Origin: Myxococcales bacterium | GTDB taxonomy: Bacteria; Myxococcota_A; Polyangia; Polyangiales; JAFGIB01 | Length of the DNA: 44,509 nt | Reading direction: 5' to 3' | NCBI GenBank assembly: GCA_028817855.1 | Contig: JAPPOT010000104.1 | Span: 1-44,509 of the forward strand | Shown: positions 1 to 44,509 of the stretch, piece by piece | How the letters are laid out: the number at the start of each line of letters is the position of its first letter | Numbering within the stretch: the stretch's first letter is position 1 | Notes under the pieces: model-generated | The model's database searches: none | Seen by the model: the letters and a program-made list of their open reading frames with translations, nothing else | Told to the model about the DNA's origin: nothing | Position numbers and translations under genes: made by a program

Positions 1-843
1 GCGCCGGCCGCGCACCACCCAGCCAGTGATGTCGCCGCCGAGCTCGGCCGAGCCCTGCAGGCTCGGGCTCGCCCCGCCGCTCCAGACCTGCACGTCGCCG
101 CCCGTCAGGGCGACGTAGATCGCGCCGCCACCGGCCGCGATGCGCACCGGGCTGCCGTCGATGGCCACCGCGGCCTCGGCGATCAGGGAGATGGTGTCGT
201 TCGCGCCGAAGCGGATCTCGACCGGAAGCAGCTGGCTCTGGCCGAGCAGGAAGAGCCGCAGGCCGATGCGCACGATGCCGCGGATCGAGTCGGCGTCGGC
301 GCCCGGATCGGGGATGAGCGCCTGGGCTGCCATCACGGGCGCGGTGACGTCGGCCACGCGGTAGGCGCGCAGGTCGCCGCTGACGGTAATGATGAAGAGG
401 ATCGCGCGCTGGGAGTCGTAGGCCACGCCGATGGCGCGACCGGTCGTGTCCAGCTTCGAGTGAACCCCGGGTTCGGCGGGATCCGAGAGATCGAGGATCG
501 ACACCCCGCTCTCGGTGTGGAGGCCGAGCGCCAGGTCGGAGACGTGCACGACCTCGCCCAGGTCCGCGTCCAGCTCCAGGCTGCCGGCCTCGACGGCCTC
601 GGGCGCGTCGAGCAGCGGGTCGATCGACATGTCGTCGCCATCGCCGTCGCCATCGCCGCTGGTGTCGCCGTCACCGTCGCCGGTGGCGTCACCGTCGCCA
701 TCGCCGTCACCGACGGAGCCATCCGCTCCGCCGTCCCCCATGTCCATGTCGTCGGTGCTGGAGTCGTCACCGCAGCCTGGGACGATCGCAGTCAGGAAAC
801 TCGCGAAAACCGCGAGAGATAGAGCTCTAAAGAAAGCGCGCAT
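1..843 (-). CDS. Lipoprotein with GD-repeat linker and probable LVIVD-like beta-propeller; 3' end runs off the window
   Basis: Translated by hand (absent from the ORF track): ATG at 843 with GGAGG upstream; MRAFFRALSLAVFASFLTAIVPG-C lipobox; GDGDGD tract; 'GVSILDLSDPAEP' and 'LRAYRVADVTAP' resemble LVIVD repeats; no stop before position 1. Confidence 0.75.
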   Translation of the reverse strand, partial: MRAFFRALSLAVFASFLTAIVPGCGDDSSTDDMDMGDGGADGSVGDGDGDGDATGDGDGDTSGDGDGDGDDMSIDPLLDAPEAVEAGSLELDADLGEVVHVSDLALGLHTESGVSILDLSDPAEPGVHSKLDTTGRAIGVAYDSQRAILFIITVSGDLRAYRVADVTAPVMAAQALIPDPGADADSIRGIVRIGLRLFLLGQSQLLPVEIRFGANDTISLIAEAAVAIDGSPVRIAAGGGAIYVALTGGDVQVWSGGASPSLQGSAELGGDITGWVVRGRR

Positions 844-972
844 GGAAAGCCCCTCCGAATTGGCTAGACAGGATCTAGGCCGTTGGCGGGGGCGCTGTCG
901 TGAGAACCTGTACTCAACCCGGCGGATAAACTCGTGATTCGTCCGCGGGAAGTGGCTACACGGTGCGCGAGA

Positions 973-1146
973 TCACATCTGCGGGCTCACGTCGATGCGC
1001 GCGACCTGGTCTTCCCCGGTGAAGGTGAAGGCCATGGTCAGCCCCTTGATCGCGATCGGGATGGGTAGCTCGGGCGGCAGTGTGGCGGTGACGCTCACCT
1101 TGTCTCCATCCTGTGTGGGCTCACCCCAGCTGACCTTGTCCATCAT
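973..1146 (-). CDS. Small 57-aa protein (MMDKVSWGEPTQDGDKVSVTATLPP...FTFTGEDQVARIDVSPQM), possibly the C-terminal half of a SnoaL/NTF2-like fold
   Basis: Translated by hand; starts 8 nt after the LLM stop; GC3-biased codons; alternating beta-strand pattern. Confidence 0.45.
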   Translation of the reverse strand: MMDKVSWGEPTQDGDKVSVTATLPPELPIPIAIKGLTMAFTFTGEDQVARIDVSPQM

Positions 1147-1154
1147 GGCCGCGG

Positions 1155-2147
1155 CTAGCCGATGAGCTTTTCGTAGATGGCCGCGCGCTTTTCTTCGTCG
1201 CGCTCGGCCACGTTCACCGAGTGCGTCGTGAAGCCGGCGGCGTCGGCCGCCTCCAGCGCGGCGACGCAGGTGTCCACATCGCCGGCCGTGCCCATCTCGT
1301 CCACGAGGGCCTCGGGTACCGCCGCGGCACCCGCCGCAGAGCCGCCCTCATCCCAGGCCGCGCGCACCGCGTCGGCCTCCTTCTCGTAGCCCATGCGCAC
1401 GAAGTGCTCGTAGTAGAAGTCCCCCATGCGCGCGATGTAGAAGGCCGCCGTACCGCGGCGCATGCCGGCGGCGCGCGCGGGCTTGTCGGTCACGGTGACT
1501 CCGCTCGGGCAGCGGATCTCGAAGCCCGTCGGATCGCGCCCGGCCTCGCGGATGGCCGCGTGCATCGCGCCCACCTGGTCCCGCCACTGGCTGTGCGGAA
1601 AGAAGATCGGCATCCAGCCGTCGGCGATGGCGGCGGTCTGCTTGACCGACTTGGGCGTGATCGAGGCGATCCAGATCGGGATGTGGTCGCGTACCGGGTC
1701 GAAGCGCAGCGTGAAGCCGCGCTCGAGCTTGAAGATCTTGCCGTCGTAGAGCAGCTTCTCGCCGCGCATCAGCGTGTTGATGATCTCGACGTACTCGCGG
1801 ATGCGCGTGAAGGGCTTGTCGAACCTGACCCCGTGGAAATGCTCGATCACCCGGTGGCCCGACGTGCCGAGCCCGATGATCATGCGACCCCCGGAGAGGG
1901 TGTCGAGCGTGCCGAAGTGCTGGGCGAGGGCCGCCGGGCTGCGCGAATAGATGTTGACGATCGAGGTGCCCAGCTTGATGCGCTTGGTCTCGTGGGCCAG
2001 CACGCTGAGCAGCGTGAAGGCGTCGTAGCCCCAGGTCTCCGCCACGAAGAGGGAGTCCACCCCCGCCTCGTCAGCCACCTTGGCCTGACGGATGACGCTC
2101 TCGATGTTGTCACCCCGAAACCCGACTCCAATAGAGATCTTCCGCAT
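1155..2147 (-). CDS. Luciferase-like monooxygenase (LLM) class flavin/F420-dependent oxidoreductase
   Basis: Start reassigned to MRKISIGVGF (GGAGG upstream); motifs VAETWGYDAF, IKLGTSIVNIYSRSP, LSGGRMIIGLGTSG, IPIWIAS, ADGWMP. Confidence 0.9.
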   Translation of the reverse strand: MRKISIGVGFRGDNIESVIRQAKVADEAGVDSLFVAETWGYDAFTLLSVLAHETKRIKLGTSIVNIYSRSPAALAQHFGTLDTLSGGRMIIGLGTSGHRVIEHFHGVRFDKPFTRIREYVEIINTLMRGEKLLYDGKIFKLERGFTLRFDPVRDHIPIWIASITPKSVKQTAAIADGWMPIFFPHSQWRDQVGAMHAAIREAGRDPTGFEIRCPSGVTVTDKPARAAGMRRGTAAFYIARMGDFYYEHFVRMGYEKEADAVRAAWDEGGSAAGAAAVPEALVDEMGTAGDVDTCVAALEAADAAGFTTHSVNVAERDEEKRAAIYEKLIG

Positions 2148-2471
2148 CGCCGCCTCCAGGGGCCGTATCCTAGACGGGCCGCGCCCGTGGTTCGAGTGGG
2201 GTCGACGCGAGGCAGGCATTGCCAATCGTGTGGCGTCGCCGGCGGCGGACGGCGCGACGGACCCGGGTGGCAGGGCACGCAACAGGGCAGCGGTAGAGGA
2301 CCGCGATGACAGACGAGCGGGCTGAACGCCCAGTTCACCAGCGCGTGCACAAGCTCGAGGGCAAGCCGACCGGGGGCTCGCTGTAAGCCTGTGTGCGGTC
2401 GCTCTGTTGCACGATCGCGACGCCTCGCCCAGGCAAGCCCCTGAGCTGCGCCAGCTGGTACGCTGGGCTCC

Positions 2472-4007
2472 GTGGGCCGCAAGATCCTCTTCATCACCAC
2501 CGACCAGATGCGCTACGACGCGCTGGGCTGCAACGGTGGCCACGTGGCCCGCACGCCAAACGTGGACGCTCTCGCCACGGCCGGGATTCGCTACGAGCGC
2601 GCCCACGGCCAGAGCGTGGTCTGCATGCCGGCGCGCTCCTCGATGATCACGGGGCAGCACGTGAGCACCCACGGCGTGTGGATGAACGGTGTGCCGCTGC
2701 CCGCCGATGCGCCGAGCGTGGCGCGCCACCTTCAAGAACACGCCGGCTATCGCACCGCCCTGATCGGCAAGGCCCACTTCGAGCCCCACCTCGATCCGAA
2801 CCGCGAGTTCTACGAAAACCAGATGGTGCGGCGTGGCGAGCACGGCCCCCATCGCGGCTTCGACTACATGGAGCTGGCGACGCACTCGGCCCACGGGCTG
2901 CATTACGGGCAGTGGCTGCGGGCCGAGCATCCCGGCTCCCATGCCGGGTTCTACGAGAACCTGCAGTCGGACCTGCGCATGAACGACGCGGTGGGCGGCG
3001 ACACCGGCGCCATCCAGGTCTGCCACAACCCGATCGCGCGCGAGCACTACCACACCGACTGGGTCGCGGACCGCACCATCGCCTACCTGGACTCGCTCGA
3101 GCCGGACGACGACTTCTTCGTTTGGATGAGCTTTCCGGATCCGCACCACCCATGGGATCCACCCGCCTCCGAGCGCGGTCGGGTGCAGTGGCGCGAGCTG
3201 GACGCACCGGCCGGGTACCCGGGCAGCCGTGAAGCTTGCGAGCGCATCTTGGCGAACAAGCCGCGCCAGTACCTGGACTACTTCACCGGCCGCAACGTCA
3301 GCAACATGGAAGCCCCGGCGCGCTTTGCGCCCGCGAGCCTGGGTGTCGACCAGCTACGCGAGATCGAAGCGCTGGTGCACATCGAAAACGAGCTGATCGA
3401 CGATGCCTGCGGCCGCGTGCTCGGCCACATCGCGGAGCGTGGGTGGGCCGAGGACACCGACGTGCTCTTCACCACCGACCACGGTGAGCTCCAGGGCGAC
3501 CTGGGCCTGCTCTTCAAGGGGCCGTACCACGTCGACGCCCTCATGCGGCTGCCCCTGGTCTGGCGCCCTGCGCCGCGCGTGGCGCAGGCGCCGGCCGTCG
3601 TCCGCGCGCCGGTGGGTCAGATCGACCTGGCGCCGACCTTCTGCGAGATCGCAGACGTGCCGGCGCCTGACTGGATGGAGGGCCGCGCACTGCCGCGGGA
3701 CAGCGCCGAGGCGCAGACCCAGGGGCGACGTCGCACCTTCACCCAATGGGACAGCGACTTCGGCGGCGACCGGATGCACCTGCGCACGATCTACCGCGAC
3801 GGCTGGGTCTGCACCCGCTACCTGCCCGGCACGGTGCACGACGGCAGCGAGGGCGAGCTCTACGCGCTCGGCGACGACCCGCTGCAGCACCGCAACCTCT
3901 GGGACGAGCCGGCGCACCGCGCCACGCGCGACGCGCTGGTCGAGGAGCTGCAGCAGCACGGCCCGCCGGAGCCGACCACACGCCGACCGCCGGTCGCGAA
4001 CGTGTAG
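2472..4007 (+). CDS. Formylglycine-dependent sulfatase-like hydrolase (cytoplasmic)
   Basis: ILFITTDQ, CMPARSSMITG (CxPxR), GKAH, PHHP, FTTDHGE..LLFKGP, ELY..DP..NLW. Confidence 0.92.
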   Translation: MGRKILFITTDQMRYDALGCNGGHVARTPNVDALATAGIRYERAHGQSVVCMPARSSMITGQHVSTHGVWMNGVPLPADAPSVARHLQEHAGYRTALIGKAHFEPHLDPNREFYENQMVRRGEHGPHRGFDYMELATHSAHGLHYGQWLRAEHPGSHAGFYENLQSDLRMNDAVGGDTGAIQVCHNPIAREHYHTDWVADRTIAYLDSLEPDDDFFVWMSFPDPHHPWDPPASERGRVQWRELDAPAGYPGSREACERILANKPRQYLDYFTGRNVSNMEAPARFAPASLGVDQLREIEALVHIENELIDDACGRVLGHIAERGWAEDTDVLFTTDHGELQGDLGLLFKGPYHVDALMRLPLVWRPAPRVAQAPAVVRAPVGQIDLAPTFCEIADVPAPDWMEGRALPRDSAEAQTQGRRRTFTQWDSDFGGDRMHLRTIYRDGWVCTRYLPGTVHDGSEGELYALGDDPLQHRNLWDEPAHRATRDALVEELQQHGPPEPTTRRPPVANV

Positions 4008-4019
4008 CGGATCGGGGCG

Positions 4020-4685
4020 CTACATGCCGGCGTCGGGCGCGTCCATCGTGCCACCGTCGGGCGCACCCATCGTGCCACCGTCGGGTGCCGCGCCGAGCCC
4101 GCTTCCGTCGCAGGGCGGCGGCGACGCGGGCAGCGTGATGAATTGGCTCTCGGTGATGCACTGACTGGTGATCGACGAGATCACCCCGCACACGCCCGTC
4201 TCCATGCAACAGCCGGGCAAGAGGGTACCCATGCCGGCGTCGAACTCCGGGCACAGGGGATCGGGCTCGGCCGGCGGCGGCGGCACCTCGCACACGCTAT
4301 CGGGCATGGCCAAGTCGGCGCTGCGCGATCCGCAGGCCTCGGCCCCGGTCTCGTCCAGCGCGCAGCACGGCACGACGCACAGGGCTGCCGTCAGCTGGTT
4401 CTGGGGCTCGCACGTCACACCGCCGCAGGTCGCGGTCACCGGAACGTTCGGATCGCAGTCCGGCAACAGCATGTCGACGATGTCCATGATCTGCTGCGGG
4501 TCGATCATGCCCATCTGACCGGCGGTGCCCGTCATGCCAGTCGCCGCCGGGTCTGCGGCGGGATTGGCGCCCGGTGCAGGCATCGCCATCTGGGCGCCCT
4601 CCATCGACCCGTCTCCACCGTCGTCGCTGCTGCAGGCCACCGCCAGCACCATGGCGGGCCCAACCATCATCACTCGTAACTGCAT
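4020..4685 (-). CDS. Cys-rich lipoprotein
   Basis: VLAVA-C lipobox, GAGGAGG upstream, two PCC/GCC...CG modules, C-terminal APDGGTM repeats. Confidence 0.75.
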   Translation of the reverse strand: MQLRVMMVGPAMVLAVACSSDDGGDGSMEGAQMAMPAPGANPAADPAATGMTGTAGQMGMIDPQQIMDIVDMLLPDCDPNVPVTATCGGVTCEPQNQLTAALCVVPCCALDETGAEACGSRSADLAMPDSVCEVPPPPAEPDPLCPEFDAGMGTLLPGCCMETGVCGVISSITSQCITESQFITLPASPPPCDGSGLGAAPDGGTMGAPDGGTMDAPDAGM

Positions 4686-5008
4686 GTCGTCCTCCTCACC
4701 ACTTCCACCGCGATCCCGCGTAGTTGAAGGGCCATGCAGCTGGCAATCGCCGTTCGAGACAACTTCGCGGCACCGCGTCCCCCTCGGCTAAATGCGTCGC
4801 CAGCGCCCGCGCGGCGGCGCCTTTTTGAACCATTTCGGACGTCCCCAAATAGCGCCATGCGGCGAATTCATGCCACAATTCTGTATCCCTGGCCGATCCC
4901 CTGATACCGACACCCTTGACTGTCGCGGTCGCTCCACCTAGGAGTACCCGGCCCCCTTGCATATAAGGCCGGGCGGGGACCCCGGAGGGGACCCGACCCG
5001 ATACGAGG

Positions 5009-6124
5009 ATGGAGAGCATGTCCGAGCAGCAAGAACCCCTTTTCGACCTGACGCTGACCGAGGATCAACAGCTGATGCGCGAGACCGTCAGCCGCTTCGC
5101 CACCAGCGAGATGCGTGAGAAATCCCGCGCCGCGGACGAAGCCGGCGAGGCCCCGGAGGGCTTCTACGAGCGCGCGCTGGAGCTCGGCTTCAACATGGTT
5201 CAGATCCCCGAGGATCTGGGCGGCATGGGCGCCGAGCGCTCCCCCATCAGCAACATGCTGCTGGCCGAGGACCTCGCCGTCGGTGACATGTCCCTCGCAA
5301 TTGGCGCCCTCTCGGCGCTGAGCTTCGTCAACACGGTGCTCGACCAGGGCAGCGAGGCGCAGAAGAAGAAGTGGTTGCCCCGCTTCGCCGAGGAGGACGT
5401 CCACCAGGCCACCATCGCGATGATGGAGCCCCAGGCCCGCTTCGACTCCACCGATCTAAAGACCACCGCCAAGAAGGACGGCGACGGCTACGTGATCGAC
5501 GGCGTCAAGGCGATGGTGCCCGTGGCGGCCTCGAGCGAGGTGATGCTGGTCGTGGCCACGCTGGACGGCGAGCCCGCGGCCTTCTTCGTCGAGGCGGGCG
5601 CAAGCGGCCTCGCGATCGAGAAGCAGGACCACATGGGCCTGCGCCCGCTGGAGCTGTGCACGGTGAAGCTCGAGGGCGTGAAGGTCGGCGCGGACGCCAA
5701 GCTCGGCGAGAAGCTCGACCTGGTGCGCATGCTCGACCTGGGCAAGATCGGCATCTCGGCCCTGGCGGTCGGCACCTGCCAGGCGGTGCTCGACTACGTC
5801 AAGGAGTACTGCAACGAGCGCGTCGCCTTCGGCGAGCCGATCACCTACCGCCAGTCGGTGGCCTTCATGATCGCCGACATCGCCATCGAGCTCGAGGGCA
5901 TGCGCCTGCTCACCTACCGCGCGGCCGCCCGCGCCGAGCAGGGCCTCGACTTCCACGAGCACGCCTACCGCGCCCACCTGCAGGCCGCGGAGAAGGGCAT
6001 GAAGATCGGCACCGACGGCGTCCAGCTGCTCGGTGGCCACGGCTTCATCCGCGAGCACATGGTCGAGCTCTGGTACCGCAACCTCCGCGCGATCGGCATC
6101 CTCTCCGGTTGCGTCACCGTCTAA
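5009..6124 (+). CDS. Acyl-CoA dehydrogenase, FadE24-like non-catalytic subunit (start could be 5018)
   Basis: LTEDQQLMRETVSRFA, GYVIDGVK, ERVAFGEPI..QSVAF.IAD, VQLLGGHGFIREH; C-terminus lacks the EGT catalytic motif. Confidence 0.9.
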   Translation: MESMSEQQEPLFDLTLTEDQQLMRETVSRFATSEMREKSRAADEAGEAPEGFYERALELGFNMVQIPEDLGGMGAERSPISNMLLAEDLAVGDMSLAIGALSALSFVNTVLDQGSEAQKKKWLPRFAEEDVHQATIAMMEPQARFDSTDLKTTAKKDGDGYVIDGVKAMVPVAASSEVMLVVATLDGEPAAFFVEAGASGLAIEKQDHMGLRPLELCTVKLEGVKVGADAKLGEKLDLVRMLDLGKIGISALAVGTCQAVLDYVKEYCNERVAFGEPITYRQSVAFMIADIAIELEGMRLLTYRAAARAEQGLDFHEHAYRAHLQAAEKGMKIGTDGVQLLGGHGFIREHMVELWYRNLRAIGILSGCVTV

Positions 6125-6161
6125 CCCTGCCCGTCGTCATCGAGATTCAAGAGGTAAAGCC

Positions 6162-7376
6162 ATGATCAATCTGGAACTCCCCCCCAAGCTCGAAGCGGCC
6201 CGGCAGGGCTCCCGCGGACTGGCCGAGCAGCTCTTTCGGCCGATCTCCCGCAAGTACGACAAGCAGGAGCACGACTACCCCGAGGAGCTGCGCGTCCTGG
6301 GCGGTCCGCGCAAGGCCAAGACGGCCGAGCAGATCAAGGAAGAGCAGGCCCTGCGCGAGCTGGCCAAGGCTCAAGAAGCCAAGGACGAGGGCAAGGTCAA
6401 GAACGGCAACAACGTCCAGGGCATCGTCTCGGTCACCGAGATGTGCCGCGGCGACGTGGGCCTGATGCTCTCCGTACCCGGCGTCGGCCTGGGCAACGCC
6501 GCCATCAGCGCGGTCGCGACGCCCGAGCAGAAGGCGCGCTTTGGACATTGCTACGCCTCGATGGCGATCACCGAGCCGAGCACCGGCTCCGACTCGGCCA
6601 ACATCAGCACCACCGCGGTGCTGGACGGCGACGAGTGGGTCATCAACGGCGAGAAGATCTTCATCACCGCCGGCGAGCGCTGCGACCACGTGGTGGTCTG
6701 GGCCACGCTCGACAAGAGCATGGGCAAGGCCGCCATCAAGTCCTTCGTGGTGCCGAGAGACGCGCCCGGCTGCGAGCTGGTGGGCCTCGAGGACAAGCTC
6801 GGCCTGCGCGCCTCCGACACGGCGACCATTCGCTTCGACAACTGCCGCGTGCCCAAGGACAACATCCTGGGCAGCCCCGAGGTCGACGCCAAGAAGGGCT
6901 TCGGCGGGGTCATGCAGACCTTCGACAACACGCGCCCGACCGTGGCCGCGATGGCCCTAGGTGTGGCCCGCGCGTCGCTGGATCTCACCACCGAGATCCT
7001 CAAGAAGGAGGGCGTCAAGGCCGACTACGCCAAGGACATGTGGCACTCGAGCGCGATCGAGGCTGAGCTCTACCGCATGGAGGCCGAGTGGGACGCCGCG
7101 CGGCTGCTCACCATGAAGGCCGCCTTCATGTCGGACAACAAGGAGCCGAACTCGATGGAAGCGAGCATGTGCAAGGCCAAGGCCGGGCGCATGGGCAACT
7201 ACGTGACGCTGCGCTGCGTCGAGCTGTGCCAGGCGATGGGCTACAGCGAGACCGAGCTGCTCGAGAAGTGGGCGCGCGACTCGAAGATCCTCGACATCTT
7301 CGAGGGCACGCAGCAGATCCAGCTGCTGATCGTTGCGCGCCGTCTGCTCGGCCTGTCGTCGGCGCAGCTGAAGTAA
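6162..7376 (+). CDS. Acyl-CoA dehydrogenase, FadE23-like catalytic subunit
   Basis: Start MINLELP with GAGG upstream; AITEPSTGSD, WVINGEKIFIT, KLGLRASDT, RDSKILDIFEGTQQIQ. Confidence 0.92.
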   Translation: MINLELPPKLEAARQGSRGLAEQLFRPISRKYDKQEHDYPEELRVLGGPRKAKTAEQIKEEQALRELAKAQEAKDEGKVKNGNNVQGIVSVTEMCRGDVGLMLSVPGVGLGNAAISAVATPEQKARFGHCYASMAITEPSTGSDSANISTTAVLDGDEWVINGEKIFITAGERCDHVVVWATLDKSMGKAAIKSFVVPRDAPGCELVGLEDKLGLRASDTATIRFDNCRVPKDNILGSPEVDAKKGFGGVMQTFDNTRPTVAAMALGVARASLDLTTEILKKEGVKADYAKDMWHSSAIEAELYRMEAEWDAARLLTMKAAFMSDNKEPNSMEASMCKAKAGRMGNYVTLRCVELCQAMGYSETELLEKWARDSKILDIFEGTQQIQLLIVARRLLGLSSAQLK

Positions 7377-7435
7377 GGGCAACGTGGCTGGAGTCGCTAC
7401 AGCGTCACTCCAGTAGCGGGTCCGCCTACAAGGAC

Positions 7436-7476
7436 ACAGAAGGCCGTTCCCCGAATGACGGGGGACGGCCTTTTGT
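7436..7476 (+). terminator. Rho-independent terminator after the ACAD pair
   Basis: AAGGCCGTTCCCCG-aatga-CGGGGGACGGCCTT hairpin ending in TTTTGT. Confidence 0.75.
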
Positions 7477-7564
7477 CGTTCACGACGCGCCAGTCTCCAA
7501 TGGTCATGAAGTTTTAATCAAGGGGGTGAGCCTCCGCAGGTGCGCCGCGGTACCATTGAGAGTG

Positions 7565-9373
7565 ATGCAAGACCTGTTGGGACGCAGGCTCCTTCATCGA
7601 CTCGGGCTCGGCGCGTGCTCGTTGCTGCTGCTTGCGGCATGCGGCGGTGCGATCGGCGGCGACCCGAGCGCGGTGGGCGGCCCGGGCAATGACCAAACGG
7701 GCCTCGATCGCGGCGATGGCAGCGAGCCGGGCCTAGGCAACCCGGGCGACGGCCCGCAGGACGGCAGCGGTCCGGGTGGTGTGCCGCCGGCCGAGGACAT
7801 CGCGGAGTGCGCGGACCGCGTGCTGCCGGACCAGCCCCTGCGGCGCCTGTCCTCGAGCCAGTACCACAACACCCTGCGCGACCTCTTCGGCGCCGAGCTG
7901 GCCCTGGACATGATCATGGGCTCCCTCTTCCCCGTCACGCAGATCGACAGCGGCTTCGAGGGCGACGCCGAGGCCAACGTGGTCAACACGGCCGAGAGCA
8001 ACGCCATCGAGGACAACGCCGCCCGCATCGCGGCCTCGATCGTGACCGGGCCGGACCCGTTCATGCAGAGCCTGTGCGGCCTGGGCGCCGGCTACGGCGA
8101 GGGCGACATCGACGGCTGCGTGGATGGCTTCATCGACGACTTCGGCGCGCGCGCCTACCGCCGGCCCCTGACCGAGGGGGAGCGCGGCATCGCGCGCAGC
8201 CTCTATGACGCCCTGCGCGCCGAGCAGCCGGCCGTGGAAGCATTCGCCGGGCTGGTGCAGCTCTTCGTCCAGGCCCCCGCCCTGCTCTACCGCGTGGAGC
8301 GCGGCGCCGACGAGGTCTCGCCGGGCCTGCTGCGCTTGACCGACCACGAGATGGCCTCACGCCTGAGCTACTTCTTCCTCGACAGCATGCCCGACGAGGA
8401 GCTCTTCACCGAAGCCGAGGCCGGCCGCCTGTCGACCCCCGCCGAGATCGCCACCCAGGCCGAGCGCCTGATGGCGTCACCCCGCTTCGAGGCGGTGCTG
8501 GCCAACTTCCACCGCGACTGGCTGCGCCTCTACGAGCTCGAGACCACCGCCAAGGACCCGGCGCTCTACCCCGAGTTCACCGAGGCCGTGCGGACCAGCC
8601 TGCAGGAAGAGGCCTCGCGCCTGGTCAACCACGTCATGCAGGACGGCGACGGCTCGATCGCGACGCTCCTGGGCACGCGCGAGATCCCGGTCAACGGCGC
8701 CCTGGCCACCTTCTACGGCACCGCCGGCGGCTCGGACCCCAACGCCTGGGGCCCGGCCGAGCTGGAGGACCGCCGCGGGCTGCTCACGCTCGCGTCGTTC
8801 ATGGCGACCCAGGCCGAGGCCGACAAGACCAGCCCGATCCACCGCGGGGCCTTCTTCCAGAGCGAGGTGCTCTGCAACCCGCTGCCGAACTTCCCCGGCA
8901 ACATCGACACCCAGACGCCGCTGCAGGACACCTCGATGCTCCCCACCGCCCGCGAGCGGCTCTCGCCCCTGCTGGCCGAGGGCTCCACGTGCGCCGGCTG
9001 CCACACCCTCTTCAACCCCACCGGCCTGGCCTTCGAGAACTACGACGCCGCCGGCCTGTGGCGCGACCAGGAGAACGGCGCCGCCATCGACGCCTCCGGC
9101 ACGGTCGAGCTCGACGGTGTGGAGCACGACTTCGAGACGCCGCTCGAGCTGATGGAGCGCGTCGCCGAGAGCGAGCAGGCCCGCGACTGCTACACGCTGC
9201 AGTGGTACCGGGCCGCTCTGGGGCGGCGCGAGTTCGCCGAGGACGCCTGCGGGCTGGAGCTGGTGCAGCAGGCCGCGTCGAGCAACGGCGGCGACATCCG
9301 CCAACTGCTGGTGGCCCTGACCCAGACCGATGGATTCCTCTATCGCACCGTCCCGACGGAGGTGGAGCCATGA
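7565..9373 (+). CDS. DUF1587/1595/1592/1588/1585-type lipoprotein with CxxCH motif
   Basis: LLLAA-C lipobox; LRRLSSSQYHNTLRDL, RAYRRPL, EMASRLSYFF.SMPD.EL, TSPIHRG, CAGCH, GLAFENYDAAG.WR. Confidence 0.88.
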   Translation: MQDLLGRRLLHRLGLGACSLLLLAACGGAIGGDPSAVGGPGNDQTGLDRGDGSEPGLGNPGDGPQDGSGPGGVPPAEDIAECADRVLPDQPLRRLSSSQYHNTLRDLFGAELALDMIMGSLFPVTQIDSGFEGDAEANVVNTAESNAIEDNAARIAASIVTGPDPFMQSLCGLGAGYGEGDIDGCVDGFIDDFGARAYRRPLTEGERGIARSLYDALRAEQPAVEAFAGLVQLFVQAPALLYRVERGADEVSPGLLRLTDHEMASRLSYFFLDSMPDEELFTEAEAGRLSTPAEIATQAERLMASPRFEAVLANFHRDWLRLYELETTAKDPALYPEFTEAVRTSLQEEASRLVNHVMQDGDGSIATLLGTREIPVNGALATFYGTAGGSDPNAWGPAELEDRRGLLTLASFMATQAEADKTSPIHRGAFFQSEVLCNPLPNFPGNIDTQTPLQDTSMLPTARERLSPLLAEGSTCAGCHTLFNPTGLAFENYDAAGLWRDQENGAAIDASGTVELDGVEHDFETPLELMERVAESEQARDCYTLQWYRAALGRREFAEDACGLELVQQAASSNGGDIRQLLVALTQTDGFLYRTVPTEVEP

Positions 9374-10926
9374 GCCGCAGAAGACAACGCGCCACCCTCA
9401 GCCGCCGCGGCTTCCTGCGGGGCGTGGGCGGCATCGCCCTGTCCCTACCCTGGCTCGAGCAGCTGCACGGGGTGGCCGCAGCCCAGAGCAGCGGTGGCGG
9501 ACCGCGACGCGTGATCACGGTCGCCTACCCGATGGGCATCGCGGGCGGCGAGTGGCGGCCCTCGAACGTGGGCACCGGCTTCACGCTGCCGTACACGACG
9601 GCGCCGCTTTCGCCCTTCCAGGATCGCTGCCTCTTCGTCTCGACGATCGACAACCGCATGCTCGAGGCCGGCGGTCAGGCCTTCCCCTTCGGCCACCCCG
9701 CCAAGAAGGAAGCGTGCCTGACCGGCACGCTGACGACCGGCGCCTTCCCGACCACCAACACCAACCACGTCTCGGAGGTCCGCAGCGACGCCGAGCCCAC
9801 CGGCGGCGCCAACGGCCCCTCCGTGGACCACGTGATCGGGGAGTTCTACCGCCAGAACCACGCCTTCCCCTCGATCAACCTCGGGGTCGATGGCGCCGCG
9901 GTGCGCTTCCCGGCGGGCTCGACGCAGAACAGCGACTTCTTCTTCGAGGGTCGCGGCAACGCGGTCACGATGGACGTCTTCCCGAGCACCGCCTTCGACA
10001 AGTACTTCGCCGACGTGCAGGTCGACGACAACGGCCCGAGCGAGGCGGACCTGGCGATGCAGCGCCTGCGCGCGCGCAACCGCAGCGTGCTCGACGCGGT
10101 GCGCGAGAGCTTCACCGATCTCTCGCGCGGGCTGGGCCGCGACGACCGCATGCGCCTCGAGGAGCACGCCTCGCGCATCCGCCAGCTCGAGCTGGACGTG
10201 CGCATCAGCGAGGGCTGCACGATCCCGACTGGCATCGACAACAGCGTCACCAGCTACCAGGGCGTGAGCATGGACGAGCTCGCCCCGCTCCACAATCGCA
10301 TCCTGGCCCATGCCATGGCCTGCGACCTGGCCCCCGTGGGACGGCTGGAGTACCTAAACCAACAGAACCCGCGCTTCGGGCTCGCGGAGCTCGACAGCAC
10401 GCTCGACGCCGCCGGCGACTACGACTGGCACGGCATGGTGCACGGCGACGCCCTGCCCGGCACCAGCGCCTTCCTGCGCCCGGGCCGCGGCGCCGAGACC
10501 GGCTACGACGGCCGCCTGCTCGACGGCTACCGCTTCTTCGTGCAGCAGTTCGCCGACCTGCTCAGCGAGCTCGACAGCATCCAGGAGGGCCCGGACACCA
10601 CGGTGCTCGACAACTCCCTGGTGATCCTGGCCTCGGACCTGGGCGAGGGGCTGGGCCACGGCCACATGAAGATGGGCTACGTCGTCGCCGGCAACCTGGG
10701 CGGCGCCCGCACCGGCTACCACTTCGATTCCGGCCCCAACCAGCCCTACGAGATCGGCGGCGGCTACTTCTACGCCGACTCCGCCTACAACGTGAACCAG
10801 CTGCTCAACAGCATCCTCGACATGGCCGGGGTCACCGACGAGGGCGGTGCGCCCGTCACGATCGGCCTGGGCGGCTACCTCGAGCAGGTCGGCCGCCCCC
10901 GCCGCATCGACGGCCTCTTCGGCTGA
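9370..10926 (+). CDS. DUF1552-domain protein, Tat-exported
   Basis: SRRGFLRG..LSLPWLE twin-arginine signal, SVDHVIG, SVLDAV, RLEEH..IRQLE, TVLDNS; ATGA overlap with the upstream gene. Confidence 0.88.
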   Translation: MSRRRQRATLSRRGFLRGVGGIALSLPWLEQLHGVAAAQSSGGGPRRVITVAYPMGIAGGEWRPSNVGTGFTLPYTTAPLSPFQDRCLFVSTIDNRMLEAGGQAFPFGHPAKKEACLTGTLTTGAFPTTNTNHVSEVRSDAEPTGGANGPSVDHVIGEFYRQNHAFPSINLGVDGAAVRFPAGSTQNSDFFFEGRGNAVTMDVFPSTAFDKYFADVQVDDNGPSEADLAMQRLRARNRSVLDAVRESFTDLSRGLGRDDRMRLEEHASRIRQLELDVRISEGCTIPTGIDNSVTSYQGVSMDELAPLHNRILAHAMACDLAPVGRLEYLNQQNPRFGLAELDSTLDAAGDYDWHGMVHGDALPGTSAFLRPGRGAETGYDGRLLDGYRFFVQQFADLLSELDSIQEGPDTTVLDNSLVILASDLGEGLGHGHMKMGYVVAGNLGGARTGYHFDSGPNQPYEIGGGYFYADSAYNVNQLLNSILDMAGVTDEGGAPVTIGLGGYLEQVGRPRRIDGLFG

Positions 10927-10948
10927 CCCTGACCCGCGAGAGCGCGGC

Positions 10949-11538
10949 TCAGGGCTCGATGATGTCGACGTCGGCGAGCGTTCCGGCCGCGTCGAAGACG
11001 ACGTAGGTCCCGGCCTCGCCGTGACGATCGCCCACGACCCCCTGCTCGCTCGAGGTCATCCACTGCCAGACCTCCGTGCCCTTGTTGCACTTCTGCTCGT
11101 AGCGGCCGAGCAGGGAGGGGCACATCGCGCGTGCTGTCGGCTCGCCCATGCGCTGACGGACGTCGTCCTTCGTCATCACGCCAACGCCAGACATCAGCCC
11201 CATGGCGGCATCGACCTGTGCGCTGGTCGCTCTCCCTCGCACGAGCTTGCCAGCATGAAGGCGTTGAGCAGGCCGTTGCGGAACTCCAACCAGAGCAGCC
11301 GGTAACAGTCGCCGGTGATGCTCTGCTTCAGCTCGCCGTACCGGGCATGCAAGAACTGACCATCCGGCGTGGTGCGCTTCGACTTCTCGTGCTCCTCGCC
11401 GAAGATCTCCTCGAACTCACTCTCCTGCAGCTTACCGATCTCCAGCCGGTCGGCGTGCTTGAGATTGAGCTCGTTTGCGAACGTGCACGCCGCCATCAGC
11501 AGCGCGCAGGCGGGTGGCGCCCATCGTGTCACGGTCAC
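10949..11538 (-). pseudogene. Frameshifted paralog of the adjacent BamE/SmpA-like lipoprotein
   Basis: The N-part (ORF 11194..11682, ..LLMAA-C..ASSCEGE) and C-part (ORF 10949..11242, TSAQVDAA..RMGEP..) align end to end with 11535..12140; one base is missing near 11229; GTGA overlap with the upstream stop. Confidence 0.75.
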
Positions 11539-12140
11539 TCCTCCACCGATTGAATGTCGATCAGCAGGCCGTCCCCGTCGAAGGCCGCACGGATCGCGAC
11601 CAGGGGTTCCGGTTCCTCGCCGATGGGTGTCGGTGCCGGTGCGGTCATCCAGAACCAGAGCTCGCGCGCACCTTCGTCGCACGGTCGCTCGTCGGGCTCG
11701 AGCACCGTGGGACAGAGCAGCTCACCACTCGGCTCCCCCATGCGCTTGCGCGCATCTCCCTTGGCCGCGAGTCCCAGCTGGTTCCCGAGCTCCACTGCGC
11801 CTTGCACGTCCGCGGTGGTCTTCTGTTCTTCGCAGGAGCTCGCGGACAGGAAGCCATTGAGCACCCCGTCCAGGAACTCGAGCTGCAGGCGCCGCATGCA
11901 GTGACCCGCAAAGCCCTCCCGCACGTGCTGATACTCCGCGTGCACGTATGATCCGGCCGGCGTCGTACGTCGACTGGTGTCATACGGCTCGCCGAAGAGC
12001 GCAAGCGCGCGGTCGGCTGACGTCTTGCCGGGCTGGAGCTTGTCGATGTGCTCCAAGCTGACCTTGTGCGTGCACCCCGCCAGCACGAGCACCGTGATCG
12101 CGCAGGCGCCGCCCCGCAGCCATCCCCCCAGTCGTCGCAT
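11535..12140 (-). CDS. Lipoprotein with two BamE/SmpA-OmlA-like repeats
   Basis: VLVLAG-C lipobox; LQPGKTSADRALALFGEP and KGDARKRMGEP, each followed by a strand-F-x-x-G-L motif. Confidence 0.7.
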   Translation of the reverse strand: MRRLGGWLRGGACAITVLVLAGCTHKVSLEHIDKLQPGKTSADRALALFGEPYDTSRRTTPAGSYVHAEYQHVREGFAGHCMRRLQLEFLDGVLNGFLSASSCEEQKTTADVQGAVELGNQLGLAAKGDARKRMGEPSGELLCPTVLEPDERPCDEGARELWFWMTAPAPTPIGEEPEPLVAIRAAFDGDGLLIDIQSVEE

Positions 12141-12285
12141 GCGAGAGATACTAGCGCACGGGACGGCGGAGGGCACCCAAGGCACCCGCACACCAACGAC
12201 CTGGCCACGACTCGGCTGACGTGGAGGGTTGGAGGGGCCGCTGCCGCCCCAACGCGCGTGGCGACAGCGGCCCCGAGACGCGCCC

Positions 12286-14019
12286 CTACTCGGCCCCCTC
12301 GCCGGGTATCTGGAAGAGTGCGCCCAAGTTGATCGATCCGTGCTCCGCCGGATCCTGGGGATCGGTGGTCAGCGGGTTGCCCGGATTCAGGTTGGAGGCC
12401 GTGTCGTCGGGTGGGAAGAGGACCAGCGAACCGAGGAAGGCCAGCACGGCCCGGCGGTCGGAGTCCGAAAGTCCGGCGAAGCGGTCGCGCACTTCGGCAG
12501 CCTCGCCCCCGTGCCGCAGGATCACTTCCTCGAGGTTGATGCTGCGGCCGTCGTGTCCGTAGGGCGCCGTCGTGCCCACGCCCCACAGGGGCTCGGTCAC
12601 GAACTCGGTGACGATCGAGCCGTCGTACTCGCGCTCGTGGAAGGCGGCCCCCAGATCGTGGCGCTTGAGGTCGCTGAAGATGTTCTCGACCACGAAGGAC
12701 TGCTCCTGCGGGAGCAGCTGGGGGAAGGGGTCGGCGTCTTCGATCACGTCGAAGCGGGTCGTCGCGGTGGCGAAGAGCCGGTTGAAGATGCCGTTGACCG
12801 GGTCGTGCACGGTCTCCACGTCGGCCACGCGGCGGTCACGGTCGATGGTGAGGTTCTGGATGTGGCAGCTGGTGCACCCGATCTCCTCCATCACCGCCAG
12901 CCCCTGATCGGTCTCGGCATCGGTGCGACCGCGGCCGGGCTTGAAGTAGTTGAGCAGGTAGAACTCCATGTGGTCGATCAGCGCAGGGTCGAGCTCGGCC
13001 GCGATGCCATCGCCGTCGCCATCCTCCAGCGCGTCGCAGACCGGCGGGCGCTCGAAGGTGTCGAGGGTTGGATCGAAGAGCATTCCCGCCGCCGACATCG
13101 CCACCTGCGGGTCGTCGGAGTCGGTGACGGCGCACAGGATCGGGTCCGCCGCCTCGAGACCCATCTCGGCCTTGAACGCACCGATCACGAACTCGCGAAT
13201 GGAAATCGTGCTGCCCTCCGCGAAGAAGGGTCGCACGCGCAGGTCTTCGTCGATGCCTTCCAGCTCCGAGAAGTCCACGGTCCCGTCGGGGAAGGCGGTG
13301 ATGCTGCCAAACTCGACGCCCTTCGCGCCCAGCACCCGCGTGACCGGCCCGGGCTCACCGCAGGGCTCGGGCTCCGGGGTCTCGCACACGATCGGCGGAC
13401 AGAAGAGCCCAAGGAGCTGACACAGGAAGCCCGGCTCGGACTGGTAGTCGCAGACCTCCTCCGGCGGATCTTCGTCGCACGGCACACCGGTCTCCGCCTC
13501 GACCAGCGCATCGGCCAGATCGCCGCGCAGCTCGGCGGTCATCTCATCCGCGAGCATCTCGACCAGACCGAGCCCGAAGAGATGCGGCGCGTCGCGGCTG
13601 TCCGGCCGCGTCACGACGTCACCGCCGAAGCCCGCCGCACCGCGCGGTCGACCGTGGCAGCCCGCACAGCTGTCGACCATGCCCGCGCCGAGTGCGCGCA
13701 TCTGCATGATGTCGCCCTCGCTGGTGGGGTTGACGCGCGGCCCGAAGCCCTGGGCCTGGGTGAACTTGCGCTGGAAGAGCTGCCGCCCGCGACGCACGGA
13801 GCGCGCCGGATCGCGCTTGATGAGATACACGGAAGACCCCGGCATCATGACATCGCCCTGACCGGCGCCGACCTGTTGTTCCAACGACTTGCCGATCTGC
13901 CCGCCGGCAATCGATGGGCTCGTCTGTGTGCTGTCGGTCAGCTGCGCATGCGCGCTCGTCACACCCAGGCAGAGAACAGCGATCGCGACGATTGAAATTG
14001 TGGTTGTCGTGTTCCGCAT
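12286..14019 (-). CDS. Secreted di-heme oxidoreductase (DHOR)-family protein
   Basis: Signal peptide ending AHA-Q; SCAGCH and GCTSCH; RDAPHLFGLG, FSDLKRHDLG, TEPLWGVG..PYGHDGRS..EVILRHGGEA. Confidence 0.88.
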   Translation of the reverse strand: MRNTTTTISIVAIAVLCLGVTSAHAQLTDSTQTSPSIAGGQIGKSLEQQVGAGQGDVMMPGSSVYLIKRDPARSVRRGRQLFQRKFTQAQGFGPRVNPTSEGDIMQMRALGAGMVDSCAGCHGRPRGAAGFGGDVVTRPDSRDAPHLFGLGLVEMLADEMTAELRGDLADALVEAETGVPCDEDPPEEVCDYQSEPGFLCQLLGLFCPPIVCETPEPEPCGEPGPVTRVLGAKGVEFGSITAFPDGTVDFSELEGIDEDLRVRPFFAEGSTISIREFVIGAFKAEMGLEAADPILCAVTDSDDPQVAMSAAGMLFDPTLDTFERPPVCDALEDGDGDGIAAELDPALIDHMEFYLLNYFKPGRGRTDAETDQGLAVMEEIGCTSCHIQNLTIDRDRRVADVETVHDPVNGIFNRLFATATTRFDVIEDADPFPQLLPQEQSFVVENIFSDLKRHDLGAAFHEREYDGSIVTEFVTEPLWGVGTTAPYGHDGRSINLEEVILRHGGEAAEVRDRFAGLSDSDRRAVLAFLGSLVLFPPDDTASNLNPGNPLTTDPQDPAEHGSINLGALFQIPGEGAE

Positions 14020-14246
14020 CGACTCACCCCTTTCACGTGGAGGAATCCCGCGAAAACACGGCTCGGTAAATCCGCCAGTTGTGGCGCAGCAGCCCCCCCT
14101 TCAGGGGTGCCACTCGACCGGGAACACCTTCCTGTGGGGCCTGCTATTGCGGGGTCGGGACCTGACTGTCGCGCAGACGAAGATCGTGGGAACGCACGAG
14201 CACGGTGTTACGTCGAAGCGCGCTCATCGCACATGATGCAGGCGCT

Positions 14247-14924
14247 TCAGGCGTCCGCGCCCCACGGTAGCTGCTGCCGGTCACAGGGCAGGCGGCCGGC
14301 ATGCTCCAGCAGAACGCGCAGGTACTCCGACTTGCTCTGCGCCCCCGTGCGGCGCCGCAGGTCGCTCTGGTACTCGTGCACGGTGTGCACGCTGAGCTCG
14401 AGCGCCTCTGCGATCTCCTGGTTCGAATAACCCCAAAGGTTGTAGTAGAGGAGCCGCGTCTGCTGCGGCGGTAGCTTCCAGAGGCGCTGCGCGCGCGCCG
14501 CGAGCCTGAGCAGATCTGGCATCGCACCTCCACGCGCGGCGAGCATCGCGAACATCAGCTCGTCCTCGGTGGCGCGGCTCGACACGAAGCTCGCACCGTT
14601 GTCGTAGATGGCTCGCAACAGCGCAGGGCCTGCAGCATCCGCGGTGATCAGCACGGAGCAGTCGGGAGACCGGTGCCTGAGCGTGCGTACCAGTGAGAAC
14701 GCTTGCACACCGGGGCCCTGTGCTTCGATCAGCGCCACCTCGAAGGGTGGATGCGGGAGCTCGAGCAAGCGCGACGCCGCGGCGACGCTCGGACAGCGGC
14801 TCACGATGGTGCCGGCACGATTGAGGCAGGAGGCGAGCGCTTCTACATGTTGCGACTGGCCGGAAGCCACCAGAAGCACGCTCGTGTCTGCACAAAACCC
14901 TTCGAACCCGTCCCCCACCCTCAC
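14247..14924 (-). CDS. LuxR/NarL-type regulator with degenerate receiver domain
   Basis: GYSNQEIAEALELSVHTVHEYQSDLRRRTG LuxR HTH; REC-like N-terminus ending GASFV. Confidence 0.8.
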   Translation of the reverse strand: MRVGDGFEGFCADTSVLLVASGQSQHVEALASCLNRAGTIVSRCPSVAAASRLLELPHPPFEVALIEAQGPGVQAFSLVRTLRHRSPDCSVLITADAAGPALLRAIYDNGASFVSSRATEDELMFAMLAARGGAMPDLLRLAARAQRLWKLPPQQTRLLYYNLWGYSNQEIAEALELSVHTVHEYQSDLRRRTGAQSKSEYLRVLLEHAGRLPCDRQQLPWGADA

Positions 14925-15018
14925 CTCGAGTGCAACCTACGGTGGCGTACAAGCGTGTCAACCCGGCGACTTCCCCGGGTGGGCGCTTCCTCCTGTGGCC
15001 AGCGTCCGGCGCTCGGAA

Positions 15019-16086
15019 TCAGGCGCTTCGCGTGGGCGCGCGACGTGGCGCGCGCGCGAGCTCGATCGCCCACACGACGCCATAGCTCACGGCCCAGAGC
15101 AGGAGCACGTACGGAATCGTCTCGTGCATCTGCAGGTTGCCGCGCAGCGGACGCGCGGGCAGCCCGTAGCAGAAGGGGATGTGGAAGACGTAGGCGATCA
15201 GCGAGGCTCGCCCCAGCCGTGTCATCGCATCGCGACCGAGCTCGGGCAGGCGCGCCACGATCAGCGGTCCCACACCGATCAACACAAGGCCACGTGCTGC
15301 ATACCCGATCATGTTCGGAATACCGGCGGGGTGCACGTCGTCGAGTACACCGTCAGCGCCCAACATCGCGCGCGTGATTCCCTCACACACAAAGGCGACC
15401 GCCAGCGCCGCGAGCCCCGCCCCCGCGTAGACCGCATCGCGCGAGAAGCGCTTGCGCGCGCGCTCGATGACGTCGCAGACCACGAACCCGACGGTCGTCC
15501 ACGCGAGCATCGGAAGCAGCGGAAAGAGCGTGACCTCCGGTACGCGTACGAGCGGAGCGAGCAGGTAGCGCAGCGCCCCCCCGGGCGCGGGCACGAGCGC
15601 GTAGTACAGCGGCGCCAACAGCATCACGGCCAGCGAGAGACCGAGGGCACGCCGGGTGACGGCCGCAGCATCCACGGGGAGGGCGCGCGGGATGCAGAGC
15701 AGCGGCAGGACACCGATCGAGAGCCCGATCACGTGCAGCACGTCGGCGCGCAGGAACGTCTTGAGCCCCTGGTGGCCATCGATGGCGGCGTAGAGCGCGC
15801 TGGCGGCGTAGCCCCACAGGACGACCATCAGCCCGCGACGCGCGATCGATGCACGCACCGCCTCCGGGCGCTCACCGCGCACCTCCGCCGCACCGACGCG
15901 CAGGCGTAGGGCCATGCCGGCGAGCAGCATGAACGCCGGCAGCGGACTGGTCGCCACGACCCGTGTCCAATCGTAGGCCACAGTCTGCTTCGCCGCGGCG
16001 CTGGCCCAGCCGTGCGTGGCGTGCCCCTCGATCATGGCCAGGGCCGCCACGCCCCGGGCCCAGTCCACCGCGCGATCCCGCTCCAC
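15019..16086 (-). CDS. DUF1624/HGSNAT-like membrane acyltransferase domain protein
   Basis: RDRAVDWARGVA.LAMIEGH, PAFMLLAG, DVLHVIG, FPLLPM, LGRASLIAYVFH; multiple TM helices; start is approximate. Confidence 0.8.
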   Translation of the reverse strand: MERDRAVDWARGVAALAMIEGHATHGWASAAAKQTVAYDWTRVVATSPLPAFMLLAGMALRLRVGAAEVRGERPEAVRASIARRGLMVVLWGYAASALYAAIDGHQGLKTFLRADVLHVIGLSIGVLPLLCIPRALPVDAAAVTRRALGLSLAVMLLAPLYYALVPAPGGALRYLLAPLVRVPEVTLFPLLPMLAWTTVGFVVCDVIERARKRFSRDAVYAGAGLAALAVAFVCEGITRAMLGADGVLDDVHPAGIPNMIGYAARGLVLIGVGPLIVARLPELGRDAMTRLGRASLIAYVFHIPFCYGLPARPLRGNLQMHETIPYVLLLWAVSYGVVWAIELARAPRRAPTRSA

Positions 16087-16161
16087 GCACCCGTTGTAAC
16101 GTAGGCCCCGGAAGCGCACCATGGGAGCCATCGCGGTTGTTCCGGGGAGGGAGAGGTCGCG

Positions 16162-16371
16162 ATGAGCTGCTCCACAGACGGAGCCTCGGAGACGGTCGAG
16201 GACAATCGCGGGATCATCGGCGAGCGCCTGGCCGCACACAACGCCACCGTGCCTGGGCCGTCCAGCGAGGGCGGCTGCCGCACACCCGGAAGTGGGCGAA
16301 AACCGACCCCGCTGGCGGCGCCGCTGCTGGCGGGCGCGGTGCTCCTGCTCGTCGGGCGCAGGCGGCACTGA
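16162..16371 (+). CDS. Small MYXO-CTERM-like peptide or gene remnant
   Basis: C-terminus SEGGC-x10-LAAPLLAGAVLLLVG-RRRH; purine-rich RBS; in-frame TAG at 16102; no signal peptide. Confidence 0.5.
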   Translation: MSCSTDGASETVEDNRGIIGERLAAHNATVPGPSSEGGCRTPGSGRKPTPLAAPLLAGAVLLLVGRRRH

Positions 16372-16404
16372 CAGGAGCTGGCCCGTGGGTATACTGCGTC
16401 GGCG

Positions 16405-16830
16405 ATGGCCGAGCTGAAGACTCAGAAGAACAAGGCGAGCGTGAAGCAATTCGTCGACTCCGTGGCCGACGACAAGCGCCGCTCCGACTGCCGCGCAGTC
16501 ATGAAGGTGATGGCGGAGATCACGGGCAAGCGCCCAAAGATGTGGGGCAGCAGCCTGATCGGTTACGGCGCCTACACCTACGTGAACACCACCAAGAAGC
16601 CGGCCCAGTGGCCGGTGGTAGCGCTGTCGCCGCGCAAGAACGAGCTGACCGTCTACATCATGCCGGGCTTCGAGCCCTTCCAGCCGTTGATGGACAAGCT
16701 CGGCAAGTACCGCACGGGCAAGAGCTGCCTCTACATCAAGAAACTCGAGGACGTCCACATGCCGACGCTCAAGCAGCTGATCAAGCGCTCCGTCGCAGAG
16801 ATGAAGCGGCGCTACGAAGTGGACCTCTGA
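16405..16830 (+). CDS. DUF1801 (YdhG-like) domain protein
   Basis: MAELKTQKNKASV, PKMWGSSLIGYG, SPRKNELTVY, LGKYRTGKSCLYIKKLEDV. Confidence 0.88.
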   Translation: MAELKTQKNKASVKQFVDSVADDKRRSDCRAVMKVMAEITGKRPKMWGSSLIGYGAYTYVNTTKKPAQWPVVALSPRKNELTVYIMPGFEPFQPLMDKLGKYRTGKSCLYIKKLEDVHMPTLKQLIKRSVAEMKRRYEVDL

Positions 16831-16833
16831 GCG

Positions 16834-18282
16834 ATGGCGAGGCCTGACAAGGGCGGCATCGCGCTGCACTGGCAGATCATGATCGGGCTCGGAGCCGGAC
16901 TCATGGCCGGCGTGCTGGTCAACTGGCTCTGGACCGACGCCACCTGGCTGAGGCTCGGTGTCGGCGACCCCGACGCGTGGATGGCGAGCAAGGAGTCCGC
17001 CGACAACGTCAGCGCCGGCTTCGGCGCCCAGGCCGCGCGTTTCGTCGCCAACCTCAACGAATTCGTGGGCGCGCTCTTCATCCGCTCGCTCCGCTTCATC
17101 GCGGTTCCGATCGTGCTCTTCTCGCTGATCGAGGGGGCGAGCTCGCTCAACGACCTCAAGAAGCTCTCGCGCATCGGCGGCAAGACGATGGGCATCTACA
17201 TCGGCACCACGGCCGTGTCGATCAGCGTGGGCCTGTTCTTCGCCAATCTGGTCCGCCCTGGAACCATGGTCAGCACGGACGTGCGCGACCGCCTCGCGGG
17301 CCAGGGGGCGGAGGCCGCCGGCGAGAAGATCGCTGCGGCGCAGGCGCCCGACGTGTGGAGCACCTTCCTGAACATCGTGCCGACCAACCCCTTCGGCGCG
17401 CTGGCCGAGGGAAACATGCTCCAGGTCGTCTTCTTCGCGCTCGCGGTCGGCATCTCGCTGACGCTGGTGGCCGAGGAGAAGGCCAACGTGGTGATTCATG
17501 CGGCCTCCGCCATGACCGACGTGATCATCAAGCTCGTGCACGTGATCATGCTGGTGGCCCCCTACGCCGTGTTCGCCCTGATCGCCAAGGTGATCGCCCA
17601 ACTCGGCGCGGACGTGCTGCTCGCGCTCGCGGCCTACGCCGCGGTCGTGGTCGCGGGCCTGGCGACGATGGTCTTCGTGGTCTACCCGACGGCGCTCCGC
17701 GTGCTCACGCCGGTGCGCTACCGCCGCTTCTTCCGGGCCATCGCCCCGGCCCAGCTTCTGGCTTTCTCCAGCTCGTCGTCGTCCGCGACCCTGCCGGTGA
17801 CGATGGAGTGTGCCGAGGAGCGCCTCGGCATCAGCGAGGAGGTCGCCGCCTTCGCACTGCCGCTAGGCGCGACGATCAACATGGACGGCACCGCGCTCTA
17901 CCAGGGCGTCGCGGCCCTCTTCATCGCACAGCTCTACGGCATCGACCTGGACGTGGGCCAGCAGCTCACGATCGTGCTGACGGCGACGCTGGCCTCGATC
18001 GGCACCGCGGGCGTGCCGGGCGTGGGCCTCATCATGCTGGTGATCGTGCTGCAATCGGTGGGCATGCCCCAGGAGGTGATGGCAGGCGGCATCGCGATCA
18101 TCTTCGGCGTCGACCGCATCCTGGACATGTGCCGCACGGCCTGCAACGTGACCGGCGACTGCATGGTCGCCAGCTACGTCGCGGCCTCGGAAGACGCCCT
18201 GCTATCCGAGGAGGACGTCGAAGCGCGCCTGCAGCAGATGGCGCAGACCGGGCTCGACGAGCACCCGCTCGAAGAGGGCTGA
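16834..18282 (+). CDS. Dicarboxylate/amino acid:cation symporter (DAACS, GltP/GltT-like)
   Basis: NIVPTNPF, AFSSSSSSATLP, LPLGATINMDGTALY, SIGTAGVPG, DRILDMCRT.CNV.GD. Confidence 0.95.
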   Translation: MARPDKGGIALHWQIMIGLGAGLMAGVLVNWLWTDATWLRLGVGDPDAWMASKESADNVSAGFGAQAARFVANLNEFVGALFIRSLRFIAVPIVLFSLIEGASSLNDLKKLSRIGGKTMGIYIGTTAVSISVGLFFANLVRPGTMVSTDVRDRLAGQGAEAAGEKIAAAQAPDVWSTFLNIVPTNPFGALAEGNMLQVVFFALAVGISLTLVAEEKANVVIHAASAMTDVIIKLVHVIMLVAPYAVFALIAKVIAQLGADVLLALAAYAAVVVAGLATMVFVVYPTALRVLTPVRYRRFFRAIAPAQLLAFSSSSSSATLPVTMECAEERLGISEEVAAFALPLGATINMDGTALYQGVAALFIAQLYGIDLDVGQQLTIVLTATLASIGTAGVPGVGLIMLVIVLQSVGMPQEVMAGGIAIIFGVDRILDMCRTACNVTGDCMVASYVAASEDALLSEEDVEARLQQMAQTGLDEHPLEEG

Positions 18283-18307
18283 GCGACTCGGGCGTGCCGC
18301 GGTGATG

Positions 18308-19357
18308 CTACGGGGCCGCCAGCGTGACGCGGCAGCCGCCGTTCTGGATGACGCCGCCCACGCTCGCGCAATCATTGCCCCCTAGGGCGTTGCAGCTGTA
18401 GCTATTCGTTCCGCCAGGCACTCCGGAGAGCACCGTGGTGCAGTACTCGGTCCCGGGATCGCAGCGCATCGGCCCACACACGAAGTCGCCCGGCACGAGG
18501 CAGCTGACCAGCGCCGCGGACTGGCACTGGCCCGCGGCGTCGCAGAGCTTCAGGTCGGCGGTCTCCACACAGCCCGTGTCCGCCGGATCGCACACGGTGC
18601 ACGTGTCGCCGCAGGTCTTGCCGGCACAGGGTTGGTAGCAATCCTTGGGGCAGCCCTCGGCCGCGGGGACACACTGGGGCGTACCGCACTGGTCGCAGCA
18701 CAGAGTACCCGCCTGGCAGAGGATGACGGCGCAGCCGGGGCCGGGGTTGATCGGCACCACGTCGGGGTCGCCATCGCCGTCGCCGTCTCCACTCGCGTCG
18801 CCATCGCCGTCGCCGCCGGGCGCGCCCGCCCCGCCCATCGGGATTTCGCCATCGCCACCGCTGCCCGGGTCGCCGCCATCGCCTCCGGCGCTGCCCACGT
18901 CCTCGCCATCGCCACCCGGAGCGCCAGCGCCATCGTCGGGCACGCCCTCTCCAGTGGCCGGTGCCGGAGGCGCGCCGCTGGAGGCCGACACGCACATGCC
19001 GTCGCGGCAGCTGCGGTTGCTGGCCGCTGCCAGGCACTGGGCGTCCTCGTCGCACAGCTCCGCGCAGATGGCGGCCACGGTCGGCGCTGATCCACAGGCC
19101 AGCGAGAGATCCGTCGCGGTGGGCGCACAGCTGGCCCCGCTCTGGCTGCAGCCCTGTCCGGGCTCGCAGGCGACCGTGCACACGCCACACAGGCACTCGA
19201 GACCAGCTCCGCACTGGTCGCTGCCCGTGCACATCGACAGCCAGTTGGTCTCGCCCCCGAGGGTCTGGGGAGCGCCGTCGTCGTCGCCGCAGGCGAGCAC
19301 GCAGGCGAGGGACAGCAGGCAGGCAAGCCAAAGCCAATCACGCAAGCTCATCGTCAT
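18308..19357 (-). CDS. Cys-rich lipoprotein with GGETNWL N-terminal module and GD linker
   Basis: ACVLA-C lipobox; GGETNWLSMC..CLCGVCT; many Cys; overlaps the upstream gene by 20 nt. Confidence 0.8.
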   Translation of the reverse strand: MTMSLRDWLWLACLLSLACVLACGDDDGAPQTLGGETNWLSMCTGSDQCGAGLECLCGVCTVACEPGQGCSQSGASCAPTATDLSLACGSAPTVAAICAELCDEDAQCLAAASNRSCRDGMCVSASSGAPPAPATGEGVPDDGAGAPGGDGEDVGSAGGDGGDPGSGGDGEIPMGGAGAPGGDGDGDASGDGDGDGDPDVVPINPGPGCAVILCQAGTLCCDQCGTPQCVPAAEGCPKDCYQPCAGKTCGDTCTVCDPADTGCVETADLKLCDAAGQCQSAALVSCLVPGDFVCGPMRCDPGTEYCTTVLSGVPGGTNSYSCNALGGNDCASVGGVIQNGGCRVTLAAP

Positions 19358-20345
19358 CTCCCTCTTCTTCGAGCACCGTCTGTCCGACGTAGGCGATCAC
19401 CCGCCGCGGTGTTGCATCCTGCGGCCGTGCGGCCGTCTCGTTGTGACGCTCCACCTCCGCGCGCAGCGCCACGGTCTGCCGCCGCAGCGTGCGCAGCAGG
19501 CCCATCACCTCCGCCTCGTGGGGGTGGCCCGGCCACACATCGAAGTGATAAGTGCTGCCGCCGATGGCATCGTCGAGCTCTGCACGGGACTGGCCCCGTC
19601 GCAGCTTGGCGACCATCGCGGTCACCATCGCCTGGTAGTGGTCAAAGAGCGCCGCCTGCCAGCCGGCCGTGTCCCCCGCAGCTACGAAAATGCGCTCGGC
19701 CCGATAGCGCGCCTGCTCACCCTCGCCCTCACGCTGCAGCCGACCATCGGCCAGTAGCGCCTCGAGCACGGACTCCAGCTGAGCCTCCGCCAGCGGCACG
19801 AGCTCGACCAGCTCATCCTGACTCACGGGTCCGTGGCGGTGCACGGCTACCAGCAGAATCAGCGCGCGTGCCTCGGCCGCTTCGCCCTCCTCAAGTCCGG
19901 CCTCGGCGTCCTCACCCGCCGCCCGATAGGACGTCTGGTCCCCACGCCCCATCTGGTAGACCAGCCTCGACTCGACCAGATCCCGCAGGACGCTGCGCAC
20001 GACGACGCCATCGTCCCGACTGAAGCGCTGGAGCACGTCCCCGCGGAGCACCGTCCCCTGGTGCTCCACGTACGAGAGCACCGCCTCCCAGAGCGAGCGC
20101 CCGGATTCGGTGCTGCTCTCCTGCAGGCGCGCCATCCGGTGATGGTAGGTCCGCAGCGCCATGCCGAACATGTCGGCGATCACCTTGTTGCCGAGGCCCT
20201 GGGCCTTGAGCTCCGAGACCAGGTTGGCGAAGACCTGGTTCGCCACCCGCGACAGGGGCGTGCGATTGCCCGCGGAGGTGGCGAGGGCGGCCAGCAGCAC
20301 GGTGGTCTGGCGCACCAGGGCATCGATCAGCAGCGTGGTGTTCAT
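19338..20345 (-). CDS. Conserved hypothetical multi-HTH/winged-helix protein, probable regulator
   Basis: KVIADMFGMALRTY (HTH-like), VRSVLRDLVESRLV and LESVLEALLADGRL (wHTH-like); strong codon bias. Confidence 0.7.
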   Translation of the reverse strand: MNTTLLIDALVRQTTVLLAALATSAGNRTPLSRVANQVFANLVSELKAQGLGNKVIADMFGMALRTYHHRMARLQESSTESGRSLWEAVLSYVEHQGTVLRGDVLQRFSRDDGVVVRSVLRDLVESRLVYQMGRGDQTSYRAAGEDAEAGLEEGEAAEARALILLVAVHRHGPVSQDELVELVPLAEAQLESVLEALLADGRLQREGEGEQARYRAERIFVAAGDTAGWQAALFDHYQAMVTAMVAKLRRGQSRAELDDAIGGSTYHFDVWPGHPHEAEVMGLLRTLRRQTVALRAEVERHNETAARPQDATPRRVIAYVGQTVLEEEGDDDELA

Positions 20346-20464
20346 GGCCGTTTCAGATGACTTACGCCAGCCCGAGGCGGGCGCCTAGTGACAGATCTTG
20401 CACGTTTCGGGCCGGGCGGTCGCTGGGCGCTGGCTCCGAGCGACAAGGTGCGTACGTGGCGTCC

Positions 20465-21244
20465 ATGGATGCCCTCCAGATCAACGTGTCCGAGCATATG
20501 AACCCGGCGGTCTACACCGTCTCCATCAGCGCGACCTCCGAGGAGATCGACCTGGAGATGTCGGCCCGGGGCGTCTCCGGCCTGATCGTCGTGGACGACG
20601 ACTCACGCCCAGTGGGCGTGGTCACGCGCACCGATCTGCTGGCCAGGGGCCGGGCGCTCCACGCCCCCGGGGGCGAGCGCAGCAACAAGCTCAACGAGCG
20701 CCTGACCGCGCGCGAGCTCTTCAGCGCCGACCCCGTCAGCATCTCGGGCGCAGCCTCCCTGCGCGAAGCGGCGCGCCTGATGGCCAAGCGCGACGTGCAT
20801 CGGCTGATGGTGGTCAAGGGTGAGGATCCGGTGGGCATGCTCAGCGTCAACGACCTGCTCAAGGTGGTCAGCGAGAGCCGCATCGAGACGCCCATCTCGG
20901 AGTACGCCTCCGACACCATCGCCCATGTGGCCCCCGACGACCGCATCGCCTACGCGATGGATCGACTGCAGGCGGCCGGCGTGCGCGGATTGGTAGTGAT
21001 GGTGGACGGCTGGCCCGTCGGCAGCTTCGCCCAGGTCGAGGCGCTGGCCGCACAGGACGCCGGCAATGATGCGGTGGTGGAGCACTGGATGAACCCGGGC
21101 GTGGTGTCGATCCCGGAGACGACCCCACTGCACCACGCCGCCGCCCAGGCAGTCGCGATGCACACCCCGCTGATCATCTCACTCGACGACCGAACGCCCA
21201 AGGGCGTGCTGACCGCCACAGACATGCTCTACGCACTGATGTAG
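20465..21244 (+). CDS. CBS-domain protein (two Bateman modules)
   Basis: PVGVVTRTDLL, PVGMLSVNDLL, PVGSF and PKGVLTATDM repeats. Confidence 0.88.
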   Translation: MDALQINVSEHMNPAVYTVSISATSEEIDLEMSARGVSGLIVVDDDSRPVGVVTRTDLLARGRALHAPGGERSNKLNERLTARELFSADPVSISGAASLREAARLMAKRDVHRLMVVKGEDPVGMLSVNDLLKVVSESRIETPISEYASDTIAHVAPDDRIAYAMDRLQAAGVRGLVVMVDGWPVGSFAQVEALAAQDAGNDAVVEHWMNPGVVSIPETTPLHHAAAQAVAMHTPLIISLDDRTPKGVLTATDMLYALM

Positions 21245-21453
21245 CGCACCGGCCCCTGGACTGGCGACAGCTGGGTACCGGCGGCCCCGAAGAACGCGCA
21301 CGGGTACGCGCTCAGCTCGGCGACGTAGTGCGCCGGCGTACCCCAGCGCCGCAGCTGGGCCCAGCGCAGGTCGCGCGCACGGAAGCGCGCAAGCGATCAC
21401 CCCCGAGGGCCGCGGGATTTCGTTTCACGCCGGCGCGACCGCCGATCGGACGA

Positions 21454-22731
21454 TCACTCCTCGACCATCTCGGCGTTGCAGAGCCGGAGCGCAACGGGAC
21501 AGTCCAGGCGCTGCAGGTGGGCGTGGTTGTCGTCGGTGTCGCTCCACGCGAGGACAACGTGTCCATCGTCGGTGGCGACCAGATCGGTCGGCCCGCCGGC
21601 CCGGCTGGTCGGCGTCACCTCGCCTTCGTAGACGATCTCGCCCGTGGCGGTCATGAAGGCGATGCGGATCGCGTTGTGCGGGAAGTCGCGCGAGGTGAGA
21701 GATCGGTAGCTGAGCGCGTAGCCCCTGCCGAAGGGGACGATCGCGACGTCGCGCAACACGGCGGGGGGGTGCTGCACGGAGCGCGGCTCGAGCATCACGT
21801 CTCCGTCGAGCCCGAACGGCCGGTAGCGCACCAGCTCGGCGTCCTCCACGCGATAGCTGTAGGCGACGGCCCCGCTCTCCTCCCCCGAGGCGATGTCGAA
21901 GGCCCCGCTCACGGTGTCGGCCAGGACGACCGGCTCGTCGTCTTCCAGCGCGTGCATGGACAGCGTGTCGCCGCTGGACCACGCCAGCCACACGCTCTCG
22001 CGGAGCAGCGCTAGCGCGGCGTGCTGCACTGGATCGGAATCGACCAGCAGGTCGCGATAACTGACGTCGGCCGGGTCGTCATGTGGGTACTGGGCGAGCG
22101 TGAGGCCGTCGTCGCCCTGCACGGTCAGGTGGATGCTGCCATTGGCGGCGAGCATGCTGGTCGTGCGGCCGCTTGGGCTGGTGTCCAGCGGCGCGGGCGC
22201 TTCAACCGACTCGCCCTCGAGGTCGACCCGTTCCACGTGCAGCTCGCCCTCGCGCCAGAAGCTCAGCGCAAAGCCATCGTCGACCGCCACGATGCGCACG
22301 CCCGAGGAGCCCTCGGAGCCCTCCTCGCGCACGCCCGGCTCCGCGGCGCCCGAGAGGGACAGCAGCCGAAAGGCTCGCTCACCGATGTCATCGTGGTACG
22401 CGAGGGCCATCGTGCCGCCGTTCTGGGCGAGGCTGACCCCCGTGGCGCCGGTGCTCGCAGGGAAGGCCATCGAGTCGTCGTCCTCATAGGTGCAGAGAGT
22501 CTCGCCGGAGAGATCGACCAGGACGTTCGCGCCCTGGGGCACGGGCACGGGCACGGCGGCGTCCGGCTCGTCCGTGCCTCCGCGCGTGGGCACCCGGTCC
22601 CCGCCACTGGGGACGGGCGCCATCTTCTCGTCATCCCCCCCACACGCGAGCAAACCCACCGCGAGCCCCACGGCCGCCACCGCAGCCCAGCAGCCACTCG
22701 GGATCGATCGTGGTGACTTGAACGTGCTCAC
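21454..22731 (-). CDS. Lipoprotein, probable beta-propeller
   Basis: GLLA-C lipobox; repeated blades MALAYHD, FALSFWRE, VWLAWSS, YALSY, VVLAWSD. Confidence 0.7.
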   Translation of the reverse strand: MSTFKSPRSIPSGCWAAVAAVGLAVGLLACGGDDEKMAPVPSGGDRVPTRGGTDEPDAAVPVPVPQGANVLVDLSGETLCTYEDDDSMAFPASTGATGVSLAQNGGTMALAYHDDIGERAFRLLSLSGAAEPGVREEGSEGSSGVRIVAVDDGFALSFWREGELHVERVDLEGESVEAPAPLDTSPSGRTTSMLAANGSIHLTVQGDDGLTLAQYPHDDPADVSYRDLLVDSDPVQHAALALLRESVWLAWSSGDTLSMHALEDDEPVVLADTVSGAFDIASGEESGAVAYSYRVEDAELVRYRPFGLDGDVMLEPRSVQHPPAVLRDVAIVPFGRGYALSYRSLTSRDFPHNAIRIAFMTATGEIVYEGEVTPTSRAGGPTDLVATDDGHVVLAWSDTDDNHAHLQRLDCPVALRLCNAEMVEE

Positions 22732-22747
22732 GGCGTACTCCCCATGG

Positions 22748-25700
22748 TCAGTCCGGGATCTCGCAGGTGTAGGTCACGTCCCAGTAGTCTAGCGTGGGTG
22801 CCGCCGTGCGCGCAGAGTTCGCTCGCAGGTCGATGGCGTAGCGAGTCCACGGGAGTCCGAGCTCACTGGTGGGGAATACGGTGGCGATGTCGGGCGAGCC
22901 GTCCGTGCCCACGCAGATGCCGTTCTGGCACTGCAGCCCGGCTGGGCACTCCGGGTCCATCGTGCACGTCACGGACGAGCTGAAATGGATGCACACGTCG
23001 TTCGGCGTGATGTTCGGCAACGTGTCCGCGCAGACCGTGCTGGACGAGCAGCCGCCGCTGCACAGCCCCATCGCGCCGACGATCACGACGGCGTTCACGC
23101 TACAGCCGGCGAGCTGCGCCTCGGTGCCGGCAGCGCACGCGCCGACCCAAATCGAGGTCCCGTCGGGCACGTGGGCCTTCATGTACAGGCCCTGCCAGTC
23201 GGGCCGAAGATCGTCGGGACAGGCCCGCGCCTCGAGCGTCTGCAGGTAGGTGCCATCCTCGGGGACCTGCGGGTCCAGATCGCCGTTGGGTACGAGCAGG
23301 ACCGGCACCTCCTCCAGAAGGTAGGTGGGCCCGCCGGCCACACCGGGCGTGTTGCCGACCATCTGGAGCACGAAGGCGTAGGCACCGTCGGCCCGCGAGG
23401 GGTTGTCCGGTACGTTCCCCGGCACCGGCGGGTTTTCGAATGTGATAGCGAAGCTGGGCATCTCGCCCGCCTGACAGCGCAGGTAGGTGGTCCCGCTGAC
23501 GCCGTCGCACAGGGTCGCATCGTCGGGCGCGATGGTCGTGGTGAACGGATTCGGATCGAGGCTCGGATCGGTGGACTGGTCCACCACCTGCCAGGTCACG
23601 TCGAGCGCGTAGTGCTGCGCCAGGTCGTTGATGCCCGCCATCACCTGAGTGCCGAGGTCCGAGCCGTCGGCCTGACCGACGTAGCTCAGGGGCTGCATGC
23701 CGGTTCCCGGGTCGACCTCCGCCCGACTCGCAGTGGCGAGCGCATCCGCGTCGCTCCTGGCGGCCGTGCAGTCCGCGCCGCTGCCGCTGCAGCTGACGAC
23801 GCTGGCCACGCGCACATCCTCGGCGTTGAGCGCAGACAGGGCGTCGGCGTAGGTCGGCGGCGTGTACGAGAACGGCGTAGGCTCGTCGCCCACGAGCAGA
23901 CGGTAGTCGCCCTGCTCACCTGCTCCACCGCCCTTGACCACCGCATAGTAGGTGCCATTGCCGAGGTCGTACTGGCTGATCTCCGAGTGGGTGACGCTAC
24001 CGCTGGCGTCGTCGTTGCAGGTCAGGCGCGCGTCGTCCTCGGCATCGCGGATGCGCAGGTTGTACGCGCCGCTCTCGCCTGAACCCTTGCCCTTGACCAC
24101 GATGTAGTAGGTGCCGGGGTCCAAGGGACCCGTGCTGATGCTCGAACGCACGCCATCGGCAGCACCGTCGTCGTCGCAAGCCACGCGCTGCACGGACCCG
24201 GCAACGACGTTACCACCGTTGTTCAAGACGTCCTGCCCCTCCGGGTTGGCGCAGACCGCCGGAGAGTTGTTCTCGCAGAACGACCGACAGCCCGTGTCCC
24301 CGGCCTCGCCCTCGAGGCAGATGCACGCGGCGTTGCTGCTGCAATCGAGCCCGACGTCGATCGTGGACGGGTCGCGCCGAAGGACGCAGAGGGAGTCGTC
24401 GTCGCAGTCGCTGGAGCCCTTGCCGCAGTCCGAGTTGCTGCCGCACTCGATCTGCAGCGTGGCGTCGTCATTGACGTCGAACTCGCCGATCTCGCCGTTG
24501 TTGTGCACCATGTAGCAGAAGGAGTTGCCCTCGCAGTTGATGTCGGTGTCGTCGTGCGAGGGCGCCGTGGGTCCGAAGTCGAAGCCACACTTGGTGTTGT
24601 CCTCGCAGTACATCGAGTCGAACTCGACCGAACCCGCTGCGATGACCTGGACATAGAAGGTCGAGTCTCCGCGGACGTTGACGTTGTCGAGCCTCACCGT
24701 CTGGCCCGGCGCGTTGATGACGAAGACACAGGTCGAGCCGTTGAGGCAATCCACGTCGTCGAGGCGCGGGTTGCTGCCGGTGAGGTAGAAGCCGCACCAC
24801 CCGTTCGGCGAGCCGCTGTCGCACGCCCAGTCCTGATTGCACGACCCGCCGTTGCACAACACGCCGTCGCCGTTGCGGTTCCAGTCGTTCCAGCCCTCCT
24901 CGAAGAACTCGTCGTAGGGCACCCAGCCCGTCCACGACGTGGCGACGGGCTCCACGTGGTCCCGGAACAGCGCGATCACCGTGTCGAAGCTGCTGCCCAC
25001 GGTGTCGATCGTCAGGTCGGCACCGGAGGCGCCCACCTCGAATTGGTAAACGGCGTCTGGAGCGCTGGAGTCGTTGCCGAGGCAGCCCATCAAGTTGGAG
25101 CCGACCTCGTTGCCGAGGCCGCTGCTGTTCGCGCCGCTGAGGCTGAGGTCGTAGCCACCGATCTCGGTGCCGGCGGCCGGCAGCTCGAAGCCCTGGACCT
25201 CGGTGTCGGTCAGCGAGTTGTTCGCGATCGGGACCGTCACCGACGTCAGGATGATCGGCAGGTCGTCGTGCAAGGAGACGACCGTGTCGAAGCTAGAGCC
25301 CTCGGTGCTGAGCGTGATCGGCGTGGTGGCGCCGGCGGCCAGACCGGAGATCGTGAGCTCGTGAACGATGTCACCGCTCGTTCCGTCGGCATCGCAGCTC
25401 ACCACACTCGCGGGAAGGGTCGCGGCGCTGGTCGTGCCGAGGTACTCGGTCCAGGTCGTGGTCACATCGCCCAGGTCCTTCGGGTCGACGAAGGTCCCGG
25501 CGCCCGACTGGGCCGTGAGGTCGACGCTCGTGCTCGGCGGTATTGGAGCCTGGAGCGACGCGGCGTAGTCGTAGCCAGCGGTCGGACCATTGTGGAGCGG
25601 ACGGTCGGTGAGCACCACGACGAGCGCGACCGCGTCATCGCGAAAGCACGGGTAGCCGCGCGTCCCACTCGGGCAATCGGTGCGCGCGGCCAGACTCGGG

Positions 25701-26692
25701 TTGCCCGGCCCCACGTCGAAACCGTCCTGCGTGGCGAGCGCTTCGAGCGCGACGATCTGTGACGTCGCCACATCACCGAAGGACGTGAGGTCCTCGGTGC
25801 CCAGACCGGAGAGCGCGCTCTCGGTCAGCACGCCGTCGGCGTCCATATCCTGGACGTGGGAAAAGGCAACCTGGCCCGCGCCCGCATGGGGCGAGAACGG
25901 GATCTCGCGGAAGTAGCCCGCGCCAAACCAGGGGTCCCGGGCGACACAGCGGACGCCTTCGATCAAGCCGGTTCCGTGGGCGTCCGGCGAGCCATCTCCA
26001 TCACGGTCTACGCAGGTGTTGGCACCGACGTAGTCGGTGGCGCTGGTCAGCTCGGCGGTCAGGGCCGCGAGCTCCTGCGACATCGAGTCCTCGAGGTCGA
26101 TCAGGAAGTAGACGTCGACCTTGTTCAGGCTCACGGGGAGCGAGTCGAGCAACGTCGTGACCTGCTCGCCGGGGAGCAGCGTGGCGATGATCGGTGGGTT
26201 ATTGCCGCTCACCGACGGCGGCGACGTGCCCGGCGGCAGACCGTCCTCACCAGACTCGAGGGTGATCCCCATCGGATCGGCATAGATGAGGCCGCCTGTG
26301 GAGTTGCTGCCGTCCAAGGGGCCGTCGGCGGGGTCCAGGTCATCGGTCGCTTTGAAGCATCGGACGTTGCAGGTGTCGCAGTTCGGCACCCCGCCGTCTT
26401 CGTCGCGTTGGTCGTCGATCAGGGCGTGCGTGCTACCCGCCGTGTCGGCGGCGTAGGTCTGGAGATCCGTGCAGGCGCTCCAGATGCCGTCCAGGCAGTA
26501 GCGCGTGCCCTCGACGCACAGATCGGGGTCATCCTGCTCGTCCGGGAAGCAGGGCTGCTGCTGACCGTCGATGCAGCTGCAGCCTTCCTCCGGGCGCACG
26601 CAGCGACGGTCGTGGCCGTCTGCCTGGGGCTGCGGGGGCGCCTCGATGCAGGCGCCGACCAGCGTCACCAGCAACAGAGCGACCCCTCTCAT
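22748..26692 (-). CDS. Large Cys-rich surface lipoprotein with VWA domain, two PPC-like domains and a Cys-rich insert
   Basis: Start MRGVALLLVTLVGA-C; VDVYFLIDLEDSM (MIDAS-like), FGAGYFRE, PCFRDDA..VVVLTD; two SFDTV and two GTYY.VVKG motifs. Confidence 0.8.
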   Translation of the reverse strand: MRGVALLLVTLVGACIEAPPQPQADGHDRRCVRPEEGCSCIDGQQQPCFPDEQDDPDLCVEGTRYCLDGIWSACTDLQTYAADTAGSTHALIDDQRDEDGGVPNCDTCNVRCFKATDDLDPADGPLDGSNSTGGLIYADPMGITLESGEDGLPPGTSPPSVSGNNPPIIATLLPGEQVTTLLDSLPVSLNKVDVYFLIDLEDSMSQELAALTAELTSATDYVGANTCVDRDGDGSPDAHGTGLIEGVRCVARDPWFGAGYFREIPFSPHAGAGQVAFSHVQDMDADGVLTESALSGLGTEDLTSFGDVATSQIVALEALATQDGFDVGPGNPSLAARTDCPSGTRGYPCFRDDAVALVVVLTDRPLHNGPTAGYDYAASLQAPIPPSTSVDLTAQSGAGTFVDPKDLGDVTTTWTEYLGTTSAATLPASVVSCDADGTSGDIVHELTISGLAAGATTPITLSTEGSSFDTVVSLHDDLPIILTSVTVPIANNSLTDTEVQGFELPAAGTEIGGYDLSLSGANSSGLGNEVGSNLMGCLGNDSSAPDAVYQFEVGASGADLTIDTVGSSFDTVIALFRDHVEPVATSWTGWVPYDEFFEEGWNDWNRNGDGVLCNGGSCNQDWACDSGSPNGWCGFYLTGSNPRLDDVDCLNGSTCVFVINAPGQTVRLDNVNVRGDSTFYVQVIAAGSVEFDSMYCEDNTKCGFDFGPTAPSHDDTDINCEGNSFCYMVHNNGEIGEFDVNDDATLQIECGSNSDCGKGSSDCDDDSLCVLRRDPSTIDVGLDCSSNAACICLEGEAGDTGCRSFCENNSPAVCANPEGQDVLNNGGNVVAGSVQRVACDDDGAADGVRSSISTGPLDPGTYYIVVKGKGSGESGAYNLRIRDAEDDARLTCNDDASGSVTHSEISQYDLGNGTYYAVVKGGGAGEQGDYRLLVGDEPTPFSYTPPTYADALSALNAEDVRVASVVSCSGSGADCTAARSDADALATASRAEVDPGTGMQPLSYVGQADGSDLGTQVMAGINDLAQHYALDVTWQVVDQSTDPSLDPNPFTTTIAPDDATLCDGVSGTTYLRCQAGEMPSFAITFENPPVPGNVPDNPSRADGAYAFVLQMVGNTPGVAGGPTYLLEEVPVLLVPNGDLDPQVPEDGTYLQTLEARACPDDLRPDWQGLYMKAHVPDGTSIWVGACAAGTEAQLAGCSVNAVVIVGAMGLCSGGCSSSTVCADTLPNITPNDVCIHFSSSVTCTMDPECPAGLQCQNGICVGTDGSPDIATVFPTSELGLPWTRYAIDLRANSARTAAPTLDYWDVTYTCEIPD

Positions 26693-26823
26693 GGAGCTCT
26701 CCCTCGCGCACTGCAGCCGTCGAATACCCGGCATCACCCGATGGTACGCTGACATACGGGTTCTTCGTCCGCAATGACGCGCTTCACTCTCTGCAAGCGC
26801 AGCCGACCGTTTGCGTCCCCGAG

Positions 26824-28266
26824 TCATGGCGTCCAGCACGCGTAGGTGAATGTCTCCGCATCGTCGACATCGCCGTCGGCATCGCCGTCGCGCGCAATGG
26901 AGAGCAGGTTGCCCGCGCTGTCGTACATGCGCATCTCCACAGCCACGACCGTGGTGCCATCGGCGTTCAGATCCACCTCGATGGACAGCAGTCGTCCCGC
27001 GCTGTCGTAGGTGTGGCGGGTGATGCGATCGACGGATCCATCGCCGTCTCCATCGCGCTCCTCGGTCAGCAGGCGGTCCCCGTCATCGTAGTCGTATTCG
27101 ATCATGTACACGACGTCGCCGCTGTCATCGGCGTAGTGGGTGTGGGTCGCGAGCAGCCCGCCGACGTACATGTAGACATCGCGCGACTCCAGCACGCCAT
27201 CCTCGAGCTCCTCTTCCGTGAGCAGATTGCCGTCGGCATCGTAGGTGCGCACCTCCACCGGCATGCCCGTGGCCCCCTCGTCGACCGATTCCGACTCCAA
27301 CGTTCCGCCAGCCGCATAGGTCCACGTCACCACGCGATCGGCCATGTCGTCGGCGTCCTCGTCGAGTGTATGGCTCAGCGGTCGGCCCTCGCCGTCATGG
27401 GTCCAGGTCTCGCGACGCACCACGGTGCCGGGATCGCCGAGCAAGCGCTCCTCGGTGAGCAGGTTGCCGTCGCCGTCGTAGGTGAAGACGCGCGACTCGT
27501 CGATGGGTGCGTCGCCCAGGTCGCGGTCGATCTCGATGCGCGTCAACCGGCCACTGTCGTACATGTGCGTGGTGCGCTCCTCGAATTGACCGTCCCCATC
27601 GCGATCTCGCCGAATCAGGTCGAGCCGCCCGTCGCTGTGGTAGGTCCACTCAGTGCGGTCCAGCTGCGTGCCGTCGTCCAGCACGTCGAAGACCTCGCTT
27701 AGCTTGGCGCCGGCCGCGTCGAAGGTCGTATCCAGATCGACCGTGTCGTCTGCATCCCAGTCGAGCCGGGAGCGAACCACGCGCCCCGCGTCGTCGTAGT
27801 CGGTGCGGGTGCGCTCGTCCGCGGTGCCATCCGCACCGGCAGCGCCCGAGCCGTCGCGCGAGTCCCGCTCCTCCAGCGTGACGCGGTCGGCCCCGTCGTA
27901 GCCTAGCGTCACCCGCTCGTCGATCTCGCCGTCGTTGCCGAGATCCTTCTCGTGGATGCAGGGCCCCGCGTAGAGCTCTGGATCGGGAGCTGAGGCGTCC
28001 GGAGTCTCCGCGTCTGCCGTGGAGCCGTCGCGCGGGTCGGAGCCGTCGGGGCCGGTGTCGCCCGATTGCGGGTCGCCGCCGTCCGGGCCGTCGCCGTCCC
28101 CCCCGGCGTCCATCTCGCCGCCCGGCCCATCGTCTCCGTCACCAGTGCCAGCGTCTGGACCCCCAGTGCCGACCGTGTCGGCATCACTGCTGTCGTCGCC
28201 GCACGCACCCAACAGCACGATGAACGCCAACATCAACCCGCGTCGTACACCCAAGGACCCCGCCAT
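26824..28266 (-). CDS. Lipoprotein with YD-like repeats carrying DxDxDG loops
   Basis: VLLGA-C lipobox; roughly 15 repeats of ~24 aa (YDxxGxLLxEExDxDGDGxxD). Confidence 0.8.
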   Translation of the reverse strand: MAGSLGVRRGLMLAFIVLLGACGDDSSDADTVGTGGPDAGTGDGDDGPGGEMDAGGDGDGPDGGDPQSGDTGPDGSDPRDGSTADAETPDASAPDPELYAGPCIHEKDLGNDGEIDERVTLGYDGADRVTLEERDSRDGSGAAGADGTADERTRTDYDDAGRVVRSRLDWDADDTVDLDTTFDAAGAKLSEVFDVLDDGTQLDRTEWTYHSDGRLDLIRRDRDGDGQFEERTTHMYDSGRLTRIEIDRDLGDAPIDESRVFTYDGDGNLLTEERLLGDPGTVVRRETWTHDGEGRPLSHTLDEDADDMADRVVTWTYAAGGTLESESVDEGATGMPVEVRTYDADGNLLTEEELEDGVLESRDVYMYVGGLLATHTHYADDSGDVVYMIEYDYDDGDRLLTEERDGDGDGSVDRITRHTYDSAGRLLSIEVDLNADGTTVVAVEMRMYDSAGNLLSIARDGDADGDVDDAETFTYACWTP

Positions 28267-28505
28267 GGCCGATCGTCTTATCACCTGGGAGGCGACCAAG
28301 CCGCCCGGCGATGCTCCCAGTTTAGATACAGTTATGATCCAGAACGCAGTTCCTTCAAACATCCCGCAGCAGGGGAAATCACCACGGGGCACAGAACTCC
28401 CTCAAAAAAGCACATCTGCCCTGCAAGGTTAAGCTCTCGCTGGCCACTCCTGACCCGTCAATCGGGCCCGGATCGCAGCAAAGCCGACAACGCGGGTGCG
28501 CGCCG

Positions 28506-29408
28506 CTATTGCTCGTCGTCCCCAGAAGCGACGCGACAGCGGTTGTTGGTGCAGACCATGCCGTCGGGGCAGCCATCGTCGGCGTCGCTGCAGTCGAGGC
28601 GACACAGACCGGTGCCGCCCATGCTGCAGCCGGCCTCGATGCTGCCGCTGGAGGGCGCTTCGGTGCAGTCCTCGCTGCTCTCGCAGGCCTGTGTGCAGAA
28701 TCCAGCTCCCGCGCCGGGCCCAGGGCCCTGCGCGGCGTTGCAGACCAGATCGCCGGCGCAGTCCGCGCTGGACTCGCAGCGCTCGAACGCACCCGCGGTC
28801 GCCAGGACGTTCGCGGGATAGTTGCAGCGGTTGCCGAGGCACTCCATGCCCGCGGGGCAGTCGCCGTCGTCCTCGCCTCCGCACTCCACGCGGCAGGCAT
28901 TGCGCCCCGAGGAGCAGGTGTAGGTCGCGCCGGTGAGCGCGCCGCAGCCCCCGTCGTCCGTGCAGCTGGCGGTGCAAAAACCGACCTCGTCCGTCGTGTA
29001 GCAGGCCAGCCCCATGTTGCAGTCGCGGTCGGACTCGCACAGCGCACCCTGGTTGCCGTCGCGTGCAGGCATGAACGCGGGCTCGGGGTCGGGCTCCGCC
29101 TCATCGTCCTGCCCTTCGTCTCCGCCTTCGCTGCCGTCGCCGTCACTGGCCGCGCCATCATCTTGCGCGCCGTCGTCGGTCGCGCCGTCGTCGCCCGCGG
29201 GCTCGTCGGCGCTCCCGGAGCTAGACGACGTGTCCGAGGCATCGTCCGTGTCCGTGCCCTCGTCGCCGCCGTTGGGCGCTGCCGCCGCGTCCGCGCTGCC
29301 GCCATCGCCCCGGGGGCAGTCCTCCCCGCTGCAATCGTCGCTGTCATCGCCGCAAGCCACGCCGCCTGCCAGCGCCAGGCAGATTCCGATCACCAGACCA
29401 TGTCGCAT
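28506..29408 (-). CDS. Cys-rich repeat lipoprotein
   Basis: MRHGLVIGICLALAGGVA-C; acidic linker; CESxxDC and CxxxC..DCPxGMxC repeats. Confidence 0.78.
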   Translation of the reverse strand: MRHGLVIGICLALAGGVACGDDSDDCSGEDCPRGDGGSADAAAAPNGGDEGTDTDDASDTSSSSGSADEPAGDDGATDDGAQDDGAASDGDGSEGGDEGQDDEAEPDPEPAFMPARDGNQGALCESDRDCNMGLACYTTDEVGFCTASCTDDGGCGALTGATYTCSSGRNACRVECGGEDDGDCPAGMECLGNRCNYPANVLATAGAFERCESSADCAGDLVCNAAQGPGPGAGAGFCTQACESSEDCTEAPSSGSIEAGCSMGGTGLCRLDCSDADDGCPDGMVCTNNRCRVASGDDEQ

Positions 29409-29833
29409 CTCAACCACCCTCCCGTTCCCTGGGGTGCTTAAACCGGCTTTCGGCGCCCCGCGGTACCGGAGTCTTGGTCCGGCAGTTTCACGGGGGGTGG
29501 GCACCGATACCGCGCCTTGGGCGGCGCGCCTCGACGCGCTTGCGTAGTCGCACTACGAGCCACTCCGGCCCGCGAAGCTGGCCGTTCGCGACAAGCCCTG
29601 TGCTTGCGGCGTCACGATCCATCGACACGTGAGGCAAACGATCTCGCACCACGGTACCGCCGATCCTGCCATGTGACACCGACTGCCAACCGAGGCGCGC
29701 CCTAGGCAGGTCCGGCTTCGGTGACGAGACGCGCGACGGTGCTGCAGCGTGACGTCTGGCGATTCGCTGCGAGACAGGGCAGAGTCGCGAGCACTGGCTC
29801 GTCGCGTCGCCCCGCTTTCGCCTCGCCGTCCTC

Positions 29834-29850
29834 CCGGCATGGTGTTTGCA
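29834..29850 (+). promoter_or_regulatory. Sigma54 (-24/-12) promoter
   Basis: CCGGCATGGTGTTTGCA: GG-N10-GC with TTGCA, ~170 nt upstream of 30020 in a ~610-nt intergenic region. Confidence 0.65.
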
Positions 29851-30019
29851 ACGTTACGTAAGTGGAACGTCGGGACGTTTCAGTACGTCGTACAGGCCTG
29901 GGATCTAGGCGCACATGCCAATGCGGCCATGTGAAGCAGTGATCGCAGTCCACGCACTGTGACAGGTGCAGCACCGATAGCGGCCAGGGTGGGCCGCTCT
30001 AAGCCAGTGGGATTCGAAA

Positions 30020-31258
30020 ATGGATATCGCCAGGATCACAACGAGCTGTCTCTTCTGTCTCGCGATCGGATGCGGCACGGACGCACCGGCCGATACGGCG
30101 CCCGTCGACACGGGTTTGCCCACCGTGGGTCCGCCCACCGCGATGATGCCCACACCGACACCGGGCGCCGCGCCGGGCACCGCAGGCACCCAGGCGCCAG
30201 CCCCCGCGGCCGCCGATCCCGCGGCGCAGCCGGCGACGCCGCCGACGCCCGCGGACATGCCCGGCATGGACGACCCCGCGGCCGCCGATCCCGCGGCGCC
30301 CCCCATGTACGAGATGGCGATGGACGAGTGCGGTCTCAACACCGGCTTCATCGGTGATGAGTACTGCATCCTCCCGCCCCCGCCGGACAAGGGCTTCCAG
30401 CTTCACATCGGGCCGTCGAACTACGACAACCCCGAGTCCGAGTACGTTCTCGGCCCCGGCCAGGAGGTCACCAACGACCTGCGCTCCGTGTCGGGCAACA
30501 GCGAGGAAACGTACTTCTACTACCGCCAGTACCGCATGCGGCCCGGCGCGCACCACATGATCGCCAGCCAGGGATCCGGCGGGCTGGGCGGGCGTCGCAT
30601 CGCCACCTCGAACACGAATGCGCTCGACAGCCCTCCCGGCGGCATCGTGGCGCCCGAGAACGAGGGCGTCGGCGTCCAGCTCGGCGCCAACACGACCATC
30701 AGCGTGAGCCTGCACTCCATCAACACGACCGACCAGCCGGTCCTGCGCGAGATCTGGATCAACTTCTGGTACGTCGATCCCGACACGGTCACCCAGCCCG
30801 CTTCGCAGCTCTTTCACCTCGGGGATCCCACCTTCGCCATCCAGCCCGGCGAGGAGACCACGCTCGGCCCCTATACCTGCGACATCCCGTCCGACGGGCG
30901 GATGCTCTGGTTCTACGGCCACCGCCACGCCAACAACTTGCGCTTCACCGCGTGGCGCGTCCGTGGAAGCCAGCGCGACCTCTTCTACGAGGGCTACGAC
31001 TGGGAAGACGTCCTGGTGCTCGAGTACTCGAGCCTGATCGACAACCCGCTGCCCGATCGCGAGCGACACATCGAAGGCGGCTGGACCGGTCCACTCGACT
31101 TCCAGGCCGGCGACAAGATCGAGTGGGAATGCCACGTGCGCAACATGACCGATGGCGTCGTTCGCTTCGCCAACGAGACGTACACGGGCGAGATGTGCAT
31201 CCTCGATGGTGAGATGGTTGGCACGAACTGCAGCGGCGGCGGCGGGTTTGGATTCTGA
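30020..31258 (+). CDS. Copper type II ascorbate-dependent monooxygenase (PHM/DBH)-like lipoprotein
   Basis: CLAIG-C lipobox; GAHHM, SLHSIN, GHRHA and GEMC match the CuH (H,H,H) and CuM (H,H,M) ligand order; also YDWED and WECH. Confidence 0.82.
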   Translation: MDIARITTSCLFCLAIGCGTDAPADTAPVDTGLPTVGPPTAMMPTPTPGAAPGTAGTQAPAPAAADPAAQPATPPTPADMPGMDDPAAADPAAPPMYEMAMDECGLNTGFIGDEYCILPPPPDKGFQLHIGPSNYDNPESEYVLGPGQEVTNDLRSVSGNSEETYFYYRQYRMRPGAHHMIASQGSGGLGGRRIATSNTNALDSPPGGIVAPENEGVGVQLGANTTISVSLHSINTTDQPVLREIWINFWYVDPDTVTQPASQLFHLGDPTFAIQPGEETTLGPYTCDIPSDGRMLWFYGHRHANNLRFTAWRVRGSQRDLFYEGYDWEDVLVLEYSSLIDNPLPDRERHIEGGWTGPLDFQAGDKIEWECHVRNMTDGVVRFANETYTGEMCILDGEMVGTNCSGGGGFGF

Positions 31259-31297
31259 CATCGACCGCCGAGCTGACACCCACCGAGCCTCCCGCCC

Positions 31298-32839
31298 ATG
31301 AACCGAACGACCGGATCCATCCTCCCCATCGTCATCGTCGCCGCGCTCTCGCTCTTCGGCTGCAGTGACGAGTCCGCCGCACCCTCCGACGGCCCCATGA
31401 TCGTCGCGTCCCCCGACCCGGGCGGGGAGGCACAGCAGCCGTCGTCGGATCCGGTCCCGCCCACCGGCGCCGCGGACCCCCAGGACACGGGCGAGCCCGC
31501 CATGGTTGGCGACGAGCCGTCCACTACTCCTACGGAGGTGCTCGAGCCGGAGGATGCCGAGGTCACGATGCCCACCGCGGCCAACGCGGCCTGGGTCTCC
31601 TACTCCAACGGGCCGCAAAGCTGGTTTGCAAACCTGGGCGAGACGACGCTGGGCGTCGACAACGTCGCAAACTTGACGATGAAGTGGATGATCAACTCGG
31701 AGGTCACGGCCCCGCCGGCAGTCGTGGGTGACCGCCTGTGGGTCACGACGGCGGAGGACGGCCTCATCGCATTCGAGGCCGAGACCGGCAACGTGATCTG
31801 GGAGGACACCAGCGTGAGCTCCTTCTCGGGGCCCGCCTACGACCCCACGACGGAGACCATCTACGTCAACCGCTGGGAGGGCGGAGTCCTCCACGCCTTC
31901 GACGCCAACGACGGCACGCTGCGCTGGTCGAGTCCGATCAGCGATCAGGACGCGGTGCGCGGCTGGTCCTCACCCGTCGTGGCGGGCAACCAGCTCGTCG
32001 TCGGCATCGCGTCCAGCGATCGCGGCCAGACCTTCAAGGGCGGGCTCGCTGTCTTCGACCTGGCGGGCGAGGTCCGGTCCCTGACCTACACGCACGCGCA
32101 GGAAACCGCGGCGGGCGTTGCGATCTGGGCAGGGCCGTCGATCGATGTCGACGCCCAGGCCGCCTTCGCCGGCTCGGGCAACAACTACACGCTGGCCGGC
32201 GACCACTCCGACTCGCTCTTCGGCATCGACCTTGGCACCGGGGACATGCTCTGGAACAACCAGCTGGCCGAGGACGACCGCTGGGCCTACGACTGCATCC
32301 TCTGTGGCCCCGACCACGACTTCGGCACCAACCCCATCCTGATCGAGTACAACGGACGACGGTTGCTGGCCGCGGGGCAGAAGTCGGGCTCGTTTTGGAT
32401 GCTCGACCGCGAGACGGGCCAGGTTCTCTGGGAGAAGGTGGTCTCGAGCACGTCTCACCCCGCCTATGGCGGCGTGCTCAACAACGGCGCGTTCGACGGG
32501 TCGCGGATTCTCGTTGCTGGCAACGACGGCGGCTCGCCGGGCACGCTCTACGCGCTCGACCCCGATCCCGATGGCGGCGGGCGGGTGCTCTGGGAGCGGC
32601 CGCTCGGCGGGCTCGTCCTGGCTCCGATCACGACGGCCAACGGCTTGGCCTTCGTGCCGGTCGGCAGCACGATGGAAGTCATCGCGACTGCAACAGGTGA
32701 GACCCTCACGGTGCTGCAGGCCGACGCACCGGTGGCGGGCGCTGCCGCAATTTCCAACGGACGGGTCTTCTTTGGCAGCGGCCTCTCCTACTATGATGAC
32801 GGCGCAGAGCCCGGCTCCTTCTACGCCTACGGCCTCTAG
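31298..32839 (+). CDS. PQQ beta-propeller lipoprotein, polyvinyl-alcohol-dehydrogenase-like
   Basis: LSLFG-C lipobox; AFxAxxGxxxW repeats; WSSPVV, GVAIWAGPSID, GSGNNY, GPDHDFG, AGQKSG. Confidence 0.82.
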   Translation: MNRTTGSILPIVIVAALSLFGCSDESAAPSDGPMIVASPDPGGEAQQPSSDPVPPTGAADPQDTGEPAMVGDEPSTTPTEVLEPEDAEVTMPTAANAAWVSYSNGPQSWFANLGETTLGVDNVANLTMKWMINSEVTAPPAVVGDRLWVTTAEDGLIAFEAETGNVIWEDTSVSSFSGPAYDPTTETIYVNRWEGGVLHAFDANDGTLRWSSPISDQDAVRGWSSPVVAGNQLVVGIASSDRGQTFKGGLAVFDLAGEVRSLTYTHAQETAAGVAIWAGPSIDVDAQAAFAGSGNNYTLAGDHSDSLFGIDLGTGDMLWNNQLAEDDRWAYDCILCGPDHDFGTNPILIEYNGRRLLAAGQKSGSFWMLDRETGQVLWEKVVSSTSHPAYGGVLNNGAFDGSRILVAGNDGGSPGTLYALDPDPDGGGRVLWERPLGGLVLAPITTANGLAFVPVGSTMEVIATATGETLTVLQADAPVAGAAAISNGRVFFGSGLSYYDDGAEPGSFYAYGL

Positions 32840-32864
32840 TGCTCTAGCGGCCGTTGGAGACTCG

Positions 32865-33467
32865 ATGACAGCAGTGCGTTCCAACTCTTCCATCACTGGG
32901 CCGTTGTGCCTCGCCGCGCTGGTCGGTGTGCTCGGCGGGTGCAGCGATGACAGCAGCTCCGCTTCGCAGCCCAACCTGGGCACGCCCCAGGACCCGACCG
33001 GCGCCATGCCCATGACGACGCCGGGTACCGATTCGAGCACGGACCTTCCGATGGCCGGCTCGCCTGCTCCGGCAGACATGCCGGGAGCCTCGCCCGCCGG
33101 CACGGTGACGTTCACCGAGGTCTTCGACACGGTCATCATGGGCACCGGCTGCAACGCGGGTCCGCTCTGCCACGGAGGCGCGGTGGGGATGCTGAAGATG
33201 GCCGATCGGGACTCGAGCTACGAGGCCCTGGTGGGCGTCGCCGCGATGGGCGGGAACCTCGCCGACGACACGAACCCGAGCTGTGCGGACACCGGCACGC
33301 TCCGCGTCAGCCCCGGAGACCCCGACAACAGCTTGCTCGTGCAGAAGATCGACCCGCCCGCCGGCGCGGTCCCGTGCGGCGCGGTCATGCCCCCGACGGG
33401 AGGCCTGGCGCCGGAGCACATCGAGCTGGTCCGAAGCTGGATCACGAGCGGCGCGGCGAACGACTAG
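32865..33467 (+). CDS. Cytochrome c-like lipoprotein with atypical CX5CH motif
   Basis: VLGG-C lipobox; TFTEVF..GCNAGPLCH, VSPGDPDNSLLVQKI, MPP (distal Met), LVRSWITSGA. Confidence 0.75.
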   Translation: MTAVRSNSSITGPLCLAALVGVLGGCSDDSSSASQPNLGTPQDPTGAMPMTTPGTDSSTDLPMAGSPAPADMPGASPAGTVTFTEVFDTVIMGTGCNAGPLCHGGAVGMLKMADRDSSYEALVGVAAMGGNLADDTNPSCADTGTLRVSPGDPDNSLLVQKIDPPAGAVPCGAVMPPTGGLAPEHIELVRSWITSGAAND

Positions 33468-33476
33468 GGGGGCCCT

Positions 33477-33497
33477 AGAGCGCATCAGATGCGCTCT
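33477..33497. terminator. Perfect inverted repeat between convergent genes, possible bidirectional terminator
   Basis: AGAGCGCATC-A-GATGCGCTCT; no U-tract. Confidence 0.45.
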
Positions 33498-33505
33498 GGT
33501 CGAGA

Positions 33506-34729
33506 TCACTCGAAGCTCAGTGAGAGCGAGTAGAGCGAGCTGCCCACCGGCACCACGCGGAGCAGGTAGTCGCCCTGGCCGAGCTCGATCTCGACGAGTT
33601 GGTCCGTCGCGCTGACATCGACCGTACGGATCGGAGACGCGATGTTGATTTGGTCGGCGTCCTCGTACAGCGCGACCTGCACGCGTCCTTCCACGTCGGC
33701 CACCGTGTACGTGAAGGTGCCGTTGCTCTCGAAGCGAACCGCGTAGATGTCCTCGGCGTCTGTTGCGCCCACGTAGCCACCGACGTCGATGCGACTGGAG
33801 CCGATCGTGCCCAGAGAGGTTGCGTCGTCGAAGGAGTTGCCGGCCTCCGGCTCCACCTCGGGCAGGGGATAGGCGTCCGCGCTCACGTCGATGTCGAAGA
33901 TCGTGCTCGCCCCGACCGGAACCACCGCGGCGAAATACACCCCGCGCTCGAGCTTCAGGTCGAGGGTGAGCTGCGTCTGGCGGACGTCCCAGGGCACGAG
34001 CGGATCGGCCTTGTTGATCTGCTCCGCGTCCGCGTAGAGCCCGCCCCCGAGACGGCCTGTCGTGGTCTCCAGGGTCAGAGTCACGGTCGCGTTCTCCTCC
34101 AGCTCGAGCCGAAAGTAGTCGCCGTCGGACTCCGCGAAGCCGCTGCAGTTGACGACCTCGGCACCCAGGACGCCAAAGTCGTACGCGACGTCGAAGTCGT
34201 CGCCTGCCTCGTCGCAGTCGGCCGGGTCCAACGGAGGAAGCTCCACGCCGCCGTCGTCGGCAGAAGGGTCTGGGTCCGTTCCCTCGGTACCACCCGTCGA
34301 AGGGGCGCCGTCGTCCCCCGCGGGTCCACTGTCGCCATCGCCCTGCTCTGAGCCGGGCTCACCGGCCCCACAGGCTTGGCACTCCAGACCGTCGCGCGTG
34401 ATCTTGTGGACACCGCTGCAGTTGCAGAGCTGGCGGATCAGCTCGTCGTCGTAGGTGCACACGAACTCGCATCTGCCCGCGCCGTTGCAGCTGCCGCCCA
34501 CGGCGACCTCATCTGTGGCGGGGCGGTAGGTCCCGTCGGCATCACAGCTGCCGCTGGCCTCCGAAAGCAGGACCTTGTTCTGGCCGAAGTCGCAGCCCTG
34601 GGTGTCGCACGGTTCCGTGGCCTCCTTGACCGCATCGGACGGGCTGCAACTCGGCAAGAGCCAGGCGATCAGCACCGCTGCGCACGCGCCCATGCTCCAC
34701 ACTCGGCTGCGTCGTTTGCCAGGCGTCAT
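33506..34729 (-). CDS. Lipoprotein with Cys-rich N-domain and two PPC-like beta-sandwich domains
   Basis: LLPS-C lipobox; DGDYFRLEL..RGVYFA; GGYVGATDAEDIY..GDYLLRV. Confidence 0.75.
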   Translation of the reverse strand: MTPGKRRSRVWSMGACAAVLIAWLLPSCSPSDAVKEATEPCDTQGCDFGQNKVLLSEASGSCDADGTYRPATDEVAVGGSCNGAGRCEFVCTYDDELIRQLCNCSGVHKITRDGLECQACGAGEPGSEQGDGDSGPAGDDGAPSTGGTEGTDPDPSADDGGVELPPLDPADCDEAGDDFDVAYDFGVLGAEVVNCSGFAESDGDYFRLELEENATVTLTLETTTGRLGGGLYADAEQINKADPLVPWDVRQTQLTLDLKLERGVYFAAVVPVGASTIFDIDVSADAYPLPEVEPEAGNSFDDATSLGTIGSSRIDVGGYVGATDAEDIYAVRFESNGTFTYTVADVEGRVQVALYEDADQINIASPIRTVDVSATDQLVEIELGQGDYLLRVVPVGSSLYSLSLSFE

Positions 34730-35940
34730 TCGATGCTCAGTGAGAGGGTGTAGAGGGCGTTTCCGGTCGGCGTGATGACGAAGAAGTACGTGCCTGCAGC
34801 CAGGTCCAGCGAACCGGTCTGCGCGCCTCCGTCGGCGGCCCGCACGTCGAGCTGTCTGAGGGGGTCGGCGCGATTGATCTGCACCGCATCTTCGTAGAGC
34901 TGCGCCAGCACTCGCCCCTCGACGTCGTCGACGGTGTAGGTCAGCGTCGCGTTCTGCTCGATGTCGAAGCGGTAGAAGTCCAGCGCGTCAGTCCTCCCGA
35001 CGTAGCCGCCGAAGTCCACGCGGCTGGTGCCGAGCGCCCCGATGTCGAGGGCGTCTTCCCAGTCCTCTCCCGGGTCCTGCTCGGGCTCGGCCAGGTACGG
35101 CTCGACGCTGGCGCGCAGCTCGTAATACGAGGCCGCGCCCGGGGTGAGCGAGATGAAGTAGGTGCCGCGCTCGGCGGCCAGCGACACCAGGCCGTCGTCC
35201 GGGCTGCGCACGTCGAGCATGGTGAGCGGCGCGTCGCGCTCCAGGATCGCGGCGTCGGGCAGCATGTGAAGCACGACCCGCGCGGAGACCTCACGCACCC
35301 CGAGGGTCAGCATCGAGTTCTGCTCCACCTCAAGGCGGACGAGATCCTCATCGTCGGTCGGTCCGACGTAGCCACCGAGAACACTCGCCTCGTCGGAGGG
35401 CACCACGCCGAGATCGTGCGCGGAGGACTTCTCCCCACCCGGCTCCGGCGCCGGCTCGGCCTCCGTGAAGTCCTCGGCCCTGAGGGTCAAGTCGTAGCGC
35501 GTCTGTCCCTGGGTCGAGAGCACCAGAACGTAGTCGCCCCGCTCCAGTACCGGTCGCAGCTGTCCATCCGCGTCGGCGCTGGCAGATACGGTCCCGACCT
35601 GCGTGCCATCCGCCGACTCGATGACGCCCGACAGCCTTCCGTCGTCGGACTCGAGATTCGCGATCACCTCGGCCGTCTGCCCCACCCTGAACGTGACCTC
35701 ACGCTTGCACTGGGGATGGAGCGATCCGCGAACCCCGATGAGCTCCTCGTCGAGCTGCTCGAGGGACACGGGCTCAGCACCCTCGCACAGGTCGCACTCG
35801 CTGCTGTCGAGCTCGGTTCCATCCATGCAGCCGCAAGTCCCCTCGACGGGCTGCATCCCGTCCGGGCATGGGCCACACGCGGCCGCGGCGAACAGCACGG
35901 GCACGACATACGAGGCGCGCAACGACCACACAGCTGACAT
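34726..35940 (-). CDS. Lipoprotein with three PPC-like domains; paralog of the downstream gene
   Basis: FAAAA-C lipobox; GGYVGPTDDED, GGYVGRTDALDFY, GDYVL, GTYFI, GTYFF; ATGA overlap. Confidence 0.75.
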   Translation of the reverse strand: MSAVWSLRASYVVPVLFAAAACGPCPDGMQPVEGTCGCMDGTELDSSECDLCEGAEPVSLEQLDEELIGVRGSLHPQCKREVTFRVGQTAEVIANLESDDGRLSGVIESADGTQVGTVSASADADGQLRPVLERGDYVLVLSTQGQTRYDLTLRAEDFTEAEPAPEPGGEKSSAHDLGVVPSDEASVLGGYVGPTDDEDLVRLEVEQNSMLTLGVREVSARVVLHMLPDAAILERDAPLTMLDVRSPDDGLVSLAAERGTYFISLTPGAASYYELRASVEPYLAEPEQDPGEDWEDALDIGALGTSRVDFGGYVGRTDALDFYRFDIEQNATLTYTVDDVEGRVLAQLYEDAVQINRADPLRQLDVRAADGGAQTGSLDLAAGTYFFVITPTGNALYTLSLSIE

Positions 35941-36249
35941 GGCAGCGGATCTACCCTGGCCGAGCCACTCGCTGCAAATCCAATTCGAGTGATCACGAAC
36001 GAGCACGCGCCGACCGACACGGGCAGCTTCGATGGCGTAGGAAACAGGGACACGTCGTCGAGCGGTCCGTCGCTCGCCATCAGTTCGGCTGCACATCGCC
36101 GGCTCCTGCAACATCAGCGGAAAGTTGCTTCTGATCAGAATGTTTGGACGGGTTCATCCGGCCCCGAGATTGGCCCAGTGGGTTAGCCTCGTCTTGCGAG
36201 TCGCGTTCATCGAGCTCGCTGCGCCCCGTTAGGCGGCTTGGACGAGAGG

Positions 36250-36797
36250 AGACATGGCGGATTCATCGACGGACTCGACCTGCCGTCCGATCACTCCACT
36301 CACACGCAGTCCCCCTCCGGTCAGCTAGCCGCCGGGGGGACGCCGCACGCGCCGGGCGCGATGAACCCCGTGAGGCTCATTCGTCGCAGGAGCTGTCCTG
36401 CCGGCAAGGGGAGGCATCGGACACGGCTCCTCGACCGACCCGGCTCCGCCAGCGTCGGCATCCGCCACCGCACGACCTGGGCACAGCGGCGGTCCGTAGC
36501 CCTCGTCGGCCGCAGGGCACGTGACTGTGCTCGGACGCTCGTCGACGGTCCGACCTCGGAGGACCCGGTGCCATCGTCCGGGCCCGCGAGGTCGGTCGCC
36601 CGGGACGCGTCGTCTTCAGCGGCCGCTCCCTGGCCCGCGGTACCGAACGGATCCGGCGGCGGCGTGGAAACGGCGGCCAACGGCGCGGCCCGCTCGGTGC
36701 CGCAGCCGGTCAGTGCGCCAACCAGCAGACAGGATGCCCGCGGCGCGCGAGACCACCCACGGGGTCCTGCTAGGCCGTGTCGCTTCAGGTGGCGCAA
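36250..36797 (-). pseudogene. Possible decayed Cys-rich lipoprotein gene
   Basis: LLVGALTG-C lipobox and acidic linker, then Cys-rich segments split across frames (TCPAADEGYGPPLCP; PCRQDSSCDE*; GACGVPP..*PEGDCV*). Confidence 0.35.
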
Positions 36798-37184
36798 GGG
36801 CTGGCACCCGCGCCTCTGGGAGGGGTGTTAGGCTTGGGCACCTTGCGCATCCGGAACTTCGAGCTGACGGTCGCGTTTGTGCTCCCGGGCTGTGTCGCGG
36901 ACCCGCCCCCCGTGATGGGCCTACTCGAGTGCGATGACTCGGCGCAGGAGGAGGTCCAGCGTTGCGATGCCACCGTGGGCCACTACGTCGACTGCTTCAC
37001 CGCCGTGCTGGAACAAAGCGCCGCGAGCTTCACGGGCTTCGACTGTGACGCCTTCGACGACTTCGACCCCACGCCCCGGATGCCGCAGGGCGCAAGTCCC
37101 TTCAACGTGCCGGCCTGCGAACCGCTGATGGGGGTCTGCCCCCAGGCCTTCATCGGCAGCGACAGCGGAGGGCCCCGGCAGTGA
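36777..37184 (+). CDS. Hypothetical Cys-containing protein or 3' gene fragment
   Basis: The 3' part has coding-like codon bias and a CDATVGHYVDC..PAC..C pattern; no clear start or signal peptide. Confidence 0.4.
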   Translation: MSLQVAQGLAPAPLGGVLGLGTLRIRNFELTVAFVLPGCVADPPPVMGLLECDDSAQEEVQRCDATVGHYVDCFTAVLEQSAASFTGFDCDAFDDFDPTPRMPQGASPFNVPACEPLMGVCPQAFIGSDSGGPRQ

Positions 37185-37414
37185 GAGCTGCGGCCGCGTC
37201 TGAACGCCGTGGGCATGCCGGCGGCTGTCCCAAATTGTGGGTCGCCCTGTTCTTGACGCACGAGGCCAACACCGCCCGCGGCTGTCCCGCACTGGGAGTG
37301 GTGATCGACCCCCGCAGCTCGCATGGTTGCTCTGCTGTGGAGAGGCGGCTTCACGAGCGGTCGCGGGGGGCTCGCGGCACCAGGCGGCGGGTCCGCCGAT
37401 CGCTCACGCTGCGC

Positions 37415-38353
37415 ATGGGGCTGTCGCTGGCCCTTGCCCTGTGCGCCGCGCTTGCGCCGCCGGCGGCGCGTGCCGACGAGCGGGACGCGCCGACCGGGCC
37501 GGGCTCCGAGTACGCGCGGGTGATCGCCCAGGCGGTGGAGGAGTTCCGGCTGCAGCACTGGCAGGAGGCGATCGTGCTCTTCGCACGCGCCCACCGTCTG
37601 TCACCGAGCGCGCGCACCCACCGCGGCCTTGGGCTCGCCTCCTTCGAAGCGCGGCAGTACGGCCGCGCCCTGAACCACCTGCGCGCCGCGCTGTCGGAGC
37701 GGCGCCGCCCACTGACCGAGGCCCAGCGCGCCGAGGTCCGCGCAGCCATCGACCGCACACTGACGCTGGTGGGCGAGCTCCACCTGCATGCACAGCCCGC
37801 CGAGAGCGCCCTGATCATCGACGGCGCACGGCGGCCCTGGAACGGCGAGCTGATCGTGCTGATCGCCGGCGAGCACACCATCGAGCTGCATGCCCGCGGG
37901 CACGAGCCGGCGCGCAGGGTGGTGGAGGTCACCGCCGGCGAGCGCCTCTCGCTCACGCTGAGCCTGACCCCGCGCACCCAGGAGCTGGGCGTCGCCAGTG
38001 GCGCCGAAGCGGGCCTGCGGACGGATGCGCCCAGCGACCCCGGCGCCTGGCCGTGGGTGGTCATGGCGGCCTCTGCCGGTGCGGCGGTCGGCGGAGGCCT
38101 GCTATTCGCGCAGGCTCGCAGCGACATCGCCGAGGTGAAGGACACCCCCCGCGGCACACGCTGGGAAGAGGTCGAACAGACCCACGACGGCACCGCGCTC
38201 AAGTCCGGCCTCGGGCTCGCGCTGCTGGGCGTGGGCGTTGCGGGCGCTGCGACGGGCCTGGTCTGGGCGCTGTCATCGAGCGACGACGACGACAGCGCAG
38301 CGCTGGACGTGTCGGCGGCGCCGGGCGCGCTGCATTTCCGGGGGCGCTTCTGA
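37415..38353 (+). CDS. Secreted TPR + PEGA domain protein with C-terminal TM hairpin and terminal Phe
   Basis: Signal ending ARA-D; WQEAIVLFARAHRLSP TPR; LIIDG..GEHTIELHARGHEP PEGA; ends FRGRF. Confidence 0.82.
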   Translation: MGLSLALALCAALAPPAARADERDAPTGPGSEYARVIAQAVEEFRLQHWQEAIVLFARAHRLSPSARTHRGLGLASFEARQYGRALNHLRAALSERRRPLTEAQRAEVRAAIDRTLTLVGELHLHAQPAESALIIDGARRPWNGELIVLIAGEHTIELHARGHEPARRVVEVTAGERLSLTLSLTPRTQELGVASGAEAGLRTDAPSDPGAWPWVVMAASAGAAVGGGLLFAQARSDIAEVKDTPRGTRWEEVEQTHDGTALKSGLGLALLGVGVAGAATGLVWALSSSDDDDSAALDVSAAPGALHFRGRF

Positions 38354-40056
38354 TGCGCGGTCCATCGCCGGCGATCCAGCACCTGGGGCTCGGACTCGCC
38401 CTGTGCACCGCGATCGCCTGCAAGGCCACCCTGCCCGATGGGGTCTTCGCCTGCGAGCAGGACGCGGACTGCCCGACAGGTTTCGACTGCCTGAGCGACA
38501 CGGACGGCGCGCGCTATTGCTACCGTCCGGGCAACGAGCCCGTGGCGCCGGGCCCAACGGGAACGGCCGACGCCGGGGACGGCCAGGGCGGCGACGGGGA
38601 TGGCGACACGGGCGGCGACGGCGACACCGGCGACGATGGCGACGCGTCGATGGACGGCGGCCGTGGCACCGCCGGTGGCGACGGGAACAGCGACGGCGGC
38701 CGGGACGGCGGCACCGGCGAGGGCGAGCCCCCGACTTGCGCCGACGATCACGGGGGCTGCGATCCCCTCGCCGAGTGCACCGATGGCGCGGACGGCCCCG
38801 AGTGCGGGCCGTGTCCAGTCGGCTACCGGGGCGACGGCGCCCTCGGCTGCACGGCCCTGTCGACGGTTCAGTTCGGCACCACGCTGTCCGAGTCGGCGCT
38901 CGGCGCCGTCAGCAATGGGGACGGTGACGTCTACATCACGGGCTACACCGAGGGCGCCATGGAGCCAGGGTCGTGGCTGGGCAAGGACGACGCCTTCCTC
39001 GTCAAGTACGACGCCGCCGGGACACGGCAGTGGCTCCGTCAGTTCGGCACCTCGGAGAACGACATCGGCTGGCACATCGCTATCGATGACGCCGGCAGCG
39101 TCTACGTCGTCGGCTTCACCGGCGCTTCCCTGGATGGGCAGACCTTCGCGGGCGGCGCGGACTTCTTCGTGACCAAGTACGGCAGCGACGGCACACGCGC
39201 GTGGACGACCCAGTTCGGCGGCGATCGCTGGGACATCGGCAGCGCCATCGCGGTCGATGGCGATGGCAACGTCTACGTCGCCGGTCGCACCGACGGCGAG
39301 ATGCCCGGCGAGGACGCCGCCGGCGCCGAGGACATCGTGGTGGCCAAGCTGGCCCCCAACGGAGATCTGCTGTGGGTCCAGCAACGCGGCACGACCTCGC
39401 GCGACGAGGGCCACGCCATCACGGTCGATGGCGATGGCAACATCTACGTCGCGGGCTTCTCCACCTCCAGCCTCGATGGCAACAGCCACGTCGCCGACTT
39501 CGACAGCGTGCTGCTCAAGTTCGACCCGGACGGCAACTGGCAGTGGACCCGCCAGTGGGGCACCGCCGGCGTCGATCACGTGCGCACGCTGCTGAACAAC
39601 GCCTCTGGCATCTACGTGATCGGCCACGCGGGGGGTGATGTCGAGGGCGTCCAGGGCCTCGGCGATGACGACGAGCTGATCGCGCTCTACGACGCCGACG
39701 GCAACCGCGAGTGGCTGCGGCTGACCGGTACCGCCGATCACGACGACACACGCGGCGCCGTGCTCGACGCGGACGGCAATCTCTACGTCAGCGGCGCGAC
39801 CGAGGGCTCGCTGCCGGGCTTCGAGCATCAGGGCTACCTCGATGTCCGCGTGACCAAGTACTCGCCGACGGGTGCCGAGCTCTGGACGCGACAGCTCGGC
39901 ACGGCCGGGCAGGACGAGGCCCGCGCGATCGCCCTCGACCCGACCGGCGGCGTCTACGTCCCCGCCAACATGGAGGCCTCGGTCGACGGCCGTCCCTTCC
40001 TCGGCGTTCGCGACGTGGTGCTGCTGCGCTACGACGCGGACGGCGAACGGCGCTAA
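38353..40056 (+). CDS. Lipoprotein with EGF-like module and SBBP beta-propeller repeats
   Basis: TAIA-C lipobox; CADDHGGCDPLAEC..CGPCPVGYRGDG; seven IAVDxxGNVYVAGxT/FxxKY repeats; TGATG coupling to the PEGA gene. Confidence 0.88.
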   Translation: MRGPSPAIQHLGLGLALCTAIACKATLPDGVFACEQDADCPTGFDCLSDTDGARYCYRPGNEPVAPGPTGTADAGDGQGGDGDGDTGGDGDTGDDGDASMDGGRGTAGGDGNSDGGRDGGTGEGEPPTCADDHGGCDPLAECTDGADGPECGPCPVGYRGDGALGCTALSTVQFGTTLSESALGAVSNGDGDVYITGYTEGAMEPGSWLGKDDAFLVKYDAAGTRQWLRQFGTSENDIGWHIAIDDAGSVYVVGFTGASLDGQTFAGGADFFVTKYGSDGTRAWTTQFGGDRWDIGSAIAVDGDGNVYVAGRTDGEMPGEDAAGAEDIVVAKLAPNGDLLWVQQRGTTSRDEGHAITVDGDGNIYVAGFSTSSLDGNSHVADFDSVLLKFDPDGNWQWTRQWGTAGVDHVRTLLNNASGIYVIGHAGGDVEGVQGLGDDDELIALYDADGNREWLRLTGTADHDDTRGAVLDADGNLYVSGATEGSLPGFEHQGYLDVRVTKYSPTGAELWTRQLGTAGQDEARAIALDPTGGVYVPANMEASVDGRPFLGVRDVVLLRYDADGERR

Positions 40057-40173
40057 CGGGCTCACTCTGTCGCACGAGCGGGAACCCGCAGCTCGGTCCC
40101 GAGACCTCCACCGCGATCGGCGCCGGCGTCGAGGGGTCGCCCGTGGAGGGGCTGCTCATCGCTCTGAGATCAG

Positions 40174-42069
40174 CTACCACTGGGTGTCGAGCCAGGCGGC
40201 GCGCTCGAGTAGCCAGGTGCGCATGAACTCGATCTGCCCCTCCCAGGTGGCCTCGGTCGGGGTCTGGAAGGGGCCGACACTGGGGCTCTGAAGGTTGGGC
40301 CAGCGCTCGAAGTTGCGCGCGGCCGCCGCCGCGATCGGCGCGCTCAGGGCGTCGATGCGCTCGCCTATCGCCGCGTCCGAGAGCACATCCTGACGCAGCG
40401 CGCGCCAGCGCTGGGCGACCAGCTCGACGAAGGCGGGATCCTGCATCAGGCGGAAGTGCCAGTCCGTGTTGACCGGGTCGCGCTGCTGCTCGTACTGCCA
40501 GCCGGCGATCTGGTCGTTCTCGAAGAAGCCGCCCACGCCGGCCGCCAGGTTGTAGTCCCACAGGGGCCCGGCGAAGATCTTGGTGTCGCGGTCCTTGTAG
40601 TAGTAGGCGCTGCGAATGTACGCGTCCATCTCGCGTCCCAGCTCGTTGACGATCAGCTGGTCGACGAACGACTGCGTGTCGATGAAGGCGGCGTAGCCGG
40701 CGATCGGGTCGGCAAAGCCCTGCCCTTGCAGTGCGTCGTGAAACTCCTGGATGTGCTGGGTGAGCCACTGTTGCTGCTCGGCAATGAGCGGGCTCGGGTC
40801 GACCACCTCCAGGTCGAGCCAGCAGCCGTTGGTCTCCGCCATCGGCTGACCTGGAAAGCCAAAGCCCCCCTGACTCGAGGTCGAGCTGGAGGCACCGGCA
40901 CACAGCAGCGTCGGCTCCTCGGCGGCGCGCCACTCGAACTTGAAGATGTAGCCGCCGCTGATGGCGGGCAGCGCCGTATCAGCCGCCGTCAGCTGCTGGA
41001 GGTCGAGGCGGTTCTTGTTGTTCTTGATCGTCTCGAGGATCAGATAGACGCCCATGTAGTCCGCCTCGCTCACCGGCCGGCTCGCGGTGTTGAGGTAGAC
41101 CTCGGCGAAGGCGAAGCGCGGGGCGGCCATCCCCATGGCCGCACCGGTGGCATAGAAGAAGGCGTCGCGGATCAGGGCCTTGTCCGCGAACGGACCGCGC
41201 AGGGCCCAGTCGGCCTCCGCCGGCAGCCCGAGCAGCGGCCAGTCCAGATCCTCGTCGGCGTTGTCGCGCAGCTCGACCCGGTACGGGGTCTTGTCGAAGC
41301 TGGCGGTCGACTGGCCGCGGATGTGGAAGCCCGCGCGCGAGGCCACCTGGGGCGTGGCGGCCAGGCTCGCGGCGCCCGCCTCGAGCTCGAAGGCCATGAA
41401 GGCCACGTCCACGTAGTCGCGGGGCTCGTTGCTCAGCGGCCCGGCGCCGTAGTTGTCCAGCAGGACGATGGGCAGGTCGTGCTCCGGATCGAAGGAGCGC
41501 GCGATGTAGAGCGCGGTGCCGGCACCTGGGATCGCCTGACCATCGACGAAGGCCTGGGCGCGCACCTGCGTCGTCTGGGTGAGCTGGATCGGCCCGGCGA
41601 AGGCCTGCGAGCTCGCCGAGGGCGGCTGGCCATCGAGCGTGTAGCGGACCTCCACGCCGTCGGCCGTCGCCCCGGGCGCGAGCGCGAGGCTGAGCTCGAG
41701 CTGCCCCACGAAGGTGCCGCTCGGCACCGAGAACTCGATGCTCCCCTGCAGCTGCTGCTGGGCGCTGTCGAGGACGTCGTCGGCTGCGGGCGCGGGCTCC
41801 TGCGCGGCATCGCCCGGGCCGGGCGGCTGCGCGGGAGCTTCGGTGGCAGGCTCGTCACCCGCGCCATCACCCGCGGTGGTCTGTCCCGGCGCCTCCGAGC
41901 CGGCGCGCGGCTGCGCGTCGCCCGGCCCGTCCATAACGGGGCCACCGCCGTCGGCATCGTCATCGCACGCGATCAGCGTCAGCGCGAGGAGCGCCACAGC
42001 CAGCGGGCCGCGCCGATGGATCCGACGAAAATGCCGGAGATCACCGGGGTCAGCTGTCAGTCCTTGCAC
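40174..42069 (-). CDS. CotH-family kinase lipoprotein with chitobiase/Fn3-associated domain
   Basis: LTLIA-C lipobox; RYTLDGQPP; IRGQST, KTPYRVE, DKALIRD, YMGVY.ILE, EMDAY..SAYYYK, GPLWDYNLAAG; start is approximate. Confidence 0.88.
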   Translation of the reverse strand: MQGLTADPGDLRHFRRIHRRGPLAVALLALTLIACDDDADGGGPVMDGPGDAQPRAGSEAPGQTTAGDGAGDEPATEAPAQPPGPGDAAQEPAPAADDVLDSAQQQLQGSIEFSVPSGTFVGQLELSLALAPGATADGVEVRYTLDGQPPSASSQAFAGPIQLTQTTQVRAQAFVDGQAIPGAGTALYIARSFDPEHDLPIVLLDNYGAGPLSNEPRDYVDVAFMAFELEAGAASLAATPQVASRAGFHIRGQSTASFDKTPYRVELRDNADEDLDWPLLGLPAEADWALRGPFADKALIRDAFFYATGAAMGMAAPRFAFAEVYLNTASRPVSEADYMGVYLILETIKNNKNRLDLQQLTAADTALPAISGGYIFKFEWRAAEEPTLLCAGASSSTSSQGGFGFPGQPMAETNGCWLDLEVVDPSPLIAEQQQWLTQHIQEFHDALQGQGFADPIAGYAAFIDTQSFVDQLIVNELGREMDAYIRSAYYYKDRDTKIFAGPLWDYNLAAGVGGFFENDQIAGWQYEQQRDPVNTDWHFRLMQDPAFVELVAQRWRALRQDVLSDAAIGERIDALSAPIAAAAARNFERWPNLQSPSVGPFQTPTEATWEGQIEFMRTWLLERAAWLDTQW

Positions 42070-42176
42070 ATCCTAGGTATGCCCGAAGAACCTACGAACG
42101 ATCACAAAAAAGGGACGCCCGCCTCGGGGGGCAGTGCGCGGACGGGCCGCTCGCTGGCGATCCTCGACGATCCCTG

Positions 42177-43166
42177 TCAGCTGGGTTCACACCTGCCGTC
42201 GAGGCCGAGCAAATGGCTGTTGAAGAGCACGACACGCTCCACCGGTTCCGACTGGGACACGATTGCGCGCAGCTGGCGAAAGTGAGCGCGGTGGAGATCG
42301 CTGAGGCGGTCGTAGTCTCGCGCGGACACGCCCGCCAGGTTGTAGGCGAAGATGCCGTCGGCGCCGTGCTCGAGACGCTCGAGGGCGACCCGTGTCCACC
42401 ACGCGCGCAGCGCACGCGCCATGCCGCTGTCGCGCCGCGTGTCGACCGTGAGCACGCGCGAGAGCTGCCAGCGGCCATCCACCATGCGGATCTGCCTGCT
42501 GCGCTCCAGCAGCCCGAGGCAGCGCCCTTCCTGCGCCTCGCTGATGCCGATGCGATGCGCGATCCAGCCGGGGCGATGGGCGGGCAGCCGCGCGTAGTCC
42601 TCGAGCTCCAGCGCGCGCAGGACGCCGAGCGTCCAGGGTTCGTCGTAGGCGGCCTGACGCGTGGCTTCCAGGTCGCGCCAGGTGCGCGCCACCGAGGGGA
42701 GCCGCTCCGGATCGACCAACAGTGCAACGAAGTCGAGCAAGCGCAAGGAGGTCGCCTCGAACAGGCGCAGGAAGTCGGGCAGGCGCGGCTCGGTGGTCGC
42801 CTGAAGCATGCGCGCGACGGCGAAGCGACTCAGCCCGCTGGCCTTCGCCAGGTGCACGATGGGCGTGCGGCCGCGCAGATCCGACAGCAGGCGCGCCACC
42901 CCCTCGGCGCTGTCGAGCTCGATCCCGTTCAGCCACTCGGGCGCGGCACCGTAGAAGCGCGACAGCGCCGCACGCACGTCGATGCCGGTGCGCATCGCGG
43001 CTTCGAGGAAGCGCGCGGCCGTGGGAAATGAGCGCCCCGACTCCCAGGTGTAGACGACGTTGCTGCGGTAGCCGAGCCGCCGCGCGAAGGCGGTCTGGGA
43101 GCGGTCGCCGCGCAGCGCCCGAGTCAGGTCGCGAGCCAGAGTCTCGTAGTCGAGCGGAGCATCCAT
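42177..43166 (-). CDS. XRE-HTH / DUF4423 (TIGR02147-like) regulator
   Basis: LRGDRSQTAFARRLGYRSNVVYTWESGR; second HTH LAKASGLSRFAVAR; wHTH WIAHRIGIS; C-terminal FAYNL..VS. Confidence 0.8.
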   Translation of the reverse strand: MDAPLDYETLARDLTRALRGDRSQTAFARRLGYRSNVVYTWESGRSFPTAARFLEAAMRTGIDVRAALSRFYGAAPEWLNGIELDSAEGVARLLSDLRGRTPIVHLAKASGLSRFAVARMLQATTEPRLPDFLRLFEATSLRLLDFVALLVDPERLPSVARTWRDLEATRQAAYDEPWTLGVLRALELEDYARLPAHRPGWIAHRIGISEAQEGRCLGLLERSRQIRMVDGRWQLSRVLTVDTRRDSGMARALRAWWTRVALERLEHGADGIFAYNLAGVSARDYDRLSDLHRAHFRQLRAIVSQSEPVERVVLFNSHLLGLDGRCEPS

Positions 43167-43177
43167 CGAGATCGATA

Positions 43178-43224
43178 GAATTGCACATATTGGGGCCAAT
43201 CAACCAGATGAATTGTGCAATTCA
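43178..43224. promoter_or_regulatory. Candidate operator pair in the divergent promoter
   Basis: GAATTGCACA (43178-43187) and its reverse complement inside the near-palindrome TGAATTGTGCAATTCA (43209-43224); AT-rich island. Confidence 0.6.
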
Positions 43225-43274
43225 CTCCTAGTCGCGGCAGCGCTTTTGGGCCAGGGTTCAGCAAGGAGGGTGGG

Positions 43275-44509
43275 ATGCCGATGACTTCTCGCGCGCTGAT
43301 TTGCCTGGTTCTCTGTGCTCCGGTCGGCCCGGGGCTGGGCGCGTGCGTCGAAGGAGGCCAGGGCGGAGACGAGGGAGCGCTCGGCGGACCGTCGGCCGAC
43401 GAAATGCCAGGGGACGATCGACGCGACGCGGGTGTGGAGCCCCACACGCCCGGACCGGATGCCCCGGTGGTGCCCAGAGGTGACCTGGAAGGCGGGCTCG
43501 GGCCGGCGTGCTCGGCGCTGCGCTGGCCCGGACCCGACTCCGAGCGAACCCCCTATTTCTGCTTCGGCGACTTCTCGAGTGGGCCGTGGTCGTGCGAGTG
43601 CGCGGGGGAGGACCTGGTCACCAGCGAGCTCGAGGAGTGCGGCGACGCCCTGCTGGATGTCTGCGGCGTGGAGCCCGATCCGCCCAGCGGCTCGCCCGAT
43701 CACTGCATCGGCGAGGGCGCCGACGAGGGCACCTGCTGGAAGGGCGAGGGCAGCGGCTGGGAGTGCCGCTGCGGCGATGCCGGCGGGAGCAGCCCGCTCG
43801 AGCAGGTCGAGATCGACGACTGCAACACCGCCGTCTTCCGCACCTGCGCTGCGACGTGCGAGGAGCCACTCGGCCGCTGCGACCCGGTGCGCGATGGCGT
43901 GGACAACGAGTACCGCTGTGACTGCGCCTATTATGGCGAGGTCGCCCGACCCTACATCTCCGGGACCTGCCACAGCGCCATCGAAGGCGCGTGCAACCCG
44001 GAGCCGAACGCCTTCGACGGCGACACCGAGAGCGAGTGCAATAGCTACGCCGGGTACTGCGACGCCCAGGACGGCGGCTATGCGTGCCACTGCGTCGGCG
44101 ACGGTGCGGGCGTCTCCGTCGACGGGGGCGACGACTGCCCGTCGGTGCTGACCGACGCCTGCGGCGCCGACGAGCCCCCCGAGGCGAGCACCTGCCGCGC
44201 CGAGGGCGAAAGCGCAGTGGGGCGCTGCGTGGAGCTGGCCGAGGGCGTCCAGCAATGCCGCTGCGACGCGGTGGCCACGGCGTCGGACCCCGACGCGATG
44301 ACCACGGGTGGCACCGGTCTGTCGACCGACCCCGAGTCGCGCTCCACCCGCACGGAGGTCAGCTGCGAGCTGGCGCTGAGCCTGGACTGCCCCGATGCCA
44401 TCACTGCCGACGAGGCGCAGCGCACCGAGGCGTGCGAGCACCATGCGAGCTGCAACGCCGGCGTGACCGTCGACAGCTGCAGCGAGCTGATCTCGGACGC
44501 CTGCGCCAG
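43275..44509 (+). CDS. Cys-rich repeat lipoprotein; 3' end runs off the window
   Basis: Translated by hand: AAGGAGG then MPMTSRALICLVLCAPVGPGLGA-C; about five repeats of the form C..C..(W/Y)xCxC..CxxA(L/I/V)xxxC; no stop to the window end. Confidence 0.8.
   Translation, partial: MPMTSRALICLVLCAPVGPGLGACVEGGQGGDEGALGGPSADEMPGDDRRDAGVEPHTPGPDAPVVPRGDLEGGLGPACSALRWPGPDSERTPYFCFGDFSSGPWSCECAGEDLVTSELEECGDALLDVCGVEPDPPSGSPDHCIGEGADEGTCWKGEGSGWECRCGDAGGSSPLEQVEIDDCNTAVFRTCAATCEEPLGRCDPVRDGVDNEYRCDCAYYGEVARPYISGTCHSAIEGACNPEPNAFDGDTESECNSYAGYCDAQDGGYACHCVGDGAGVSVDGGDDCPSVLTDACGADEPPEASTCRAEGESAVGRCVELAEGVQQCRCDAVATASDPDAMTTGGTGLSTDPESRSTRTEVSCELALSLDCPDAITADEAQRTEACEHHASCNAGVTVDSCSELISDACA

Follow-up and report, generated by a model that had tools for sequence, protein, structure and literature searches.

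A predicted myxobacterial lipoprotein with a beta-integrin-like head and split PPC domains that probably nest as a stalk

The gene, its neighbour and the order of parts

The window analysed here is the whole contig JAPPOT010000104.1 (44,509 nucleotides; assembly GCA_028817855.1) of a Myxococcales bacterium. Two genes on its minus strand encode a protein that we call P0001 and a candidate partner. Their features are as follows.

22748..26692, minus: complete gene of P0001 (1,314 aa), a predicted lipoprotein in a beta-integrin-like family
26648..26692, minus: signal peptide up to a lipobox-like VGA-Cys15, read by eye from the sequence
26126..26224, minus: N part of the hybrid (Ig-like) domain, residues ~157-189 (HMM and VIA range)
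25568..26125, minus: N part of the VWA (beta-I-like) domain, residues ~190-375 (HMM and VIA), with degenerate MIDAS; motifs VDVYFLID at 26119 and LTDRP at 25612
25259..25540, minus: PPC1 N half, outer layer, residues ~385-478 (half-domain HMM, residues 421-477), ending SFDTVVSLHD (25294-25265)
24956..25255, minus: PPC2 N half, inner layer, residues ~480-579 (HMM, residues 526-578; partial Pfam PPC match, 4-42/70), ending SFDTVIALFRD (24991-24959)
24215..24955, minus: tip domain, residues 580-826 (model and VIA)
24041..24205, minus: PPC2 C half, inner layer, residues ~830-884 (half-domain HMM); motifs CDDDG at 24178 and GTYYIVVKG at 24115
23882..24040, minus: PPC1 C half, outer layer, residues ~885-937 (half-domain HMM); motifs CNDD at 24019 and GTYYAVVKG at 23956
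23606..23878, minus: C part of the VWA domain, residues ~939-1029 (HMM and VIA); motifs TYADALSAL at 23854 and VRVASV at 23815
23282..23605, minus: C part of the hybrid domain, residues ~1030-1137 (VIA range)
22751..23257, minus: predicted beta domain at the C terminus, conserved and holding a Cys-rich insert, residues ~1146-1314
21454..22731, minus: downstream gene, 425-aa predicted lipoprotein, seven-bladed beta-propeller, candidate partner

The original prediction had read this gene as a VWA domain holding two successively nested PPC domains and, innermost, a Cys-rich segment. All the motifs it named lie in a single open reading frame, in the order it gave and within ~30 nt of where it placed them, and its ~240-aa Cys-rich insert corresponds to residues 580-820 (241 aa, 20 Cys). 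The order in P0001 is hybrid[VWA[PPC1[PPC2[tip]]]], one layer deeper than it had said, and the chain ends in the beta domain with the letters YTCEIPD. From its sequence, P0001 is predicted to be an outer-surface lipoprotein with an N-terminal lipid anchor. A frameshift or mis-assembly artefact is ruled out by the single open frame and by five full-length relatives (56-66% identity) with the same order of parts. Recent tandem duplication is also ruled out; like halves resemble each other at the DNA level only in patches of ~50 nt. Searches with the single sequence of P0001 found no match among PDB sequences or in NCBIfam, and the profile of the C part gave no meaningful match in the PDB; an RNA holder was not listed either.

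PPC domains are normally contiguous, arranged in tandem and located at the C termini of proteases. Unlike these, the copies in the P0001 family are interrupted at a single loop and nested. With half-domain HMMs, each of the four halves of P0001 reaches 42-60 bits, and in a reversed-sequence control of 538,950 residues no match reached 12 bits (best 7.2). The Pfam PPC profile (PF04151) matches P0001 only over profile positions 4-42 of 70 (17.4 bits, E 0.008, below cut-off) because the domain is split there, while the innermost, uninterrupted domains of the relatives P0058, P0034, P0021 and P0062 match the full profile (positions 4-70).

An integrin-like head and its nested insert

The AlphaFold model spans residues 112-1311, with a mean pLDDT of 83, a pTM of 0.55 and parts of the tip below pLDDT 50. 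It builds the VWA as one discontinuous domain from residues 188-1031 (VIA); the folding alignment included one-layer relatives, with halves aligned via their flanks, and is biased towards nesting. This domain superimposes on integrin beta-6 (5ffg_B) with Z 21.7 and rmsd 2.7 Å over 212/248 aligned residues (VIA), and the hybrid and beta-I domains together, over residues 157-1137, also aligned to beta integrin (VIA). The first six VIA matches are beta integrins and the seventh is the I-domain of Pactolus; these seven lie at Z 19-23, and the next VWA follows at Z 15.9. Every match listed by Foldseek is a beta integrin, and an HMM match to the integrin beta head has E 2.5e-6, the N part of the hybrid matching beta-6 chain residues 83-132. 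A beta-I-type VWA inside a hybrid beta-sandwich, as in head proteins of the CglD kind, is present in P0001. As modelled, the integrin-type hybrid domain (residues ~157-189 and 1030-1137) is a further split outer layer, which the first description had overlooked.

The MIDAS of P0001 is degenerate: it reads DLEDS, and DVAT stands for the DxPE of the family. Dx[ST]xS is found in none of the six subfamily members, compared with 110/149 family sequences. Because the MIDAS is degenerate, the VWA base may not be an adhesin itself.

In relatives that lack the insert, the insertion site is a loop of just 10-15 aa, and one-layer relatives have an intact PPC domain at the same VWA loop. Among relatives this loop holds 0, 1, 2, 4, 6, 7 or up to ~27 nested PPC layers, and side branches and tandem variants also occur in it. 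The tip may be missing or may be a C-type lectin, LamG or RCC1 propeller, so that nesting depth and tip domain both vary, a point that the original prediction had proposed to check by aligning homologues. Among 144 distinct complete members, N and C halves are balanced in 125, off by one in 18 and off by three in 1. When only the 64 proteins with at least two halves of a kind are considered, 48 are exactly balanced and 15 differ by one (r 0.96); 16/64 thus depart from exact balance, and half-domain detection overlooked a divergent insert in at least one case (P0093). In each of six complete giants, 28-42 N halves and 29-40 C halves were counted, at a depth of 18-28. A quick tree covered 129 of the 144 rows, those with a VWA score of at least 120. 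Judged from these sequences, recursive self-hosting, in which PPC domains repeatedly take up a further PPC domain at a single loop, is found family-wide.

Covariation indicates which halves pair. For 198 pairs from 42 pure nests, the top-10 APC-MI was 0.187 in nested, 0.099 in parallel and 0.110-0.118 in shifted pairing, with 0.097 ± 0.006 (maximum 0.113) in 200 sets of random pairings; these statistics are overstated because the sequences are related. The odds ratio of the Asp-to-D/N motif was 30 for nested pairing and 2.1-2.8 for other pairings. In 173 split-only pairs, nested pairing shares 4 of the top 20 couplings with contiguous PPC domains, and other pairings share 0. A coupling score, whose training set also contained the innermost domains of the tested proteins, preferred nested pairing in 35/42 nests. 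The sequence data favour nested pairing of halves across the family. The claim of successive insertions into the same loop is supported by this pairing, by the loop site and by the split VWA, while for P0001 itself the pairing is carried over from its family.

A probable stalk with a tip, and alternative explanations

We consider it probable that P0001 is an outer-surface lipoprotein whose integrin-beta-like head bears PPC halves nested as a stalk, which shows a predicted beta-helix tip, likely a ligand-binding adhesin module. The head, as modelled, is formed by the hybrid and VWA domains, and one VWA loop carries the PPC halves. These most likely nest within each other, and the chain would run out and back along a stalk that is presumably extended. 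A Ca-type site made by the Asp of FDT and the DD of the C half could join the halves. Binding would take place through the tip and not through the degenerate MIDAS, and P0001 would be located at the cell surface. Layers may be gained and lost as matched N and C pairs, e.g. by misaligned double crossover between copies; we propose this because simple tandem duplication yields ()() and not (()).

A reading that we find doubtful, though compatible with this explanation, accepts the nest and has P0001 serve as the beta-like subunit of a receptor whose other subunit is the propeller lipoprotein next door; the two would resemble an alpha/beta integrin head, with stalk and tip as accessories. The propeller gene starts after a gap of 16 nt on the same strand, and its product is modelled as a seven-bladed propeller with a pTM of 0.87. 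A propeller homologue adjoins the family gene in 16/21 medium-size loci with both VWA parts and is found in 14/14 genomes of the same family, but in the own genome a family gene is missing from five contigs that carry a propeller gene, some of these contigs being short. When loci were fetched by the VWA motif alone, the propeller was present in 22/80, always within 1.5 kb and on the same strand (22/22), whereas 58/80 had no propeller homologue. Its fold is not specifically alpha-integrin-like: it matches CylK (Z 31.6), PLL lectin (26.8) and, no better than WD40 proteins do, integrin alpha-4 and alpha-M (25.3). Integrin alpha propellers have FG-GAP repeats with Ca-binding loops, but an FG-GAP family in Pfam is matched at E 0.1 by 0/16 aligned members, and no PDB sequence match was found. 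The position of the stalk also argues against such a receptor, since it exits the loop after the motif aligned to VSDADSHFG of beta-6, which in beta integrins carries the alpha-contacting Arg; this loop is short in uninserted members. As for other possible partners, the upstream YD-repeat and Cys-rich lipoproteins were dropped, having no match in the 45 loci compared.

The tip of P0001 starts with a Trp-rich segment, followed by a Cys-rich predicted beta-helix (residues 608-798). It aligns to 9h78_B with Z 13.2 and rmsd 3.0 over 180 aligned residues (VIA), a borderline Z for a repeat fold. There was no usable match in the Atlas, no match among 242 candidates (proteins shorter than 722 aa) and no relative outside the six-member subfamily in the sequences gathered or in the own genome, so any tip ligand is a guess. 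It is unlikely, even more so than a two-subunit receptor, that the tip is a structural cap and no ligand binder, the stalk being a mechanical or calcium-dependent spacer or a force-bearing spring at adhesion sites. A role of that kind at adhesion sites has been proposed for CglD-type proteins, and CglD needs Ca for its function according to the accessible part of the preprint (10.1101/2023.10.19.562135). A tip is altogether absent from many seven-layer members, and an acidic pair shows the strongest coupling of one half to the other. On the other hand, tips, where present, are often a lectin-type or propeller module, the Trp-rich segment is kept in 6/6 subfamily members, and no gliding gene was recognised among the window ORFs scanned.

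The least credible alternative is a parallel pairing within the two-layer P0001, in which N1 would join the first C half and N2 the second, so that two crossed domains would lie next to each other without forming a stalk: chain length does not forbid it at two layers and the coupling score preferred it in P0001 (-28.6 vs -16.3) and likewise in 4/6 subfamily members, but this score has little power here because both layers share one motif type, the family-wide register is nested, and the outer N half best matches layer 1 (6/6 members) and the inner C half layer 3 (5/6) of four-layer relatives from the sister clade, the inner N and outer C halves being split 3 to 3. In the nested arrangement that we prefer, N1 of P0001 would pair with the outer C half, as inferred from the family; covariation does not settle the two-layer case. 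That a stalk and tip stand on a VWA adhesin-like base, as originally predicted, is supported by the nested loop insert and the variable tip, but less so for the adhesin nature of the base.

Beyond P0001, we tentatively suggest that Polyangiales build length-tunable, branched, double-stranded stalks of up to ~27 layers with plug-in tips by recursive self-insertion, and that the head docks on the co-encoded seven-bladed propeller lipoprotein. If true, this would be a new construction rule for surface proteins, reaching 10,000 aa, and a bacterial counterpart of the alpha/beta integrin head. Descriptions of fibrillar adhesins have their domains in a tandem row; the P0001 family appears to lengthen its stalk while both ends of the chain stay at the base, so that any domain could plug in at the tip or at side branches. 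Such proteins are annotated as hypothetical because profile searches catch half domains only. It is intriguing how folding could proceed when thousands of residues separate the first half domain from its partner, how matching halves could be gained and lost jointly, and whether beta-integrin-like heads have a bacterial propeller partner. For protein design, the nested stalk would also offer a natural loop-display scaffold.

Comparison with known systems

A literature search mostly outside subscription journals found no paper on the P0001 family, members of which may be listed in the homologue survey of the CglD preprint. CglD (MXAN_0962) of Myxococcus xanthus is a surface adhesin lipoprotein with Ca-dependent function and, like P0001, has a beta-integrin-like head of beta-sandwich and VWA (10.1101/2023.10.19.562135). 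In the accessible part of that preprint, CglD has an N region of 12 COMP-like DxDxDG repeats, a putative intact MIDAS and no nested PPC stalk, a description that sets P0001 apart. P0001 differs by its 560-aa nested insert, its degenerate MIDAS and its one DxDxDG motif (DRDGDG), which lies inside the VWA; it has no 12-repeat COMP-like N region and no TSP_3 match in Pfam. An outer-membrane surface location and a link to the Glt gliding machinery also mark CglD orthologues; P0001 carries the lipobox-like Cys15.

The head of integrin beta (5ffg_B, 4um9_B, 9p96_B) is itself a nest, with beta-I inside the hybrid domain, and P0001 is alike (Z 19-23). Unlike animal integrin beta, P0001 lacks a transmembrane helix and cytoplasmic tail, has its stalk in a beta-I loop, and its alpha-like partner is only a candidate. 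The N terminus of fibrocystin is predicted to form the nest IPT3[PA14[FCD1[FCD2[MAM]]]], and thus resembles P0001 in being a surface protein with a five-domain nest that includes two like domains, one within the other, and ends in a tip of another kind; it is an animal protein of other folds, for which the accessible text describes no variable depth (10.64898/2026.10.19.758525).

The closest construction is Si3 of the cyanobacterial RNA polymerase beta' subunit, in which one domain family is likewise recursively self-inserted, its SBHM repeats forming an elongated 150-A body (PMC10895346, PMC13114784). Si3 has an unrelated fold, is intracellular and has 8 repeats, according to the accessible parts of these papers, and its six levels are the deepest example named there in a 2026 ECOD survey of 2.7 million domains (PMC13114784). 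The depth of up to ~27 in the P0001 family goes far beyond this extreme, and in this family depth starts from 0, tips are exchangeable, and the loop also holds side branches and tandem variants.

The predicted lipoprotein and its integrin-like base

P0001, the 1,314-aa predicted lipoprotein studied here, is encoded by a single minus-strand ORF starting with the ATG at 26692, and its Cys15 lies in a putative lipobox-like motif. All motifs named for it in the original prediction were found, in the order and at about the positions it gave. Pfam detected one half PPC domain (residues 548-588, below threshold), and searches of P0001 against PDB sequences and NCBIfam gave no match. Its relatives with names come from Polyangiales, Sandaracinaceae and SG8_38-type Myxococcota genomes, so its host probably belongs there too.

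In the PDB, a profile of the pre-insert region picked up the heads of integrin beta-6, -8, -3, -1, -7 and -2, with a best E of 2.5e-6; the matches extended over the hybrid strand as well as the motifs of beta-I. When residues 112-1311 were modelled with AlphaFold2 from an alignment of 42 sequences (pTM 0.55, mean pLDDT 83), beta integrins made up every row among the Foldseek matches listed. VIA-align placed a single VWA over residues 188-1031 (5ffg_B, Z 21.7, rmsd 2.7, 212 aligned), while the hybrid domain together with the VWA took up residues 157-1137. By these ranges, the VWA in the model is one discontinuous domain nested within the hybrid domain, which gives the order hybrid[VWA[PPC1[PPC2[tip]]]]. 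The insertion site is fixed by uninserted members, where a loop of 10-15 aa links HNGP to the following helix.

The MIDAS of P0001 is degenerate (DLEDS). Dx[ST]xS occurs in none of the six members of its subfamily, the two-layer group to which P0001 belongs, whereas 110 of 149 sequences across the family have it. P0001 and the sister clade have also lost the Glu from DxPE, another family motif.

The two chain ends of the model (residues 112-146 and 1146-1314; window 26255-26359 and 22751-23257) are confident beta structure, and conserved cysteines lie near residues 112 and 1310. It may be that the C-terminal domain is completed by the N strands, which would make it a sixth nested layer.

Pairing of PPC halves and nesting depth

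Each PPC layer consists of an N half and a C half, and we examined which halves pair using 198 pairs from 42 pure nests. Half-half coupling was 0.187 for inside-out pairing, 0.099 for parallel, 0.110-0.118 for shifted controls, which preserve relatedness, and 0.097 ± 0.006 for random pairing; since kin are not independent, no p-values are given. The strongest coupled pair was the FDT Asp with the Asp-Asp of the C half (odds ratio of the motif pair 30 nested versus 2-3 otherwise), which would be explained by a shared Ca site. When the contiguous innermost domains were left out, nested pairing still shared 4 of its top 20 couplings with a set of 244 contiguous PPC domains, and the other pairings shared 0.

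The per-protein coupling score chose nesting in 35/42, but it chose parallel pairing for P0001 and 4/6 of its subfamily, which counts against nesting there. When layers were matched with those of the four-layer sister clade, two halves spoke for nesting: the outer N half matched layer 1 in 6/6 and the inner C half layer 3 in 5/6. The other two halves split 3 to 3. The nesting proposed for P0001 is very probable by extension from its family, in which the couplings uphold it.

HMMs of the two halves, which gave no match to reversed sequences, were used to render every protein as a bracket string. Relatives came from several searches, one of which took the best 150 of 3,109 matches. Among the 144 distinct proteins that have both parts of the VWA, 125 gave balanced brackets, 18 were off by one and 1 was off by three. 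More telling is the subset with at least two halves of a kind (n=64), where 48 balanced and 15 were off by one (r 0.96). Some imbalances are due to divergent halves that the HMMs overlooked, as with the insert of P0093, another relative; others may be unpaired halves.

By these half-domain HMM counts depth varies between homologues, a point that the original prediction proposed to check: every value from 0 to 8 was seen, besides 18-28, with repeating side branches, in six complete giants (~6,700-10,900 aa across the VWA; rebuilt HMMs). The N/C counts of these giants were 41/40, 41/40, 42/40, 32/32, 40/40 and 28/29 with the first HMMs and 40/40, 40/39, 42/38, 32/32, 40/39 and 28/29 with the rebuilt ones. 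Close kin also differ, the sister proteins P0022 and P0034 having depths of 7 and 4. In a quick tree, the sister group of the two-layer subfamily is a clade with four layers (SH-aLRT 91). The genome of P0001 itself carries a four-layer paralogue, an uninserted paralogue and pieces of giants. The innermost, uninterrupted domain of relatives matched the whole Pfam PPC profile, and in some members tandem ()()() arrays occupy the same VWA loop.

Among relatives P0062, P0070, P0041 and P0104, some have intact tandem PPC arrays in the VWA loop and others nested-plus-tandem mixes. By eye, the N-terminal part of a giant paralogue (locus L005, G000:C833, 1-8000) has a regular Cys-rich solenoid, with C-type-lectin-like and LamG-like modules also set among its N halves.

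Tip domain and neighbouring genes

All six members of the subfamily conserve residues 580-826, a region that opens with a Trp-rich stretch and has C-x5-6-C repeats. The modelled tip (residues 608-798) matched a SufB-type beta-helix (Z 13.2, rmsd 3.0, 6% identity), in agreement with the Cys-rich solenoid first proposed, the predicted assignment being borderline for a repeat fold. No relatives of this tip were found outside the subfamily among 242 candidates in proteins under 722 aa, the collected sequences or the genome of P0001. Tips vary among homologues: elsewhere in the family the tip is absent, or is a C-type lectin, LamG or an RCC1 propeller.

Genes around P0001 in the window
7088-9373, +, DUF1592-family protein
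12286-14019, -, di-haem oxidoreductase
21454-22731, -, propeller gene (425-aa predicted lipoprotein, predicted 7-bladed propeller)
26824-28392, -, YD/RHS-repeat lipoprotein, upstream of the P0001 gene
28506-29504, -, Cys-rich lipoprotein, upstream of the P0001 gene
37237-40056, +, SBBP propeller lipoprotein
40174-42069, -, CotH kinase

The propeller gene lies 16 nt downstream of the P0001 gene. In 16 of 21 medium loci, the kind of locus from which the propeller HMM was built, the family gene has a propeller homologue beside it. Of 80 loci retrieved with a VWA motif, 22 have one, in every case on the strand of the family gene and no more than 1.5 kb from it, and 58 have none; some loci may belong to both sets. 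Homologues occur in 28/41 genomes, some apart from family genes. In structure, integrin alpha is not closer than other 7-bladed propellers, and FG-GAP repeats gave no match in the propeller family. The propeller is a candidate binding partner of the integrin-like head. The upstream YD/RHS-repeat and Cys-rich lipoproteins were not found in 45 related loci, and the SBBP propeller lipoprotein, CotH kinase, DUF1592 and di-haem oxidoreductase genes are ordinary myxobacterial content.

In one relative's locus (L061, 6,850-7,867), a Cys-rich lipoprotein gene sits between the propeller and VWA genes, and similar gaps of about 1 kb occur in L046-L048, L056-L059, L063 and L065, which suggests a three-gene cassette.

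Proposed assembly and known systems

By analogy with CglD of Myxococcus xanthus, P0001 would be lipid-anchored at Cys15 on the cell surface, with the integrin-like head, perhaps together with the propeller, as its base. The chain would leave the VWA loop and build the first half of each PPC layer outbound; the tip would fold between the outbound and return chain, and the layers would be completed on return. Layer number could then set stalk length, and the tip specificity. Loss of MIDAS in the tip-bearing subfamily fits binding having moved to the tip, although this is one evolutionary event only. We infer that halves are gained or lost in pairs through misaligned double crossover between gene copies, beside which we offer the three giants in tandem at G002:C75. 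These paralogues of ~10,000 aa each (about 19,800-111,300; L027-L032) have ~40 N and ~40 C halves apiece and near-identical bracket strings.

Our literature search found no description of a nested-PPC VWA family. The head of P0001 is of the CglD kind (10.1101/2023.10.19.562135), but P0001 has neither the repeat region of CglD nor an intact MIDAS, so we do not file it as CglD. Si3 of cyanobacterial RNA polymerase is described as recursive nesting of one domain family (PMC10895346), with six levels (PMC13114784), and a mixed five-domain nest is predicted for fibrocystin (10.64898/2026.10.19.758525). The nested-PPC architecture is real and of kinds already known, a CglD-type head and recursive nesting; what is striking in this family is its depth, variability and branching.
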